Shown here: positions 1 through 39,738 of the stretch, one piece after another
Layout of the letters: each line of letters begins with the position of its first letter
Position numbering within the stretch: position 1 is the stretch's first letter
Virus record (IMG/VR): IMGVR_UViG_3300020428_000029
Location: 1-39,738 of that record
DNA: 39,738 nt
Source: a virus
Taxonomy: Duplodnaviria; Caudoviricetes
Strand: one strand, 5' to 3'
Notes under the pieces: generated by a model
What the model saw: only the letters and a program-made list of their open reading frames with translations
What the model was told of the DNA's origin: nothing
Database searches by the model: none
Program-made: the position numbers and the translations under genes

Positions 1-2
1 CT

Positions 3-173
3 ATGGACTGTGACCGTTGTGACAACAAAATCCCTTTGGATGAGGATTTTACCCCCTATCAAATATATGGAGAAACTTCTGATGTAGAAGAATTCTCAGA
101 CGGCGCATACCGCATCTGCGAAGACTGCTTAACCCCTAAAGAAAAACAACTTATGGAGAATCTAAATGACTAA
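3..173 (+). CDS. small zinc-finger protein (56 aa, not in ORF track; may extend beyond window edge)
   Basis: Manual translation MDCDRCDNK...ICEDCLTPKEKQLMENLND; two CxxC pairs; stop overlaps start of next ORF. Confidence 0.65.
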   Translation: MDCDRCDNKIPLDEDFTPYQIYGETSDVEEFSDGAYRICEDCLTPKEKQLMENLND

Positions 174-555
174 CCTTTCGGATAAAAAGGAGTACCACGA
201 ATCAATTAAGGAATTCTTTTCCTACCTTGAAGATCATCCCGAACTCAAAAAGATAGAAGCATTTAATAATGTGAAATCCTTTATTAAAGAAGCTTATGAC
301 TTAGGTTGCGGAGAGGACTCACTTTATAGGGATTATCATCCTGACGAAGTTATTGAACGGCTGCATAATTTCTCAGATAGGGCTCTTGTCTTAGAAGACA
401 ATTGTTTGGGTAAGGATCAAGTAATGCTTATCAAACGTGTCTTCCATAACTTTATGGCAGGTAAACAGGATCATCAAGGGGTTTCAGTAAAGGAGATGCA
501 AGCTATTTTCAATCAATTAGACGGATTATTAGAAGCCGATTACGACGACCTTTAG
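166..555 (+). CDS. hypothetical phage early protein
   Basis: 129-aa ORF with GGAG RBS, tightly packed in co-directional run. Confidence 0.7.
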   Translation: MTNLSDKKEYHESIKEFFSYLEDHPELKKIEAFNNVKSFIKEAYDLGCGEDSLYRDYHPDEVIERLHNFSDRALVLEDNCLGKDQVMLIKRVFHNFMAGKQDHQGVSVKEMQAIFNQLDGLLEADYDDL

Positions 556-566
556 GAGGAAAACTA

Positions 567-755
567 ATGCTTGATCTTACAGACCAACAATTCAAAAATA
601 TCCTAGAGGTTCTTGAAAACTACATTGGTGGAGAAGAGTCATCTGAAGCAGTTGACGAGTTGGAAAACATCTGCGACAAGATACAAGATTATCTTGATAA
701 CAAAGGTGCAGAAGTTGATGACTCCATCAAAGAGTTATGGGATGATGGACAATGA
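567..755 (+). CDS. small acidic hypothetical protein
   Basis: Strong AGGAGG RBS, 62 aa, ATGA overlap with next gene. Confidence 0.75.
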   Translation: MLDLTDQQFKNILEVLENYIGGEESSEAVDELENICDKIQDYLDNKGAEVDDSIKELWDDGQ

Positions 756-940
756 CAGACAAGAAATACACACCAGATCAATTATGGGAGTGGTTACATG
801 AAAACTCTCCATGTGAATGGGAAACAGATGTAGTTGAATCTGAACTACTAAACAATGGATCAACAGTTATTATCTTTGCTACAAAGAAAGACCAACAAAA
901 AGAGCCTCTGAACAGTAGTAGTTCAAAGGCCCCTGGTTAG
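752..940 (+). CDS. hypothetical protein
   Basis: ATGA-coupled to previous ORF. Confidence 0.7.
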   Translation: MTDKKYTPDQLWEWLHENSPCEWETDVVESELLNNGSTVIIFATKKDQQKEPLNSSSSKAPG

Positions 941-955
941 AAATTCAATTAATGT

Positions 956-1060
956 TTACTTCTTTAACTGAGCTTTCTTAGATGTGTGCTGATAAGCAAC
1001 GCCTCTGTAGACAAGCTTGGTATCTGCTGGGCGTTCACAAACTGCTGAGCCGCAAGACAT
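956..1060 (-). CDS. DUF4278-family peptide (34 aa, not in ORF track)
   Basis: MSCGSAVCERPADTKLVYRGVAYQHTSKKAQLKK; YRGVxY signature; GGAGG RBS 5 nt upstream of ATG. Confidence 0.85.
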   Translation of the reverse strand: MSCGSAVCERPADTKLVYRGVAYQHTSKKAQLKK

Positions 1061-1074
1061 AAGAGCCTCCGAAA

Positions 1075-1128
1075 TAGCAGTGCCCCCGTCGTATGGCACT
1101 GGTTGTTGCAACCTTTAGGTTCGACGAT
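1075..1128 (-). ncRNA. glutamine-II (Downstream-peptide) riboswitch-like element
   Basis: Minus strand: P1 CGTCG/CGACG, P2 ACC-TAAA-GGT followed by TGCA, pseudoknot CAGTGCC/GGCACTG; directly 5' of a DUF4278 ORF, the known context for this motif. Confidence 0.8.
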
Positions 1129-1138
1129 TTATATCTAT

Positions 1139-1155
1139 ATTGTATCGAAATATAC
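1139..1155 (-). promoter_or_regulatory. NtcA box overlapping -10 element
   Basis: GTA-TCGAAATA-TAC (GTA-N8-TAC) at 1142-1155; minus-strand TACAAT at 1144-1139, ~10 nt upstream of the riboswitch. Confidence 0.7.
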
Positions 1156-1253
1156 TGTATCATGGCGAACATTTCATATTAATAAGTACAAGTTGCAAGC
1201 CAGAGAATAAATTGTCATCTTATCTTTATTACCACCCTTCCTAAGTAACTACT

Positions 1254-1523
1254 GTGGCACTCAAACACGAACGAGCAAAGTTTAAATTCACACCTGAACC
1301 TGACCCAGTTTTCTGGGATAAGAATTCCAAATCTCAAATCAAGCTAAAGCCAGGCGATACTTTGTTTGTCAAGGACGGATACAAGCCTCTCCAAGAGTGC
1401 ACATATCTTCAACCCGAAAGTACAAACAAGATTCAGTACTGGGTAAGACCTAAGGACACACCTAAGCAGGTCACCCTCATATTCAGATCACACGTTAAAG
1501 CAGTTAACCAAGCAAAACCATGA
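1254..1523 (+). CDS. hypothetical protein
   Basis: GTG start, 89 aa, ATGA overlap with next gene. Confidence 0.65.
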   Translation: MALKHERAKFKFTPEPDPVFWDKNSKSQIKLKPGDTLFVKDGYKPLQECTYLQPESTNKIQYWVRPKDTPKQVTLIFRSHVKAVNQAKP

Positions 1524-1813
1524 ACAAATTCAAACTTGATCCCTCAGTCTGTAACTGGGAATTCCTATACCAAACCCTCGACACTAGATCTAAAAATGAA
1601 TTCAATATTGAACTCTTTTTCACAGAAGCAGAATGCACTAAGGATGAAGCCTATCGACATTTCCGTGCCTCCAACCCCGCACAACACAAAAGACATCGAG
1701 TCCTCAGTATTAGACCACATGCTGGAGCATTCAAATGGGACGGAGAGAATCAAAGACTGCACGAATCTTACGAATTCGACATCCTCCCAGACGATCCAAT
1801 CACCAGTGCCTAA
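1520..1813 (+). CDS. hypothetical protein
   Basis: 97 aa, coupled to upstream ORF. Confidence 0.65.
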   Translation: MNKFKLDPSVCNWEFLYQTLDTRSKNEFNIELFFTEAECTKDEAYRHFRASNPAQHKRHRVLSIRPHAGAFKWDGENQRLHESYEFDILPDDPITSA

Positions 1814-1991
1814 ATACAAAAGCAAGCTCGTTGTTTCTGTCTCATCTGATCATCCTTTGACCAAGCATTCTTACCTTGGTCATTGGTTTGCTGAGCTTAC
1901 GAAATTCATAACGACAGGAGCAAGGCTAAGAGGTTATTCGGTTGACGTAACCATCGAAGCTGATACGTCTCCAGACCTGCCTGAGTTTTAA
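1806..1991 (+). CDS. hypothetical protein (re-started at GTG 1806)
   Basis: 3' part of track ORF 1536..1991; GTG start overlaps the end of the previous gene. Confidence 0.55.
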   Translation: MPKYKSKLVVSVSSDHPLTKHSYLGHWFAELTKFITTGARLRGYSVDVTIEADTSPDLPEF

Positions 1992-2031
1992 AAATATTTC
2001 TTACTAATAACACCTCCATGCAATTTTTATT

Positions 2032-2988
2032 ATGCCAAGCTCTCTTATTCCTTTCGAGTCTCTCTCCTCCATCTCTACTGAGGAGAATGAATTTATAGAT
2101 AGATACCAAGCTCCTGCTGGGTATCTTCCTTGGAATCATTTCGCTAAGACAATCATCGCTCAGAAGCATCACTATGACAAAGATGATCCTTGGTTCAAGA
2201 ATGTCCTACAAGCTCCCGCATATTATTTAACTGACGAGCTTTATCAATCTCTAACCAATACAGATATCAAGTTAACCAGCACACCTAATCTGGTTAACCA
2301 TTCATTTTTTGTCTTCACTTCTCTTGATGCAGGGGGTGGAACAGAGGACTGTATTGCTTACACCCATGTGGTTTGCAATTACGTCAGCCCTGAGGACGAA
2401 GTGGATGGACGTCCAAGAATGAATTTCAAAGCTGATGTTGCTTGCTCAGCACTGCATTGGAAAGGTATTGAACTGACAGATAGTGGAGTTTCTATAGGCC
2501 AGATAGATAAGTCTTATCGCTATGACTTCTCCTTTAACTGGAATGAGATTAACAATCAAGGAGAAGGTGGGACCTTCCATACTAATGGTCATCAAGTTAA
2601 AGATATCTGCTGTCCTAAATGCACTGAGAACATATTCCATAACCAAGTCAGTTTGATTGCCAATTTAATCCTGTTGATGAATGTTCAACCTGATTACATC
2701 ACCAGAGAGAAATGTGTTCAGCCATCGAGAGGACGAGGCTTTAAGCAATCAACCAAAGAGACAAAAGTAAGAACAATTAATTGGATCGGTAAAGGGTTTA
2801 CCCGAAGGATTACAACCGAATATTCTCCTGCTTCAGGGGATAATCCTAAGCGATCTGTTTGTTCTCACTGGAGACGAGGTCACTGGAGAACTGTCAGACA
2901 AGGACCTGGTCGAAAGCAAACCAAGATGAAGTGGATACAACCAGTTTTCGTCATAGGTAATCGGGCAGATTCTAGTACGAAAAAATAG
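2032..2988 (+). CDS. phage protein with basic C-terminal HWRRGHWR motif
   Basis: C-terminal HWRRGHWR...GPGR...KWIQP motif recalled from phage hypotheticals; probably nucleic-acid binding. Confidence 0.75.
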   Translation: MPSSLIPFESLSSISTEENEFIDRYQAPAGYLPWNHFAKTIIAQKHHYDKDDPWFKNVLQAPAYYLTDELYQSLTNTDIKLTSTPNLVNHSFFVFTSLDAGGGTEDCIAYTHVVCNYVSPEDEVDGRPRMNFKADVACSALHWKGIELTDSGVSIGQIDKSYRYDFSFNWNEINNQGEGGTFHTNGHQVKDICCPKCTENIFHNQVSLIANLILLMNVQPDYITREKCVQPSRGRGFKQSTKETKVRTINWIGKGFTRRITTEYSPASGDNPKRSVCSHWRRGHWRTVRQGPGRKQTKMKWIQPVFVIGNRADSSTKK

Positions 2989-3048
2989 GTAAGTAATCGC
3001 ACTTATTTAATAGATTGCTTAGGATATTTATCCAGAGAAAAATAAAGA

Positions 3049-3288
3049 ATGATCAGGAAGAGAGCTGTTCTTGTTAACTTTTTGACTAACGAACCAGTTG
3101 ATCCAAACTATCAACCATTGCTATCAGCATGGGAACTTACAGAAGGAAACAAGAACTTAGAGAGGGCAAGTTTAAGATGGCGCTTGCGCTGGCTCAATAG
3201 AGTTACTACATTAACTGGAGCAATCAATTTGGCGGAGTCATCGGATAATGCTCAGCTTCAATTCGTCTCTACTGGCAATAGCATCTGA
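3049..3288 (+). CDS. hypothetical protein
   Basis: 79-aa ORF in operon position. Confidence 0.55.
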   Translation: MIRKRAVLVNFLTNEPVDPNYQPLLSAWELTEGNKNLERASLRWRLRWLNRVTTLTGAINLAESSDNAQLQFVSTGNSI

Positions 3289-3859
3289 TTTCGTAGGGAA
3301 GTATTCTCCCTTCCAAGCAATTCAAATTACACCAGCTAAGAATGGTGGAGTTTATCTAGCCTCGACAGACTGTGGCAAGATTGCTTGCTTAGCTTTTGAC
3401 CCCAGTGGAGACGCAGATGAATCAGCCTTAGTTATTCCTACAAAAGATCTTTTGAAAGTTTCTAGGGGTATCAAGACAGGAGAGAGAACGATTCGTATTG
3501 AAGATAATCAAGCTGTCGTCACCACCTTTATGAAGACCACCTCTAAATCACAAGAGGTTCCAATTCTCCGTAGCCAGACTGACTTTCCACCATTAGCAGA
3601 GAAGCTCCAGGACTGCATTAATCGCTGGAGTTCAACGCCTTCAACCTCAACAACAGCAGGCAGATACAACAGCACTTACATCAATAAGGCCATTAAGTCT
3701 TTAAGTCTTTTTGATGCATCTATTGTTCTATCTGCCTTCGATGGTGGTCCTCTAAGAATTCAAGGAGATTCCAATAATTTAAATATTCTTGTCATGCCAC
3801 AAACAGCCGAACCTATTCCTCCTGTTCCAGACTGGTTGGTGACATATGCTTCCGCCTAA
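3248..3859 (+). CDS. DNA polymerase III beta-clamp-like protein (two-domain)
   Basis: LASTD (cf. vATDghr), FPP (yPd), YNSTYINKAI (fN.kYl.dal) and C-terminal PLRI...ILVMP match the last two beta-clamp domains. Confidence 0.65.
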   Translation: MLSFNSSLLAIASDFVGKYSPFQAIQITPAKNGGVYLASTDCGKIACLAFDPSGDADESALVIPTKDLLKVSRGIKTGERTIRIEDNQAVVTTFMKTTSKSQEVPILRSQTDFPPLAEKLQDCINRWSSTPSTSTTAGRYNSTYINKAIKSLSLFDASIVLSAFDGGPLRIQGDSNNLNILVMPQTAEPIPPVPDWLVTYASA

Positions 3860-3885
3860 AGCCAGATTTGTTTGTAACTAAATTC

Positions 3886-3913
3886 TTGCCTACGCCAAAA
3901 TGAACGCTACAGT
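3886..3913 (+). promoter_or_regulatory. sigma70-like promoter candidate
   Basis: TTGCCT-16 nt-TACAGT upstream of ssb. Confidence 0.35.
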
Positions 3914-3938
3914 TTTTATACCCTCAAAAAAATATTAA

Positions 3939-4631
3939 GTGTCAAACGCAGTCTTTATATCCAAGCTCACCACGCTTGCATTACCAGTTGCTGTAGAAGG
4001 AGATCAATACCTAGAAGCCAGAGCTGAGACTTTAGGTAGAGAACCTGTCGATTTAATTCTCAGAGCTAAGGCAGGGGCAGCTTCAGGTCCAACTTCATTC
4101 TTAATGGATAAGAAGCCAGGAGATACTTTCCTAATTACTGGTGAACTTACATTGGTTAATGATAGAGAAAGTCCTGACAGAGGCACTCCAGTAGTTCGAG
4201 TCTTTACAATTTCAAAAGCGACAGAAGATCAATACGCTAACGAAGTTAATATTGTTGGTCGAGTTGTCCAAGAAACAAAGAATGCTGAGAAGAGCAGCAG
4301 TAGAAGTGTCGCTGTTAATCGATACTTAGGTAAGGCTCCCGATGGTCAAAGTATTGTCGATACCGACTGGTTCAGAGTTAGAGGTTATGGAAAGAACGGG
4401 GAACGATTAGCAAGTTTTACTAAAGGTACTTTGGTCGAAATTGATGGGATGCTTGAGAAGAAACAGAACAAAGCAGGCAAACCTTATTGCGAGGTCAAGA
4501 TCAGACGAGTCAGAAGTCACAAAGCTGGCAGGGGTGGAGAAGTAAACCCAGCCGCAGACAAGGAAGCTGCAGGTTATGAAAGCTCTGCATTCGACGGAAA
4601 AGATGAACCAGATTTCCCGACTAATTGGTAA
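3939..4631 (+). CDS. ssb: single-stranded DNA-binding protein with tandem OB folds
   Basis: NEVNIVGRV...VAVNR...DTDWFRVRGYGKNGERLASFTKGTLVEIDG is SSB-like; N-half has a second KPGD.FLITGEL unit; acidic tail. Confidence 0.8.
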   Translation: MSNAVFISKLTTLALPVAVEGDQYLEARAETLGREPVDLILRAKAGAASGPTSFLMDKKPGDTFLITGELTLVNDRESPDRGTPVVRVFTISKATEDQYANEVNIVGRVVQETKNAEKSSSRSVAVNRYLGKAPDGQSIVDTDWFRVRGYGKNGERLASFTKGTLVEIDGMLEKKQNKAGKPYCEVKIRRVRSHKAGRGGEVNPAADKEAAGYESSAFDGKDEPDFPTNW

Positions 4632-4657
4632 TTAGGTACTTCACATTGCTTAATAAG

Positions 4658-4691
4658 ACGTTACATTATGTATACTTGAGCTTGCATAATG
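4658..4691 (+). promoter_or_regulatory. bipartite repeated upstream motif, copy 1
   Basis: ACGTTACATTAT-11 nt-CTTGCATAATG ending in the start codon; same boxes at 6663-6697. Confidence 0.6.
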
Positions 4692-5486
4692 GCGTCTTCA
4701 TTTTTCCCTCCTGACTATCGACCAGCTTCTGGTTCTAATCAAGAGGGGAATAAAAGTAAGGGAGCAAATCAAAATTATATTGACCAAGGAAAAATAAAGG
4801 ATACCGAGAAGGTCACCATGGTCATTTGTGGATCTCATCCAGACCATGTGATTGCTGGTAAAAGTTATTGGTCACACCCCAAGGAAAACGAGAGAAGTAT
4901 CCATAAAAAATTTCCTTCGCACCAGGGGCTGCCTTCTAACTACAAAGAAGATATTGACCTAAGTTTTGATGCTAAAAAGCGTCAGGTTAAATATGGAGAT
5001 CATACCGAGAAAGATCTTGCATACCCCAGAAGCTTTATCTCTTTTGTCGCCTATTTCTCTAAACAAACCTTAACTAATTACCCAGACCTAAAAGATAGTC
5101 CTGGATTCAAAGTCGTTACGTTTGATCGTAATGATTTAAGAGAATCCTTAGAAGATATTTTAGGTCTCACCGAAAGTTATTTCCAACATGACAATGGTAT
5201 TTATAACTTCAAGATGACTTTAAAGAGGAAGGGAGAAGGTACCTCTACGAATTACACATTAACTCCAGAGCTGCTTACTAAAACTCCACCAGCTTTAACT
5301 AAGGCATGGAAGGAACAAGGAGCAAGTATTTGGCTTCCTGCTTTATACACCCAAGGTGATCCTTTTGCAGGTAAACCTGTAGAAGCTTTAGAGAAACCTG
5401 GACTGCCACCAACACGTCGTGACGACTATGGAGCTGATGTTGATATTGCAGCTTCCTCCCCTGCTCTTCCTGACGACTGGGGCTAA
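4689..5486 (+). CDS. gp32-like ssDNA-binding/annealing protein
   Basis: YNFKMTLKRKGEGTSTNYTLTP resembles the Y.i.i.RkGeg.dT.Y...P motif of phage gp32-like SSBs; acidic C-terminus; near exonuclease. Confidence 0.6.
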   Translation: MASSFFPPDYRPASGSNQEGNKSKGANQNYIDQGKIKDTEKVTMVICGSHPDHVIAGKSYWSHPKENERSIHKKFPSHQGLPSNYKEDIDLSFDAKKRQVKYGDHTEKDLAYPRSFISFVAYFSKQTLTNYPDLKDSPGFKVVTFDRNDLRESLEDILGLTESYFQHDNGIYNFKMTLKRKGEGTSTNYTLTPELLTKTPPALTKAWKEQGASIWLPALYTQGDPFAGKPVEALEKPGLPPTRRDDYGADVDIAASSPALPDDWG

Positions 5487-5549
5487 TTCTTTAATAATCA
5501 TTAAGACATTACGTGATAATGAGTATTATTTCTTACGTCGTTACATAAG

Positions 5550-5888
5550 GTGGCATTATGCAAACCTTTGATTAAGATAACTTCATTGACCACGCAGTTT
5601 GCATCATTGGTGATGACTTGTAAAGAGGGCGATAAGAATTTTCATGACGACATGGAAAGCTGTCATGCACTATTTTCTGAAGCTTTCCAATTTGCTGAGC
5701 AATTTAAAATTATCCGTTGTGTTTGTAAGGATGGTGATAAATGTTCTTTGTGTACAGGTTGTCTTGTTTGCCAGAAAGCATTCGAATGTTTCCTGAACAC
5801 CCTTGTTCGACTAGGAGAAATAATAGAATGGAGTCTGACTCGCCTTGATTCTCATTGCGTATATGTCATTGTCGACCCCTATGTATAA
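5550..5888 (+). CDS. cysteine-rich hypothetical protein
   Basis: 11 Cys in 112 aa including CxC and CxxCxxCxxC. Confidence 0.55.
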   Translation: MALCKPLIKITSLTTQFASLVMTCKEGDKNFHDDMESCHALFSEAFQFAEQFKIIRCVCKDGDKCSLCTGCLVCQKAFECFLNTLVRLGEIIEWSLTRLDSHCVYVIVDPYV

Positions 5889-6060
5889 CCCTTCTTTGGA
5901 ATTGCTTCGACGTGCAACTACCAAAGAAGACGTAAGAGAGATAATTGATACATATGGACGTGACGTATGCAATGAGGCTTGGGGTCACCTAACTCCAATT
6001 GAGCGAGCTTCCTTAATGATTGCAAGAGAATTTCATGGCACCATCATCAAAGAAACCTGA
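5881..6060 (+). CDS. hypothetical protein (start at ATG 5881)
   Basis: MYNPSLELL... overlaps the end of previous gene. Confidence 0.6.
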   Translation: MYNPSLELLRRATTKEDVREIIDTYGRDVCNEAWGHLTPIERASLMIAREFHGTIIKET

Positions 6061-6415
6061 CTCTTCAGAGCCTGTCTTGAATCAGTATGCTCTTCTCCAG
6101 GAGCAGCTCAAGGTACAACAAGATACCAACCGTTTACTTCAGGAGGTTGTTTATCTTCTAAACGGCTTCACTAATAACGGATCGAATTTAAATGGAATGG
6201 TTCCTGATGTTTCATTCCTTGCTTACTTATCTGTTGTCGGTCCAGCCTTAGCGAGACATCTTGACGAAAAGATAGGCATAGAAGAAATCAAGAAAGGAGG
6301 TGTGCATTTAGGAGCCAGTTTGATAGAAGAATTTTCCGCCTATTCGTCTTGTCAGAATCCTGCAGATAAAATCTATAACTCTTTGGAGTTCCTTAACACT
6401 AGTGGCAAAGACTAG
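6035..6415 (+). CDS. hypothetical protein
   Basis: Track ORF 6020..6415; ATG at 6035 preferred. Confidence 0.7.
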   Translation: MAPSSKKPDSSEPVLNQYALLQEQLKVQQDTNRLLQEVVYLLNGFTNNGSNLNGMVPDVSFLAYLSVVGPALARHLDEKIGIEEIKKGGVHLGASLIEEFSAYSSCQNPADKIYNSLEFLNTSGKD

Positions 6416-6437
6416 AAAATTAAGCTGTAATAAGCGT

Positions 6438-6650
6438 GTTGAAAGATAGGGCTTGCACTAGGGATTCATAAACCCGAAACGTTTCCTGCCTTTGTTTAAT
6501 GGTTAACTGCTCGGATCATGCGGTTAAGTCATACCATTAAACATGCAACTACTTGGTTCCCTTCGAGGACGATCAGTGGTCCAGCGTGGAGAACGTGATT
6601 TGGGCTGATTGTAAGGAGACACAGTGATCTAGTCCTTATCTTTCTTCAAC
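6438..6650 (+). ncRNA. candidate structured ncRNA, rod-like with central bubble (6S-like architecture)
   Basis: Nested helices: GAAAGATAGGG/CCTTATCTTTC, ACTAGG/TCTAGT, CCCGAA-ACGTTT-CC/GG-GAACGT-TTTGGG, TGTTTAATGGT/ACCATTAAACA, TAACTGC/GCGGTTA; G-U pairs favour plus strand; intergenic gap without long ORF. Confidence 0.65.
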
Positions 6651-6662
6651 TATCAAGAAATA

Positions 6663-6697
6663 ACGTTACATTATATTAAGTTAGATCTTGCATAATG
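6663..6697 (+). promoter_or_regulatory. bipartite repeated upstream motif, copy 2
   Basis: ACGTTACATTAT-12 nt-CTTGCATAATG ending in exonuclease ATG. Confidence 0.6.
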
Positions 6698-7549
6698 CCT
6701 GCTACACGCTTTGAGATTAACGGCGAGAGGCATTACAGAACAGATAAAGAAGATAAAGCCTATCCCTCAGTTACAACAATACTTGGTAAATGTGCATCCG
6801 AATCTTCTAAAAAAGCTTTAAGAAATTGGATAGCTAAGAACCCAGGAGGTTCTGCAGCCGCAGCCAAACGAGGCTCAGCGGTACACCAAGCCTGCGAGGA
6901 TTATATTCGAGGGAAAGAGATAACAATAGAAGAAGAATACCAACCATTTTGGACAGGGATAAGCCAACACCTAGATAAGTTCGACGAATTCATTTGGTCT
7001 GAAATGCCACTACGTCCAGCATGGAAATTCTGCACTGGGCAAGATGGTATCTCTAGGGTCTGGTCTCATAAATATGAATATTGTGGATGCCCCGATCTCG
7101 TCGGAATAAGAAATGGAACCGTGATAATCGCTGACTTTAAAACTTCTAATCAGCCTTACAGTCGCTACTATCCCAAGGGAAAGGACGATCGTTCTCGCTT
7201 CACTGGCTGGAACAAATTCAACAAGTGCGCTATGCAATTAGCGGCCTATGCACAAGCTCTTGATGAAACGCTTGGCATTCGAGTTGAATGTGGCCAGATC
7301 ATTGTCTCAACCCCTGAGATCGATCAGAGTTTTATGCTCACTACAGAAGAACTGGAGAGATATAAAACCAAATGGTTACAAAAGATCAGACGATATCAAG
7401 AGTTAAAAGAAGAGGAGTTGCTCGCTAAGCAAGTGCTCCAGGAACTGAAAGATGAAAATCTACAGGATTCCAGGGATGATGTCTCCAGTAACGAGGTATG
7501 CACCAACAGCGGCAACAAATCCGATCATTGCAAGGCGTCCGTTAGTTAG
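6695..7549 (+). CDS. PD-(D/E)XK exonuclease
   Basis: YPSVTTIL, RGSAVH, SE, YCGCPDLVG, IADFKTS and QLAAYA motifs all intact. Confidence 0.9.
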   Translation: MPATRFEINGERHYRTDKEDKAYPSVTTILGKCASESSKKALRNWIAKNPGGSAAAAKRGSAVHQACEDYIRGKEITIEEEYQPFWTGISQHLDKFDEFIWSEMPLRPAWKFCTGQDGISRVWSHKYEYCGCPDLVGIRNGTVIIADFKTSNQPYSRYYPKGKDDRSRFTGWNKFNKCAMQLAAYAQALDETLGIRVECGQIIVSTPEIDQSFMLTTEELERYKTKWLQKIRRYQELKEEELLAKQVLQELKDENLQDSRDDVSSNEVCTNSGNKSDHCKASVS

Positions 7550-7627
7550 CTCAGCATATTCCTTTAATTCTTTATCATCCATTAGTTCGATAGCTGGCTG
7601 CTTTTCTCTGATGACAGTGTCGTTCAT
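7460..7627 (-). CDS. hli: high-light inducible protein (55 aa, not in ORF track)
   Basis: MNDTVIREKQPAIELMDDKELKEYAELTNGRLAMIGFVAAVGAYLVTGDIIPGIL; AExxNGRLAM motif and TGxIIPGI tail. Confidence 0.95.
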   Translation of the reverse strand: MNDTVIREKQPAIELMDDKELKEYAELTNGRLAMIGFVAAVGAYLVTGDIIPGIL

Positions 7628-7739
7628 TGGTATCTAGCAAATACTCCTTAATGCTATTAGGTATTTATACTGTTAACCTTGGTTGACCGAACTGCAAGAT
7701 ACGGTTTTAATAGAATGAATGAGCAATGAGAGCTAGTCG

Positions 7740-7922
7740 ATGTCTGAAAAGCCTGTATTAGTATTCACTTCTCCAAACGGAGGCACTGTCCAGAAGTATC
7801 CGATTAGTGGTGGAAAAACAACATTCGAACGATATCTATCTTGCTATGCAGGGAGCTGTAAATTCTGCAATAACCTAGACGAAGGTCTTCAGCATCTATC
7901 AGCTATTGAAGTTACTAATTAA
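7740..7922 (+). CDS. small hypothetical protein, picocyanobacterial-like
   Basis: 60 aa with PNGGTV...YLSCYAGSCKFC. Confidence 0.65.
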   Translation: MSEKPVLVFTSPNGGTVQKYPISGGKTTFERYLSCYAGSCKFCNNLDEGLQHLSAIEVTN

Positions 7923-8658
7923 GAATCATCGCAGCGACACAAGTATCCTTTAAATCTTGTTGAGCTGTACCAGTCCATTGCTCTAGCAGTTCAATCATTG
8001 GGCACTGATTCCCATGGTCTCTGTAAGCCTCGAACACAGTTTTTTCGTCTATTGCATCGAAAATACCTGAGGATAAGATATTCATTGCATTCCCCCAGTA
8101 CTCTGGGTTCCAGATGTCCTGAATCTTAGGGGTCATATCCTTGACTGCTTCTACAGTTGTCAATCCTCTTTTCTCACACTCATCTTTAAATATTTTCTCG
8201 AAAGATTTCCTGAGAATAACTGCACCTTCTTTCTTTACACCTTTAATAGGCTCACCGAATACTGCAAGCTTTTCTTTTTCCGCGACTTCACCAGCAAGAA
8301 TTTTCTTTTGACTGAATGCTAAAGAATCAAGTATGGAAGGTAAATCTTCTTGTCCACATTCGCTCCTGATCCAACTTTGCACTTGCTCAACAGTAATGGT
8401 CGTTGTCTGCTTTCCAGTTTCGAAGTAATTATATAAAGCTTCTGGAGTAATCTTTAAAACTTTAGAGAGGTTGAATGTAATCCTTGTTCTTATATCTCGC
8501 GGGTCTACTTCTCCTCTCATGTATTTAGTCATCGTTCCAATCGTGATACCCATCAACTGACATAAATCACGTTGAGAAACCTTGCCTTCGTGCTGGGTTA
8601 GAGCTTCGTTTAATTTAAAGATTAAACGCTTTATTCTCTGAGCTGAAGAGGAAGTCAT
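7915..8658 (-). CDS. XRE/Cro-CI-type HTH transcriptional regulator (repressor candidate)
   Basis: SQRDLCQLMGITIGTMTKYMRGEVDP is an XRE HTH; ATG 8658 preferred over TTG 8715; divergent from primase; no S24 peptidase domain evident. Confidence 0.8.
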   Translation of the reverse strand: MTSSSAQRIKRLIFKLNEALTQHEGKVSQRDLCQLMGITIGTMTKYMRGEVDPRDIRTRITFNLSKVLKITPEALYNYFETGKQTTTITVEQVQSWIRSECGQEDLPSILDSLAFSQKKILAGEVAEKEKLAVFGEPIKGVKKEGAVILRKSFEKIFKDECEKRGLTTVEAVKDMTPKIQDIWNPEYWGNAMNILSSGIFDAIDEKTVFEAYRDHGNQCPMIELLEQWTGTAQQDLKDTCVAAMILN

Positions 8659-8737
8659 TTGACTGCGGGGTTTATGTTGGTTGTGGTCGAAGTTCTGATT
8701 AAGGTTAAGCCTCAATCATGCAGTGTGTGTGTTACAT

Positions 8738-8771
8738 GAACCTAATTATTAAAATTTTAATAATTGGGTTC
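8738..8771. repeat. 34-bp near-perfect spacerless palindrome
   Basis: GAACCTAATTATTAAAA|TTTTAATAATTGGGTTC, one mismatch in 17 pairs. Confidence 0.9.
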
Positions 8772-8850
8772 TTCAATATGTTCACCTTAGTGCAACTTTT
8801 CGGGTTCTGCCAAGTTTTGAGTAGTTATCCTCTAGTAATTCTTCTGTACA

Positions 8851-8866
8851 ATCTAGAAGTCTAGAT
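8851..8866. promoter_or_regulatory. operator-like palindrome
   Basis: ATCTAGA-AG-TCTAGAT in repressor/primase divergent gap. Confidence 0.4.
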
Positions 8867-9077
8867 ATTTAAGCTTAGGTATATTAACTCTGCTATGTCT
8901 TGAATCCTAATCATAGTGGTCAGACTCATTATGCGAAAGATCAGGTATTCAAAATGAAAGAAGTTACGTTTTATTAAGCAAGCCAGAGTAAAAAGGAAAT
9001 ACCATAGAAGAAGTTACAAATAAGTTGTGCGTTTTGACTGAGGCGGCACAATAAGTATCCATCTAAATTTAATACTC

Positions 9078-11390
9078 GTGAATACAAATTTCTTTTGCGT
9101 GCATCCGACGTTAAAAAATAAGCCTTCAATTTTTCAATCCGAACATGCCTCTAACTGGACGAACCGTTCAGGAACTATTCAACAGTTAGCAGAACAAGTA
9201 TTAGCTGGTCGATCATTTATTCCAGCGGAGATGACAAGTCATCATCGTTCTAATTCTGCTTTTTCTAAAAGTTCTTTAGTCGTTGTCGATGTCGATAATG
9301 GTTTAACAATCGAACAGTTCAAGAATCACGACTTAGCTAAACAGGCAGCTTACTTATATACAACAGCCAGTCATGATCCATCAAAAGGAAAGGAACGCTT
9401 TCGTATTCTTTTCCAACTTCCAACAGTTATAGAAGATCCAAAGCTTTATAAGTCACTCGTCACATTACTGGTCAAACAAACCCAAGCTGACGAGGCATGC
9501 ACTGATGTTTGCAGAATTTTCTATGGCAACGATCAAGCAATAGAACCAATTAAACAGTTTGATGCTGTTCTCAGTCAGGACTATATAGATGAAGCGAAAC
9601 GTTTATTGCTTTATCAAAGACAGACATATAACAGAGAAGCTTCTCAATACGATGAACGTGCTATCGACCAAGCAATCTTCTGCCTTGAACATGTCATCGA
9701 ACCAAGTGAGGACAACGATTACAACAGATACAAAACAGTTACAGCAGCAGCAGCTTCAGCAGGTGATGTCCTTTATCAGACATGGAGTGACTGGGCTTCA
9801 AGGTGTCATCACGGAAATGTCAAAGGAGGAAGGCAGAATTCTGAACGTTATTACTACGGCTTTAAAGGTTCAACCTTATTCAAGATCTTTCAGATAGCAA
9901 CAGAAGATCGTCCAGGATGGAGAAAAGATCTACCAGAAGAACTAAGAGATACGAATACTGATTTCTATTTAGGTGTTACTGGAGATTCTTTTGCTGGATA
10001 CGACCATGGAGATTTCACTGGAGAAGATGACGATGACACTCCAGAAATTGAAATAGATTCCACTCAAGGATTATTTAGTTCACCTCCACCAACTGAAACG
10101 GCAACTCTTCCAGCTCCAACTCAACCTACAGAAAGGACTAGAACTCCAGCTCGCAGAGGAGGAGGCAATGAGAATGAAGATACCCCTGGAAGAATTAGAG
10201 ACTTATTGCTTCAGAGATTCAACGGACTTCGTTTGAATCAGATGAATCAGCAGTTGGAATACGGACCGAACTCTGAGCCTAGAGAGGTACATGACCCAAC
10301 ACATCTATATATACATGTCAGTGAAGGTCAAGGAACAGTGTTTCCAAAGACACTTGTCTTCGACCTGGCGCAGGTTATTGGCCATGAGAATCAATACCAT
10401 CCTGTTCGCTCTTACCTTGATTACTGTCAACGGTTCGAACCTTGTCCTTACTTCAATCATTTAGCAAGTGAGTTACTCGGTGTCTCCAATGACCCGATTC
10501 AAAATCCAATCATGCCTAACGGGATGCGATTAGCAGACGTCATCATGAAACGATTTTTTATTGGTGCGGTCGCTCGTGTCATGCAGCCTGGATGCAGACA
10601 TGACTGGATGCCCATCTTGATAGGAGATCAGAACTGCGGAAAGACAACTTTCTTCCAGTACTTAACTCCTCAATCTTTGTTAGACGGAACCTATCCTTGG
10701 GTGACAACAATGCAGCAGGGAATTGAATATCTCAAAGAAAAACCTCATGCACTTCACTCAGGATTCATTGTTGTGATGGATGAGTTCGAGAGATATACAA
10801 AGCGAAAATATGTAGAAGAATTGAAAAACTTAGTCTCCGTCAGTGTTGATCGTTCTGCACGTAAGTATGAAAACGAGAAGTCCTATCCCAGAAGTTTTGT
10901 CCTCGCAGGAGCAACAAACAATACAGACTTCCTTGTTGACCCAAGTGGAAATAGAAGATTCCTTCCCATTATTGTCCAAGGTAAGGTTGCTTCTAAAGAG
11001 AATCCCAATATCAAGATCATTGATTTAGATCGATTGAAAAGGGACAGGAACTCCATCTGGGCAGCAGCTTATGCTCATTACTGCGATCAGCCTGTTCATG
11101 TCTTTACGAGTCATGAATTAAACCACGTTTCTGATTTCACTGATTCCTTCACCAGAGATAACCCGATCGACGCCAAAGTCATTGAATGCGTTCAGCACAA
11201 TACGACTGGCTATACCAACGATGGATCTTCCTATGTAACCCTGCATGATATTTACAACTGGTTAGAGATTCCGATTACTCAACACCGTCAAATGTCCCAA
11301 GATATTATTGATTGTTTGAAAAGAATGGATTACAAAAATAAAAAAATTAAAAAGAATGGTAAACAAATGAGGGTATGGATCAAGAAATAA
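9078..11390 (+). CDS. primase-helicase (primase-like N-terminus, PriCT-2-like, VirE/VapE ATPase)
   Basis: VVDVD and YTTASH...RFRILF primase motifs; WSDWAS PriCT-2-like segment; YHPVRSYL, Walker A GDQNCGKT, Walker B VVMDE, FLVDPSGNRRF of VirE family. Confidence 0.9.
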   Translation: MNTNFFCVHPTLKNKPSIFQSEHASNWTNRSGTIQQLAEQVLAGRSFIPAEMTSHHRSNSAFSKSSLVVVDVDNGLTIEQFKNHDLAKQAAYLYTTASHDPSKGKERFRILFQLPTVIEDPKLYKSLVTLLVKQTQADEACTDVCRIFYGNDQAIEPIKQFDAVLSQDYIDEAKRLLLYQRQTYNREASQYDERAIDQAIFCLEHVIEPSEDNDYNRYKTVTAAAASAGDVLYQTWSDWASRCHHGNVKGGRQNSERYYYGFKGSTLFKIFQIATEDRPGWRKDLPEELRDTNTDFYLGVTGDSFAGYDHGDFTGEDDDDTPEIEIDSTQGLFSSPPPTETATLPAPTQPTERTRTPARRGGGNENEDTPGRIRDLLLQRFNGLRLNQMNQQLEYGPNSEPREVHDPTHLYIHVSEGQGTVFPKTLVFDLAQVIGHENQYHPVRSYLDYCQRFEPCPYFNHLASELLGVSNDPIQNPIMPNGMRLADVIMKRFFIGAVARVMQPGCRHDWMPILIGDQNCGKTTFFQYLTPQSLLDGTYPWVTTMQQGIEYLKEKPHALHSGFIVVMDEFERYTKRKYVEELKNLVSVSVDRSARKYENEKSYPRSFVLAGATNNTDFLVDPSGNRRFLPIIVQGKVASKENPNIKIIDLDRLKRDRNSIWAAAYAHYCDQPVHVFTSHELNHVSDFTDSFTRDNPIDAKVIECVQHNTTGYTNDGSSYVTLHDIYNWLEIPITQHRQMSQDIIDCLKRMDYKNKKIKKNGKQMRVWIKK

Positions 11391-11429
11391 CGTGAGACAT
11401 TTATAAGATTCGCAAGACGAGTCTTACAT

Positions 11430-11465
11430 AAGACCACTGAGCTTCCTGTCTTGGTGGTCTTTTTT
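11430..11465 (+). terminator. rho-independent terminator
   Basis: AAGACCACTGAG...CTTGGTGGTCTT stem followed by T-run, 40 nt after primase stop. Confidence 0.8.
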
Positions 11466-11492
11466 CATGTCTTCTTTCAATCCTCCTTTCAT

Positions 11493-11725
11493 GGGGTACA
11501 TACTCCTTCTCTTCTAACTCTTTAGTAATAAATGAGTCTTATAAAAAGGTGACAGGGGTACGGCAGTTTCTAGAACCTTTCTTGAAAAGAAGGCGGCATT
11601 TTCTTCAAACTTTCCCTTTACAGATTCCCTATGATTAGTAGTAAGTGAATAAAAAGAAAGAAATAAGGAAGAGATTATTTCAAATAAAGTTTAAGAAAGG
11701 CGTGTACCCCGCGTACCCCGTACCC
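11493..11725. repeat. ori-like region with convergent GGGGTAC/GTACCCC iterons
   Basis: GGGGTAC at 11493 and 11555; GTACCCC at 11704 and 11713, GTACCC at 11720; inner CCTTTCTT/AAGAAAGG inverted pair; AT-rich centre; directly after primase-helicase. Confidence 0.6.
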
Positions 11726-11757
11726 TTTAGATAAGCCAAAATGATTGCTGCAGTATC

Positions 11758-12069
11758 ATGTCTACTTCTGACCATCCTATGTATGGAATTGATCGGGACA
11801 CTCTAAATACAATCCTGCGAAAGGATTTCAAGCAACTCACTAAACAGGATATTACTGATTTATCCAGGCTAATTATTAGATACCAGTCTTCAAGCCTTGA
11901 CGATGAAATCGTAGGAGACATAACAGCCTTCCTTGATCGCATTGGCAAGACTAGGACTCAGCTCCACGAAAAATCTAGATCAATTTGGCAGTCTGGATTC
12001 AGACCAAATCAATTTGCTGATGGAGAGGTCGGGTCTGGTGCTGACGTCGAAGCTGGATGTGGATCGTAA
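11758..12069 (+). CDS. DUF3288-family cyanobacterial protein
   Basis: HP...DR, DLSRLIIRYQ, L...SRSIW and VGSG patterns of DUF3288. Confidence 0.75.
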   Translation: MSTSDHPMYGIDRDTLNTILRKDFKQLTKQDITDLSRLIIRYQSSSLDDEIVGDITAFLDRIGKTRTQLHEKSRSIWQSGFRPNQFADGEVGSGADVEAGCGS

Positions 12070-12173
12070 TCGTCGTCGGGTGGACCCATCGTTTTGTAGT
12101 CCAGTAATCGTTTTAAGGTTTCTATCTCCTCTTCTAAATGTTCAATGTGATTTTGATATAAACCATTCATGAA

Positions 12174-12386
12174 TTATCTTCTCTTATTTTCAAGTTGTCT
12201 AAGTCTTGTCTCATGATCTTTGACATCTTCTTTTAGGATAATTATATCCTTAGATATTTCGCTTCTTAGGAGTTGTACTTCCCTAAGTATTGCTTCCATT
12301 CCTCTCTTCATGCTTCCCTGAGTGAAAGCTATTCGCCAGAGCGCACCAGCGGATGCGACTCCTATGACAGCAGTGATTTCAAGCAT
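12174..12386 (-). CDS. small membrane-anchored coiled-coil protein
   Basis: N-terminal hydrophobic helix, DHETRLRQLE coil; GGAGG RBS. Confidence 0.65.
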   Translation of the reverse strand: MLEITAVIGVASAGALWRIAFTQGSMKRGMEAILREVQLLRSEISKDIIILKEDVKDHETRLRQLENKRR

Positions 12387-12412
12387 GGCATTGCACCTCC
12401 ATAGTTATTCTA

Positions 12413-12916
12413 TTGCAAAATTTAAAGCCACCTAAAGCTCCCAAGCATTGGGATCAACGTTTCTTAGTCCTAGCTTCAAATATAGCAGGATGGTCTAAAG
12501 ACCCATCTACAAAAGTAGGTGCGATAGCTGTACGTGATAAACGCATTTTAGCTCAAGGGTTTAATGGCCTACCTGTCGGCATAACTGATTCAGATACACG
12601 ACTCAATGATCGAGAGCTTCGATTAAGTATGACTGTTCATGCTGAGATGAATTGTGTCGCTTTCGCAGCAAAGTCTGGAGTTTGTTTAGCTGGATCAACG
12701 ATGTATATATGGCCTTTAATGACATGCAGTAATTGTGCTGCTGTTTTAATTCAAGCTGATATTACTAAGATCATCGTCCCTGATTTTGTAGAACCTATAC
12801 GCTGGCAAGATTCATTTAATGCAGCACGAGAGATGTTTATAGAGGCTGGAGTTTCTGTGCATCGAATACCAATTAGAGGTCCACTCGATAGTGAGGAAGA
12901 GGAAAGCGATCACTAA
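12413..12916 (+). CDS. dCMP deaminase
   Basis: WSKDPSTKVGA, GFNGLP, HAE and CxxC (CSNC) zinc motifs intact. Confidence 0.92.
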   Translation: MQNLKPPKAPKHWDQRFLVLASNIAGWSKDPSTKVGAIAVRDKRILAQGFNGLPVGITDSDTRLNDRELRLSMTVHAEMNCVAFAAKSGVCLAGSTMYIWPLMTCSNCAAVLIQADITKIIVPDFVEPIRWQDSFNAAREMFIEAGVSVHRIPIRGPLDSEEEESDH

Positions 12917-12976
12917 ACCTTGTCAATTCCACTAGATTGCTTACTGTAACAATCAGTATGCAAGACATCAGATGCG

Positions 12977-13219
12977 ATGAAGGAATTGAAGCTAGGCCAC
13001 CGCGTCAAGAATACGAACAGAGATGTTAACGGAATGGTGGCTGGCGCTCAACAAGCTAATGGAGTTAATAGCGTCCTAGTGCCAGTGGTTCTGGAGGGTT
13101 CGACTCGTAGAGAACTCTGGCCTATCGATCAAATTAAACTTCTTCCAAAATCAAAACAGCTTATCGCTCTTGGTGGAAAATTTAATCCACCCAAAGGCTA
13201 TCCACTTCACCTTAAATAG
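12977..13219 (+). CDS. hypothetical protein
   Basis: 80-aa ORF heading an operon; TTGTCA-16-TACTGT promoter-like sequence upstream. Confidence 0.7.
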   Translation: MKELKLGHRVKNTNRDVNGMVAGAQQANGVNSVLVPVVLEGSTRRELWPIDQIKLLPKSKQLIALGGKFNPPKGYPLHLK

Positions 13220-13221
13220 TC

Positions 13222-13899
13222 ATGGCACAATGGGCACTTCCTCCTGACCTTCACTCTCAGATAGAAGGAGGACCTTTATGTTTTCATTCCGATCACAATA
13301 TTGGAGCGAAAGATGGATTGATTCCTCGTTATAAAGATAGTCATGCCTGTGTTCGATGTGTTGCAGCTTTAACTGAAGGACGTCTTGCTTTAGATGTTCA
13401 TCGAATTGAAAAGATTCATCGCCGTAGATTTTTAGAATTCTGGTCGTTTGTTGAGATGGGCGGAGCAAATGATTGTTGGCCCTGGAGAGGCAAGTATCAC
13501 ACACGCTGTTCATCAAGTTACTTTCCTATACCGAGATTCTGGGGCAAAGGTCGCCAGTATTCAGCATCAAGAGTTGCCGCTTGGTTGACATGGGGAGATA
13601 TCGGAAGACTTCCAATTAAAAATATCTGTGGTGACAATAATTGCTGCAACCCTCTGCATATAAAAATCAAAGGGGTTCCACATTTCTACCATCGAAGAAA
13701 ACTCGACACGATGGATATCGACTTCAGTACTAGGAAATTAGAAAGCGAAACTTCACTCTTCTTAGAAACTACAGCAACGAAAGATCCTAAAACTTTTGAA
13801 CGTTTAGAGAAGACTAATAAAATCTGGATCAACTGGCGCATGGGCAGCGATGAGCCACTTAACTCGCTTATGGGGAGTCCTGCTGACGAGAATAAGTAA
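13222..13899 (+). CDS. HNH/His-Cys-box-like protein, predicted catalytically inactive
   Basis: FWSFV...DCWPWRG...ASRVAAWLTWG...IKNICGDNNCCNPLHI matches phage HNH_3 scaffold; AHR>ASR and V.H.C>IKNIC. Confidence 0.7.
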   Translation: MAQWALPPDLHSQIEGGPLCFHSDHNIGAKDGLIPRYKDSHACVRCVAALTEGRLALDVHRIEKIHRRRFLEFWSFVEMGGANDCWPWRGKYHTRCSSSYFPIPRFWGKGRQYSASRVAAWLTWGDIGRLPIKNICGDNNCCNPLHIKIKGVPHFYHRRKLDTMDIDFSTRKLESETSLFLETTATKDPKTFERLEKTNKIWINWRMGSDEPLNSLMGSPADENK

Positions 13900-13932
13900 G
13901 ATATAAAGGAGACGTAATTATTACTGATATCC

Positions 13933-14883
13933 GTGGCGACACTTGCCGAAATTGCTAAAGCCAAGCTTGCCGAGAAATCATCGGACTACGCGAATCCCTG
14001 GTATGACCCAGACAAAGGTCATGGCGGTAGAAAAGGAGACTATTTCGGATATGACGACGACGTTTATAACAAATTTGTAGCAGCGGATCAGGATGGCGAT
14101 GGAATAATTTCTAAGAACGAATATAAAACCTGGGATAGTCTTGAATACGATATCAAGAATGACGATCACGCTCCTTTCTACAAAGGCAAGTGGGATAGAG
14201 GAGCTGCTAGACAAAGAGCACTTTTACGTGGACTCTCTAGAAATAATTTATCGCTAGAAGATAGCAGCGTTCTTGCTCATCACGGAATCTGGCAAGACGA
14301 TCAAACTGGTGATCTTTTTGGTGCTACCGCTTACGACAGTAGTTTATGGGGCAGAAGAGGAGATGATAACTTATCTTCCTATGCTGGGCATTTCGAAAAA
14401 GACGACGAAAATTTATCTAATACATATTTTGATTATGCAAACTGGGGCGATGATGGAGTCCCTGTTTACAAATATGCTTACCAAGGAGATTGGACTCCTG
14501 CAGAACAAGAAGAAGAAGTCACCGCTTGTCCAGCAGGTCAGGTAAGAGGAACTTCTGGAGCATGTATTGATGACAATGAATATGCAGAAGATCCATGGGA
14601 AGAGCCAAAGAAAACTCCAAAAGCATTAGTTGATAAGAGAACTGATTGGGATGCTAACTGGGACCCTAATCGTGCAGGAATTACTCCAGTAGAGCAAGGA
14701 AGCATTCCCTTCAATACGGCTGACATGTTGAATGACAAATCCAATCAGTCATCAGCATCAAATTCTATTACTGGTGGAAAATTTTCAAACTTCCTGGATG
14801 GCTACCAAGAGAGCAGCAATACCAAGAAGCAACTCGAAAGTTTACTTAGAGCGACTGGGTTCTCTGGTGGTGGACTTTCCTAA
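13933..14883 (+). CDS. acidic protein with EF-hand-like motif
   Basis: DQDGDGIISKNE canonical EF-hand loop; CPAGQ...C motif; D/G/Y/W-rich. Confidence 0.7.
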   Translation: MATLAEIAKAKLAEKSSDYANPWYDPDKGHGGRKGDYFGYDDDVYNKFVAADQDGDGIISKNEYKTWDSLEYDIKNDDHAPFYKGKWDRGAARQRALLRGLSRNNLSLEDSSVLAHHGIWQDDQTGDLFGATAYDSSLWGRRGDDNLSSYAGHFEKDDENLSNTYFDYANWGDDGVPVYKYAYQGDWTPAEQEEEVTACPAGQVRGTSGACIDDNEYAEDPWEEPKKTPKALVDKRTDWDANWDPNRAGITPVEQGSIPFNTADMLNDKSNQSSASNSITGGKFSNFLDGYQESSNTKKQLESLLRATGFSGGGLS

Positions 14884-14916
14884 ACTATTAACAAGATCAC
14901 TAACTAATTATTAATA

Positions 14917-15531
14917 ATGACATCTTCTGCGGAACAAGCTAAAGAAAGAACGGTTGAGTGGCTTAAAGGCGTCTATCAATCTGAACTAGGTCGAGAACTT
15001 GGTGATGAAGGTAAAGACTACTGGACGGCAGATATACATGATCGTGGTCAAACTCAAGAACAAGTCTTAGCGAATATAAGAAGGAGTAACGAGTACAAAG
15101 GATATCAAAGAGGTAAAGGTTCTACACCAGCACCAGGGCCAGCTCCATCTCCAAGTCCAGCTCCAAGCCCAAGTCCAGCACCTTCTCCTTCACCAGCTCC
15201 ATCCCCAAGTCCAGCTCCAAGTCCAGCTCCCTACAAATACACAGCCATTGATGCTGCAGCTATTGCGGGTAATGCAATGACTGATGATTACTATTCTCGC
15301 TTCCTTCCTCAGATGAGAAAAGAAGTCATGCTTGGCATTGATGAGATAGGAGCTTCAGATCGTTATCACTCTGATCGCTGGGAAGGTAAGCCTCCTGAGT
15401 TTGATGATCCAATGGAATTATTCAATAAATACAGAAGTAGTGGTGTCGGAGGAAGCGGTACCAACGCCACAACGATTGAGTCTTTGCAGCAACGGATTAA
15501 AGATCTAGAAGATAAATATTCAGTTAATTAG
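14917..15531 (+). CDS. DUF4214-like domain protein with Pro/Ser/Ala linker
   Basis: VYQSELGRELGDEGKDYW...RGQTQEQVLANIRRSNEY followed by (PAPSPS)n. Confidence 0.75.
   Translation: MTSSAEQAKERTVEWLKGVYQSELGRELGDEGKDYWTADIHDRGQTQEQVLANIRRSNEYKGYQRGKGSTPAPGPAPSPSPAPSPSPAPSPSPAPSPSPAPSPAPYKYTAIDAAAIAGNAMTDDYYSRFLPQMRKEVMLGIDEIGASDRYHSDRWEGKPPEFDDPMELFNKYRSSGVGGSGTNATTIESLQQRIKDLEDKYSVN
15127..15231 (+). repeat. coding tandem repeat (PAPSPS)x4 plus partial copies
   Basis: 18-bp units with synonymous variation. Confidence 0.9.
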
Positions 15532-15972
15532 ATGACACGCTTTGCTGGAGACACAATAGGGATCAAATCCCTTTCAGACATTACAGCGGATAGGTCTACG
15601 GAACTTAGTGATTTTGCTAGACGCCTTGCTGTTATGGAAGGAGGAGGAGCTGTAGATCCTGAAGATGCTGAGAGATCGAAGGAGAGAGAGATTCTCAGGG
15701 AATTATATGCTGCACAAATAGCAGAAGGCTTTGATATTCCAACATCAATGCGTTATAACCCTGCGGCTACTCCAGAAGATTGGGATAGATACGACTTTGC
15801 TTTTGGTGAAATAGATAGACCTGCTTTCGGAAAAGGAGGGGGGTCGGCACGAGCAAGAGCTGGACAGGCAGCAAATAGAGCGGCAGCAAAGGCAAGGGCT
15901 AATTCAAGAGGACGCGATGGAGGTAAACCATCAAGAAGTCAAAAAGCAGGAGCTAAACGTCGCGGCGGATAA
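15532..15972 (+). CDS. hypothetical protein with basic Gly/Ala/Arg tail
   Basis: Abuts previous stop; acidic N-half, R/K-rich C-tail. Confidence 0.7.
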   Translation: MTRFAGDTIGIKSLSDITADRSTELSDFARRLAVMEGGGAVDPEDAERSKEREILRELYAAQIAEGFDIPTSMRYNPAATPEDWDRYDFAFGEIDRPAFGKGGGSARARAGQAANRAAAKARANSRGRDGGKPSRSQKAGAKRRGG

Positions 15973-16030
15973 TTAACCCACCAATATCAATTTATATTTG
16001 TTACGTTATGTGAAGCATCTTACATAATGC

Positions 16031-16231
16031 GTGACTGAGCAACTAACTGACGAAGAGTGGATCAAGCAGACTTATCGGGACGAACTTCGTAGAGAACCTG
16101 ATGAGATTGGCCTTGATTATTGGATTGCTGACATCAAAGACAGAGGTCAAACAAGAGATCAAGTCCTAAGTAATATTCGATTGTCGCCTGAATATGAAGC
16201 ACTGCAAAACCAGTTGTCGTCTGACTCTTAA
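16031..16231 (+). CDS. stand-alone DUF4214-like domain protein
   Basis: YRDELRREPDEIGLDYW...RGQTRDQVLSNIRLSPEY; paralogous to N-terminus of 14917..15531. Confidence 0.75.
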   Translation: MTEQLTDEEWIKQTYRDELRREPDEIGLDYWIADIKDRGQTRDQVLSNIRLSPEYEALQNQLSSDS

Positions 16232-16251
16232 AACTAATTGAGTGTCGGGGC

Positions 16252-16280
16252 TTGCAATCTGATTAATAGCGAACTAACTT
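16252..16280 (+). promoter_or_regulatory. sigma70-like promoter candidate
   Basis: TTGCAA-17 nt-TAACTT upstream of ThyX-like gene. Confidence 0.4.
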
Positions 16281-16305
16281 CTGGTTAGATCCGCTTAGAT
16301 GGGTA

Positions 16306-17142
16306 ATGCCCGATCTCGACACGAAAAAGAAGAAGCCCTCATTAAAGTCGGTTCCTTTCGAAAGATTAGATGTTAAAAAGATCAGTGGTACTGAGGACCC
16401 TCAACGAATTTTGTTGTTGGTTCACAGAACTTTGACTGAAGCTGAAGACCCTATGGATGGTCTTGTTGATAATCAAGACGAAACCAATCTTAGTTATTTA
16501 CCAGAAGATAAATGTGCTTACGAGTTTATTGATGCTTGCGAAACTAAGCCGTTAATGACCTTTGCTGAATATGCTCCATTTGATCATCCTCATCTGACAC
16601 TAAGATTAAGGGCTGATCAATTTACTATTGGCGAATTAAAAGATCGAGCGAAAGGTTTGGTGTTTACAAAACAGTCTTTATTCAATACAGCAGATAACTA
16701 CAGTAGACCAGTTATTGATCATAAGATGCCTCTTTCAGAGGTGATCTATTCTCGTGTTCCAGGAAATTATCCTCAAGATAATTCAGACAGATTTAATTGG
16801 AATCAGGAAGATCACGACGAGCAATTAGCACACGGCTACTCAAGCTGTATCGATTACAATATCTCCCGCAATCGAGGTGTACCAATAGAAGCCGCATTGC
16901 AGTCACTACCACAAAATCTATTGATTAACGCTACAGTAACAGGGAGTCTCGGTGATTGGCTTCGCTTCCTATGTAGCTCTACTTCTCTTAATGGCTCCTA
17001 TGAGTTGAGATCCATGTACGGAAAGATTGCTGCTCAGGTTAGAAAGTTTGCTCCAGAGATTTATAAATGGTGGTATTCAGGAATTCAAGATCAGGAATCA
17101 GCCGAACCAAACAGTAGGTTTGCGTCCAGCATGAGTCTTTGA
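16306..17142 (+). CDS. thyX: ThyX-like protein with degenerate active site
   Basis: PFDHPHL (cf. PlEHp.i), ELKDRAKGLVFTKQSLFNT (cf. QlrtHRvgisFdvQSmRYT), GVPIEAALQSLP (G...E.AR..LP), SYELR, APEIYKWW. Confidence 0.7.
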   Translation: MPDLDTKKKKPSLKSVPFERLDVKKISGTEDPQRILLLVHRTLTEAEDPMDGLVDNQDETNLSYLPEDKCAYEFIDACETKPLMTFAEYAPFDHPHLTLRLRADQFTIGELKDRAKGLVFTKQSLFNTADNYSRPVIDHKMPLSEVIYSRVPGNYPQDNSDRFNWNQEDHDEQLAHGYSSCIDYNISRNRGVPIEAALQSLPQNLLINATVTGSLGDWLRFLCSSTSLNGSYELRSMYGKIAAQVRKFAPEIYKWWYSGIQDQESAEPNSRFASSMSL

Positions 17143-17351
17143 ATATGTTAAAAGTTTGTCTTTTAAAAGATCTATATTCATCTGTTGCTCATCTAATAGA
17201 TGAATTGATTGAAGATCCCGAATACAGAAAGTATGTTCCACTGCTTTCCAGCTTGGAATATATCTTGGATGCCATTTACGTTTCTATCTCGAACGAATAT
17301 TTAAATGGCAAGGCCACAGCCTCAAGAACTGCTAGTAAAGTTCTTCCCTGA
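17139..17351 (+). CDS. hypothetical protein
   Basis: Fills gap between neighbours with overlaps at both ends. Confidence 0.5.
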   Translation: MNMLKVCLLKDLYSSVAHLIDELIEDPEYRKYVPLLSSLEYILDAIYVSISNEYLNGKATASRTASKVLP

Positions 17352-17760
17352 GTTAATTGACAAAAAAGTTTCTTCCAAGAATAAAGAAGCTTCTAAAGAA
17401 TTAAATGTCCGAATATGTGAAGCAATAATTTCGGACCTGATAAATAAATACGACAGCCTTTATAGCTACATGGGTGAAGGCGCATTAATCGTTAGGCTTG
17501 GTAGTCGTCACGGCAAAGATAATATAGACAACAATAATTACATCAATCGATTTACTCTTGAAAAAGACTTAAGAGACGCTCGCGAGAACAAGGACGAAAC
17601 AGTTGCTGAATTTTTCACCGACGTAATTAACAAAGTAAAAGCAACAGATGTCAACGAAGAAATCTGTATTGTTTTAGTCGATAATTCAGGAGGGTCAGCC
17701 TGCGTTATTCCTAGGGATAACCCTGCTAAACGAATATCAGCAATGATGGATGGACTGTAA
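17305..17760 (+). CDS. hypothetical protein
   Basis: 151-aa ORF in operon. Confidence 0.75.
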   Translation: MARPQPQELLVKFFPELIDKKVSSKNKEASKELNVRICEAIISDLINKYDSLYSYMGEGALIVRLGSRHGKDNIDNNNYINRFTLEKDLRDARENKDETVAEFFTDVINKVKATDVNEEICIVLVDNSGGSACVIPRDNPAKRISAMMDGL

Positions 17761-17762
17761 AC

Positions 17763-18386
17763 ATGTCCACCACAAGGGTTGATCGATGTGATCTCGCTCC
17801 TCCAAGCAGCGTAGTTCAAGGTGCTCGTTCTGTACTTGGGGCAATCGACCTCGACCCTTATTCGACAAAAGATATAAATCGATTAGTCACAGCAGCTCGT
17901 TATTACGATCGTGATGAGGAGTCGTTAGACGACATCATCAGAAAACAATGGGATGTTCCTGGAGAAGGACGTGTCTTTGTTGGTGCCCCTGCAGGAGCTG
18001 GCTTAACAAGAAGATTACTTAATAAGACATTAATTGAATACAGGGCAGGACGTATTAGTCATGCCGTTCTTTATATCGGTCACAACGAGGCGATCATCCG
18101 ATCACCTTGGCTTTGGGATTTTCCTATTTGTTTTCCCTTCAGGAGATTGAGACCTCAATGGTGGGATGACGAGCTGGAAGTCTTTCGTGGAATATCCCCA
18201 GCCGATTGGTCAGCCGTGGCTTATTTGCCACCGCCTGAACCTAATCAATTTCACACCATGCTTTCCAGGTTTCACAACGCTTTTAGTCCAGTAGGACGAG
18301 TTGTATTCAATGAATTTAGTGGTGAATCTGATTGGTCTGACTCTTATAAAGCGACCTTCGGTAAGGACTACACCTATAGGGGATAA
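17763..18386 (+). CDS. phage N6-adenine DNA methyltransferase-like protein lacking NPPY
   Basis: PP..V..ARSVLGAIDLDPYS...N..V.A..YY...W...GRVFVGAPA; the family reads GRVFlNPPY at this position. Confidence 0.75.
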   Translation: MSTTRVDRCDLAPPSSVVQGARSVLGAIDLDPYSTKDINRLVTAARYYDRDEESLDDIIRKQWDVPGEGRVFVGAPAGAGLTRRLLNKTLIEYRAGRISHAVLYIGHNEAIIRSPWLWDFPICFPFRRLRPQWWDDELEVFRGISPADWSAVAYLPPPEPNQFHTMLSRFHNAFSPVGRVVFNEFSGESDWSDSYKATFGKDYTYRG

Positions 18387-18387
18387 G

Positions 18388-18798
18388 ATGAGATCTTTTA
18401 AAGCACCAGACGGAAATGTTTATCTAGGAATTAGATCTGTTGTCTACGATTCCTGGATCATGTGGAACGATGTTTTACCTGACCCACAAGATAAGCAACC
18501 ACTAATGACTAAAGATATATATGAGAACATAACTGAACTTGGTCTTCGCATTCACAAACTGCATCAGTCAATGCCTAACTATAAACAAATGACTGAGTCA
18601 CCTTTTAACTTCGTTCTTTGGTGGGACCCTGACGATGATGACGATGATTGGAGTCGAGGAAAGGTCTGTCGTTTTATGATTAATGATTATTCTTCAGAAG
18701 ATATTTTGTTCTATAGCAAGTCTAAAAAAGGAAACAAGTTACTAATTAAACCCATGACAAGCAGACTTGTAGAAGCTCGTATTATCCCTAAGCCTTAG
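18388..18798 (+). CDS. possible degenerate peptidase M15-like protein
   Basis: IMWNDVL (cf. FTWaEat), ENITELG (nI..lA), PFNFVLWWDP (Pf.itSWYRP), WSRGKVCRF (H..G.AiDF); zinc ligands absent; ATG 18388 preferred. Confidence 0.45.
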   Translation: MRSFKAPDGNVYLGIRSVVYDSWIMWNDVLPDPQDKQPLMTKDIYENITELGLRIHKLHQSMPNYKQMTESPFNFVLWWDPDDDDDDWSRGKVCRFMINDYSSEDILFYSKSKKGNKLLIKPMTSRLVEARIIPKP

Positions 18799-18908
18799 CG
18801 TCTCCAGTTACTTCTTCTCTTGGGAAGTTCAGTAAAATTCTTATACGTAAAATACAAATTCGTATAGGCAGCCACGACAAGTAATAGCAGCAAGAAAGTG
18901 TTAATCAT
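18795..18908 (-). CDS. small single-TM protein (37 aa, not in ORF track)
   Basis: MINTFLLLLLVVAAYTNLYFTYKNFTELPKRRSNWRR; ATGA overlap with upstream lipoprotein gene. Confidence 0.65.
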   Translation of the reverse strand: MINTFLLLLLVVAAYTNLYFTYKNFTELPKRRSNWRR

Positions 18909-19093
18909 TGGTAGCACTCACAGATGTTTGGGTGTTCTCCAGTCGCACAATATTGTTGCCAAAAGCCTGCTGTTGATTCACAGGTTTGTCCATCTGGTTT
19001 TCCTGGACCACTCCAATTAATCGCTCCCATACCACCATTGGTACATCCGATCATTCCGAAAATGAGTGGTGAAAGTAATAACAATCTCATCAT
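18905..19093 (-). CDS. small Cys-rich lipoprotein
   Basis: MMRLLLLSPLIFGMIG-C lipobox-like; four further Cys; ATGA overlap at 19093. Confidence 0.65.
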   Translation of the reverse strand: MMRLLLLSPLIFGMIGCTNGGMGAINWSGPGKPDGQTCESTAGFWQQYCATGEHPNICECYQ

Positions 19094-19341
19094 GTTCCTA
19101 AGTCCCTCTTCGCTTCCCATGCCTCTCTTCTTGCTCCATATTCATCTAATGAATCTCTGAATATTTTACTCTCTTCTGCTTGTTCAGCAGACCTACGATT
19201 CAATACTTGGATACCACTTCCACCATCAATACTCTTCCTTCCTCCTGTGCTTCCACCATAATTTTGAGCCGAATGGTTAGCTCGTCTCGCTTTCTCTAAA
19301 TACTTCCTAACCAATTTGTTCTTAGGATTACTGAATTTCAT
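19090..19341 (-). CDS. hypothetical protein
   Basis: 83 aa, AGGAG RBS. Confidence 0.65.
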   Translation of the reverse strand: MKFSNPKNKLVRKYLEKARRANHSAQNYGGSTGGRKSIDGGSGIQVLNRRSAEQAEESKIFRDSLDEYGARREAWEAKRDLGT

Positions 19342-19582
19342 ATGTTGCTCCTAAAAATAATAATTTTTCTGGCCATTTATTTTGAGGCACGTGCTTAATC
19401 ATTAGGTAGAAATGAAAGTTATGCACCATCGTCAGCATAACGATTACCAATGTAGGAGTGAGTCCTCTGGGGTCTTGCAAGACCTCATTGCATAGATGAA
19501 AGCCTTCGAATAGCTGTCTCTCCATTTGATGGATTGTCAGTTCTTTGGCTTTATCTTTGGGAGTGCGTGCTTTGTCACTCAA
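19328..19582 (-). CDS. hypothetical protein
   Basis: 84 aa, TTG start, divergent from DUF5664 gene. Confidence 0.6.
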   Translation of the reverse strand: MSDKARTPKDKAKELTIHQMERQLFEGFHLCNEVLQDPRGLTPTLVIVMLTMVHNFHFYLMIKHVPQNKWPEKLLFLGATYEIQ

Positions 19583-19636
19583 TGCGGTTGCCTTGTCTTT
19601 TTCTTAAGCTTATCCTAGGCACAATAGAAGTAGGTA

Positions 19637-20095
19637 TTGGTGAAAACACGCTTTGATCTCTTGCCCTTTAGCTCTCTTGGAGACATCGCTGATGTTCTCA
19701 GTATTGGCGCTCAGAAGTACAGCCCTAATAATTGGTGCAGAGGTACCGAATGGAGTAGGTATTTCGCAGCCTTATGCAGACATATATTCGCATGGTGGCA
19801 AGGAGAAGATCGAGATGCTGAGACAGGAAAGTCTCACCTCGCCCATGCTGGATGCTGCTTGCTCTTCCTCATGGAGTACGAACGAAATACTTGGGGAACC
19901 GATGACCGATTCACTGGACCAGACGGTGAAGTCTTTACCAAAGGAGATGGATTAGGCAATGATAATTTTGAATTCGATTATGAGTTATATCAAGAAGTTT
20001 TGAAGTGTCATCCGTTGGATGATTTGCAGTCTTTGAAGTTCGCTACTGAGTGGAGTCCAGCTCAAGTTGATCGCATTGATTTGGGCTTGGATTAA
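19637..20095 (+). CDS. dATP/dGTP diphosphohydrolase (DUF5664)
   Basis: RFDLLP, VL..GAQKY..NNW..G..WSRY.AA..RH, GEDRD.ETG.SHLAHA. Confidence 0.88.
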   Translation: MVKTRFDLLPFSSLGDIADVLSIGAQKYSPNNWCRGTEWSRYFAALCRHIFAWWQGEDRDAETGKSHLAHAGCCLLFLMEYERNTWGTDDRFTGPDGEVFTKGDGLGNDNFEFDYELYQEVLKCHPLDDLQSLKFATEWSPAQVDRIDLGLD

Positions 20096-21258
20096 TGATG
20101 AAAATATCGATTATTGGAGCGGGTAATGCTGGTTGTTTTACAGCATTACAGTTAGCGGATTTCGCTAAGGATGTTGGACTAGAGCTAGTCATTGAGATTA
20201 TCTATAACCCTGAGATTCCACCCCAGCGTGTAGGTCAAGCAACCTTCCCTCACCATCCATATCTTCTTTGGAATACATTGCCCAAAGAATTTAATTGGCA
20301 ACGTAATCAGGTCGGAGCAACTCTCAAAACAGGCATCCATTATGAGGGTTGGGGAAAGAAAAATAAGCAGTTTTTCCATCCTTTTCCAGCACATCAAACA
20401 GGGATGCATTTCTATCCTCCCAGTCTTCAAGATGTTGTTATTAACTCAGGTCTTTTCGATATTAAAACTGGCGATGTCAAAGACTATTCAGAGATTGATT
20501 CTGACTTTATCTTCGATTGCAGAGGCAAGCCGAAAGACATGGAGGGTGCTTATACCGATCTTGTTAATCCAATTAATACTTGTCTTTTATGTAAGCCAAA
20601 ATGGGATACCTCAGTAAATACATTTACACGAGCTGTAGCTACTCAAGATGGCTGGAGTTTTATTTTACCTGCTGACCCAGACTCACCATCGAGTCAAGGT
20701 TGCTTGGGCTATTTATACAACAGAGATATTTCCCCTAAGGCAGACGCACTTCGTAATCTGAAAAATAAATTCGATGTTTATTTAACTGATTATTTGGAAT
20801 TCGATAACTACGTGGCCAATGAACCAGTTATTGATAACAGAATTTTTCTTAACGGAAATCGCCTCTATTTCTTAGAGCCTTTAGAAGCAACTGCTATCTA
20901 TATCTACACAGAGTGGGTATTGCAGTGCTGCTCGTTAATTACTTCCTACAACAAGAAACAAGATGTATCGCATTTAAAAGAATATATCCACAACCTCGTA
21001 CATCAAGTCGAACGATTCATTCTTTGGCATTACCAGAATGGTTCTCAGTACGATTCTGATTTTTGGAAATATGCCCAGAACTTAAAGATCGACAAACCAG
21101 ATCCCAAGTTCACAGAGCTGATTGAAAACCTTGAAACCACTTCATTGCCTGTGATTAAACAAACTGAGCAATCACATCGATGGCCAGGAGGTAATTACGG
21201 CGTCTGGGCGCCTTCTAGTGGCAAGTACTGGTTAGAAGGAGTGACACAAGAACTATGA
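20095..21258 (+). CDS. flavin-dependent tryptophan-halogenase-like protein
   Basis: GAGNAG FAD motif, VGQAT, ATLKTGI (catalytic Lys position), DFIFDCRG, GWSFILP, FLEPLEAT. Confidence 0.85.
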   Translation: MMKISIIGAGNAGCFTALQLADFAKDVGLELVIEIIYNPEIPPQRVGQATFPHHPYLLWNTLPKEFNWQRNQVGATLKTGIHYEGWGKKNKQFFHPFPAHQTGMHFYPPSLQDVVINSGLFDIKTGDVKDYSEIDSDFIFDCRGKPKDMEGAYTDLVNPINTCLLCKPKWDTSVNTFTRAVATQDGWSFILPADPDSPSSQGCLGYLYNRDISPKADALRNLKNKFDVYLTDYLEFDNYVANEPVIDNRIFLNGNRLYFLEPLEATAIYIYTEWVLQCCSLITSYNKKQDVSHLKEYIHNLVHQVERFILWHYQNGSQYDSDFWKYAQNLKIDKPDPKFTELIENLETTSLPVIKQTEQSHRWPGGNYGVWAPSSGKYWLEGVTQEL

Positions 21259-21407
21259 ACTGCTGGCACTGTAAAGACGAATTGATCTGGTCGAGTGATT
21301 CAGAAATCCCTGAACATCTCGAAAGTGAAGAATACGACTTCATAACTTTTTTAAATTGTCCTACTTGTCAGTCATCAGTTGAGGTATGGCATCACAAGCA
21401 GGATTAA
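21255..21407 (+). CDS. small zinc-ribbon protein (50 aa, not in ORF track)
   Basis: MNCWHCKDELIW...LNCPTCQSSVEVW; ATGA overlap with halogenase. Confidence 0.8.
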   Translation: MNCWHCKDELIWSSDSEIPEHLESEEYDFITFLNCPTCQSSVEVWHHKQD

Positions 21408-21490
21408 TATCTTTGTTCTGGATAAATAAAAATCATCCAATAAATTAATAAAATTATCAAGCATATCGTTGGTATCAACCAACTCGTCAC
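21404..21490 (-). CDS. 28-aa single-TM peptide (not in ORF track)
   Basis: GTG start in GTGA overlap; MTSWLIPTICLIILLIYWMIFIYPEQRY. Confidence 0.5.
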   Translation of the reverse strand: MTSWLIPTICLIILLIYWMIFIYPEQRY

Positions 21491-21927
21491 TGCCTTGGCT
21501 TTCTATTTCTTGGCTTCATTTGTCTAGCTAATTCTTCAATCTGAGGAATTGGAATATCTAACTGTTCCGATACTCTGCCTTGAAGTTCCTGTATCTTCGC
21601 CATGTTCTGTCTATTCAACTCCTGATACGAGGTAGGTAATGTGGGTTGTACTGGCTCTGGTCTTGGTTGCTGACTTTGAATAGCTAAACCAATATTGTTC
21701 ATCTCAGACTGCACCTGAGCAACGACAAGAGGAGGGACTTTGTTGATTGCATCTTGTACCTCGTTACGTGTGATCAACGTAGGTAATACTCTTTCTATCG
21801 CATCAATCCTCGGATCTGTAGGTACCACCTGATTATTGCTTTTTTTGCCCTTAACCCCAAAACTTACAAATTGTCCTGCAGCTAGTCCAATAACACCTGC
21901 CATTAAACCAGAAATTAGTAATTCCAT
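21487..21927 (-). CDS. membrane-anchored Gln-rich protein
   Basis: N-terminal TM helix, GGAG RBS. Confidence 0.7.
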   Translation of the reverse strand: MELLISGLMAGVIGLAAGQFVSFGVKGKKSNNQVVPTDPRIDAIERVLPTLITRNEVQDAINKVPPLVVAQVQSEMNNIGLAIQSQQPRPEPVQPTLPTSYQELNRQNMAKIQELQGRVSEQLDIPIPQIEELARQMKPRNRKPRQ

Positions 21928-21978
21928 AAGCTCCGTCTTGCACTATGCAATCTAGTGCATCTCAACATAAATTGCTAA

Positions 21979-22302
21979 TTACTCGTCCTTCGTCATGACA
22001 ATTTCTTCCATGTCTAAGACAAAGTTGGCTTCATCAATCATGTCCTGTACGAATTCAGTATCTTCTTCTAAAAGAAACTCCTCCACATCATCACCTTCAA
22101 AAGGTAGACAAGGAGTCCCTTCGTTGAATTTAAAAACATATCCTGCTTCTTTACTAGCAGCAAGAAAGACTTGCTTCTGCCTGAACCGCCCCTCCCAACA
22201 ACTTAGTAATGCGTCGACAAGCTCGTCCTTTGATTGAGTCTTCGCTTCCATCGCAATCTTGTGCAATAGAAAGATTTGCTCGTCTGTGAGGTTTGTATTC
22301 AT
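21979..22302 (-). CDS. nblA: NblA-like phycobilisome degradation adaptor with acidic C-terminal extension
   Basis: LTDEQIFLLHKI...SKDELVDALL..WE.RF.QKQVF matches NblA LtlEQ.F helix-loop-helix pattern; AGGAG RBS 9 nt upstream. Confidence 0.7.
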   Translation of the reverse strand: MNTNLTDEQIFLLHKIAMEAKTQSKDELVDALLSCWEGRFRQKQVFLAASKEAGYVFKFNEGTPCLPFEGDDVEEFLLEEDTEFVQDMIDEANFVLDMEEIVMTKDE

Positions 22303-22678
22303 CGTTGGTAGCTCCTGATAAACACCATAGATCGTGCTTTAAAGGCTTTATCCATGCCTTTATTCTGTCGCACCTGTCAGTGCAAAAGAATGATTGTTCG
22401 ACATACCATGCTTCCCAATCACGGTTAGAACCTTTCGATGAATTACATGATAAGCAAGCTGGCACGAGATTGGTGCGTAAGCTTTCGCCGCCATGTGCTT
22501 TTGGTCTGACATGATCTATCGTTAAACGACTTCGGCAGTCGTCGCCTTCAACGTGCAAACCGCAATAAGCACAGCACCCCCATTCGTCTTTGATTGATTG
22601 TTTAAAGCGTCTGAGGGCAGCCCCTTTTGATATTTCTATCAGGTCGAAACGGATGTTCTCCCAGCGTTCTGGTATCAA
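22154..22678 (-). CDS. HNH endonuclease (McrA-like)
   Basis: CAYCG, LTIDHVRPKAHGG, NLVPACLSCNSSKG intact. Confidence 0.88.
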   Translation of the reverse strand: MIPERWENIRFDLIEISKGAALRRFKQSIKDEWGCCAYCGLHVEGDDCRSRLTIDHVRPKAHGGESLRTNLVPACLSCNSSKGSNRDWEAWYVEQSFFCTDRCDRIKAWIKPLKHDLWCLSGATNDEYKPHRRANLSIAQDCDGSEDSIKGRACRRITKLLGGAVQAEASLSCC

Positions 22679-22777
22679 AGACCCATGTCAGTTGTTATTA
22701 CCCTAACCTTGATGAGACGTAGTCATTTTTTATTCCAATTTGAAAACCTATAAAATTAAGAGTAACGCTTAAATTCA

Positions 22778-23008
22778 ATGAAGATCATCAATATTCTTGC
22801 GATTGCAAGTTTCGGTATCAGCGTTTCTCTGGTCGGTGGAACGATTGCTGGCTACTTCTGGGTCACCAGTGATACAACCCTTGAGATGATTAAAGGGAAG
22901 GTTCTGAATTCTCTGACTCCAGACCTTACAGAAAAAGTCTCCGAAAATCTACCTCCTATAGATGTCCCTGCGCTGCCTAACAAAACAGGCGGTGCAATAC
23001 AAATGTAG
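22778..23008 (+). CDS. small membrane-anchored protein of cyanophage type
   Basis: MKIINILAIASF N-terminal TM, Pro-rich tail LPNKTGG. Confidence 0.75.
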   Translation: MKIINILAIASFGISVSLVGGTIAGYFWVTSDTTLEMIKGKVLNSLTPDLTEKVSENLPPIDVPALPNKTGGAIQM

Positions 23009-23012
23009 TTAG

Positions 23013-23834
23013 GTGGAGATTAAGAGAGTTTTTATCAGGAATGTCGATGTTCCTGATATACCTGTTTGGGCAGTTAATATCCCCGACAGCCTGCCTCTAA
23101 TCCCTCCTGTAACGGTCAATATAGGTTTTCCTATTATCGACATGCCTGGGTGCGTAGAAGCGCGTGAGCAAAGCGGAAACGATAATCTCTATCTGGACGA
23201 CCCTAACGGCACATTAACCCTGTGCGACGCTCCTGTCCCAACGCTGAGAACTCCGCAAGTAAATCCTAATAATCTACCTCCAGAAATTGAACCAGAAAAA
23301 ATAGTTAATTTACCTGATGCCTCAGTAGCCAATATTGGCGATCAAAAAGAGGAGTCAGAAGAAACAGACGAATCTAAAGCTGAAAATACTCAACAAGATT
23401 TCACTAAGCCAGAACTCCCCTCTGGTGATCTGAAATTAAATTTGCCGAAAAATAATGACGTCAAATTAGAATCCTGTCCTCGTCCTGATGACCCGCCCGT
23501 TGGGAGTAAGGGGAAATTTGGTACTAAACGTGTCGAATCCTATTTCAGAAATGAAGAGGGTGAATGTGTGACCAACTGGGTTGCAGAGAAGCCGCAAGAT
23601 GTAGCTTTTACATATTTGCCCCCTCCTCCATTGGTTCTTACAACAGGAGCTACTGCTGCGGTTGCAGTAACTAGTTCTGTGTTAATTAAGCCTCTAAGTG
23701 ATTATCTACTTAAGGTTGTGAAACCCCTTGTGAAGAAGGTTCTGAAGAAGTCTCTCCCGAAATTGTTGAAGAAGAAGCCCAAGGTGCTTTCCGTTCGTGA
23801 ACGACGTTTAGAACAGAGGAGTCTTCGGAAATAA
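23013..23834 (+). CDS. Pro-rich protein with C-terminal TM and basic tail
   Basis: IG.PIIDMPGCVEA motif recalled from cyanophage hypotheticals; paired Cys; TM; KPLVKKVLKK tail. Confidence 0.8.
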   Translation: MEIKRVFIRNVDVPDIPVWAVNIPDSLPLIPPVTVNIGFPIIDMPGCVEAREQSGNDNLYLDDPNGTLTLCDAPVPTLRTPQVNPNNLPPEIEPEKIVNLPDASVANIGDQKEESEETDESKAENTQQDFTKPELPSGDLKLNLPKNNDVKLESCPRPDDPPVGSKGKFGTKRVESYFRNEEGECVTNWVAEKPQDVAFTYLPPPPLVLTTGATAAVAVTSSVLIKPLSDYLLKVVKPLVKKVLKKSLPKLLKKKPKVLSVRERRLEQRSLRK

Positions 23835-24477
23835 TTGGGATTGTATGAGCGTGATTCGGTACTGCTTTAGGAAAATTTGAAACGCGAATATCGCGGCATA
23901 TCGAGGAATAAGCGCTATCTGGAGCGAATGATATGCCCTTTTGCATCTGCTCTCCACAATGGCGCATACGCGAAATTTCATAATCAAGGACTCTGAGATT
24001 CAAAGTTGCCTTTCTTAGAGCTATTTCAGTGCCTGCCGCCTCTTTACAAAGAGCTTGAAGCTTATTATCCAGAGGCTTACTCCATTGAAGAGTGGCACCG
24101 AAGTTAAGTGAGTAATTATCACGCTGTTGAGTCAGGATATCTTTTTCGAATAGGATTCCACCTGGGTTAAGCAAATCACCAGCATCGTTTGCTCTCATGT
24201 CGTAGACAGGTTCTTTATAGCTAGTTTCGAAAGGACGTTTTACATTTCTACTACGACCGATATAGGGAGATATTGTTACGGTTTCTGATTGACATTGGAC
24301 ACCATTTGTAAATGCTGAATTAATAAAATTTCCAGTCAACACCTGGTATGCATTCACAGTCGCTTGACCACTACTGTTCGCGACAGGGTTTGAGGTAGCT
24401 GATATACCTCCTACGTCACCTGCTTTTACCGCATTGCCAGATAAGAATAATAAACCTAGAGAAATCCCTGAAGTCAG
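23710..24477 (-). CDS. exported beta-rich protein (start uncertain: CTG 24477 or ATC 24498)
   Basis: Signal peptide ending AVKA, GDVGGISATSNPVANSSG, GVQCQ, NFGATLQWSKPLD; upstream part of the track ORF overlaps the neighbour by 172 bp. Confidence 0.75.
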   Translation of the reverse strand: MTSGISLGLLFLSGNAVKAGDVGGISATSNPVANSSGQATVNAYQVLTGNFINSAFTNGVQCQSETVTISPYIGRSRNVKRPFETSYKEPVYDMRANDAGDLLNPGGILFEKDILTQQRDNYSLNFGATLQWSKPLDNKLQALCKEAAGTEIALRKATLNLRVLDYEISRMRHCGEQMQKGISFAPDSAYSSICRDIRVSNFPKAVPNHAHTIPIISEDSSVLNVVHERKAPWASSSTISGETSSEPSSQGVSQP

Positions 24478-24914
24478 TTGCTGAACACGCTTGACGATGT
24501 AACCGAAGTCTCGGTCTCCACGGTCCTCGTGATGGTGGTTCTCTGGCGAAGTCCAGGTCCTTGGTATGAAGAGGTATATTGGAAACTGCTTCCAGGATCT
24601 GTTAATACCCAGTTTGGAGACGTATTTAAATCTAAGCCAGTCCATGTAGTCGTTCCACCAGAAGACGTAGTCTGTGTGATTTCAGTAATCGCCGTTGGAT
24701 TGATATGACCTGTTGTTGGTTTAATCCCTGTCCCAGTCACCGAATGAACCCAGCCTGTATTGAAATCTTCTGATACTATAACCTCATTTATCACCTGCCG
24801 ACTGGTGGTTGTAGAGTCTAATTTTCCTGAAGAAAAATTATTCATCACAGGCACCCCATAGCTAGGTTTCACCCAGCCAAGAAATATAAATATAACGCCT
24901 ACTATTCGTCGCAT
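24474..24914 (-). CDS. exported Thr/Ser-rich protein
   Basis: Signal peptide, VPVMNNFSSG, YQGPGL, C-terminal T/S strand ending SVFSN. Confidence 0.8.
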   Translation of the reverse strand: MRRIVGVIFIFLGWVKPSYGVPVMNNFSSGKLDSTTTSRQVINEVIVSEDFNTGWVHSVTGTGIKPTTGHINPTAITEITQTTSSGGTTTWTGLDLNTSPNWVLTDPGSSFQYTSSYQGPGLRQRTTITRTVETETSVTSSSVFSN

Positions 24915-24916
24915 TC

Positions 24917-25444
24917 CTAGCGCACGGAAAGTTCTGAAGTTATTTGACCAATAGCCGTAGTACCTCCGTTTCCAGCCACTAAGGAGCTTATAGTACCACC
25001 ATTTAAGCTGCTGACTCCACCAGCTAATGAGCCTTTAACTCCCCCTGAGAACGTAGTGGTCACACCGTATGCTGGTATCGATGCCACATTACCTGTCGTA
25101 GTCGACACAGTAGATCCTGCATTCAAAGTCGCTATAGGGTCACCCTGCAGGAAGCTTTCCGAAAATGCGAATGAATTTCCGTCAACATTAATATCGTACG
25201 AACCAGCCGTAAGTGTCGGGCTTGCAGTCGCAGATCCTGCGGTCAAACCACCAAATGAGGCATTATTACCCGAACCTACGACGACATTTGAGCCGCTTAC
25301 CGAATATGTCGATGGGATTCTCGACGCCACAGAGCTTGCGCCATCCACGGTTAATTGGACATTGGCCTGAATTCGGTGCGTCACCTCACAGAAGGCTGGT
25401 GTCCCTAAGGACAGCAAACCTACTAAAACAGCGAACCGTTTCAT
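24917..25444 (-). CDS. exported Gly/Ser/Thr-rich beta protein
   Basis: Signal peptide PAFC, VTHRIQANVQLTVDG, FAFSESFLQGD, GGTTAIGQITSELSV. Confidence 0.8.
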   Translation of the reverse strand: MKRFAVLVGLLSLGTPAFCEVTHRIQANVQLTVDGASSVASRIPSTYSVSGSNVVVGSGNNASFGGLTAGSATASPTLTAGSYDINVDGNSFAFSESFLQGDPIATLNAGSTVSTTTGNVASIPAYGVTTTFSGGVKGSLAGGVSSLNGGTISSLVAGNGGTTAIGQITSELSVR

Positions 25445-25500
25445 TACATAAATTACTTATCTCCCCTTTACTTTAGAGAAAAATAAATTCTAAATATTTT

Positions 25501-25713
25501 CTACAAATATGCCTTGCTGATGTTAGTAGCAAATCCTACAATTACCGTCCCGAAACTCAACACTGCTGCCGCACCGATGACCCATTTCTCGACAACCATT
25601 AAGCGGTCTCTAAGGTCTGACTGCTTCTCTTCTAGCCTCTCAATTTTTAACTGCATTAACTGAATTTTAATTTCCTGTTGTGCAGTCAAACTGAGTTCAT
25701 CGTTATTAGACAT
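25501..25713 (-). CDS. coiled-coil protein with C-terminal TM
   Basis: KIERLEEKQSDLRDRL coil then WVIGAAAVLSFGTVIVGF. Confidence 0.7.
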   Translation of the reverse strand: MSNNDELSLTAQQEIKIQLMQLKIERLEEKQSDLRDRLMVVEKWVIGAAAVLSFGTVIVGFATNISKAYL

Positions 25714-26167
25714 TTTTCTCCTTCTTCGCAGGTTTCTCGTTTGTATCTAATACAGTGACTCCATCTGGAGTTACCAACTTAATTGGCGTTGATATTTTGA
25801 TGAGATGATATGGATCTGATCCAGGGCCACCTAGGACTTTCTCTTTCTTCTCCCCTTCCACTTTGTATGTTCCGTCATCACGCTTCTTAGCAGAACGCTC
25901 TAATCCGAATGAACTTAATGAAGAAGCCAGGAGCGAAGCTGGGAAAGTTATATCCTGCTTTTCTCCAGATGAGATACCTGGAATAGGAGGAAGGTAGTTC
26001 AAAGTTACTAATCCGCCGCTCCAGACAACCACTAAAAGCCTGACTGCGACTGAGATGTACTCGAATTGCTCCTCCTTGTCGTCGACCTTTTCTTTGAATT
26101 TCTGAAGTAAATTCTTTTTGACTTCTGGCTCCTTTTTAACTTCTGGAACCTTTTTAGGATCGCCCAT
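25706..26167 (-). CDS. two-TM membrane protein (holin-like candidate)
   Basis: VRLLVVVWSGGLVTLNY and TFPASLLASSLSSFGL helices with charged termini. Confidence 0.7.
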   Translation of the reverse strand: MGDPKKVPEVKKEPEVKKNLLQKFKEKVDDKEEQFEYISVAVRLLVVVWSGGLVTLNYLPPIPGISSGEKQDITFPASLLASSLSSFGLERSAKKRDDGTYKVEGEKKEKVLGGPGSDPYHLIKISTPIKLVTPDGVTVLDTNEKPAKKEKNV

Positions 26168-26252
26168 CCCTATAAAAATATTCTTTACATATCTTAGGCA
26201 CTATTGCAATTTGCAAGAGGCGGTTTAGAGTAGCCCTACATGCGAATCGAGA

Positions 26253-26480
26253 GTGACGTTATCTTTGCTGTCAAAGAAGGAGACTTGCGAAGCACTATGT
26301 GTTTCAGAAAGAACCTTTACCAGATTTTTCAACAGTGGTGTTTTGCATCATGGAAATCATTTTGTATATAAAGATCCCTTAAACCCAAACAGCCACAAGC
26401 TTTATAAGATTGACAGAGTAAAGCAGATTTACGAGGAGACACCTACGTCTTTGAAGCGCAGAGTGAGGAAAGTTCGATGA
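26253..26480 (+). CDS. excisionase/MerR-like HTH DNA-binding protein
   Basis: LLSKKETCEALCVSERTFTR...G.L..G.H winged HTH, 75 aa, basic, near integrase. Confidence 0.7.
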   Translation: MTLSLLSKKETCEALCVSERTFTRFFNSGVLHHGNHFVYKDPLNPNSHKLYKIDRVKQIYEETPTSLKRRVRKVR

Positions 26481-26647
26481 CAAGTTCATTTGGTCCTGAC
26501 CATAAGCCACGCAAACCTCAGTTCTCAAAGTCTGGGATACCTCTGCATATGCTCGGAGATATTGAATATATGGAGTTTGCTATGGAGTTTCCTGAAGAGG
26601 TTATCGATATTGACGATGACAAAATGAATGCTGAAGTTTGCAAATGA
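26477..26647 (+). CDS. hypothetical protein (56 aa, not in ORF track)
   Basis: ATGA overlap with xis-like gene; MTSSFGPDHKPRKP... Confidence 0.5.
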   Translation: MTSSFGPDHKPRKPQFSKSGIPLHMLGDIEYMEFAMEFPEEVIDIDDDKMNAEVCK

Positions 26648-27011
26648 TTTTATTGCTGCTATAAAGAATTACGATTTGATTCACACTATGAGCAAAAAAA
26701 TTGAAGTCGAAAATGCTTTAATCCAGTGCGCTATGTCTGTTGCTGGTCGAAAGAACAATAATAAAGTTAAATCCCTAAAAGGTGGTGAAAAAATTGCACG
26801 CCTCTTGTTGTTGGCTCAGGAGGAGCAAGACAAACACACTAAAAATGTTGGTGATGGAATTGATGATGCCAGACGTCGCCAAAGACTTGCAATTCGAACC
26901 GTTTCTCGATTAAGCAATATTTGTACCGCATATCATTTCGTATCTAACTGCAAGGACGATTCAGAAAATAATTCATTCAGAAGATGGCTTTCAATGAGAA
27001 ATATTAATTAG
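26628..27011 (+). CDS. hypothetical protein
   Basis: 127 aa, convergent with integrase. Confidence 0.6.
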   Translation: MLKFANDFIAAIKNYDLIHTMSKKIEVENALIQCAMSVAGRKNNNKVKSLKGGEKIARLLLLAQEEQDKHTKNVGDGIDDARRRQRLAIRTVSRLSNICTAYHFVSNCKDDSENNSFRRWLSMRNIN

Positions 27012-28270
27012 AGAGCTGCAGCCTGAAAATTCTTGATAAAGCTATCTCTCAACTTTTCCTTATCAATCCATTTCAAATAATGTTTTTGATGGACTGGTAA
27101 GGAATGACCCATTGCTTTGGCCACTTTGGCTTCATCAATATGACTCCATGCTTCTTCGGAATGCATGATCACTGCATATGAATGCCTCATGTCATATGGG
27201 TTCAAATTTAATAATCTTCTGGACATCTTTCCACCACCAGTAGGAACTCGTCCAATTAATGGATTTGGAACTTTGCCATAGATTTGATTCGTAAAATATG
27301 CGCCCAATATTTGATTGTTATCTCCAATTCCACGATCTTCATTATTGAGTAATTCCTTTAGCTCAGTTCTGTTCTCAATATCCTTAATAACTGGTTTGCA
27401 TCGATTCCATAGTTCCTTTTTCATTCCATTCATTCGAGTTATCAAACGATATTTCTCTAGCCAAGAAGGGAATACAGGCCAAACAATATGATCTTTGATT
27501 GATTTGGTTAGAGCGCCTGGGACAGTAATGAATCCATCGGACTGGTGATACACATACCAGAGTTCATGGTTTCGAAGTCCATAACAAACCATCATGGCAA
27601 CGCACCATGTTTCGAATGGATACTCCTTCTTGTGTTGATCCAGCCATTCTTCAGCTAGTTCTTTGTTCGTAATAGCTCTGATATTGGCTTCTTCTATGTG
27701 TTCCTTATATTTCGTATTTCTATGACCGTGATAGACCCTCCGTTCTTTTGCAAGCAAATCTTTGTTTAACCAGTCAGGATCATCTTCACCTTGTTGAGTT
27801 AATGCTTTCCTGAATAATTCCAAAGAATCGCATCGATTGATAAAACCTGAACTTAATTTTGGATCTACTTCATACAACCATTTACGAATTTCCACCCAAT
27901 CCATCCCAACTTCTTGCTTCATTAATTTATTTAAATGTCCAATTGGATTGCTTCTTGCTGAACCTTTGCATCTATTAGTAATGAAATCCTTAATCGTTGG
28001 AGCAATATCTTTCCAGTAACTATGTTTAATTTTGTGGTCTAAAGTTGCGAACCAATCGCCATGGCCCACAACCTGAATTTTCTCCCAAATTCTTGCTAAA
28101 TCTACAGCGTTATCTGTTCTATGTGGCTTGCAATTAATTCGTACTCTTTGTCCCGCTAGAGAATCCCTGACATAAATAAAAGGACTCTTCTTCTGAACAT
28201 AGAATTTATAACGAAAGTTATAAGATTCTTGGCGAGCTAAAAGACGTTCGAGAGTCAGTAAATTGTTCAT
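27008..28270 (-). CDS. int: tyrosine recombinase / phage integrase
   Basis: YGLRNHE (R), TK (K), PYDMRHSYA (YxxR variant), MGHS...HY (H, Y); adjacent to tRNA-derived att core. Confidence 0.9.
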   Translation of the reverse strand: MNNLLTLERLLARQESYNFRYKFYVQKKSPFIYVRDSLAGQRVRINCKPHRTDNAVDLARIWEKIQVVGHGDWFATLDHKIKHSYWKDIAPTIKDFITNRCKGSARSNPIGHLNKLMKQEVGMDWVEIRKWLYEVDPKLSSGFINRCDSLELFRKALTQQGEDDPDWLNKDLLAKERRVYHGHRNTKYKEHIEEANIRAITNKELAEEWLDQHKKEYPFETWCVAMMVCYGLRNHELWYVYHQSDGFITVPGALTKSIKDHIVWPVFPSWLEKYRLITRMNGMKKELWNRCKPVIKDIENRTELKELLNNEDRGIGDNNQILGAYFTNQIYGKVPNPLIGRVPTGGGKMSRRLLNLNPYDMRHSYAVIMHSEEAWSHIDEAKVAKAMGHSLPVHQKHYLKWIDKEKLRDSFIKNFQAAAL

Positions 28271-28289
28271 GATTTAAGAGTCTGCCAAC

Positions 28290-28337
28290 AACCCGACCCG
28301 AACCCGACCCGAACAACCCGATAATTTTGCAACCCGA
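28290..28337. repeat. ACCCG(A) short tandem repeats
   Basis: AACCCGACCCG-AACCCGACCCG-AACAACCCG...AACCCGA just upstream of int; possible Xis sites. Confidence 0.7.
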
Positions 28338-28484
28338 TTTTCGCGAAAAAAGTCTGCAAAAAAGTCTGTTTTAGGGTCAAGTCTGCCAAAAGTCTGCCCA
28401 AGATGGCCGTATTTTTCGGTGTTTGACTTCGTTTGATTCTGTTTCAAAACGGGTTTTTAATCTCTGTAAACCCTTTCTAGCACT

Positions 28485-28514
28485 AAAAAAGCCCCATGCA
28501 ACTAGGCTGGGGCT
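28485..28514 (-). terminator. terminator downstream of att tRNA fragment
   Basis: Minus strand AGCCCCA...TGGGGCT followed by T-run. Confidence 0.8.
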
Positions 28515-28519
28515 GAAAA

Positions 28520-28561
28520 TGGCGGGGGCAAGATTTGAACTTGCGACCTTCGGGTTATGAG
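28520..28561 (-). other. att core: 3' half of initiator tRNA-Met(CAT), not a complete tRNA
   Basis: CTCATAACCCGAAGGTCGCAAGTTCAAATCTTGCCCCCGCCA = anticodon loop through acceptor 3' strand; D-arm and 5' strand absent. Confidence 0.92.
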
Positions 28562-28714
28562 GGCTAGAAATTTCACGAGAACCCAGTCATAGCTTGATTT
28601 CAAAACGTCAGTCTGACGAAAGTCTGACCGTGAATTTATGTAACCAGAGTCGGATTTATCGCCCCTGCAGCCGATTTCAGACTCCGTCAGATTCCGACCT
28701 TCGGGCCAGTGACC

Positions 28715-28900
28715 CTACGCTCTGCTCCAAGATAGCTGCATGATGCCTTTATCGTCATCATCATCGTCATCATCTGAATCATCCCTCGTGTCGTAACCCA
28801 ATATAAAAGTAACAATCCCAACGACAATGATGGGGATGAATGGAAATAACATCGATAACGTAATCGTCATCGAATCTGTGTAATTCGCTAGGTCATTCAT
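28715..28900 (-). CDS. small TM protein with poly-Asp tail
   Basis: Hydrophobic helix then DDSDDDDDDDDKG. Confidence 0.7.
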   Translation of the reverse strand: MNDLANYTDSMTITLSMLFPFIPIIVVGIVTFILGYDTRDDSDDDDDDDDKGIMQLSWSRA

Positions 28901-29031
28901 GACAGATTTAATTGTTTAATTTTCTGATGAGCTTTTTCAGCCTTTCTTATTAGTTTTTGAGCTTTCTCTCTCGTTAAACACTTCTCCGCTTTTGCTGATA
29001 AAAGAATTAATTTCTTGTGCTGTTTGTTGAT
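28897..29031 (-). CDS. 44-aa basic helical protein with ATC start (not in ORF track)
   Basis: (I/M)NKQHKKLILLSAKAEKCLTREKAQKLIRKAEKAHQKIKQLNLS; GAGGTG RBS before ATC; ATGA overlap at 3' end. Confidence 0.55.
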   Translation of the reverse strand: MNKQHKKLILLSAKAEKCLTREKAQKLIRKAEKAHQKIKQLNLS

Positions 29032-29039
29032 AGTTCACC

Positions 29040-29657
29040 TCAGAGCATTGATTGAGCAGCTAATTGAGCAGCAACATATCTTTCTTCTTCTTCTCTATTT
29101 ACTGGTCTAATTCCATCAACATTTAATGCATCTGCCAATAAGGTTCCAAATCCACCAGCCGCAATAATAGGAAGCAATAATTCTCCAGCTCGTCTTGACT
29201 TTGCCTCTGGAGAAGGAGGAGTGGCTTCACTTTGTTGAACCGCTTTTTTAACAGCAGGAGTTTCAACAGGCTGATCAAATTGATTGGATTGTTGATAGTG
29301 ATAGGGGTCCCAGTCCCTATCTGCAGGATATAAATTCGAATTATTCTTTAATTTCTTAAGTACCTCCCAATGGTTTTCATCTACGTCCACTTTTAAAAAT
29401 GAAGGATGATGGGTCTTTGACCATGTATCAGCCTCTGGATATCTAATATCTGAACCTCCTCGATCTCCCCAAACTGATTCCCTTGCAGCATAAGTTGCAT
29501 CTTCCCAGTTAAATCCTTTGACTTGAACCAAATATGCTCTTTCTAAATCAAATGCCTGCTTAGGAGTTAATGGCTGTGGATTATTTCTCCACGCCTTATC
29601 CATCCCTGGAGGGTATTTCTTATAAAAATCATCTTGGGGTACCCATTTCTTTGTCAT
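29040..29657 (-). CDS. hypothetical protein
   Basis: 205 aa, ATGA-coupled. Confidence 0.7.
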   Translation of the reverse strand: MTKKWVPQDDFYKKYPPGMDKAWRNNPQPLTPKQAFDLERAYLVQVKGFNWEDATYAARESVWGDRGGSDIRYPEADTWSKTHHPSFLKVDVDENHWEVLKKLKNNSNLYPADRDWDPYHYQQSNQFDQPVETPAVKKAVQQSEATPPSPEAKSRRAGELLLPIIAAGGFGTLLADALNVDGIRPVNREEEERYVAAQLAAQSML

Positions 29658-29947
29658 AAATTCCCCTTTCTCATTAGTTCTTCAATCAAAGCTTTGTAAT
29701 CTAATTTCGAATTTTCATCCGAATTCAGCAGATCAGTATCGAATTGAGGTTGTTCTTGCAAAATATCCATTTCTTTAAATTCACCACCTAATCCTCCTGA
29801 ATCTGGAGCATCTTCAAAAAGCTCTGGGCTGTCGAATTCATATTCAGGAGTCTTTTTGACCGATCTTCCTGTTTTCAGATCAGTACATTTCGGTGGGTAA
29901 CTCATATTGCAGATCACTTCACCTATTTGATCTCCAGCAAAAATCAT
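29654..29947 (-). CDS. hypothetical acidic protein
   Basis: 97 aa, TAATG-coupled. Confidence 0.65.
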   Translation of the reverse strand: MIFAGDQIGEVICNMSYPPKCTDLKTGRSVKKTPEYEFDSPELFEDAPDSGGLGGEFKEMDILQEQPQFDTDLLNSDENSKLDYKALIEELMRKGNL

Positions 29948-30504
29948 TACACTTCTCTTGGACTATCCATCATTCCCATCACTGCAGGGACTGCACCACC
30001 AGCAGCTCCAAGTAATGCAGCTAAACCAGCTCGCCTTTGTCTCTTGTAGAGAAGATCTTCTGGTTTTACACCTTTTTTAATATTGTTCGGATCAGCAACA
30101 TAAGCCTTTTCTAGTTCTGGAAATTCAATAGCTTTTTTAGCTTCTTCGTTTAGCCCTCTCATCGTTGCAAGTCTGCTAATTTCACCTGCCGTATCAGTCG
30201 GTGCATTTTTCAACTCCGAGACCTTTGCTACTAACTCACCTTGCTTGAACATATTCATCATTGATTCTCTTGCGACTGGGTCCATAGCCAGAGCAGCACC
30301 AAGAGCGCCAGAGCCTGTTAAGGCAGGTAATAAAGTTAAAAGTACGTTGAGTGGAATCTCTCCTGAATTTGTAAAATTTGTATCGCCAGTTAATGAATCT
30401 AAAACGCCTACTGCTCCAGTACCTACAGGTAATGCCATAGCAGTTCCTAACATTGCATTCAAGGCTGGGTCAGACCCTGCCTTCCTTAAAAGTTGAACCG
30501 ACAT
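29947..30504 (-). CDS. Ala/Gly-rich hydrophobic protein (possible membrane or ejection protein)
   Basis: Three hydrophobic G/A-rich segments. Confidence 0.65.
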   Translation of the reverse strand: MSVQLLRKAGSDPALNAMLGTAMALPVGTGAVGVLDSLTGDTNFTNSGEIPLNVLLTLLPALTGSGALGAALAMDPVARESMMNMFKQGELVAKVSELKNAPTDTAGEISRLATMRGLNEEAKKAIEFPELEKAYVADPNNIKKGVKPEDLLYKRQRRAGLAALLGAAGGAVPAVMGMMDSPREV

Positions 30505-30544
30505 TACTTACGAATAAAGACACCTTTTTCGTATTCTAGGTAAT

Positions 30545-30742
30545 TTATTTCTTCAAGATCTCAGTCAGGAGAGGCTTTAGCTCATGTTCAGGCGGATAAT
30601 GCCTCATGATTGCTCTTGCTTCTCTTCTGACTTCCCTAGGAATCCGAGGTGTTTCTTTCGTATTAGCTAGTCGAATTAGGAAATCCCTGACTCCAACCAT
30701 TGCAGCTATTTGCTGTTCAGGACTGCTAATTCTTATTTTCAT
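30545..30742 (-). CDS. BPSL0761-family-like protein
   Basis: RDFLIRL...TPRIPREVRREAR...RHYP. Confidence 0.7.
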   Translation of the reverse strand: MKIRISSPEQQIAAMVGVRDFLIRLANTKETPRIPREVRREARAIMRHYPPEHELKPLLTEILKK

Positions 30743-31016
30743 CCTTCACTCCGACTTTGACTTTCTTAGCGTTGTCCTTGATCTTTAACCCATCCCTTAC
30801 ATTTCTAATATGCCATTTATCGCACATATCACTCACGATTTCCCTTCCTAATTCCAAAGCTAATTCATCTGCAAGACCAGTAAAGGTTGCATGGGGATGA
30901 GCATGGGATAAATCGTGTCGCTTAGAACGATCATATAAATAGTTCATGAACTCACATCGATTTTGCTGTAACTTCACTGCTCGTTTTGCTGACTCTCTCT
31001 GCTGTGTTGATGGCAT
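30726..31016 (-). CDS. hypothetical phage protein
   Basis: LYDRSKRH...HATFTGL motif. Confidence 0.7.
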   Translation of the reverse strand: MPSTQQRESAKRAVKLQQNRCEFMNYLYDRSKRHDLSHAHPHATFTGLADELALELGREIVSDMCDKWHIRNVRDGLKIKDNAKKVKVGVKDENKN

Positions 31017-31041
31017 TTTCTATCTCTTGCATATTGCAAGC

Positions 31042-31641
31042 TTAGTCTTCTTTTGGGGATTGTCCAGAGTCTTGATGTCCTTCTCCTTTCTTTGCATATT
31101 TAGGAGGGGAATCCATTTTCCTTCTGCCCCATAGAACCAAGGAGGATCGAGTTCCTTTTTCAACAGGTTCAACTGCATGCATTAATAAGGATGGGAAAAC
31201 TATGATTCGTCCCAGCTTTTCTTCTGGTAAAGAATTTTTTAAATTTATAAACTTTAAATTTCCACCTTCGTATTTATTTCTAGGTGATAAAACGATTGAT
31301 GCTGATATATCACGGTCAATATCAAAGCCAGGGTCCATGTGAGGATTATAAAAATTACCCACTCCATACTCTGCGTATTGAATTGGTTCAACTTCCTGTA
31401 TCGGAAATTTAAAAACTTCCTTACAAATATGAAAATAATATCTCAAAGCTTTCTTGATGCTCTCTCTAATTTCAGGAGGACAACCGTCTTTAGGAATAAA
31501 ACAATTTTTAGACTTCCTGTCCTTGCACTCCACACCTCCTTCTACTAAGGACGTCTTGATTTTATCTCTGCAATATTTTCTAATGAGACGACATTCCTTG
31601 AAACTAAGGCAGTTATCAGCCCAAGCGTAATCGGCAATCAT
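31042..31641 (-). CDS. 2OG-Fe(II) oxygenase (prolyl-4-hydroxylase/PKHD-like)
   Basis: FYNPHMD (HxD), YEGGNL, FPS...HAVEPV..G.R.SLV.W. Confidence 0.9.
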   Translation of the reverse strand: MIADYAWADNCLSFKECRLIRKYCRDKIKTSLVEGGVECKDRKSKNCFIPKDGCPPEIRESIKKALRYYFHICKEVFKFPIQEVEPIQYAEYGVGNFYNPHMDPGFDIDRDISASIVLSPRNKYEGGNLKFINLKNSLPEEKLGRIIVFPSLLMHAVEPVEKGTRSSLVLWGRRKMDSPPKYAKKGEGHQDSGQSPKED

Positions 31642-32429
31642 TCTTTAATACTCTCCTCCTCGTCTGAGTTTTCATTAAATCGTTTATAGATGATTTCTTC
31701 GTCTTCAAAATACAAATTGAAGCTAACAATAATCCTGTCCTCACCTGACTTATTAGGCTCTGATTTATGAGGTAACCATGCTGGGAATAGTACCAATTCT
31801 CCTGGCCTAGGCTCGACCCTATAGACAGTGAAATAAGGATTTAAATCAGGATTACATCCTTGAGTCATTGTCTTTGTTGCCCAAGAAGGATCTTGGAAAA
31901 CGATTTCACCACAACCTGGTTCAGCTTTTGCGTAGAAGACTCCACTCCATCTGAAATTGGAATGAATGTGATAAGGAACAAAGCCATCTTTGGGGTAGAT
32001 CGTTGTCCACATATTGCTAATCTTCATGCTGTCTATAAAGTCAAAATATTGTTCACCGTTAGAGCCCATTTGCCCTGGTTGAAAAGCATCCCTAAGGAGC
32101 ATGCCTTTACAACCTTTTAGTAGTTCATCTGCAATAGGTTGCCAAGGCTTTTCTCTAAGTAAATTTCTCGAATAAAAGGAAGTGACACCATGTTTATCCC
32201 AGTCTTTTCTGTCTGCAGATCTTCCTGATTTATTCCATTCTTCAGAAACTAATCCTTCTATGTCATCACTGTTCTCTTTAAAATAATAAGCTTGTTTTAT
32301 TGCATCATCACAAAGACTATCGTTTTGAGTCGATGCCACAAATATTGGAGTACTAAATAAATCTCTACGAAAAAATCCAGTTCTTAAAGCCTCGTCTGGA
32401 GTCAGAGCCGCATTATTAATTACAGTCAT
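31638..32429 (-). CDS. putative 2OG-Fe(II) oxygenase (TIGR02466-like)
   Basis: LFSTPIF, HIH...SGVFY, F.DP, LVLFPAWLPH..EPN....RIIVSFN. Confidence 0.88.
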   Translation of the reverse strand: MTVINNAALTPDEALRTGFFRRDLFSTPIFVASTQNDSLCDDAIKQAYYFKENSDDIEGLVSEEWNKSGRSADRKDWDKHGVTSFYSRNLLREKPWQPIADELLKGCKGMLLRDAFQPGQMGSNGEQYFDFIDSMKISNMWTTIYPKDGFVPYHIHSNFRWSGVFYAKAEPGCGEIVFQDPSWATKTMTQGCNPDLNPYFTVYRVEPRPGELVLFPAWLPHKSEPNKSGEDRIIVSFNLYFEDEEIIYKRFNENSDEEESIKE

Positions 32430-32483
32430 TCAAAGATTCCATGTCTTACATAGTGTAAGAGATGGAACAGTCAATTGTAGTGT

Positions 32484-32741
32484 TTAAGCCTTAAATGTTC
32501 CGACGTTGTCAGCCGTTACATCTTCTTTGAACCCATCAACAATTTCAATTGCAGGTTCGATATCAGTACAGCTTTTTGCACTAGGATCATAACTATGCTT
32601 TCTGTGTTGCTTGTCTTCAGGAATTTCTGTTGATACAAATCCCCAGTGCAAATGATCAGGCAAAGTCGCTTTTGATCTTGCTTCGTTATCACACCATTCA
32701 ACGACTATTTTATCGTTGTCGTAGCAAACCCACTGAGCCAT
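32484..32741 (-). CDS. small partner of Gly-rich fibre 2 (assembly chaperone-like)
   Basis: Directly downstream of fibre gene with AGGAG RBS; YDP motif parallels partner 1. Confidence 0.6.
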   Translation of the reverse strand: MAQWVCYDNDKIVVEWCDNEARSKATLPDHLHWGFVSTEIPEDKQHRKHSYDPSAKSCTDIEPAIEIVDGFKEDVTADNVGTFKA

Positions 32742-32757
32742 AATTAATTAGTTCTCC

Positions 32758-34431
32758 TTACCATTCAATAAGTACATAGCCAGGACCTCCGTCACCGCCA
32801 CTTCCATTGTAGGAACTGCCAGAGTAGTGACCTGATGCCCCGCCCCCTCCTGCTCCTATGCCGCCAGGTCCAGAACATCCGTAGTTAGTACAAGAACCTC
32901 CTCCTCCTAATGCGCCCCCAGCGCCTCCTGCGCCACCGTTTCGAATAGCAGCCTCAGTTGTATAAAAAGTATTTGTCCATCCAAATGCCATGTCTGATGG
33001 ATTCCATTTATGAACATCATCTTTAGTGGTCCAGCTACCATTTCCATTACTTGTAACGCAGGCTGCTCCAGCACCACCTGCTCCAGCACCCCCTTGGCCA
33101 GCGGGATATGATTGGTCATTGCTTCCATTAGGACCACTGGATTTGCAACCTGTTCCAGCACCGCCGCCACCTTGGCACCTACCTAGTATCCCATTAAACA
33201 TTTTTGCTGGATAAACCGACACTCCAGATATTGTTGCACCACTTCCTGCTTCGAAACCTGTTCCAGCACCGCCGCCACCGCTACCAATACCAAGTTGTGC
33301 TTCATATTGGTTATAAGTTACTCCAGACGGTGAAGGATTACCAGCACCACCACCACCAGAAGTTGCTGTTACTTCGCCATCGCCGTAGCGTGCGCCATTC
33401 ATCCTCTTGAAATTGCTTTCCCAATTGGCGTATTGATCACCAAATTGCTTTCCATATGAAGTGTCATCTGTGTTGACACAGTCATATGTATAGCCATTTA
33501 TAGACGCAGAGCCAGAAGTACCTTCTCCACCCTTTCCATACGGTTGACTTGAAGTAAAAGCTGGATTGCTGTCATTATCTTGTCCTGTATATCCAGCCCC
33601 AGCCGAGCCACCACCACCGCCAGACCATGCATGATAGGTACTTGCAGTTTGAGATCCAAAGGCTCTAATACCTTCTCCTCCTATACCGCCTCCACTGGCT
33701 CCAGTGAACGAATAGCCGTATCCAGGAGATCCGTGTCCACCTCTAAATCCATTACCTTTAAAACTTCCTGCACTGCCGCCACCACCACCGCCGTAGCCCT
33801 CAGGACCCCAACCGATTGCGTTGCTATTTGCATTTCCTCCGCTTCCACCATTATTGGTAATGCTACCACCCGACAATGCTGACCCTGAAACAGTTCCAGC
33901 ACCACTATTAGAGGCACCACCACTATTTGGAGGACCACCAGGTCCACCTGGAGCTTGAACATACAAAGTACTTGAGCCGCCGTCACCGCTGCTCATCTCT
34001 ACTATTGTTTGCTGTCCACCAGCACCAGTACCTGATCCTTGCGACCTGTGTATGCCATACCCACTTTTTCCGACCTGAACATCTAATACTTGACCTGCTG
34101 TAACGTTATATTCTCCACTAGAAAATGCACCGCCAGCTCCACCACCTGAACCATGATATGTGCCGTTATATCGACCACCACCACCACCTGCTCCAATGGC
34201 AGTAATTCTAATTTTTGATACTCCGCTTGGAACTGTCCAAGTAGTATTTTGAACCATACGGTTCACTGCTACTCCGTTAATTGTTCTCTGTGACTGTGTT
34301 ATCTCAGTATGATATGATGCTGGACCAGAGTGCTCTCCGTAGAAGTCCTGCCATCTCTTAAATTCACGACCGTCGGAGACACCTCCTACTCCACCGCCAC
34401 TGTCAATTAACGCCGACAAAAGGATAGACAT
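32758..34431 (-). CDS. glycine-rich tail fibre / receptor-binding protein 2
   Basis: WTVPSGVSKIRITAIGAGGGGG ... GGDGGPGYVLIEW Gly-rich domain signature. Confidence 0.8.
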   Translation of the reverse strand: MSILLSALIDSGGGVGGVSDGREFKRWQDFYGEHSGPASYHTEITQSQRTINGVAVNRMVQNTTWTVPSGVSKIRITAIGAGGGGGRYNGTYHGSGGGAGGAFSSGEYNVTAGQVLDVQVGKSGYGIHRSQGSGTGAGGQQTIVEMSSGDGGSSTLYVQAPGGPGGPPNSGGASNSGAGTVSGSALSGGSITNNGGSGGNANSNAIGWGPEGYGGGGGGSAGSFKGNGFRGGHGSPGYGYSFTGASGGGIGGEGIRAFGSQTASTYHAWSGGGGGSAGAGYTGQDNDSNPAFTSSQPYGKGGEGTSGSASINGYTYDCVNTDDTSYGKQFGDQYANWESNFKRMNGARYGDGEVTATSGGGGAGNPSPSGVTYNQYEAQLGIGSGGGGAGTGFEAGSGATISGVSVYPAKMFNGILGRCQGGGGAGTGCKSSGPNGSNDQSYPAGQGGAGAGGAGAACVTSNGNGSWTTKDDVHKWNPSDMAFGWTNTFYTTEAAIRNGGAGGAGGALGGGGSCTNYGCSGPGGIGAGGGGASGHYSGSSYNGSGGDGGPGYVLIEW

Positions 34432-34490
34432 ATCAATCGATAGCTTGTATCTTTACCTTATTTTATTTTAATGAAAAATTATTTATAGAA

Positions 34491-34766
34491 TTATGAATCG
34501 ATCGCTACCCTATAGCCTTCACCTTGAATCTTGACGTCTTCGCCCAATGGTAGGTCTTCTCCTACTACCTTACCGTCGACTATTTCAGGAATCGCTACTT
34601 TTGTGAACTTCTTAGATGCGGAATCGTAAAGATCCCCCCTCTTAATCGTTTTCGTACACTTGACATATGTAGTTCCAACAACCTGATTAACAGTTGGGTC
34701 GGTAGCAGTAGTTGTATCGACGATATGGAATACTTTATCGTCACGAATTTCAGCGTATAAAGTCAT
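34491..34766 (-). CDS. small partner of Gly-rich fibre 1 (assembly chaperone-like)
   Basis: YAEIRDDKV...GDLYD....FT pattern typical of genes following Gly-rich fibres. Confidence 0.65.
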   Translation of the reverse strand: MTLYAEIRDDKVFHIVDTTTATDPTVNQVVGTTYVKCTKTIKRGDLYDSASKKFTKVAIPEIVDGKVVGEDLPLGEDVKIQGEGYRVAIDS

Positions 34767-34779
34767 GGATTAATCCTCC

Positions 34780-36486
34780 TTACCATTCAATGAGTACATA
34801 GCCAGGGCCGCCAGTGCCGCCGTGACCGCCATAACTAGTGTTGAAATGGCCATTACCCCCGCCGCCTCCTGCGCCTATACCGCCAGGGCCGCCTATTCCG
34901 TAGTTACCACAGCCGCCGCCGCCGCCGCATGCACCTCCAGCACCTCCCAATGGCTGCATTTTTCCGAAGTTCTGACCAACGCTACCTTCTCCGCGTCCAT
35001 TGTATGTAGCACCAAATACTGCTCCATCAATCGAGTAAGTAAACGCCATATTTGTTGTATCCCATTGCCATGAGCTGTACCAATCTCGATTGCTGTACTG
35101 CTGGTTTGTCGTGTATGACGCTGCGCCACCACCACCTGCTCCTGACCCGCCTTCTCCTCCAGGATAGGAATTATTACCAAATTGGTGATTCTCAGTACAT
35201 GCTCCTGCTGCTCCAGCGCCTAAGAGTCTTCCTAAAACTCCATTAAACATCTTTGTTCCATACGTCGCACCTCCAGCAGCAGTACTGCCACCGCCGCCAC
35301 CGCTGCTACCGCCTTGTAATCCACCTTCGTATGATCCTCCACCACCGCCACCTAGTCGGCTTGCATTTGTTTGTTCTGCGACACCGTCACCAAAGCGTGC
35401 GCCTTTCATTAATTTCCACCAATCCCAATTTCCATTGGTGTCCCAAGGCCACTGAGCATTAGGGTCCCATCCTTTGTGATATGTGCCTTTGTTGACGTTT
35501 GAACCATCTAATTTTGGCTCTTCATGATCTGTGTAACCAAGAGCACTAATTTGGTCTGTAAAGCCTTCTCCACCGTGTGACTGAGGGCTGCTGTCCGAGT
35601 CTGATCCATCAACTCCAGCACTTCGGGTACCGCCTCCGCCTCCACCGTGTGACCAAGCACCACTTGGTCCATTATTACTTCCTGCGTCACCCCCTCTGCC
35701 TCCTATGCCTCCTCCGCCACCTGAGCAGAACGAATATCCTCCACTATTACTAGCATTGCCTCCTCTGTTTCCATTGCCTTTATAGCTACCTGCCGATCCA
35801 CCACCACCTGCACCGTATCCCTCAGGACCGAATCCGAATGAACGACCACTACCTACTCCACTCTGTCCACCTGTATGGTTTATTTGGCCTGTACCAATTG
35901 CAGCACTACCAGATATATTCCCTCCAGGAGGACTAGGAGGGGAACTACCATTGTTTTCTCCGCCGTAAGCTCCAGGAGACAACATTGATAAAACACTATT
36001 GCCACCGTCTGGATTGCTCATGACGACACTTGTATTGGTCCCAGGACTACCAGTAGATGTACTATCAGACCCCTGACCTCCTCTACCTACTTGAATATCA
36101 AGAGTTTGACCTGCGCTGACATTAACTTCTGAACTGACGAATGCAGCTCCTTGGCCACCGCCACCACCGTGATAATGGGTGCCTCTTCTTGAGCCACCAC
36201 CACCACCACCGCCTAGCAGTGTGACTCTGATCTTAGAAACTCCAGTAGGTACAACCCAGTTAACGACAGCTCCTTGTGAAGATTTCCTTTGTTGAGGACC
36301 TGTACCAGTTCCTCCACTTTCATTTCCACAGTCTCTAGTGCTTCCAGGTATGTAACTGCCAGCTTGTTCAACCTCACCGTACCAATCTTGGAAGTTTTTA
36401 AATTCTCTATTATCTGTTGGCCCACTTTCACCACCACCACCAGACGACGTGTTTTTACCTATTAAGGTCTTTAAACTTTGAGCCAT
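34780..36486 (-). CDS. glycine-rich tail fibre / receptor-binding protein 1
   Basis: WVVPTGVSKIRVTLLGGGGGGG ... GGTGGPGYVLIEW; paralogue of 32758..34431. Confidence 0.8.
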   Translation of the reverse strand: MAQSLKTLIGKNTSSGGGGESGPTDNREFKNFQDWYGEVEQAGSYIPGSTRDCGNESGGTGTGPQQRKSSQGAVVNWVVPTGVSKIRVTLLGGGGGGGSRRGTHYHGGGGGQGAAFVSSEVNVSAGQTLDIQVGRGGQGSDSTSTGSPGTNTSVVMSNPDGGNSVLSMLSPGAYGGENNGSSPPSPPGGNISGSAAIGTGQINHTGGQSGVGSGRSFGFGPEGYGAGGGGSAGSYKGNGNRGGNASNSGGYSFCSGGGGGIGGRGGDAGSNNGPSGAWSHGGGGGGTRSAGVDGSDSDSSPQSHGGEGFTDQISALGYTDHEEPKLDGSNVNKGTYHKGWDPNAQWPWDTNGNWDWWKLMKGARFGDGVAEQTNASRLGGGGGGSYEGGLQGGSSGGGGGSTAAGGATYGTKMFNGVLGRLLGAGAAGACTENHQFGNNSYPGGEGGSGAGGGGAASYTTNQQYSNRDWYSSWQWDTTNMAFTYSIDGAVFGATYNGRGEGSVGQNFGKMQPLGGAGGACGGGGGCGNYGIGGPGGIGAGGGGGNGHFNTSYGGHGGTGGPGYVLIEW

Positions 36487-36815
36487 TAGAACAACCTCCA
36501 GCCTTGTGTAGCGTCTGTATATACCAATGTGAAACCAACGTTTTTAATATCTAATTCCAAATCATCTGCTGTTCCGCAAATATTGAGTCCATTGCGAGCA
36601 AGCGTAACTGCGTTAGTTCCTAAGTCGCCAGTCGCATCGGCAAAATCAATATAATCATCTTCATTAGCAGCGCTAGGAAGAGTGATTGTGAAAGCTCCTC
36701 CAGAACTGTCGAGGAGTAAAGCCTCGCCAGAAGAAGCTGTGTAGTTAGCAGATTTTTTAACCCAATCTTTTCTTGAGCTGCCTGCTACTCCGTCAAACGA
36801 TAATTTACGTCCCAT
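36486..36815 (-). CDS. tail fibre adaptor-like protein
   Basis: NYTA..G...LDSSGGAFTITLP...LVYTDATQGW repeat domain seen in phage tail fibres. Confidence 0.75.
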   Translation of the reverse strand: MGRKLSFDGVAGSSRKDWVKKSANYTASSGEALLLDSSGGAFTITLPSAANEDDYIDFADATGDLGTNAVTLARNGLNICGTADDLELDIKNVGFTLVYTDATQGWRLF

Positions 36816-36833
36816 GATGTATTAATAAGAGAA

Positions 36834-37169
36834 TTAGCTTTCAATTCCGTATGCATTGAAGGAGACGTATCCTGCGTTACTTCCTACAAAAACACGAGAT
36901 TGAGCTTCGACTGTTATACCAGTCCTCTCAATGGCTGAGTTAGCCGCAAGAGGGTAGTCATACTCTAAATAATAATCAACTGAAATTGTTCCTGTGGTTG
37001 AACCCACGGAGCCAGGAATAATAGCAATTTTGATTGCGTCTGAACTTGCACCTTGATTACACGCAGATAAAATAAATGTCGTGGTAGCCGATGCTGTAAA
37101 TAACGGCGTACTTGCGTAGTCAGGAGTTCCAGCAGTTGGTTTTAATTGTCCTTTAATACCTGAGGCCAT
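36834..37169 (-). CDS. small beta-sandwich virion/tail protein
   Basis: CNQ, YLEYD, IERTGI, VSFNAYGIE pattern. Confidence 0.7.
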   Translation of the reverse strand: MASGIKGQLKPTAGTPDYASTPLFTASATTTFILSACNQGASSDAIKIAIIPGSVGSTTGTISVDYYLEYDYPLAANSAIERTGITVEAQSRVFVGSNAGYVSFNAYGIES

Positions 37170-37237
37170 ACCAATTTATAAATTTAGCGAGCAGAAAATT
37201 TATGCCCTGTCTTATTAAGTATAGAGAAGATCAGATG

Positions 37238-37390
37238 CTAAGGTCCAAAACCGAAGTCGCCGTTTCTCTCAATACGTGCCTTAAGTTTCGCTTTTCCTTT
37301 TAGTATTTTTTTAGTTATTTTCTTGTTCCTTTCGTCGATATGATTCGCCAACTCCAGTTTTATTTTCTTGCTTTCTGACTTCTTAAACAT
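37238..37390 (-). CDS. 50-aa basic protein (not in ORF track)
   Basis: MFKKSESKKIK...NGDFGFGP; TAATG overlap with upstream gene. Confidence 0.5.
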   Translation of the reverse strand: MFKKSESKKIKLELANHIDERNKKITKKILKGKAKLKARIERNGDFGFGP

Positions 37391-39000
37391 TAGCCCATTG
37401 TTCCGTAGAAGAATGCTTTCGAAAGGAAGTTAGAACTAGTAGTGAATTGACCAGAGATCAATAGATACCAGTTTGCAACCTCTGTAGCATCTGTGATATT
37501 TGCACCGTTCGACGTATGATCGGCAATATTCATATAAAGATTTAGGTTAGGAGCGGAACCTGTTGTTACTAAATCGTTAACGAAATATTGAGTTGCATCA
37601 GCGTAACCACCACGGTAGAACTGTCCTGTAGACATTCTTGACCAGTGACTTCCAGTAGTGAAATCATCTAAGAAGTTAGACGTTGATGTATGAGCATCTA
37701 ACGCTCTATATGTCTGTCCAAGATGAGTAACTACATCATTGAGTTTATAACCAGTTGTGACACTCCATATTCCTGCAAACTCTAGTCCTGTACTAAATAC
37801 TTCCCAGTAAGTAGCGTTTGGTGGCTCATTGCCTGTTGAAGCAGCTTTACAACGATAGTGAACGCCATTGACATTTACAATGTCGTTAATTTTGTAATCT
37901 GTAGCTGCATTGTAAGCACTGAGATATTTGAAACCTTCTACAAATAGATCCCAATTTGTTGCATTAGGTGGTTCGCTACCAGTATGAGCAACTTTTGCTC
38001 GATAGGTTAAACCATTAATTTCAGCTAAATCATTTTCTTTGTAGGCAGTTGCATTACTCCAAGCACCTGTATCGTTATATCCAACAACATAAACATCCCA
38101 ATAGGTTGCGTTAGGAGGCTCGTTTCCAGTTGTTGCTGCTTTGCAGCGATATTGGATGCCATTTAACTTGGCAACATCATTTAATTTATAAGCTGTTGCA
38201 GCATCGTAATCTCCTCTATATTCATTACCTGAGGCAAAAGCTTCCCAATAAGTTGCGTTAGGAGGCTCATTACCAGTAGAAGCTTGCTTGCAACGATAAG
38301 TAACGCTGCTGTTTAAAACAAGATCATTAATTTTATATGCTGTGGCGTTGTCATAATCTCCTGTATAGACAAAACCAATACTGAATACATCCCAATAAGT
38401 GGCGTTTGGTGGTTCTTGGTTTGTATTGTCAGCCTTACATTTATAAATGATTCCACTAAGAGTAGCTAAATCGTTTACTTGATAGGCTGTTGCATTACTC
38501 CAATCCCCAGTGTCGTTATAACCTGCCGCAAATTCGTTCCAATAAGTTCCATTAGGAGGATCTTGATTGGTGTGTGCAAGGATGCAAATGTAGTTAACAC
38601 CATTCTGCATGGCGATATCATTCGCCTTATACGCAGTAGCAGAACTCCATGTTCCTGTATATGTAAAACCTGCAATGAAAACTTCCCAATACGTTGCATT
38701 AGGAGGTTCATGGCTTGTACTTGTCTGTATACACTTATATTGAATACCACTTACGTTGATAATATCGCCAGGCACATATGTTGTAGCTGAATCCCATGCT
38801 CCCCTTAATGTCAGTCCATTCGACATGAGGGACCAATAGGTCGCATTGTCTGGCAGATTACCTGATGTTGCTTGGGTATTTATGTAAACATACGAATTAC
38901 CACCGTAAAGTACAACATCATTTAGTTCATAACTCGAACCAGCAGAATATTGTCCTCTCCAGAGAAAGCGTAATTTACCCAGATCAATAATTGTGCTCAT
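37390..39000 (-). CDS. tail protein with ten ~49-aa CBM5/12-like repeats
   Basis: IDLGKLRF N-terminus; repeats G.W/Y..AT.Y..ND....G..Y.C......EPPNATYW. Confidence 0.85.
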   Translation of the reverse strand: MSTIIDLGKLRFLWRGQYSAGSSYELNDVVLYGGNSYVYINTQATSGNLPDNATYWSLMSNGLTLRGAWDSATTYVPGDIINVSGIQYKCIQTSTSHEPPNATYWEVFIAGFTYTGTWSSATAYKANDIAMQNGVNYICILAHTNQDPPNGTYWNEFAAGYNDTGDWSNATAYQVNDLATLSGIIYKCKADNTNQEPPNATYWDVFSIGFVYTGDYDNATAYKINDLVLNSSVTYRCKQASTGNEPPNATYWEAFASGNEYRGDYDAATAYKLNDVAKLNGIQYRCKAATTGNEPPNATYWDVYVVGYNDTGAWSNATAYKENDLAEINGLTYRAKVAHTGSEPPNATNWDLFVEGFKYLSAYNAATDYKINDIVNVNGVHYRCKAASTGNEPPNATYWEVFSTGLEFAGIWSVTTGYKLNDVVTHLGQTYRALDAHTSTSNFLDDFTTGSHWSRMSTGQFYRGGYADATQYFVNDLVTTGSAPNLNLYMNIADHTSNGANITDATEVANWYLLISGQFTTSSNFLSKAFFYGTMG

Positions 39001-39272
39001 ACTATTTCAACTTGTAGATGTCCTGGGAATGATGAAGCCCAACTAAAATTGAGCAATTTATTTGACCACACAACTTTGGTGTAGTCGTCTTCATTAATTA
39101 TATTGTCGTCAGGAAGCTTGATAAAATCGCCATCACCGTGACGTACTAAATCAAGTGCTCCTGTTGACTGTGTGAACTTAAAGCCATAGGCTCTTTTGCC
39201 TGTCGGTTCAGGAAACTCCTCAATGCCAGGAGTCTCAACCTCTTTAAGAAGTTGAATAGGATCAATACTCAT
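38997..39272 (-). CDS. hypothetical virion protein
   Basis: 91 aa, ATGA-coupled in tail operon. Confidence 0.7.
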   Translation of the reverse strand: MSIDPIQLLKEVETPGIEEFPEPTGKRAYGFKFTQSTGALDLVRHGDGDFIKLPDDNIINEDDYTKVVWSNKLLNFSWASSFPGHLQVEIV

Positions 39273-39649
39273 GTGTTAACGTCCTCGTAGTAAGACAACC
39301 AGCAACTAAACGTCTGCGGGTTAGCACCAGTTAAATGTGTAAACCCATTAGCCCAGACAGCATCAGAATTTGACGCATCAGCAGCTAATACAATTTTTTG
39401 ACCACTATCAATTAGTTGAACAGTTTCACCCGCTTTAACAAGCCTATCTTTTGCAAGATAATGCTTAGCAGTGGAACCACCTTGTAATAAATAAATATCA
39501 CAAGGAAGATCAAACTCAGTTGTATTAGATACAGATAAACCAACAACAACAGTACTTTTGTTATTGGGTGTCAGGTAAATATTGACTGCTCCACTGCTGG
39601 GGTAACCTGAGTTGCCAAAAGGAAAACTAGATTTTTTAAATAATGCCAT
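39269..39649 (-). CDS. small beta-sandwich virion/tail protein
   Basis: VVVGLSVSN...QKIVL...LSYYE pattern. Confidence 0.7.
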   Translation of the reverse strand: MALFKKSSFPFGNSGYPSSGAVNIYLTPNNKSTVVVGLSVSNTTEFDLPCDIYLLQGGSTAKHYLAKDRLVKAGETVQLIDSGQKIVLAADASNSDAVWANGFTHLTGANPQTFSCWLSYYEDVNT

Positions 39650-39738
39650 TAACCAAATGCAAGGATGTCACTAATAGACCCTGCTCCTCCTGAACCACCG
39701 CTACTAACGGTTGTCCAAGCATTAATTGAGCCAGCTAT
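39649..39738 (-). CDS. C-terminus of upstream tail protein (partial)
   Basis: ...AWTTVSSGGSGGAGSISDILAFG*, TAATG overlap. Confidence 0.6.
   Translation of the reverse strand: MAGSINAWTTVSSGGSGGAGSISDILAFG

Follow-up and report, generated by a model that had tools for sequence, protein, structure and literature searches.

Enzyme-derived proteins without canonical catalytic residues in a conserved operon of S-EIV1-related cyanophages

Background

Four genes of an uncultured cyanophage, derived from an HNH (His-Me finger) nuclease, a flavin-dependent thymidylate synthase (ThyX), an N6-adenine methyltransferase (MTase) and an M15 peptidase, have shed their canonical catalytic residues at different times and represent exaptation, not decay. 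The ancient unit, an operon located next to the primase, has five genes: an orphan gene (12977), the HNH derivative, a second orphan (17305), the MTase derivative and the M15 derivative. The ThyX derivative is a later passenger of the block and a younger case than the other three. The window, that is the whole stretch of DNA analysed, spans 39,738 nucleotides (IMG/VR record IMGVR_UViG_3300020428_000029) and probably belongs to the BAC21E04-related uncultured cyanophages (10.1101/325100). Our preferred reading, held tentatively and at a little less than even confidence, is that these enzyme-derived proteins of the S-EIV1-related lineage act within the phage's own machinery for replication or gene control, as non-catalytic DNA-binding and scaffold parts. 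We infer this role from position, conservation and analogy.

The original prediction was of a module of repurposed pseudoenzymes. The conserved, pseudoenzyme-like nature of the proteins and the purifying selection acting on them hold, but a single four-part module does not. Among the roles proposed at that time, exapted structural or regulatory parts fit best.

The exaptation of enzymes as scaffolds is already documented in poxviruses and eukaryotes. In orthopoxviruses, according to Mutz et al. (10.1101/2022.11.22.517515), enzymes with disrupted active sites have been exapted as conserved viral proteins, a trait they have in common with the window genes. The present case differs in that it concerns a bacteriophage, places three such genes in one operon and includes live and dead ThyX orthologues in sister clades. 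A literature search, mostly outside subscription journals, found no paper describing exaptation of these cyanophage genes, singly or as a phage operon. The genes belong to the core of a cyanophage lineage that is widespread, and the databases call them hypothetical. Three of the five operon genes are present in a cultured Synechococcus phage, S-EIV1, which makes the pseudoenzyme idea testable.

Organization of the locus

All four predicted reading frames are uninterrupted and were found in their expected places on the plus strand (Table 1). The genes are co-located as a cluster; they are not contiguous, since they are separated by a 2.3-kb insert that is altered or missing in relatives and by two orphan genes. 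The coordinates of the M15 derivative assume an ATG start; a TTG frame from 18301 overlaps the MTase gene.

Table 1. Genes and intervals of the conserved block and its insertions in the window
Feature	Coordinates	Strand	Description
Orphan 12977 (80 aa)	12977..13219	+	Leads the conserved operon; 5' of the HNH derivative in the distant branch too
HNH derivative	13222..13899	+	His-Me finger; two predicted Zn sites; PHROG match
Variable insert	13933..16231	+	Four low-complexity or DUF4214 genes; outside the conserved operon
ThyX derivative	16306..17142	+	Derived from flavin-dependent thymidylate synthase; intact in sister clades
Small ORF	17145..17351	+	Present only among close relatives
Orphan 17305 (151 aa, acidic)	17305..17760	+	Constant neighbour and candidate partner of the MTase derivative
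MTase derivative	17763..18386	+	Derived from PF05869-type (phage Dam-like) N6-adenine methyltransferase
M15 derivative	18388..18798	+	M15A/Hedgehog-DD-peptidase fold lacking its Zn-ligand triad

Misassembly does not account for the sequence, as a contig from another study covers positions 16764-18448 with zero differences. Contigs from RNA libraries give no sign of transcription, since genes and spacers are evenly covered alike, and a promoter scan returned 16 sites compared with 28.5 in shuffled sequences, fewer than in the shuffles. Orphan 12977 has no family in either Pfam or PHROG, both of which were scanned.

Purifying selection

Purifying selection acts on each of the four genes (omega about 0.04-0.13). 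In comparisons of the window with its nearest relative (dS 0.56-1.7), dN/dS was 0.025 for the HNH derivative, 0.034 for the MTase, 0.046 for the M15 and 0.139 for the ThyX derivative; the same comparison gave 0.047 for the dCMP deaminase and 0.058 for the primase. Codon-model omega within the clade of dead ThyX copies was 0.036 (HNH), 0.060 (MTase), 0.066 (M15) and 0.127 (ThyX). Neutral decay of once-useful enzymes might be suspected from the ThyX copy of one locus (L010), which is short of about 90 internal residues. It is nevertheless largely refuted by the pairwise and codon-model values, and we regard it as highly improbable: dN/dS is far under 1 in every measurable pair (maximum 0.66, in one M15 pair) and the extracted orthologues contain no internal stop. 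The dCMP deaminase, exonuclease, second HNH and integrase nearby belong to matched families and, by eye, keep their motifs. Together with selection on the four genes, this supports the earlier claim that the changes are not genome-wide decay.

The HNH derivative

Membership in the His-Me finger superfamily, which had been proposed by eye, is borne out by matches to PHROG 1872 (E 8e-10) and PHROG 3593 (E 3e-7); a PDB sequence search with the HNH profile gave no significant match. Judged by the PHROG matches and the zinc-ligand pattern, the protein has the Zn-binding loop and a predicted beta-beta-alpha core. Two zinc sites are predicted, C20/H25/C43/C46 and C85/C136/C141/H146. The substitutions ASR (115-117) and N134 are present in the window protein as had been read. 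Residue tallies were made on the best 120 of 174 homologues, and in these all eight putative zinc ligands are kept (120/120). The general-base position, presumably placed correctly by the spacing of I-PpoI and HNH_3 proteins, is N134 in the window and His in just 45 of these 120. At the canonical metal-ligand spacing lies F155, where the same best 120 of 174 have F or Y throughout (120/120), and one residue off is H154, invariant in that set (120/120). H157 is common among homologues, and H154 and H157 could, judging from the residue pattern, bind metal in a non-standard site. The protein is basic (median pI 8.7), and in one distant branch it includes an HTH-like domain (E 2e-4, under the cut-off).

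Known His-Me finger endonucleases (HNH_3 / zf-His_Me_endon) share with this protein the Cys/His zinc-binding loop C-x4-C-C-N-P-L-H, but they lack its additional N-terminal zinc finger, and it is a slowly evolving core gene of the phage as opposed to a mobile homing gene. A likeness to Smad MH1, drawn at the superfamily level only, lies in the missing catalytic His (in the HNH derivative, mostly missing). Smad MH1 is described as a His-less His-Me finger that has retained DNA binding (PMC5714182). The HNH derivative may fold around its two zinc sites and bind DNA uncut, as a regulator in the manner of Smad MH1.

The MTase derivative and its upstream neighbour

The N6-MTase fold claimed for this gene is upheld by a predicted model (pLDDT 93), by structural matches and by alignment with NPPY-bearing PF05869 proteins. 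The best structural matches of the model were PCIF1/CAPAM (Z 8.8), which would be structural kin, ErmC' and M.TaqI. No significant match came from a PDB sequence search with the MTase profile, and Foldseek against the PDB with the MTase and M15 models gave no match at E <= 0.001, with the top rows being the right superfamilies. PF05869 was matched at E <= 0.1 by 4/81 family members, and the window protein is not among these.

At motif IV the window carries GAPA (74-77) in place of NPPY, as originally predicted. This motif opens with Asn in only 2/119 homologues, reads FPPN in S-EIV1 and has the form (N/D)PP(Y/F) in 0/68 of the copies that have a 17305 neighbour. Motif I is retained (DLDPYS) and is near-invariant, as is a PWxWDFPxC block; D29, D31, N39 and W63 are conserved in 119/119. 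The protein is neutral (median pI 6.7), and DNA binding is not obvious from its charge. The phage Dam-like enzymes of PF05869 share the Rossmann MTase fold, the motif I DLDP and a downstream Trp, and methylases of Nostoc/Anabaena phages are among the closest phage relatives that carry an annotation. The derivative differs from these enzymes in the lineage-wide loss of NPPY, the lack of a ParB fusion, a conserved C-terminal extension and the orphan neighbour. METTL14 and the DIRS1 MTase domain are inactive precedents.

Among 88 loci with an MTase match, 68 carry the 17305 gene, directly upstream of the MTase derivative in 66, although these are not 66 independent events because the loci are related and phage core genes would be expected to keep their order in any case. 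Beside NPPY-bearing methylases the 17305 gene was found in 0/14 cases. The stop and start codons of the pair touch from the window through S-EIV1, where the homologues are AHV82251.1 (17305) and AHV82250.1 (MTase). The 17305 family has 202 representatives at E <= 0.001; 29 of these were scanned against Pfam and none shared a family, a PDB sequence search with its profile gave no significant match, and Atlas searches with 17305 and the M15 derivative gave no usable match. The 17305 protein may itself derive from an enzyme. In the MTase derivative, the surface around the retained motif I may still serve to bind SAM and nucleic acid, but the usual adenine methylation would be impossible, and the derivative would likely work paired with the acidic 17305 protein.

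It is rather unlikely, in our estimate, that one or more of the proteins is still catalytic by other chemistry, in which case the MTase derivative might move another SAM-derived group or borrow residues from 17305, and H154/H157 of the HNH derivative might be metal ligands. The near-invariance of motif I, of the PWxWDFPxC block and of H154 argues for this, as do a SAM decarboxylase and a glycosyltransferase encoded near the primase of S-EIV1 and the precedent of PacI, a His-Me finger that cuts without the His (PMC5714182). The canonical positions, however, vary freely with no single fixed replacement residue, and no base-modification pathway was recognised in 67 Pfam-scanned proteins (145 ORFs called) of the relative G001.

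The M15 derivative

The proposed M15 fold agrees with a predicted model (pLDDT 91) whose best structural match is the Zn DD-peptidase 1lbu (Z 9.5, rmsd 3.0, 107 residues; next Z 5.9) and which aligns to phage M15A domains at TM 0.66-0.67; a PDB sequence search with the M15 profile gave no significant match. The expected loss of the zinc His/Asp ligands was found, with W88, R95 and E129 at the His, Asp and His positions. These residues were mapped by hand, using the intact M15A domains of related endolysins and the secondary structure of the model, and automatic mapping was weak (profile comparison probability 0.14, with MAFFT picking a different register). The His..Asp zinc motif (H..G.A.D) occurs in 0/59 copies. 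This peptidase remnant is common to a branch at 16-20% identity.

The fold is common to Peptidase M15A (Streptomyces Zn DD-peptidase 1LBU; PF08291 domains of cyanophage endolysins). Unlike these, the derivative lacks the zinc triad (H-x6-D ... H), is encoded by a gene of its own within the replication region and coexists with an intact M15A on the endolysin of the same genomes, as in three near-complete relatives. An endolysin-type M15A origin is likely; the protein would act as a binding scaffold and lysis would be left to the intact lysozyme-M15A endolysin.

Conservation of the operon and the timing of losses

The order primase-12977-HNH-17305-MTase-M15 is contiguous in two loci of a distant branch (L054 and L056), and in a third (L057) as far as the contig extends. 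Synteny, a check set by the original prediction, extends to the five-gene order, while ThyX lies outside the ancient block and the arrangement differs in L010-L012, where the block is rearranged, and in S-EIV1. In S-EIV1 (KJ410740.1) about 10 kb, spanning the circular origin, separate the HNH homologue from the 17305/MTase pair; all three homologues are annotated as hypothetical. This phage already lacks the motif of the methylase as well as the usual motifs of the nuclease, and compared with the window it has a split gene order and no detected M15 derivative. Neither the window nor three near-complete relatives contain a homologue of the wHTH-like gene that lies 5' of 17305 in S-EIV1.

Because L010-L012 are rearranged and S-EIV1 is split and without a detected M15 derivative, the five genes cannot all depend on one another as partners. 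These differences, along with the different ages of the losses, favour a reading under which the four exaptations are unrelated and the genes are neighbours only because core-gene order persists, with no functional link. We consider this possible though doubtful, since 17305 and the MTase derivative stay adjacent with touching codons from the window to S-EIV1, and 17305, MTase and M15 remain together even where L011 and L012 are shuffled. The ThyX derivative is an unrelated exaptation whichever reading holds.

A bolder version of the preferred reading, which we consider improbable, makes 12977-HNH-17305-MTase-M15 one phage machine built mostly of dead enzymes, a complex of a DNA-recognising zinc finger and a SAM-pocket pseudo-methylase that would control replication or late transcription. 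The MTase derivative would then resemble the methylase-derived mitochondrial initiation factors, possibly tying the lytic programme to host SAM, and the dead ThyX would have joined more recently, as a subunit still in the course of recruitment.

The ThyX derivative

The ThyX fold is evident from a PF02511 match above the cut-off (E 5e-7, 30.2 bits vs 24.8) and from ThyX chains matched in the PDB. The predicted substitutions are present, with KDRA (112-115) replacing RTHR and SLFN (124-127) replacing SxRY, and the C-terminal Arg is missing as well. We take RxHR-x7-SxRY and a dUMP-binding Arg to be the catalytic features, placed on T. maritima ThyX via a live orthologue. Every live copy (18/18) has RTHR, SxRY and the C-terminal Arg unchanged, and in 22 dead copies these features vary. 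Active ThyX (PF02511, TIGR02170; T. maritima TM0449) shares the fold and direct descent, whereas in the derivative the catalytic motifs are gone and the score is under the TIGR02170 equivalog cut-off (26.8 vs 87.9 bits; a sister-clade orthologue scores 137.5). Because it exceeds the Pfam cut-off, the derivative would wrongly enter counts of functional auxiliary metabolic genes.

The notion of one coordinated four-part module fails here: ThyX is intact in 24/52 loci, in which the other three genes lack canonical motifs, it is absent from the block of L054-L057, and no M15 derivative was found in S-EIV1. In a five-gene tree (35 taxa, 18 near-duplicate loci dropped) the dead L010-L012 group with the live L038/39/42 (bootstrap 82); in the ThyX tree (23 rows) every dead copy falls on one side (support 77/48). 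Together the trees would fit a single loss of ThyX activity as well as two. The sister clades offer a rare natural before-and-after series. A working enzyme would have been inserted into the block and then have lost catalysis in the clade of the window, with dTMP supplied by the host and the fold retained for a second, protein-binding role. No second thyX or thyA was found in 5/5 records, three of which carry a dead ThyX. A search for a moonlighting thymidylate synthase precedent in T4 returned only genome papers.

The genes might instead form a counter-defence module of decoys or sponges, such as a SAM-binding decoy against restriction-modification, or of dominant-negative subunits, such as the ThyX derivative in host ThyX tetramers. 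The SAM motif is retained, ThyX forms homotetramers whose active sites lie between the subunits (PMC5954106), thyX is present in a cyanobacterial control genome, and relative to the MTase the ThyX derivative evolves about 2.8-fold faster after the loss (codon-model omega). Yet omega is low, the losses are staggered, and the genes are core and syntenic beside the primase, not patchy. PADLOC, whose library holds defence rather than anti-defence proteins, matched 0/7 proteins, and blocking host dTMP synthesis would presumably hurt a phage without another thymidylate synthase. We consider a counter-defence module quite improbable; decoys fit worse than DNA-binding or scaffold parts.

Genomic setting

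A role as virion or assembly components, in the manner of the inactivated orthopoxvirus enzymes, also appears unlikely, slightly less so than counter-defence. Sixteen inactivated enzyme derivatives are given for orthopoxviruses (10.1101/2022.11.22.517515), DUF4214 genes are present in the block and also among the G001 structural genes, and the nearest intact MTases are often ParB-fused, a type tied to terminase loci and packaging (PMC4738411). Against this, the G001 block lies inside a run of replication genes, about 29 kb or more from the capsid/terminase genes and on the opposite strand.

In a genome scan the block turned up solely on contigs within MAGs of taxa other than cyanobacteria, so the scan gave no host or prophage. 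Relatives measure 82-94 kb, and G001 carries an integrase and a psbA-like gene.

Folds and catalytic motifs

The original prediction held that four enzymes encoded in one co-directional run had kept their folds and lost their catalytic residues. Inspection of the ORFs and residues confirmed that all four are uninterrupted, lie on the + strand and carry the substitutions claimed, and the dead-enzyme observation is real. The HNH-like protein matches endonuclease families of PHROG and the ThyX-like protein matches PF02511 with a score over the cut-off. A Pfam scan matched no family to the MTase-like and M15-like proteins; their predicted models are confident (pLDDT 93 and 91, respectively), and a structure search recovered the folds proposed for them. 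The MTase-like model matches N6-methyltransferases, PCIF1 being the best (Z 8.8), and the protein can be aligned with PF05869 proteins bearing NPPY, motif IV of the intact enzymes. The best match of the M15-like model is the Zn DD-peptidase 1lbu (Z 9.5; runner-up Z 5.9), and M15A domains of phages are matched as well. Its ligand positions were assigned by hand because automatic alignments were weak or in disagreement, and the M15 ligand motif was found in 0 of 59 copies. Each of the four proteins fails the catalytic-motif test of its own family and is a non-canonical derivative of it.

Full-text literature searches found no published account of these dead-enzyme cyanophage genes, and the accessible portions of PMC12695635 and PMC6157547 contain nothing on the block's genes. 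Exaptation of inactivated enzymes has already been published for viruses, namely orthopoxviruses (10.1101/2022.11.22.517515, accessible part). There, as in the cyanophage block, viral proteins descend from inactivated enzymes.

Features of the window and of related phage loci (L numbers)
Feature	Position	Strand	Description
12977 gene	12977-13219	+	orphan, 80 aa
HNH-like	13222-13899	+	
Variable insert	13933-16231		DUF4214 repeats, PAPSPS repeat, EF-hand-like motif
ThyX-like	16306-17142	+	
17305 gene	17305-17760	+	orphan, 151 aa, acidic
MTase-like	17763-18386	+	
M15-like	18388-18798	+	
Small basic gene	19090-19341	-	GGSTGG motif; convergent with M15-like gene; found in most relatives
Metabolic genes	19637-21258, 31042-32429		dATP/dGTP diphosphohydrolase domain, tryptophan-halogenase-like gene, two 2OG-Fe(II) oxygenases
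Integrase region	26253-28270		tyrosine integrase faced by excisionase-like HTH
Tail-fibre-like genes	32758-36486		tandem pair of Gly-rich paralogues, ends in common
ThyX remnant	L010:3903-4349	-	lacks ~90 internal residues; orientation opposite to that of block
Live ThyX	L015:5806-7545		578 aa; intein-like insert
Long HNH-like (also L069, L080)	L066:3883-5010		~380 aa; additional N-terminal His-Me-like motif and HTH-like domain
LAGLIDADG-type ORFs (G001)	L088:7919-9221		head to head with major capsid gene
Endolysin (also L092, L098)	L088:11309-12466	-	lysozyme and intact M15A domain

Selection and the order of the losses

Orthologues had been expected to have dN/dS<1, and all four genes are far below 1. 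Pairwise values against the nearest relative are 0.025-0.139, and for the clade of the window a codon model gave omega of 0.036 (HNH-like), 0.060 (MTase-like), 0.066 (M15-like) and 0.127 (ThyX-like). The comparison genes gave 0.031 (dCMP deaminase) and 0.230 (intact second HNH). Decay of the four genes is scarcely credible; among the copies, only the ThyX remnant of L010 resembles decay. In the HNH-like and MTase-like proteins (best 120 of 174 and best 119 of 224 homologues, respectively) conservation reaches at least 95% at dozens of positions, yet the canonical catalytic positions are variable. This pattern is that of a fold retained and catalysis released.

The losses are staggered across the four genes. 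AHR and the helix Asn are missing in nearly all HNH-like copies, while the general-base His is intermittent (45/120, the best 120 of 174 homologues). At the motif IV position the MTase-like protein has FPPN in S-EIV1, a cultured Synechococcus phage; further distant branches show FPPT or SPKG there. The M15-like protein is shared with a branch of 16-20% identity, there also without ligands; it was looked for in S-EIV1 and not found. Of 52 loci, 24 have an intact (live) ThyX and 28 a dead one, a single dead copy being cut by the contig end.

ThyX evolution accelerated after the loss, as tree length relative to the MTase-like gene is 2.4 in 13 dead-ThyX taxa versus 0.84 in 12 live-ThyX taxa. Scaffold residues such as H94, R150, Y155, W218, E233 and P250 are kept in 22/22 dead copies. 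A search of five records for a second thyX or a thyA found neither. The intein-like insert of the live L015 copy (~340 aa) lies in the GHYG/LEH motif, with Cys at its start and ...SGN-Cys at its end.

Gene order

The conserved block sits in a replication-gene run, downstream of primase, and a counter-defence function is very unlikely. In L054-L057, which form a distant branch, primase is followed by the 12977 gene and then by HNH-like, 17305 gene, MTase-like and M15-like, with no ThyX and no insert; the window has this order plus ThyX and the variable DUF4214 insert. The 17305 gene occurs in 68 of the 88 loci with an MTase match, directly upstream of the MTase in 66 of these, and at 0 of 14 NPPY-bearing MTases, counts that are not independent because the loci are kin. 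The block is split in S-EIV1, where the 17305/MTase-like pair is retained with a one-base overlap. The genes are reordered in L011 and L012, yet the 17305, M15-like and MTase-like genes remain together. These arrangements and counts point to the 17305/MTase-like pair as the tight unit, with the M15-like gene next, the HNH-like gene looser and ThyX separate. That the four genes are unrelated exaptations is possible though doubtful, and partly overlaps a reading of them as phage-internal parts.

A 746-aa protein (P0333) has the 17305-family domain at its C-terminus, preceded by a BRCT domain, and could be a chimera or a genuine fusion. DUF4214 proteins also occur among the structural genes of G001, a near-complete relative genome.

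Possible roles

By sequence and analogy, the block may consist of phage-internal binding and scaffold parts, a reading that we favour tentatively, at slightly less than an even chance. The HNH-like protein would bind DNA without cutting, in the manner of Smad MH1. It is basic and retains eight putative zinc ligands; in one branch it also has an HTH-like domain. Smad MH1 is a His-less His-Me finger that retains DNA binding and acts as a transcription factor (PMC5714182, accessible part); the HNH-like protein too mostly lacks the general-base His, its own DNA binding being putative. Its H154/H157 may form a non-standard metal site, which, like the split of the block in S-EIV1, counts against binding and scaffold parts; that one or more of the enzymes still catalyse, non-canonically, is unlikely.

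The MTase-like protein derives from phage Dam-like methylases. Many of the related ones are ParB-fused, and the accessible part of PMC4738411 links such ParB-fused loci to packaging; a role of the four proteins as virion parts is quite unlikely. The same source describes METTL14 and DIRS1 as inactive MTase folds serving as partners. As a binding part, the MTase-like protein may bind SAM or nucleic acid, which is plausible because motif I is kept. With an intact M15A retained on the endolysin, the M15-like protein would not be needed for lysis; the lysozyme-M15A endolysins (L088, L092, L098) are its likely source family. RNA-library coverage over the block is flat.

The virus and its relatives

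The window is one whole viral contig of 39,738 bases, recovered in marine metagenomes. Of 50,697 phage records, S-EIV1 gave the sole match to its HNH-like gene. Relatives that are near-complete measure 82-94 kb; the genes of G001 include those for integrase, terminase and capsid as well as a psbA-like one, the last identified by eye. The virus resembles an uncultured lineage whose nearest cultured relative is S-EIV1 (10.1101/325100, accessible part), and we infer that it belongs there. The integrase region of the window suggests a temperate lifestyle. The dATP/dGTP diphosphohydrolase, tryptophan-halogenase-like and 2OG-Fe(II) oxygenase genes are usual cyanophage extras. The MAGs to which block-bearing phage contigs (L101-L106) were assigned carry the names Flavobacteriales, Methanobacteriota, Phycisphaerae and Pirellulales. 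These contigs are probably viral ones within mixed bins, from which the 'Euryarchaeota hypothetical' names of the MTase-like protein would follow.
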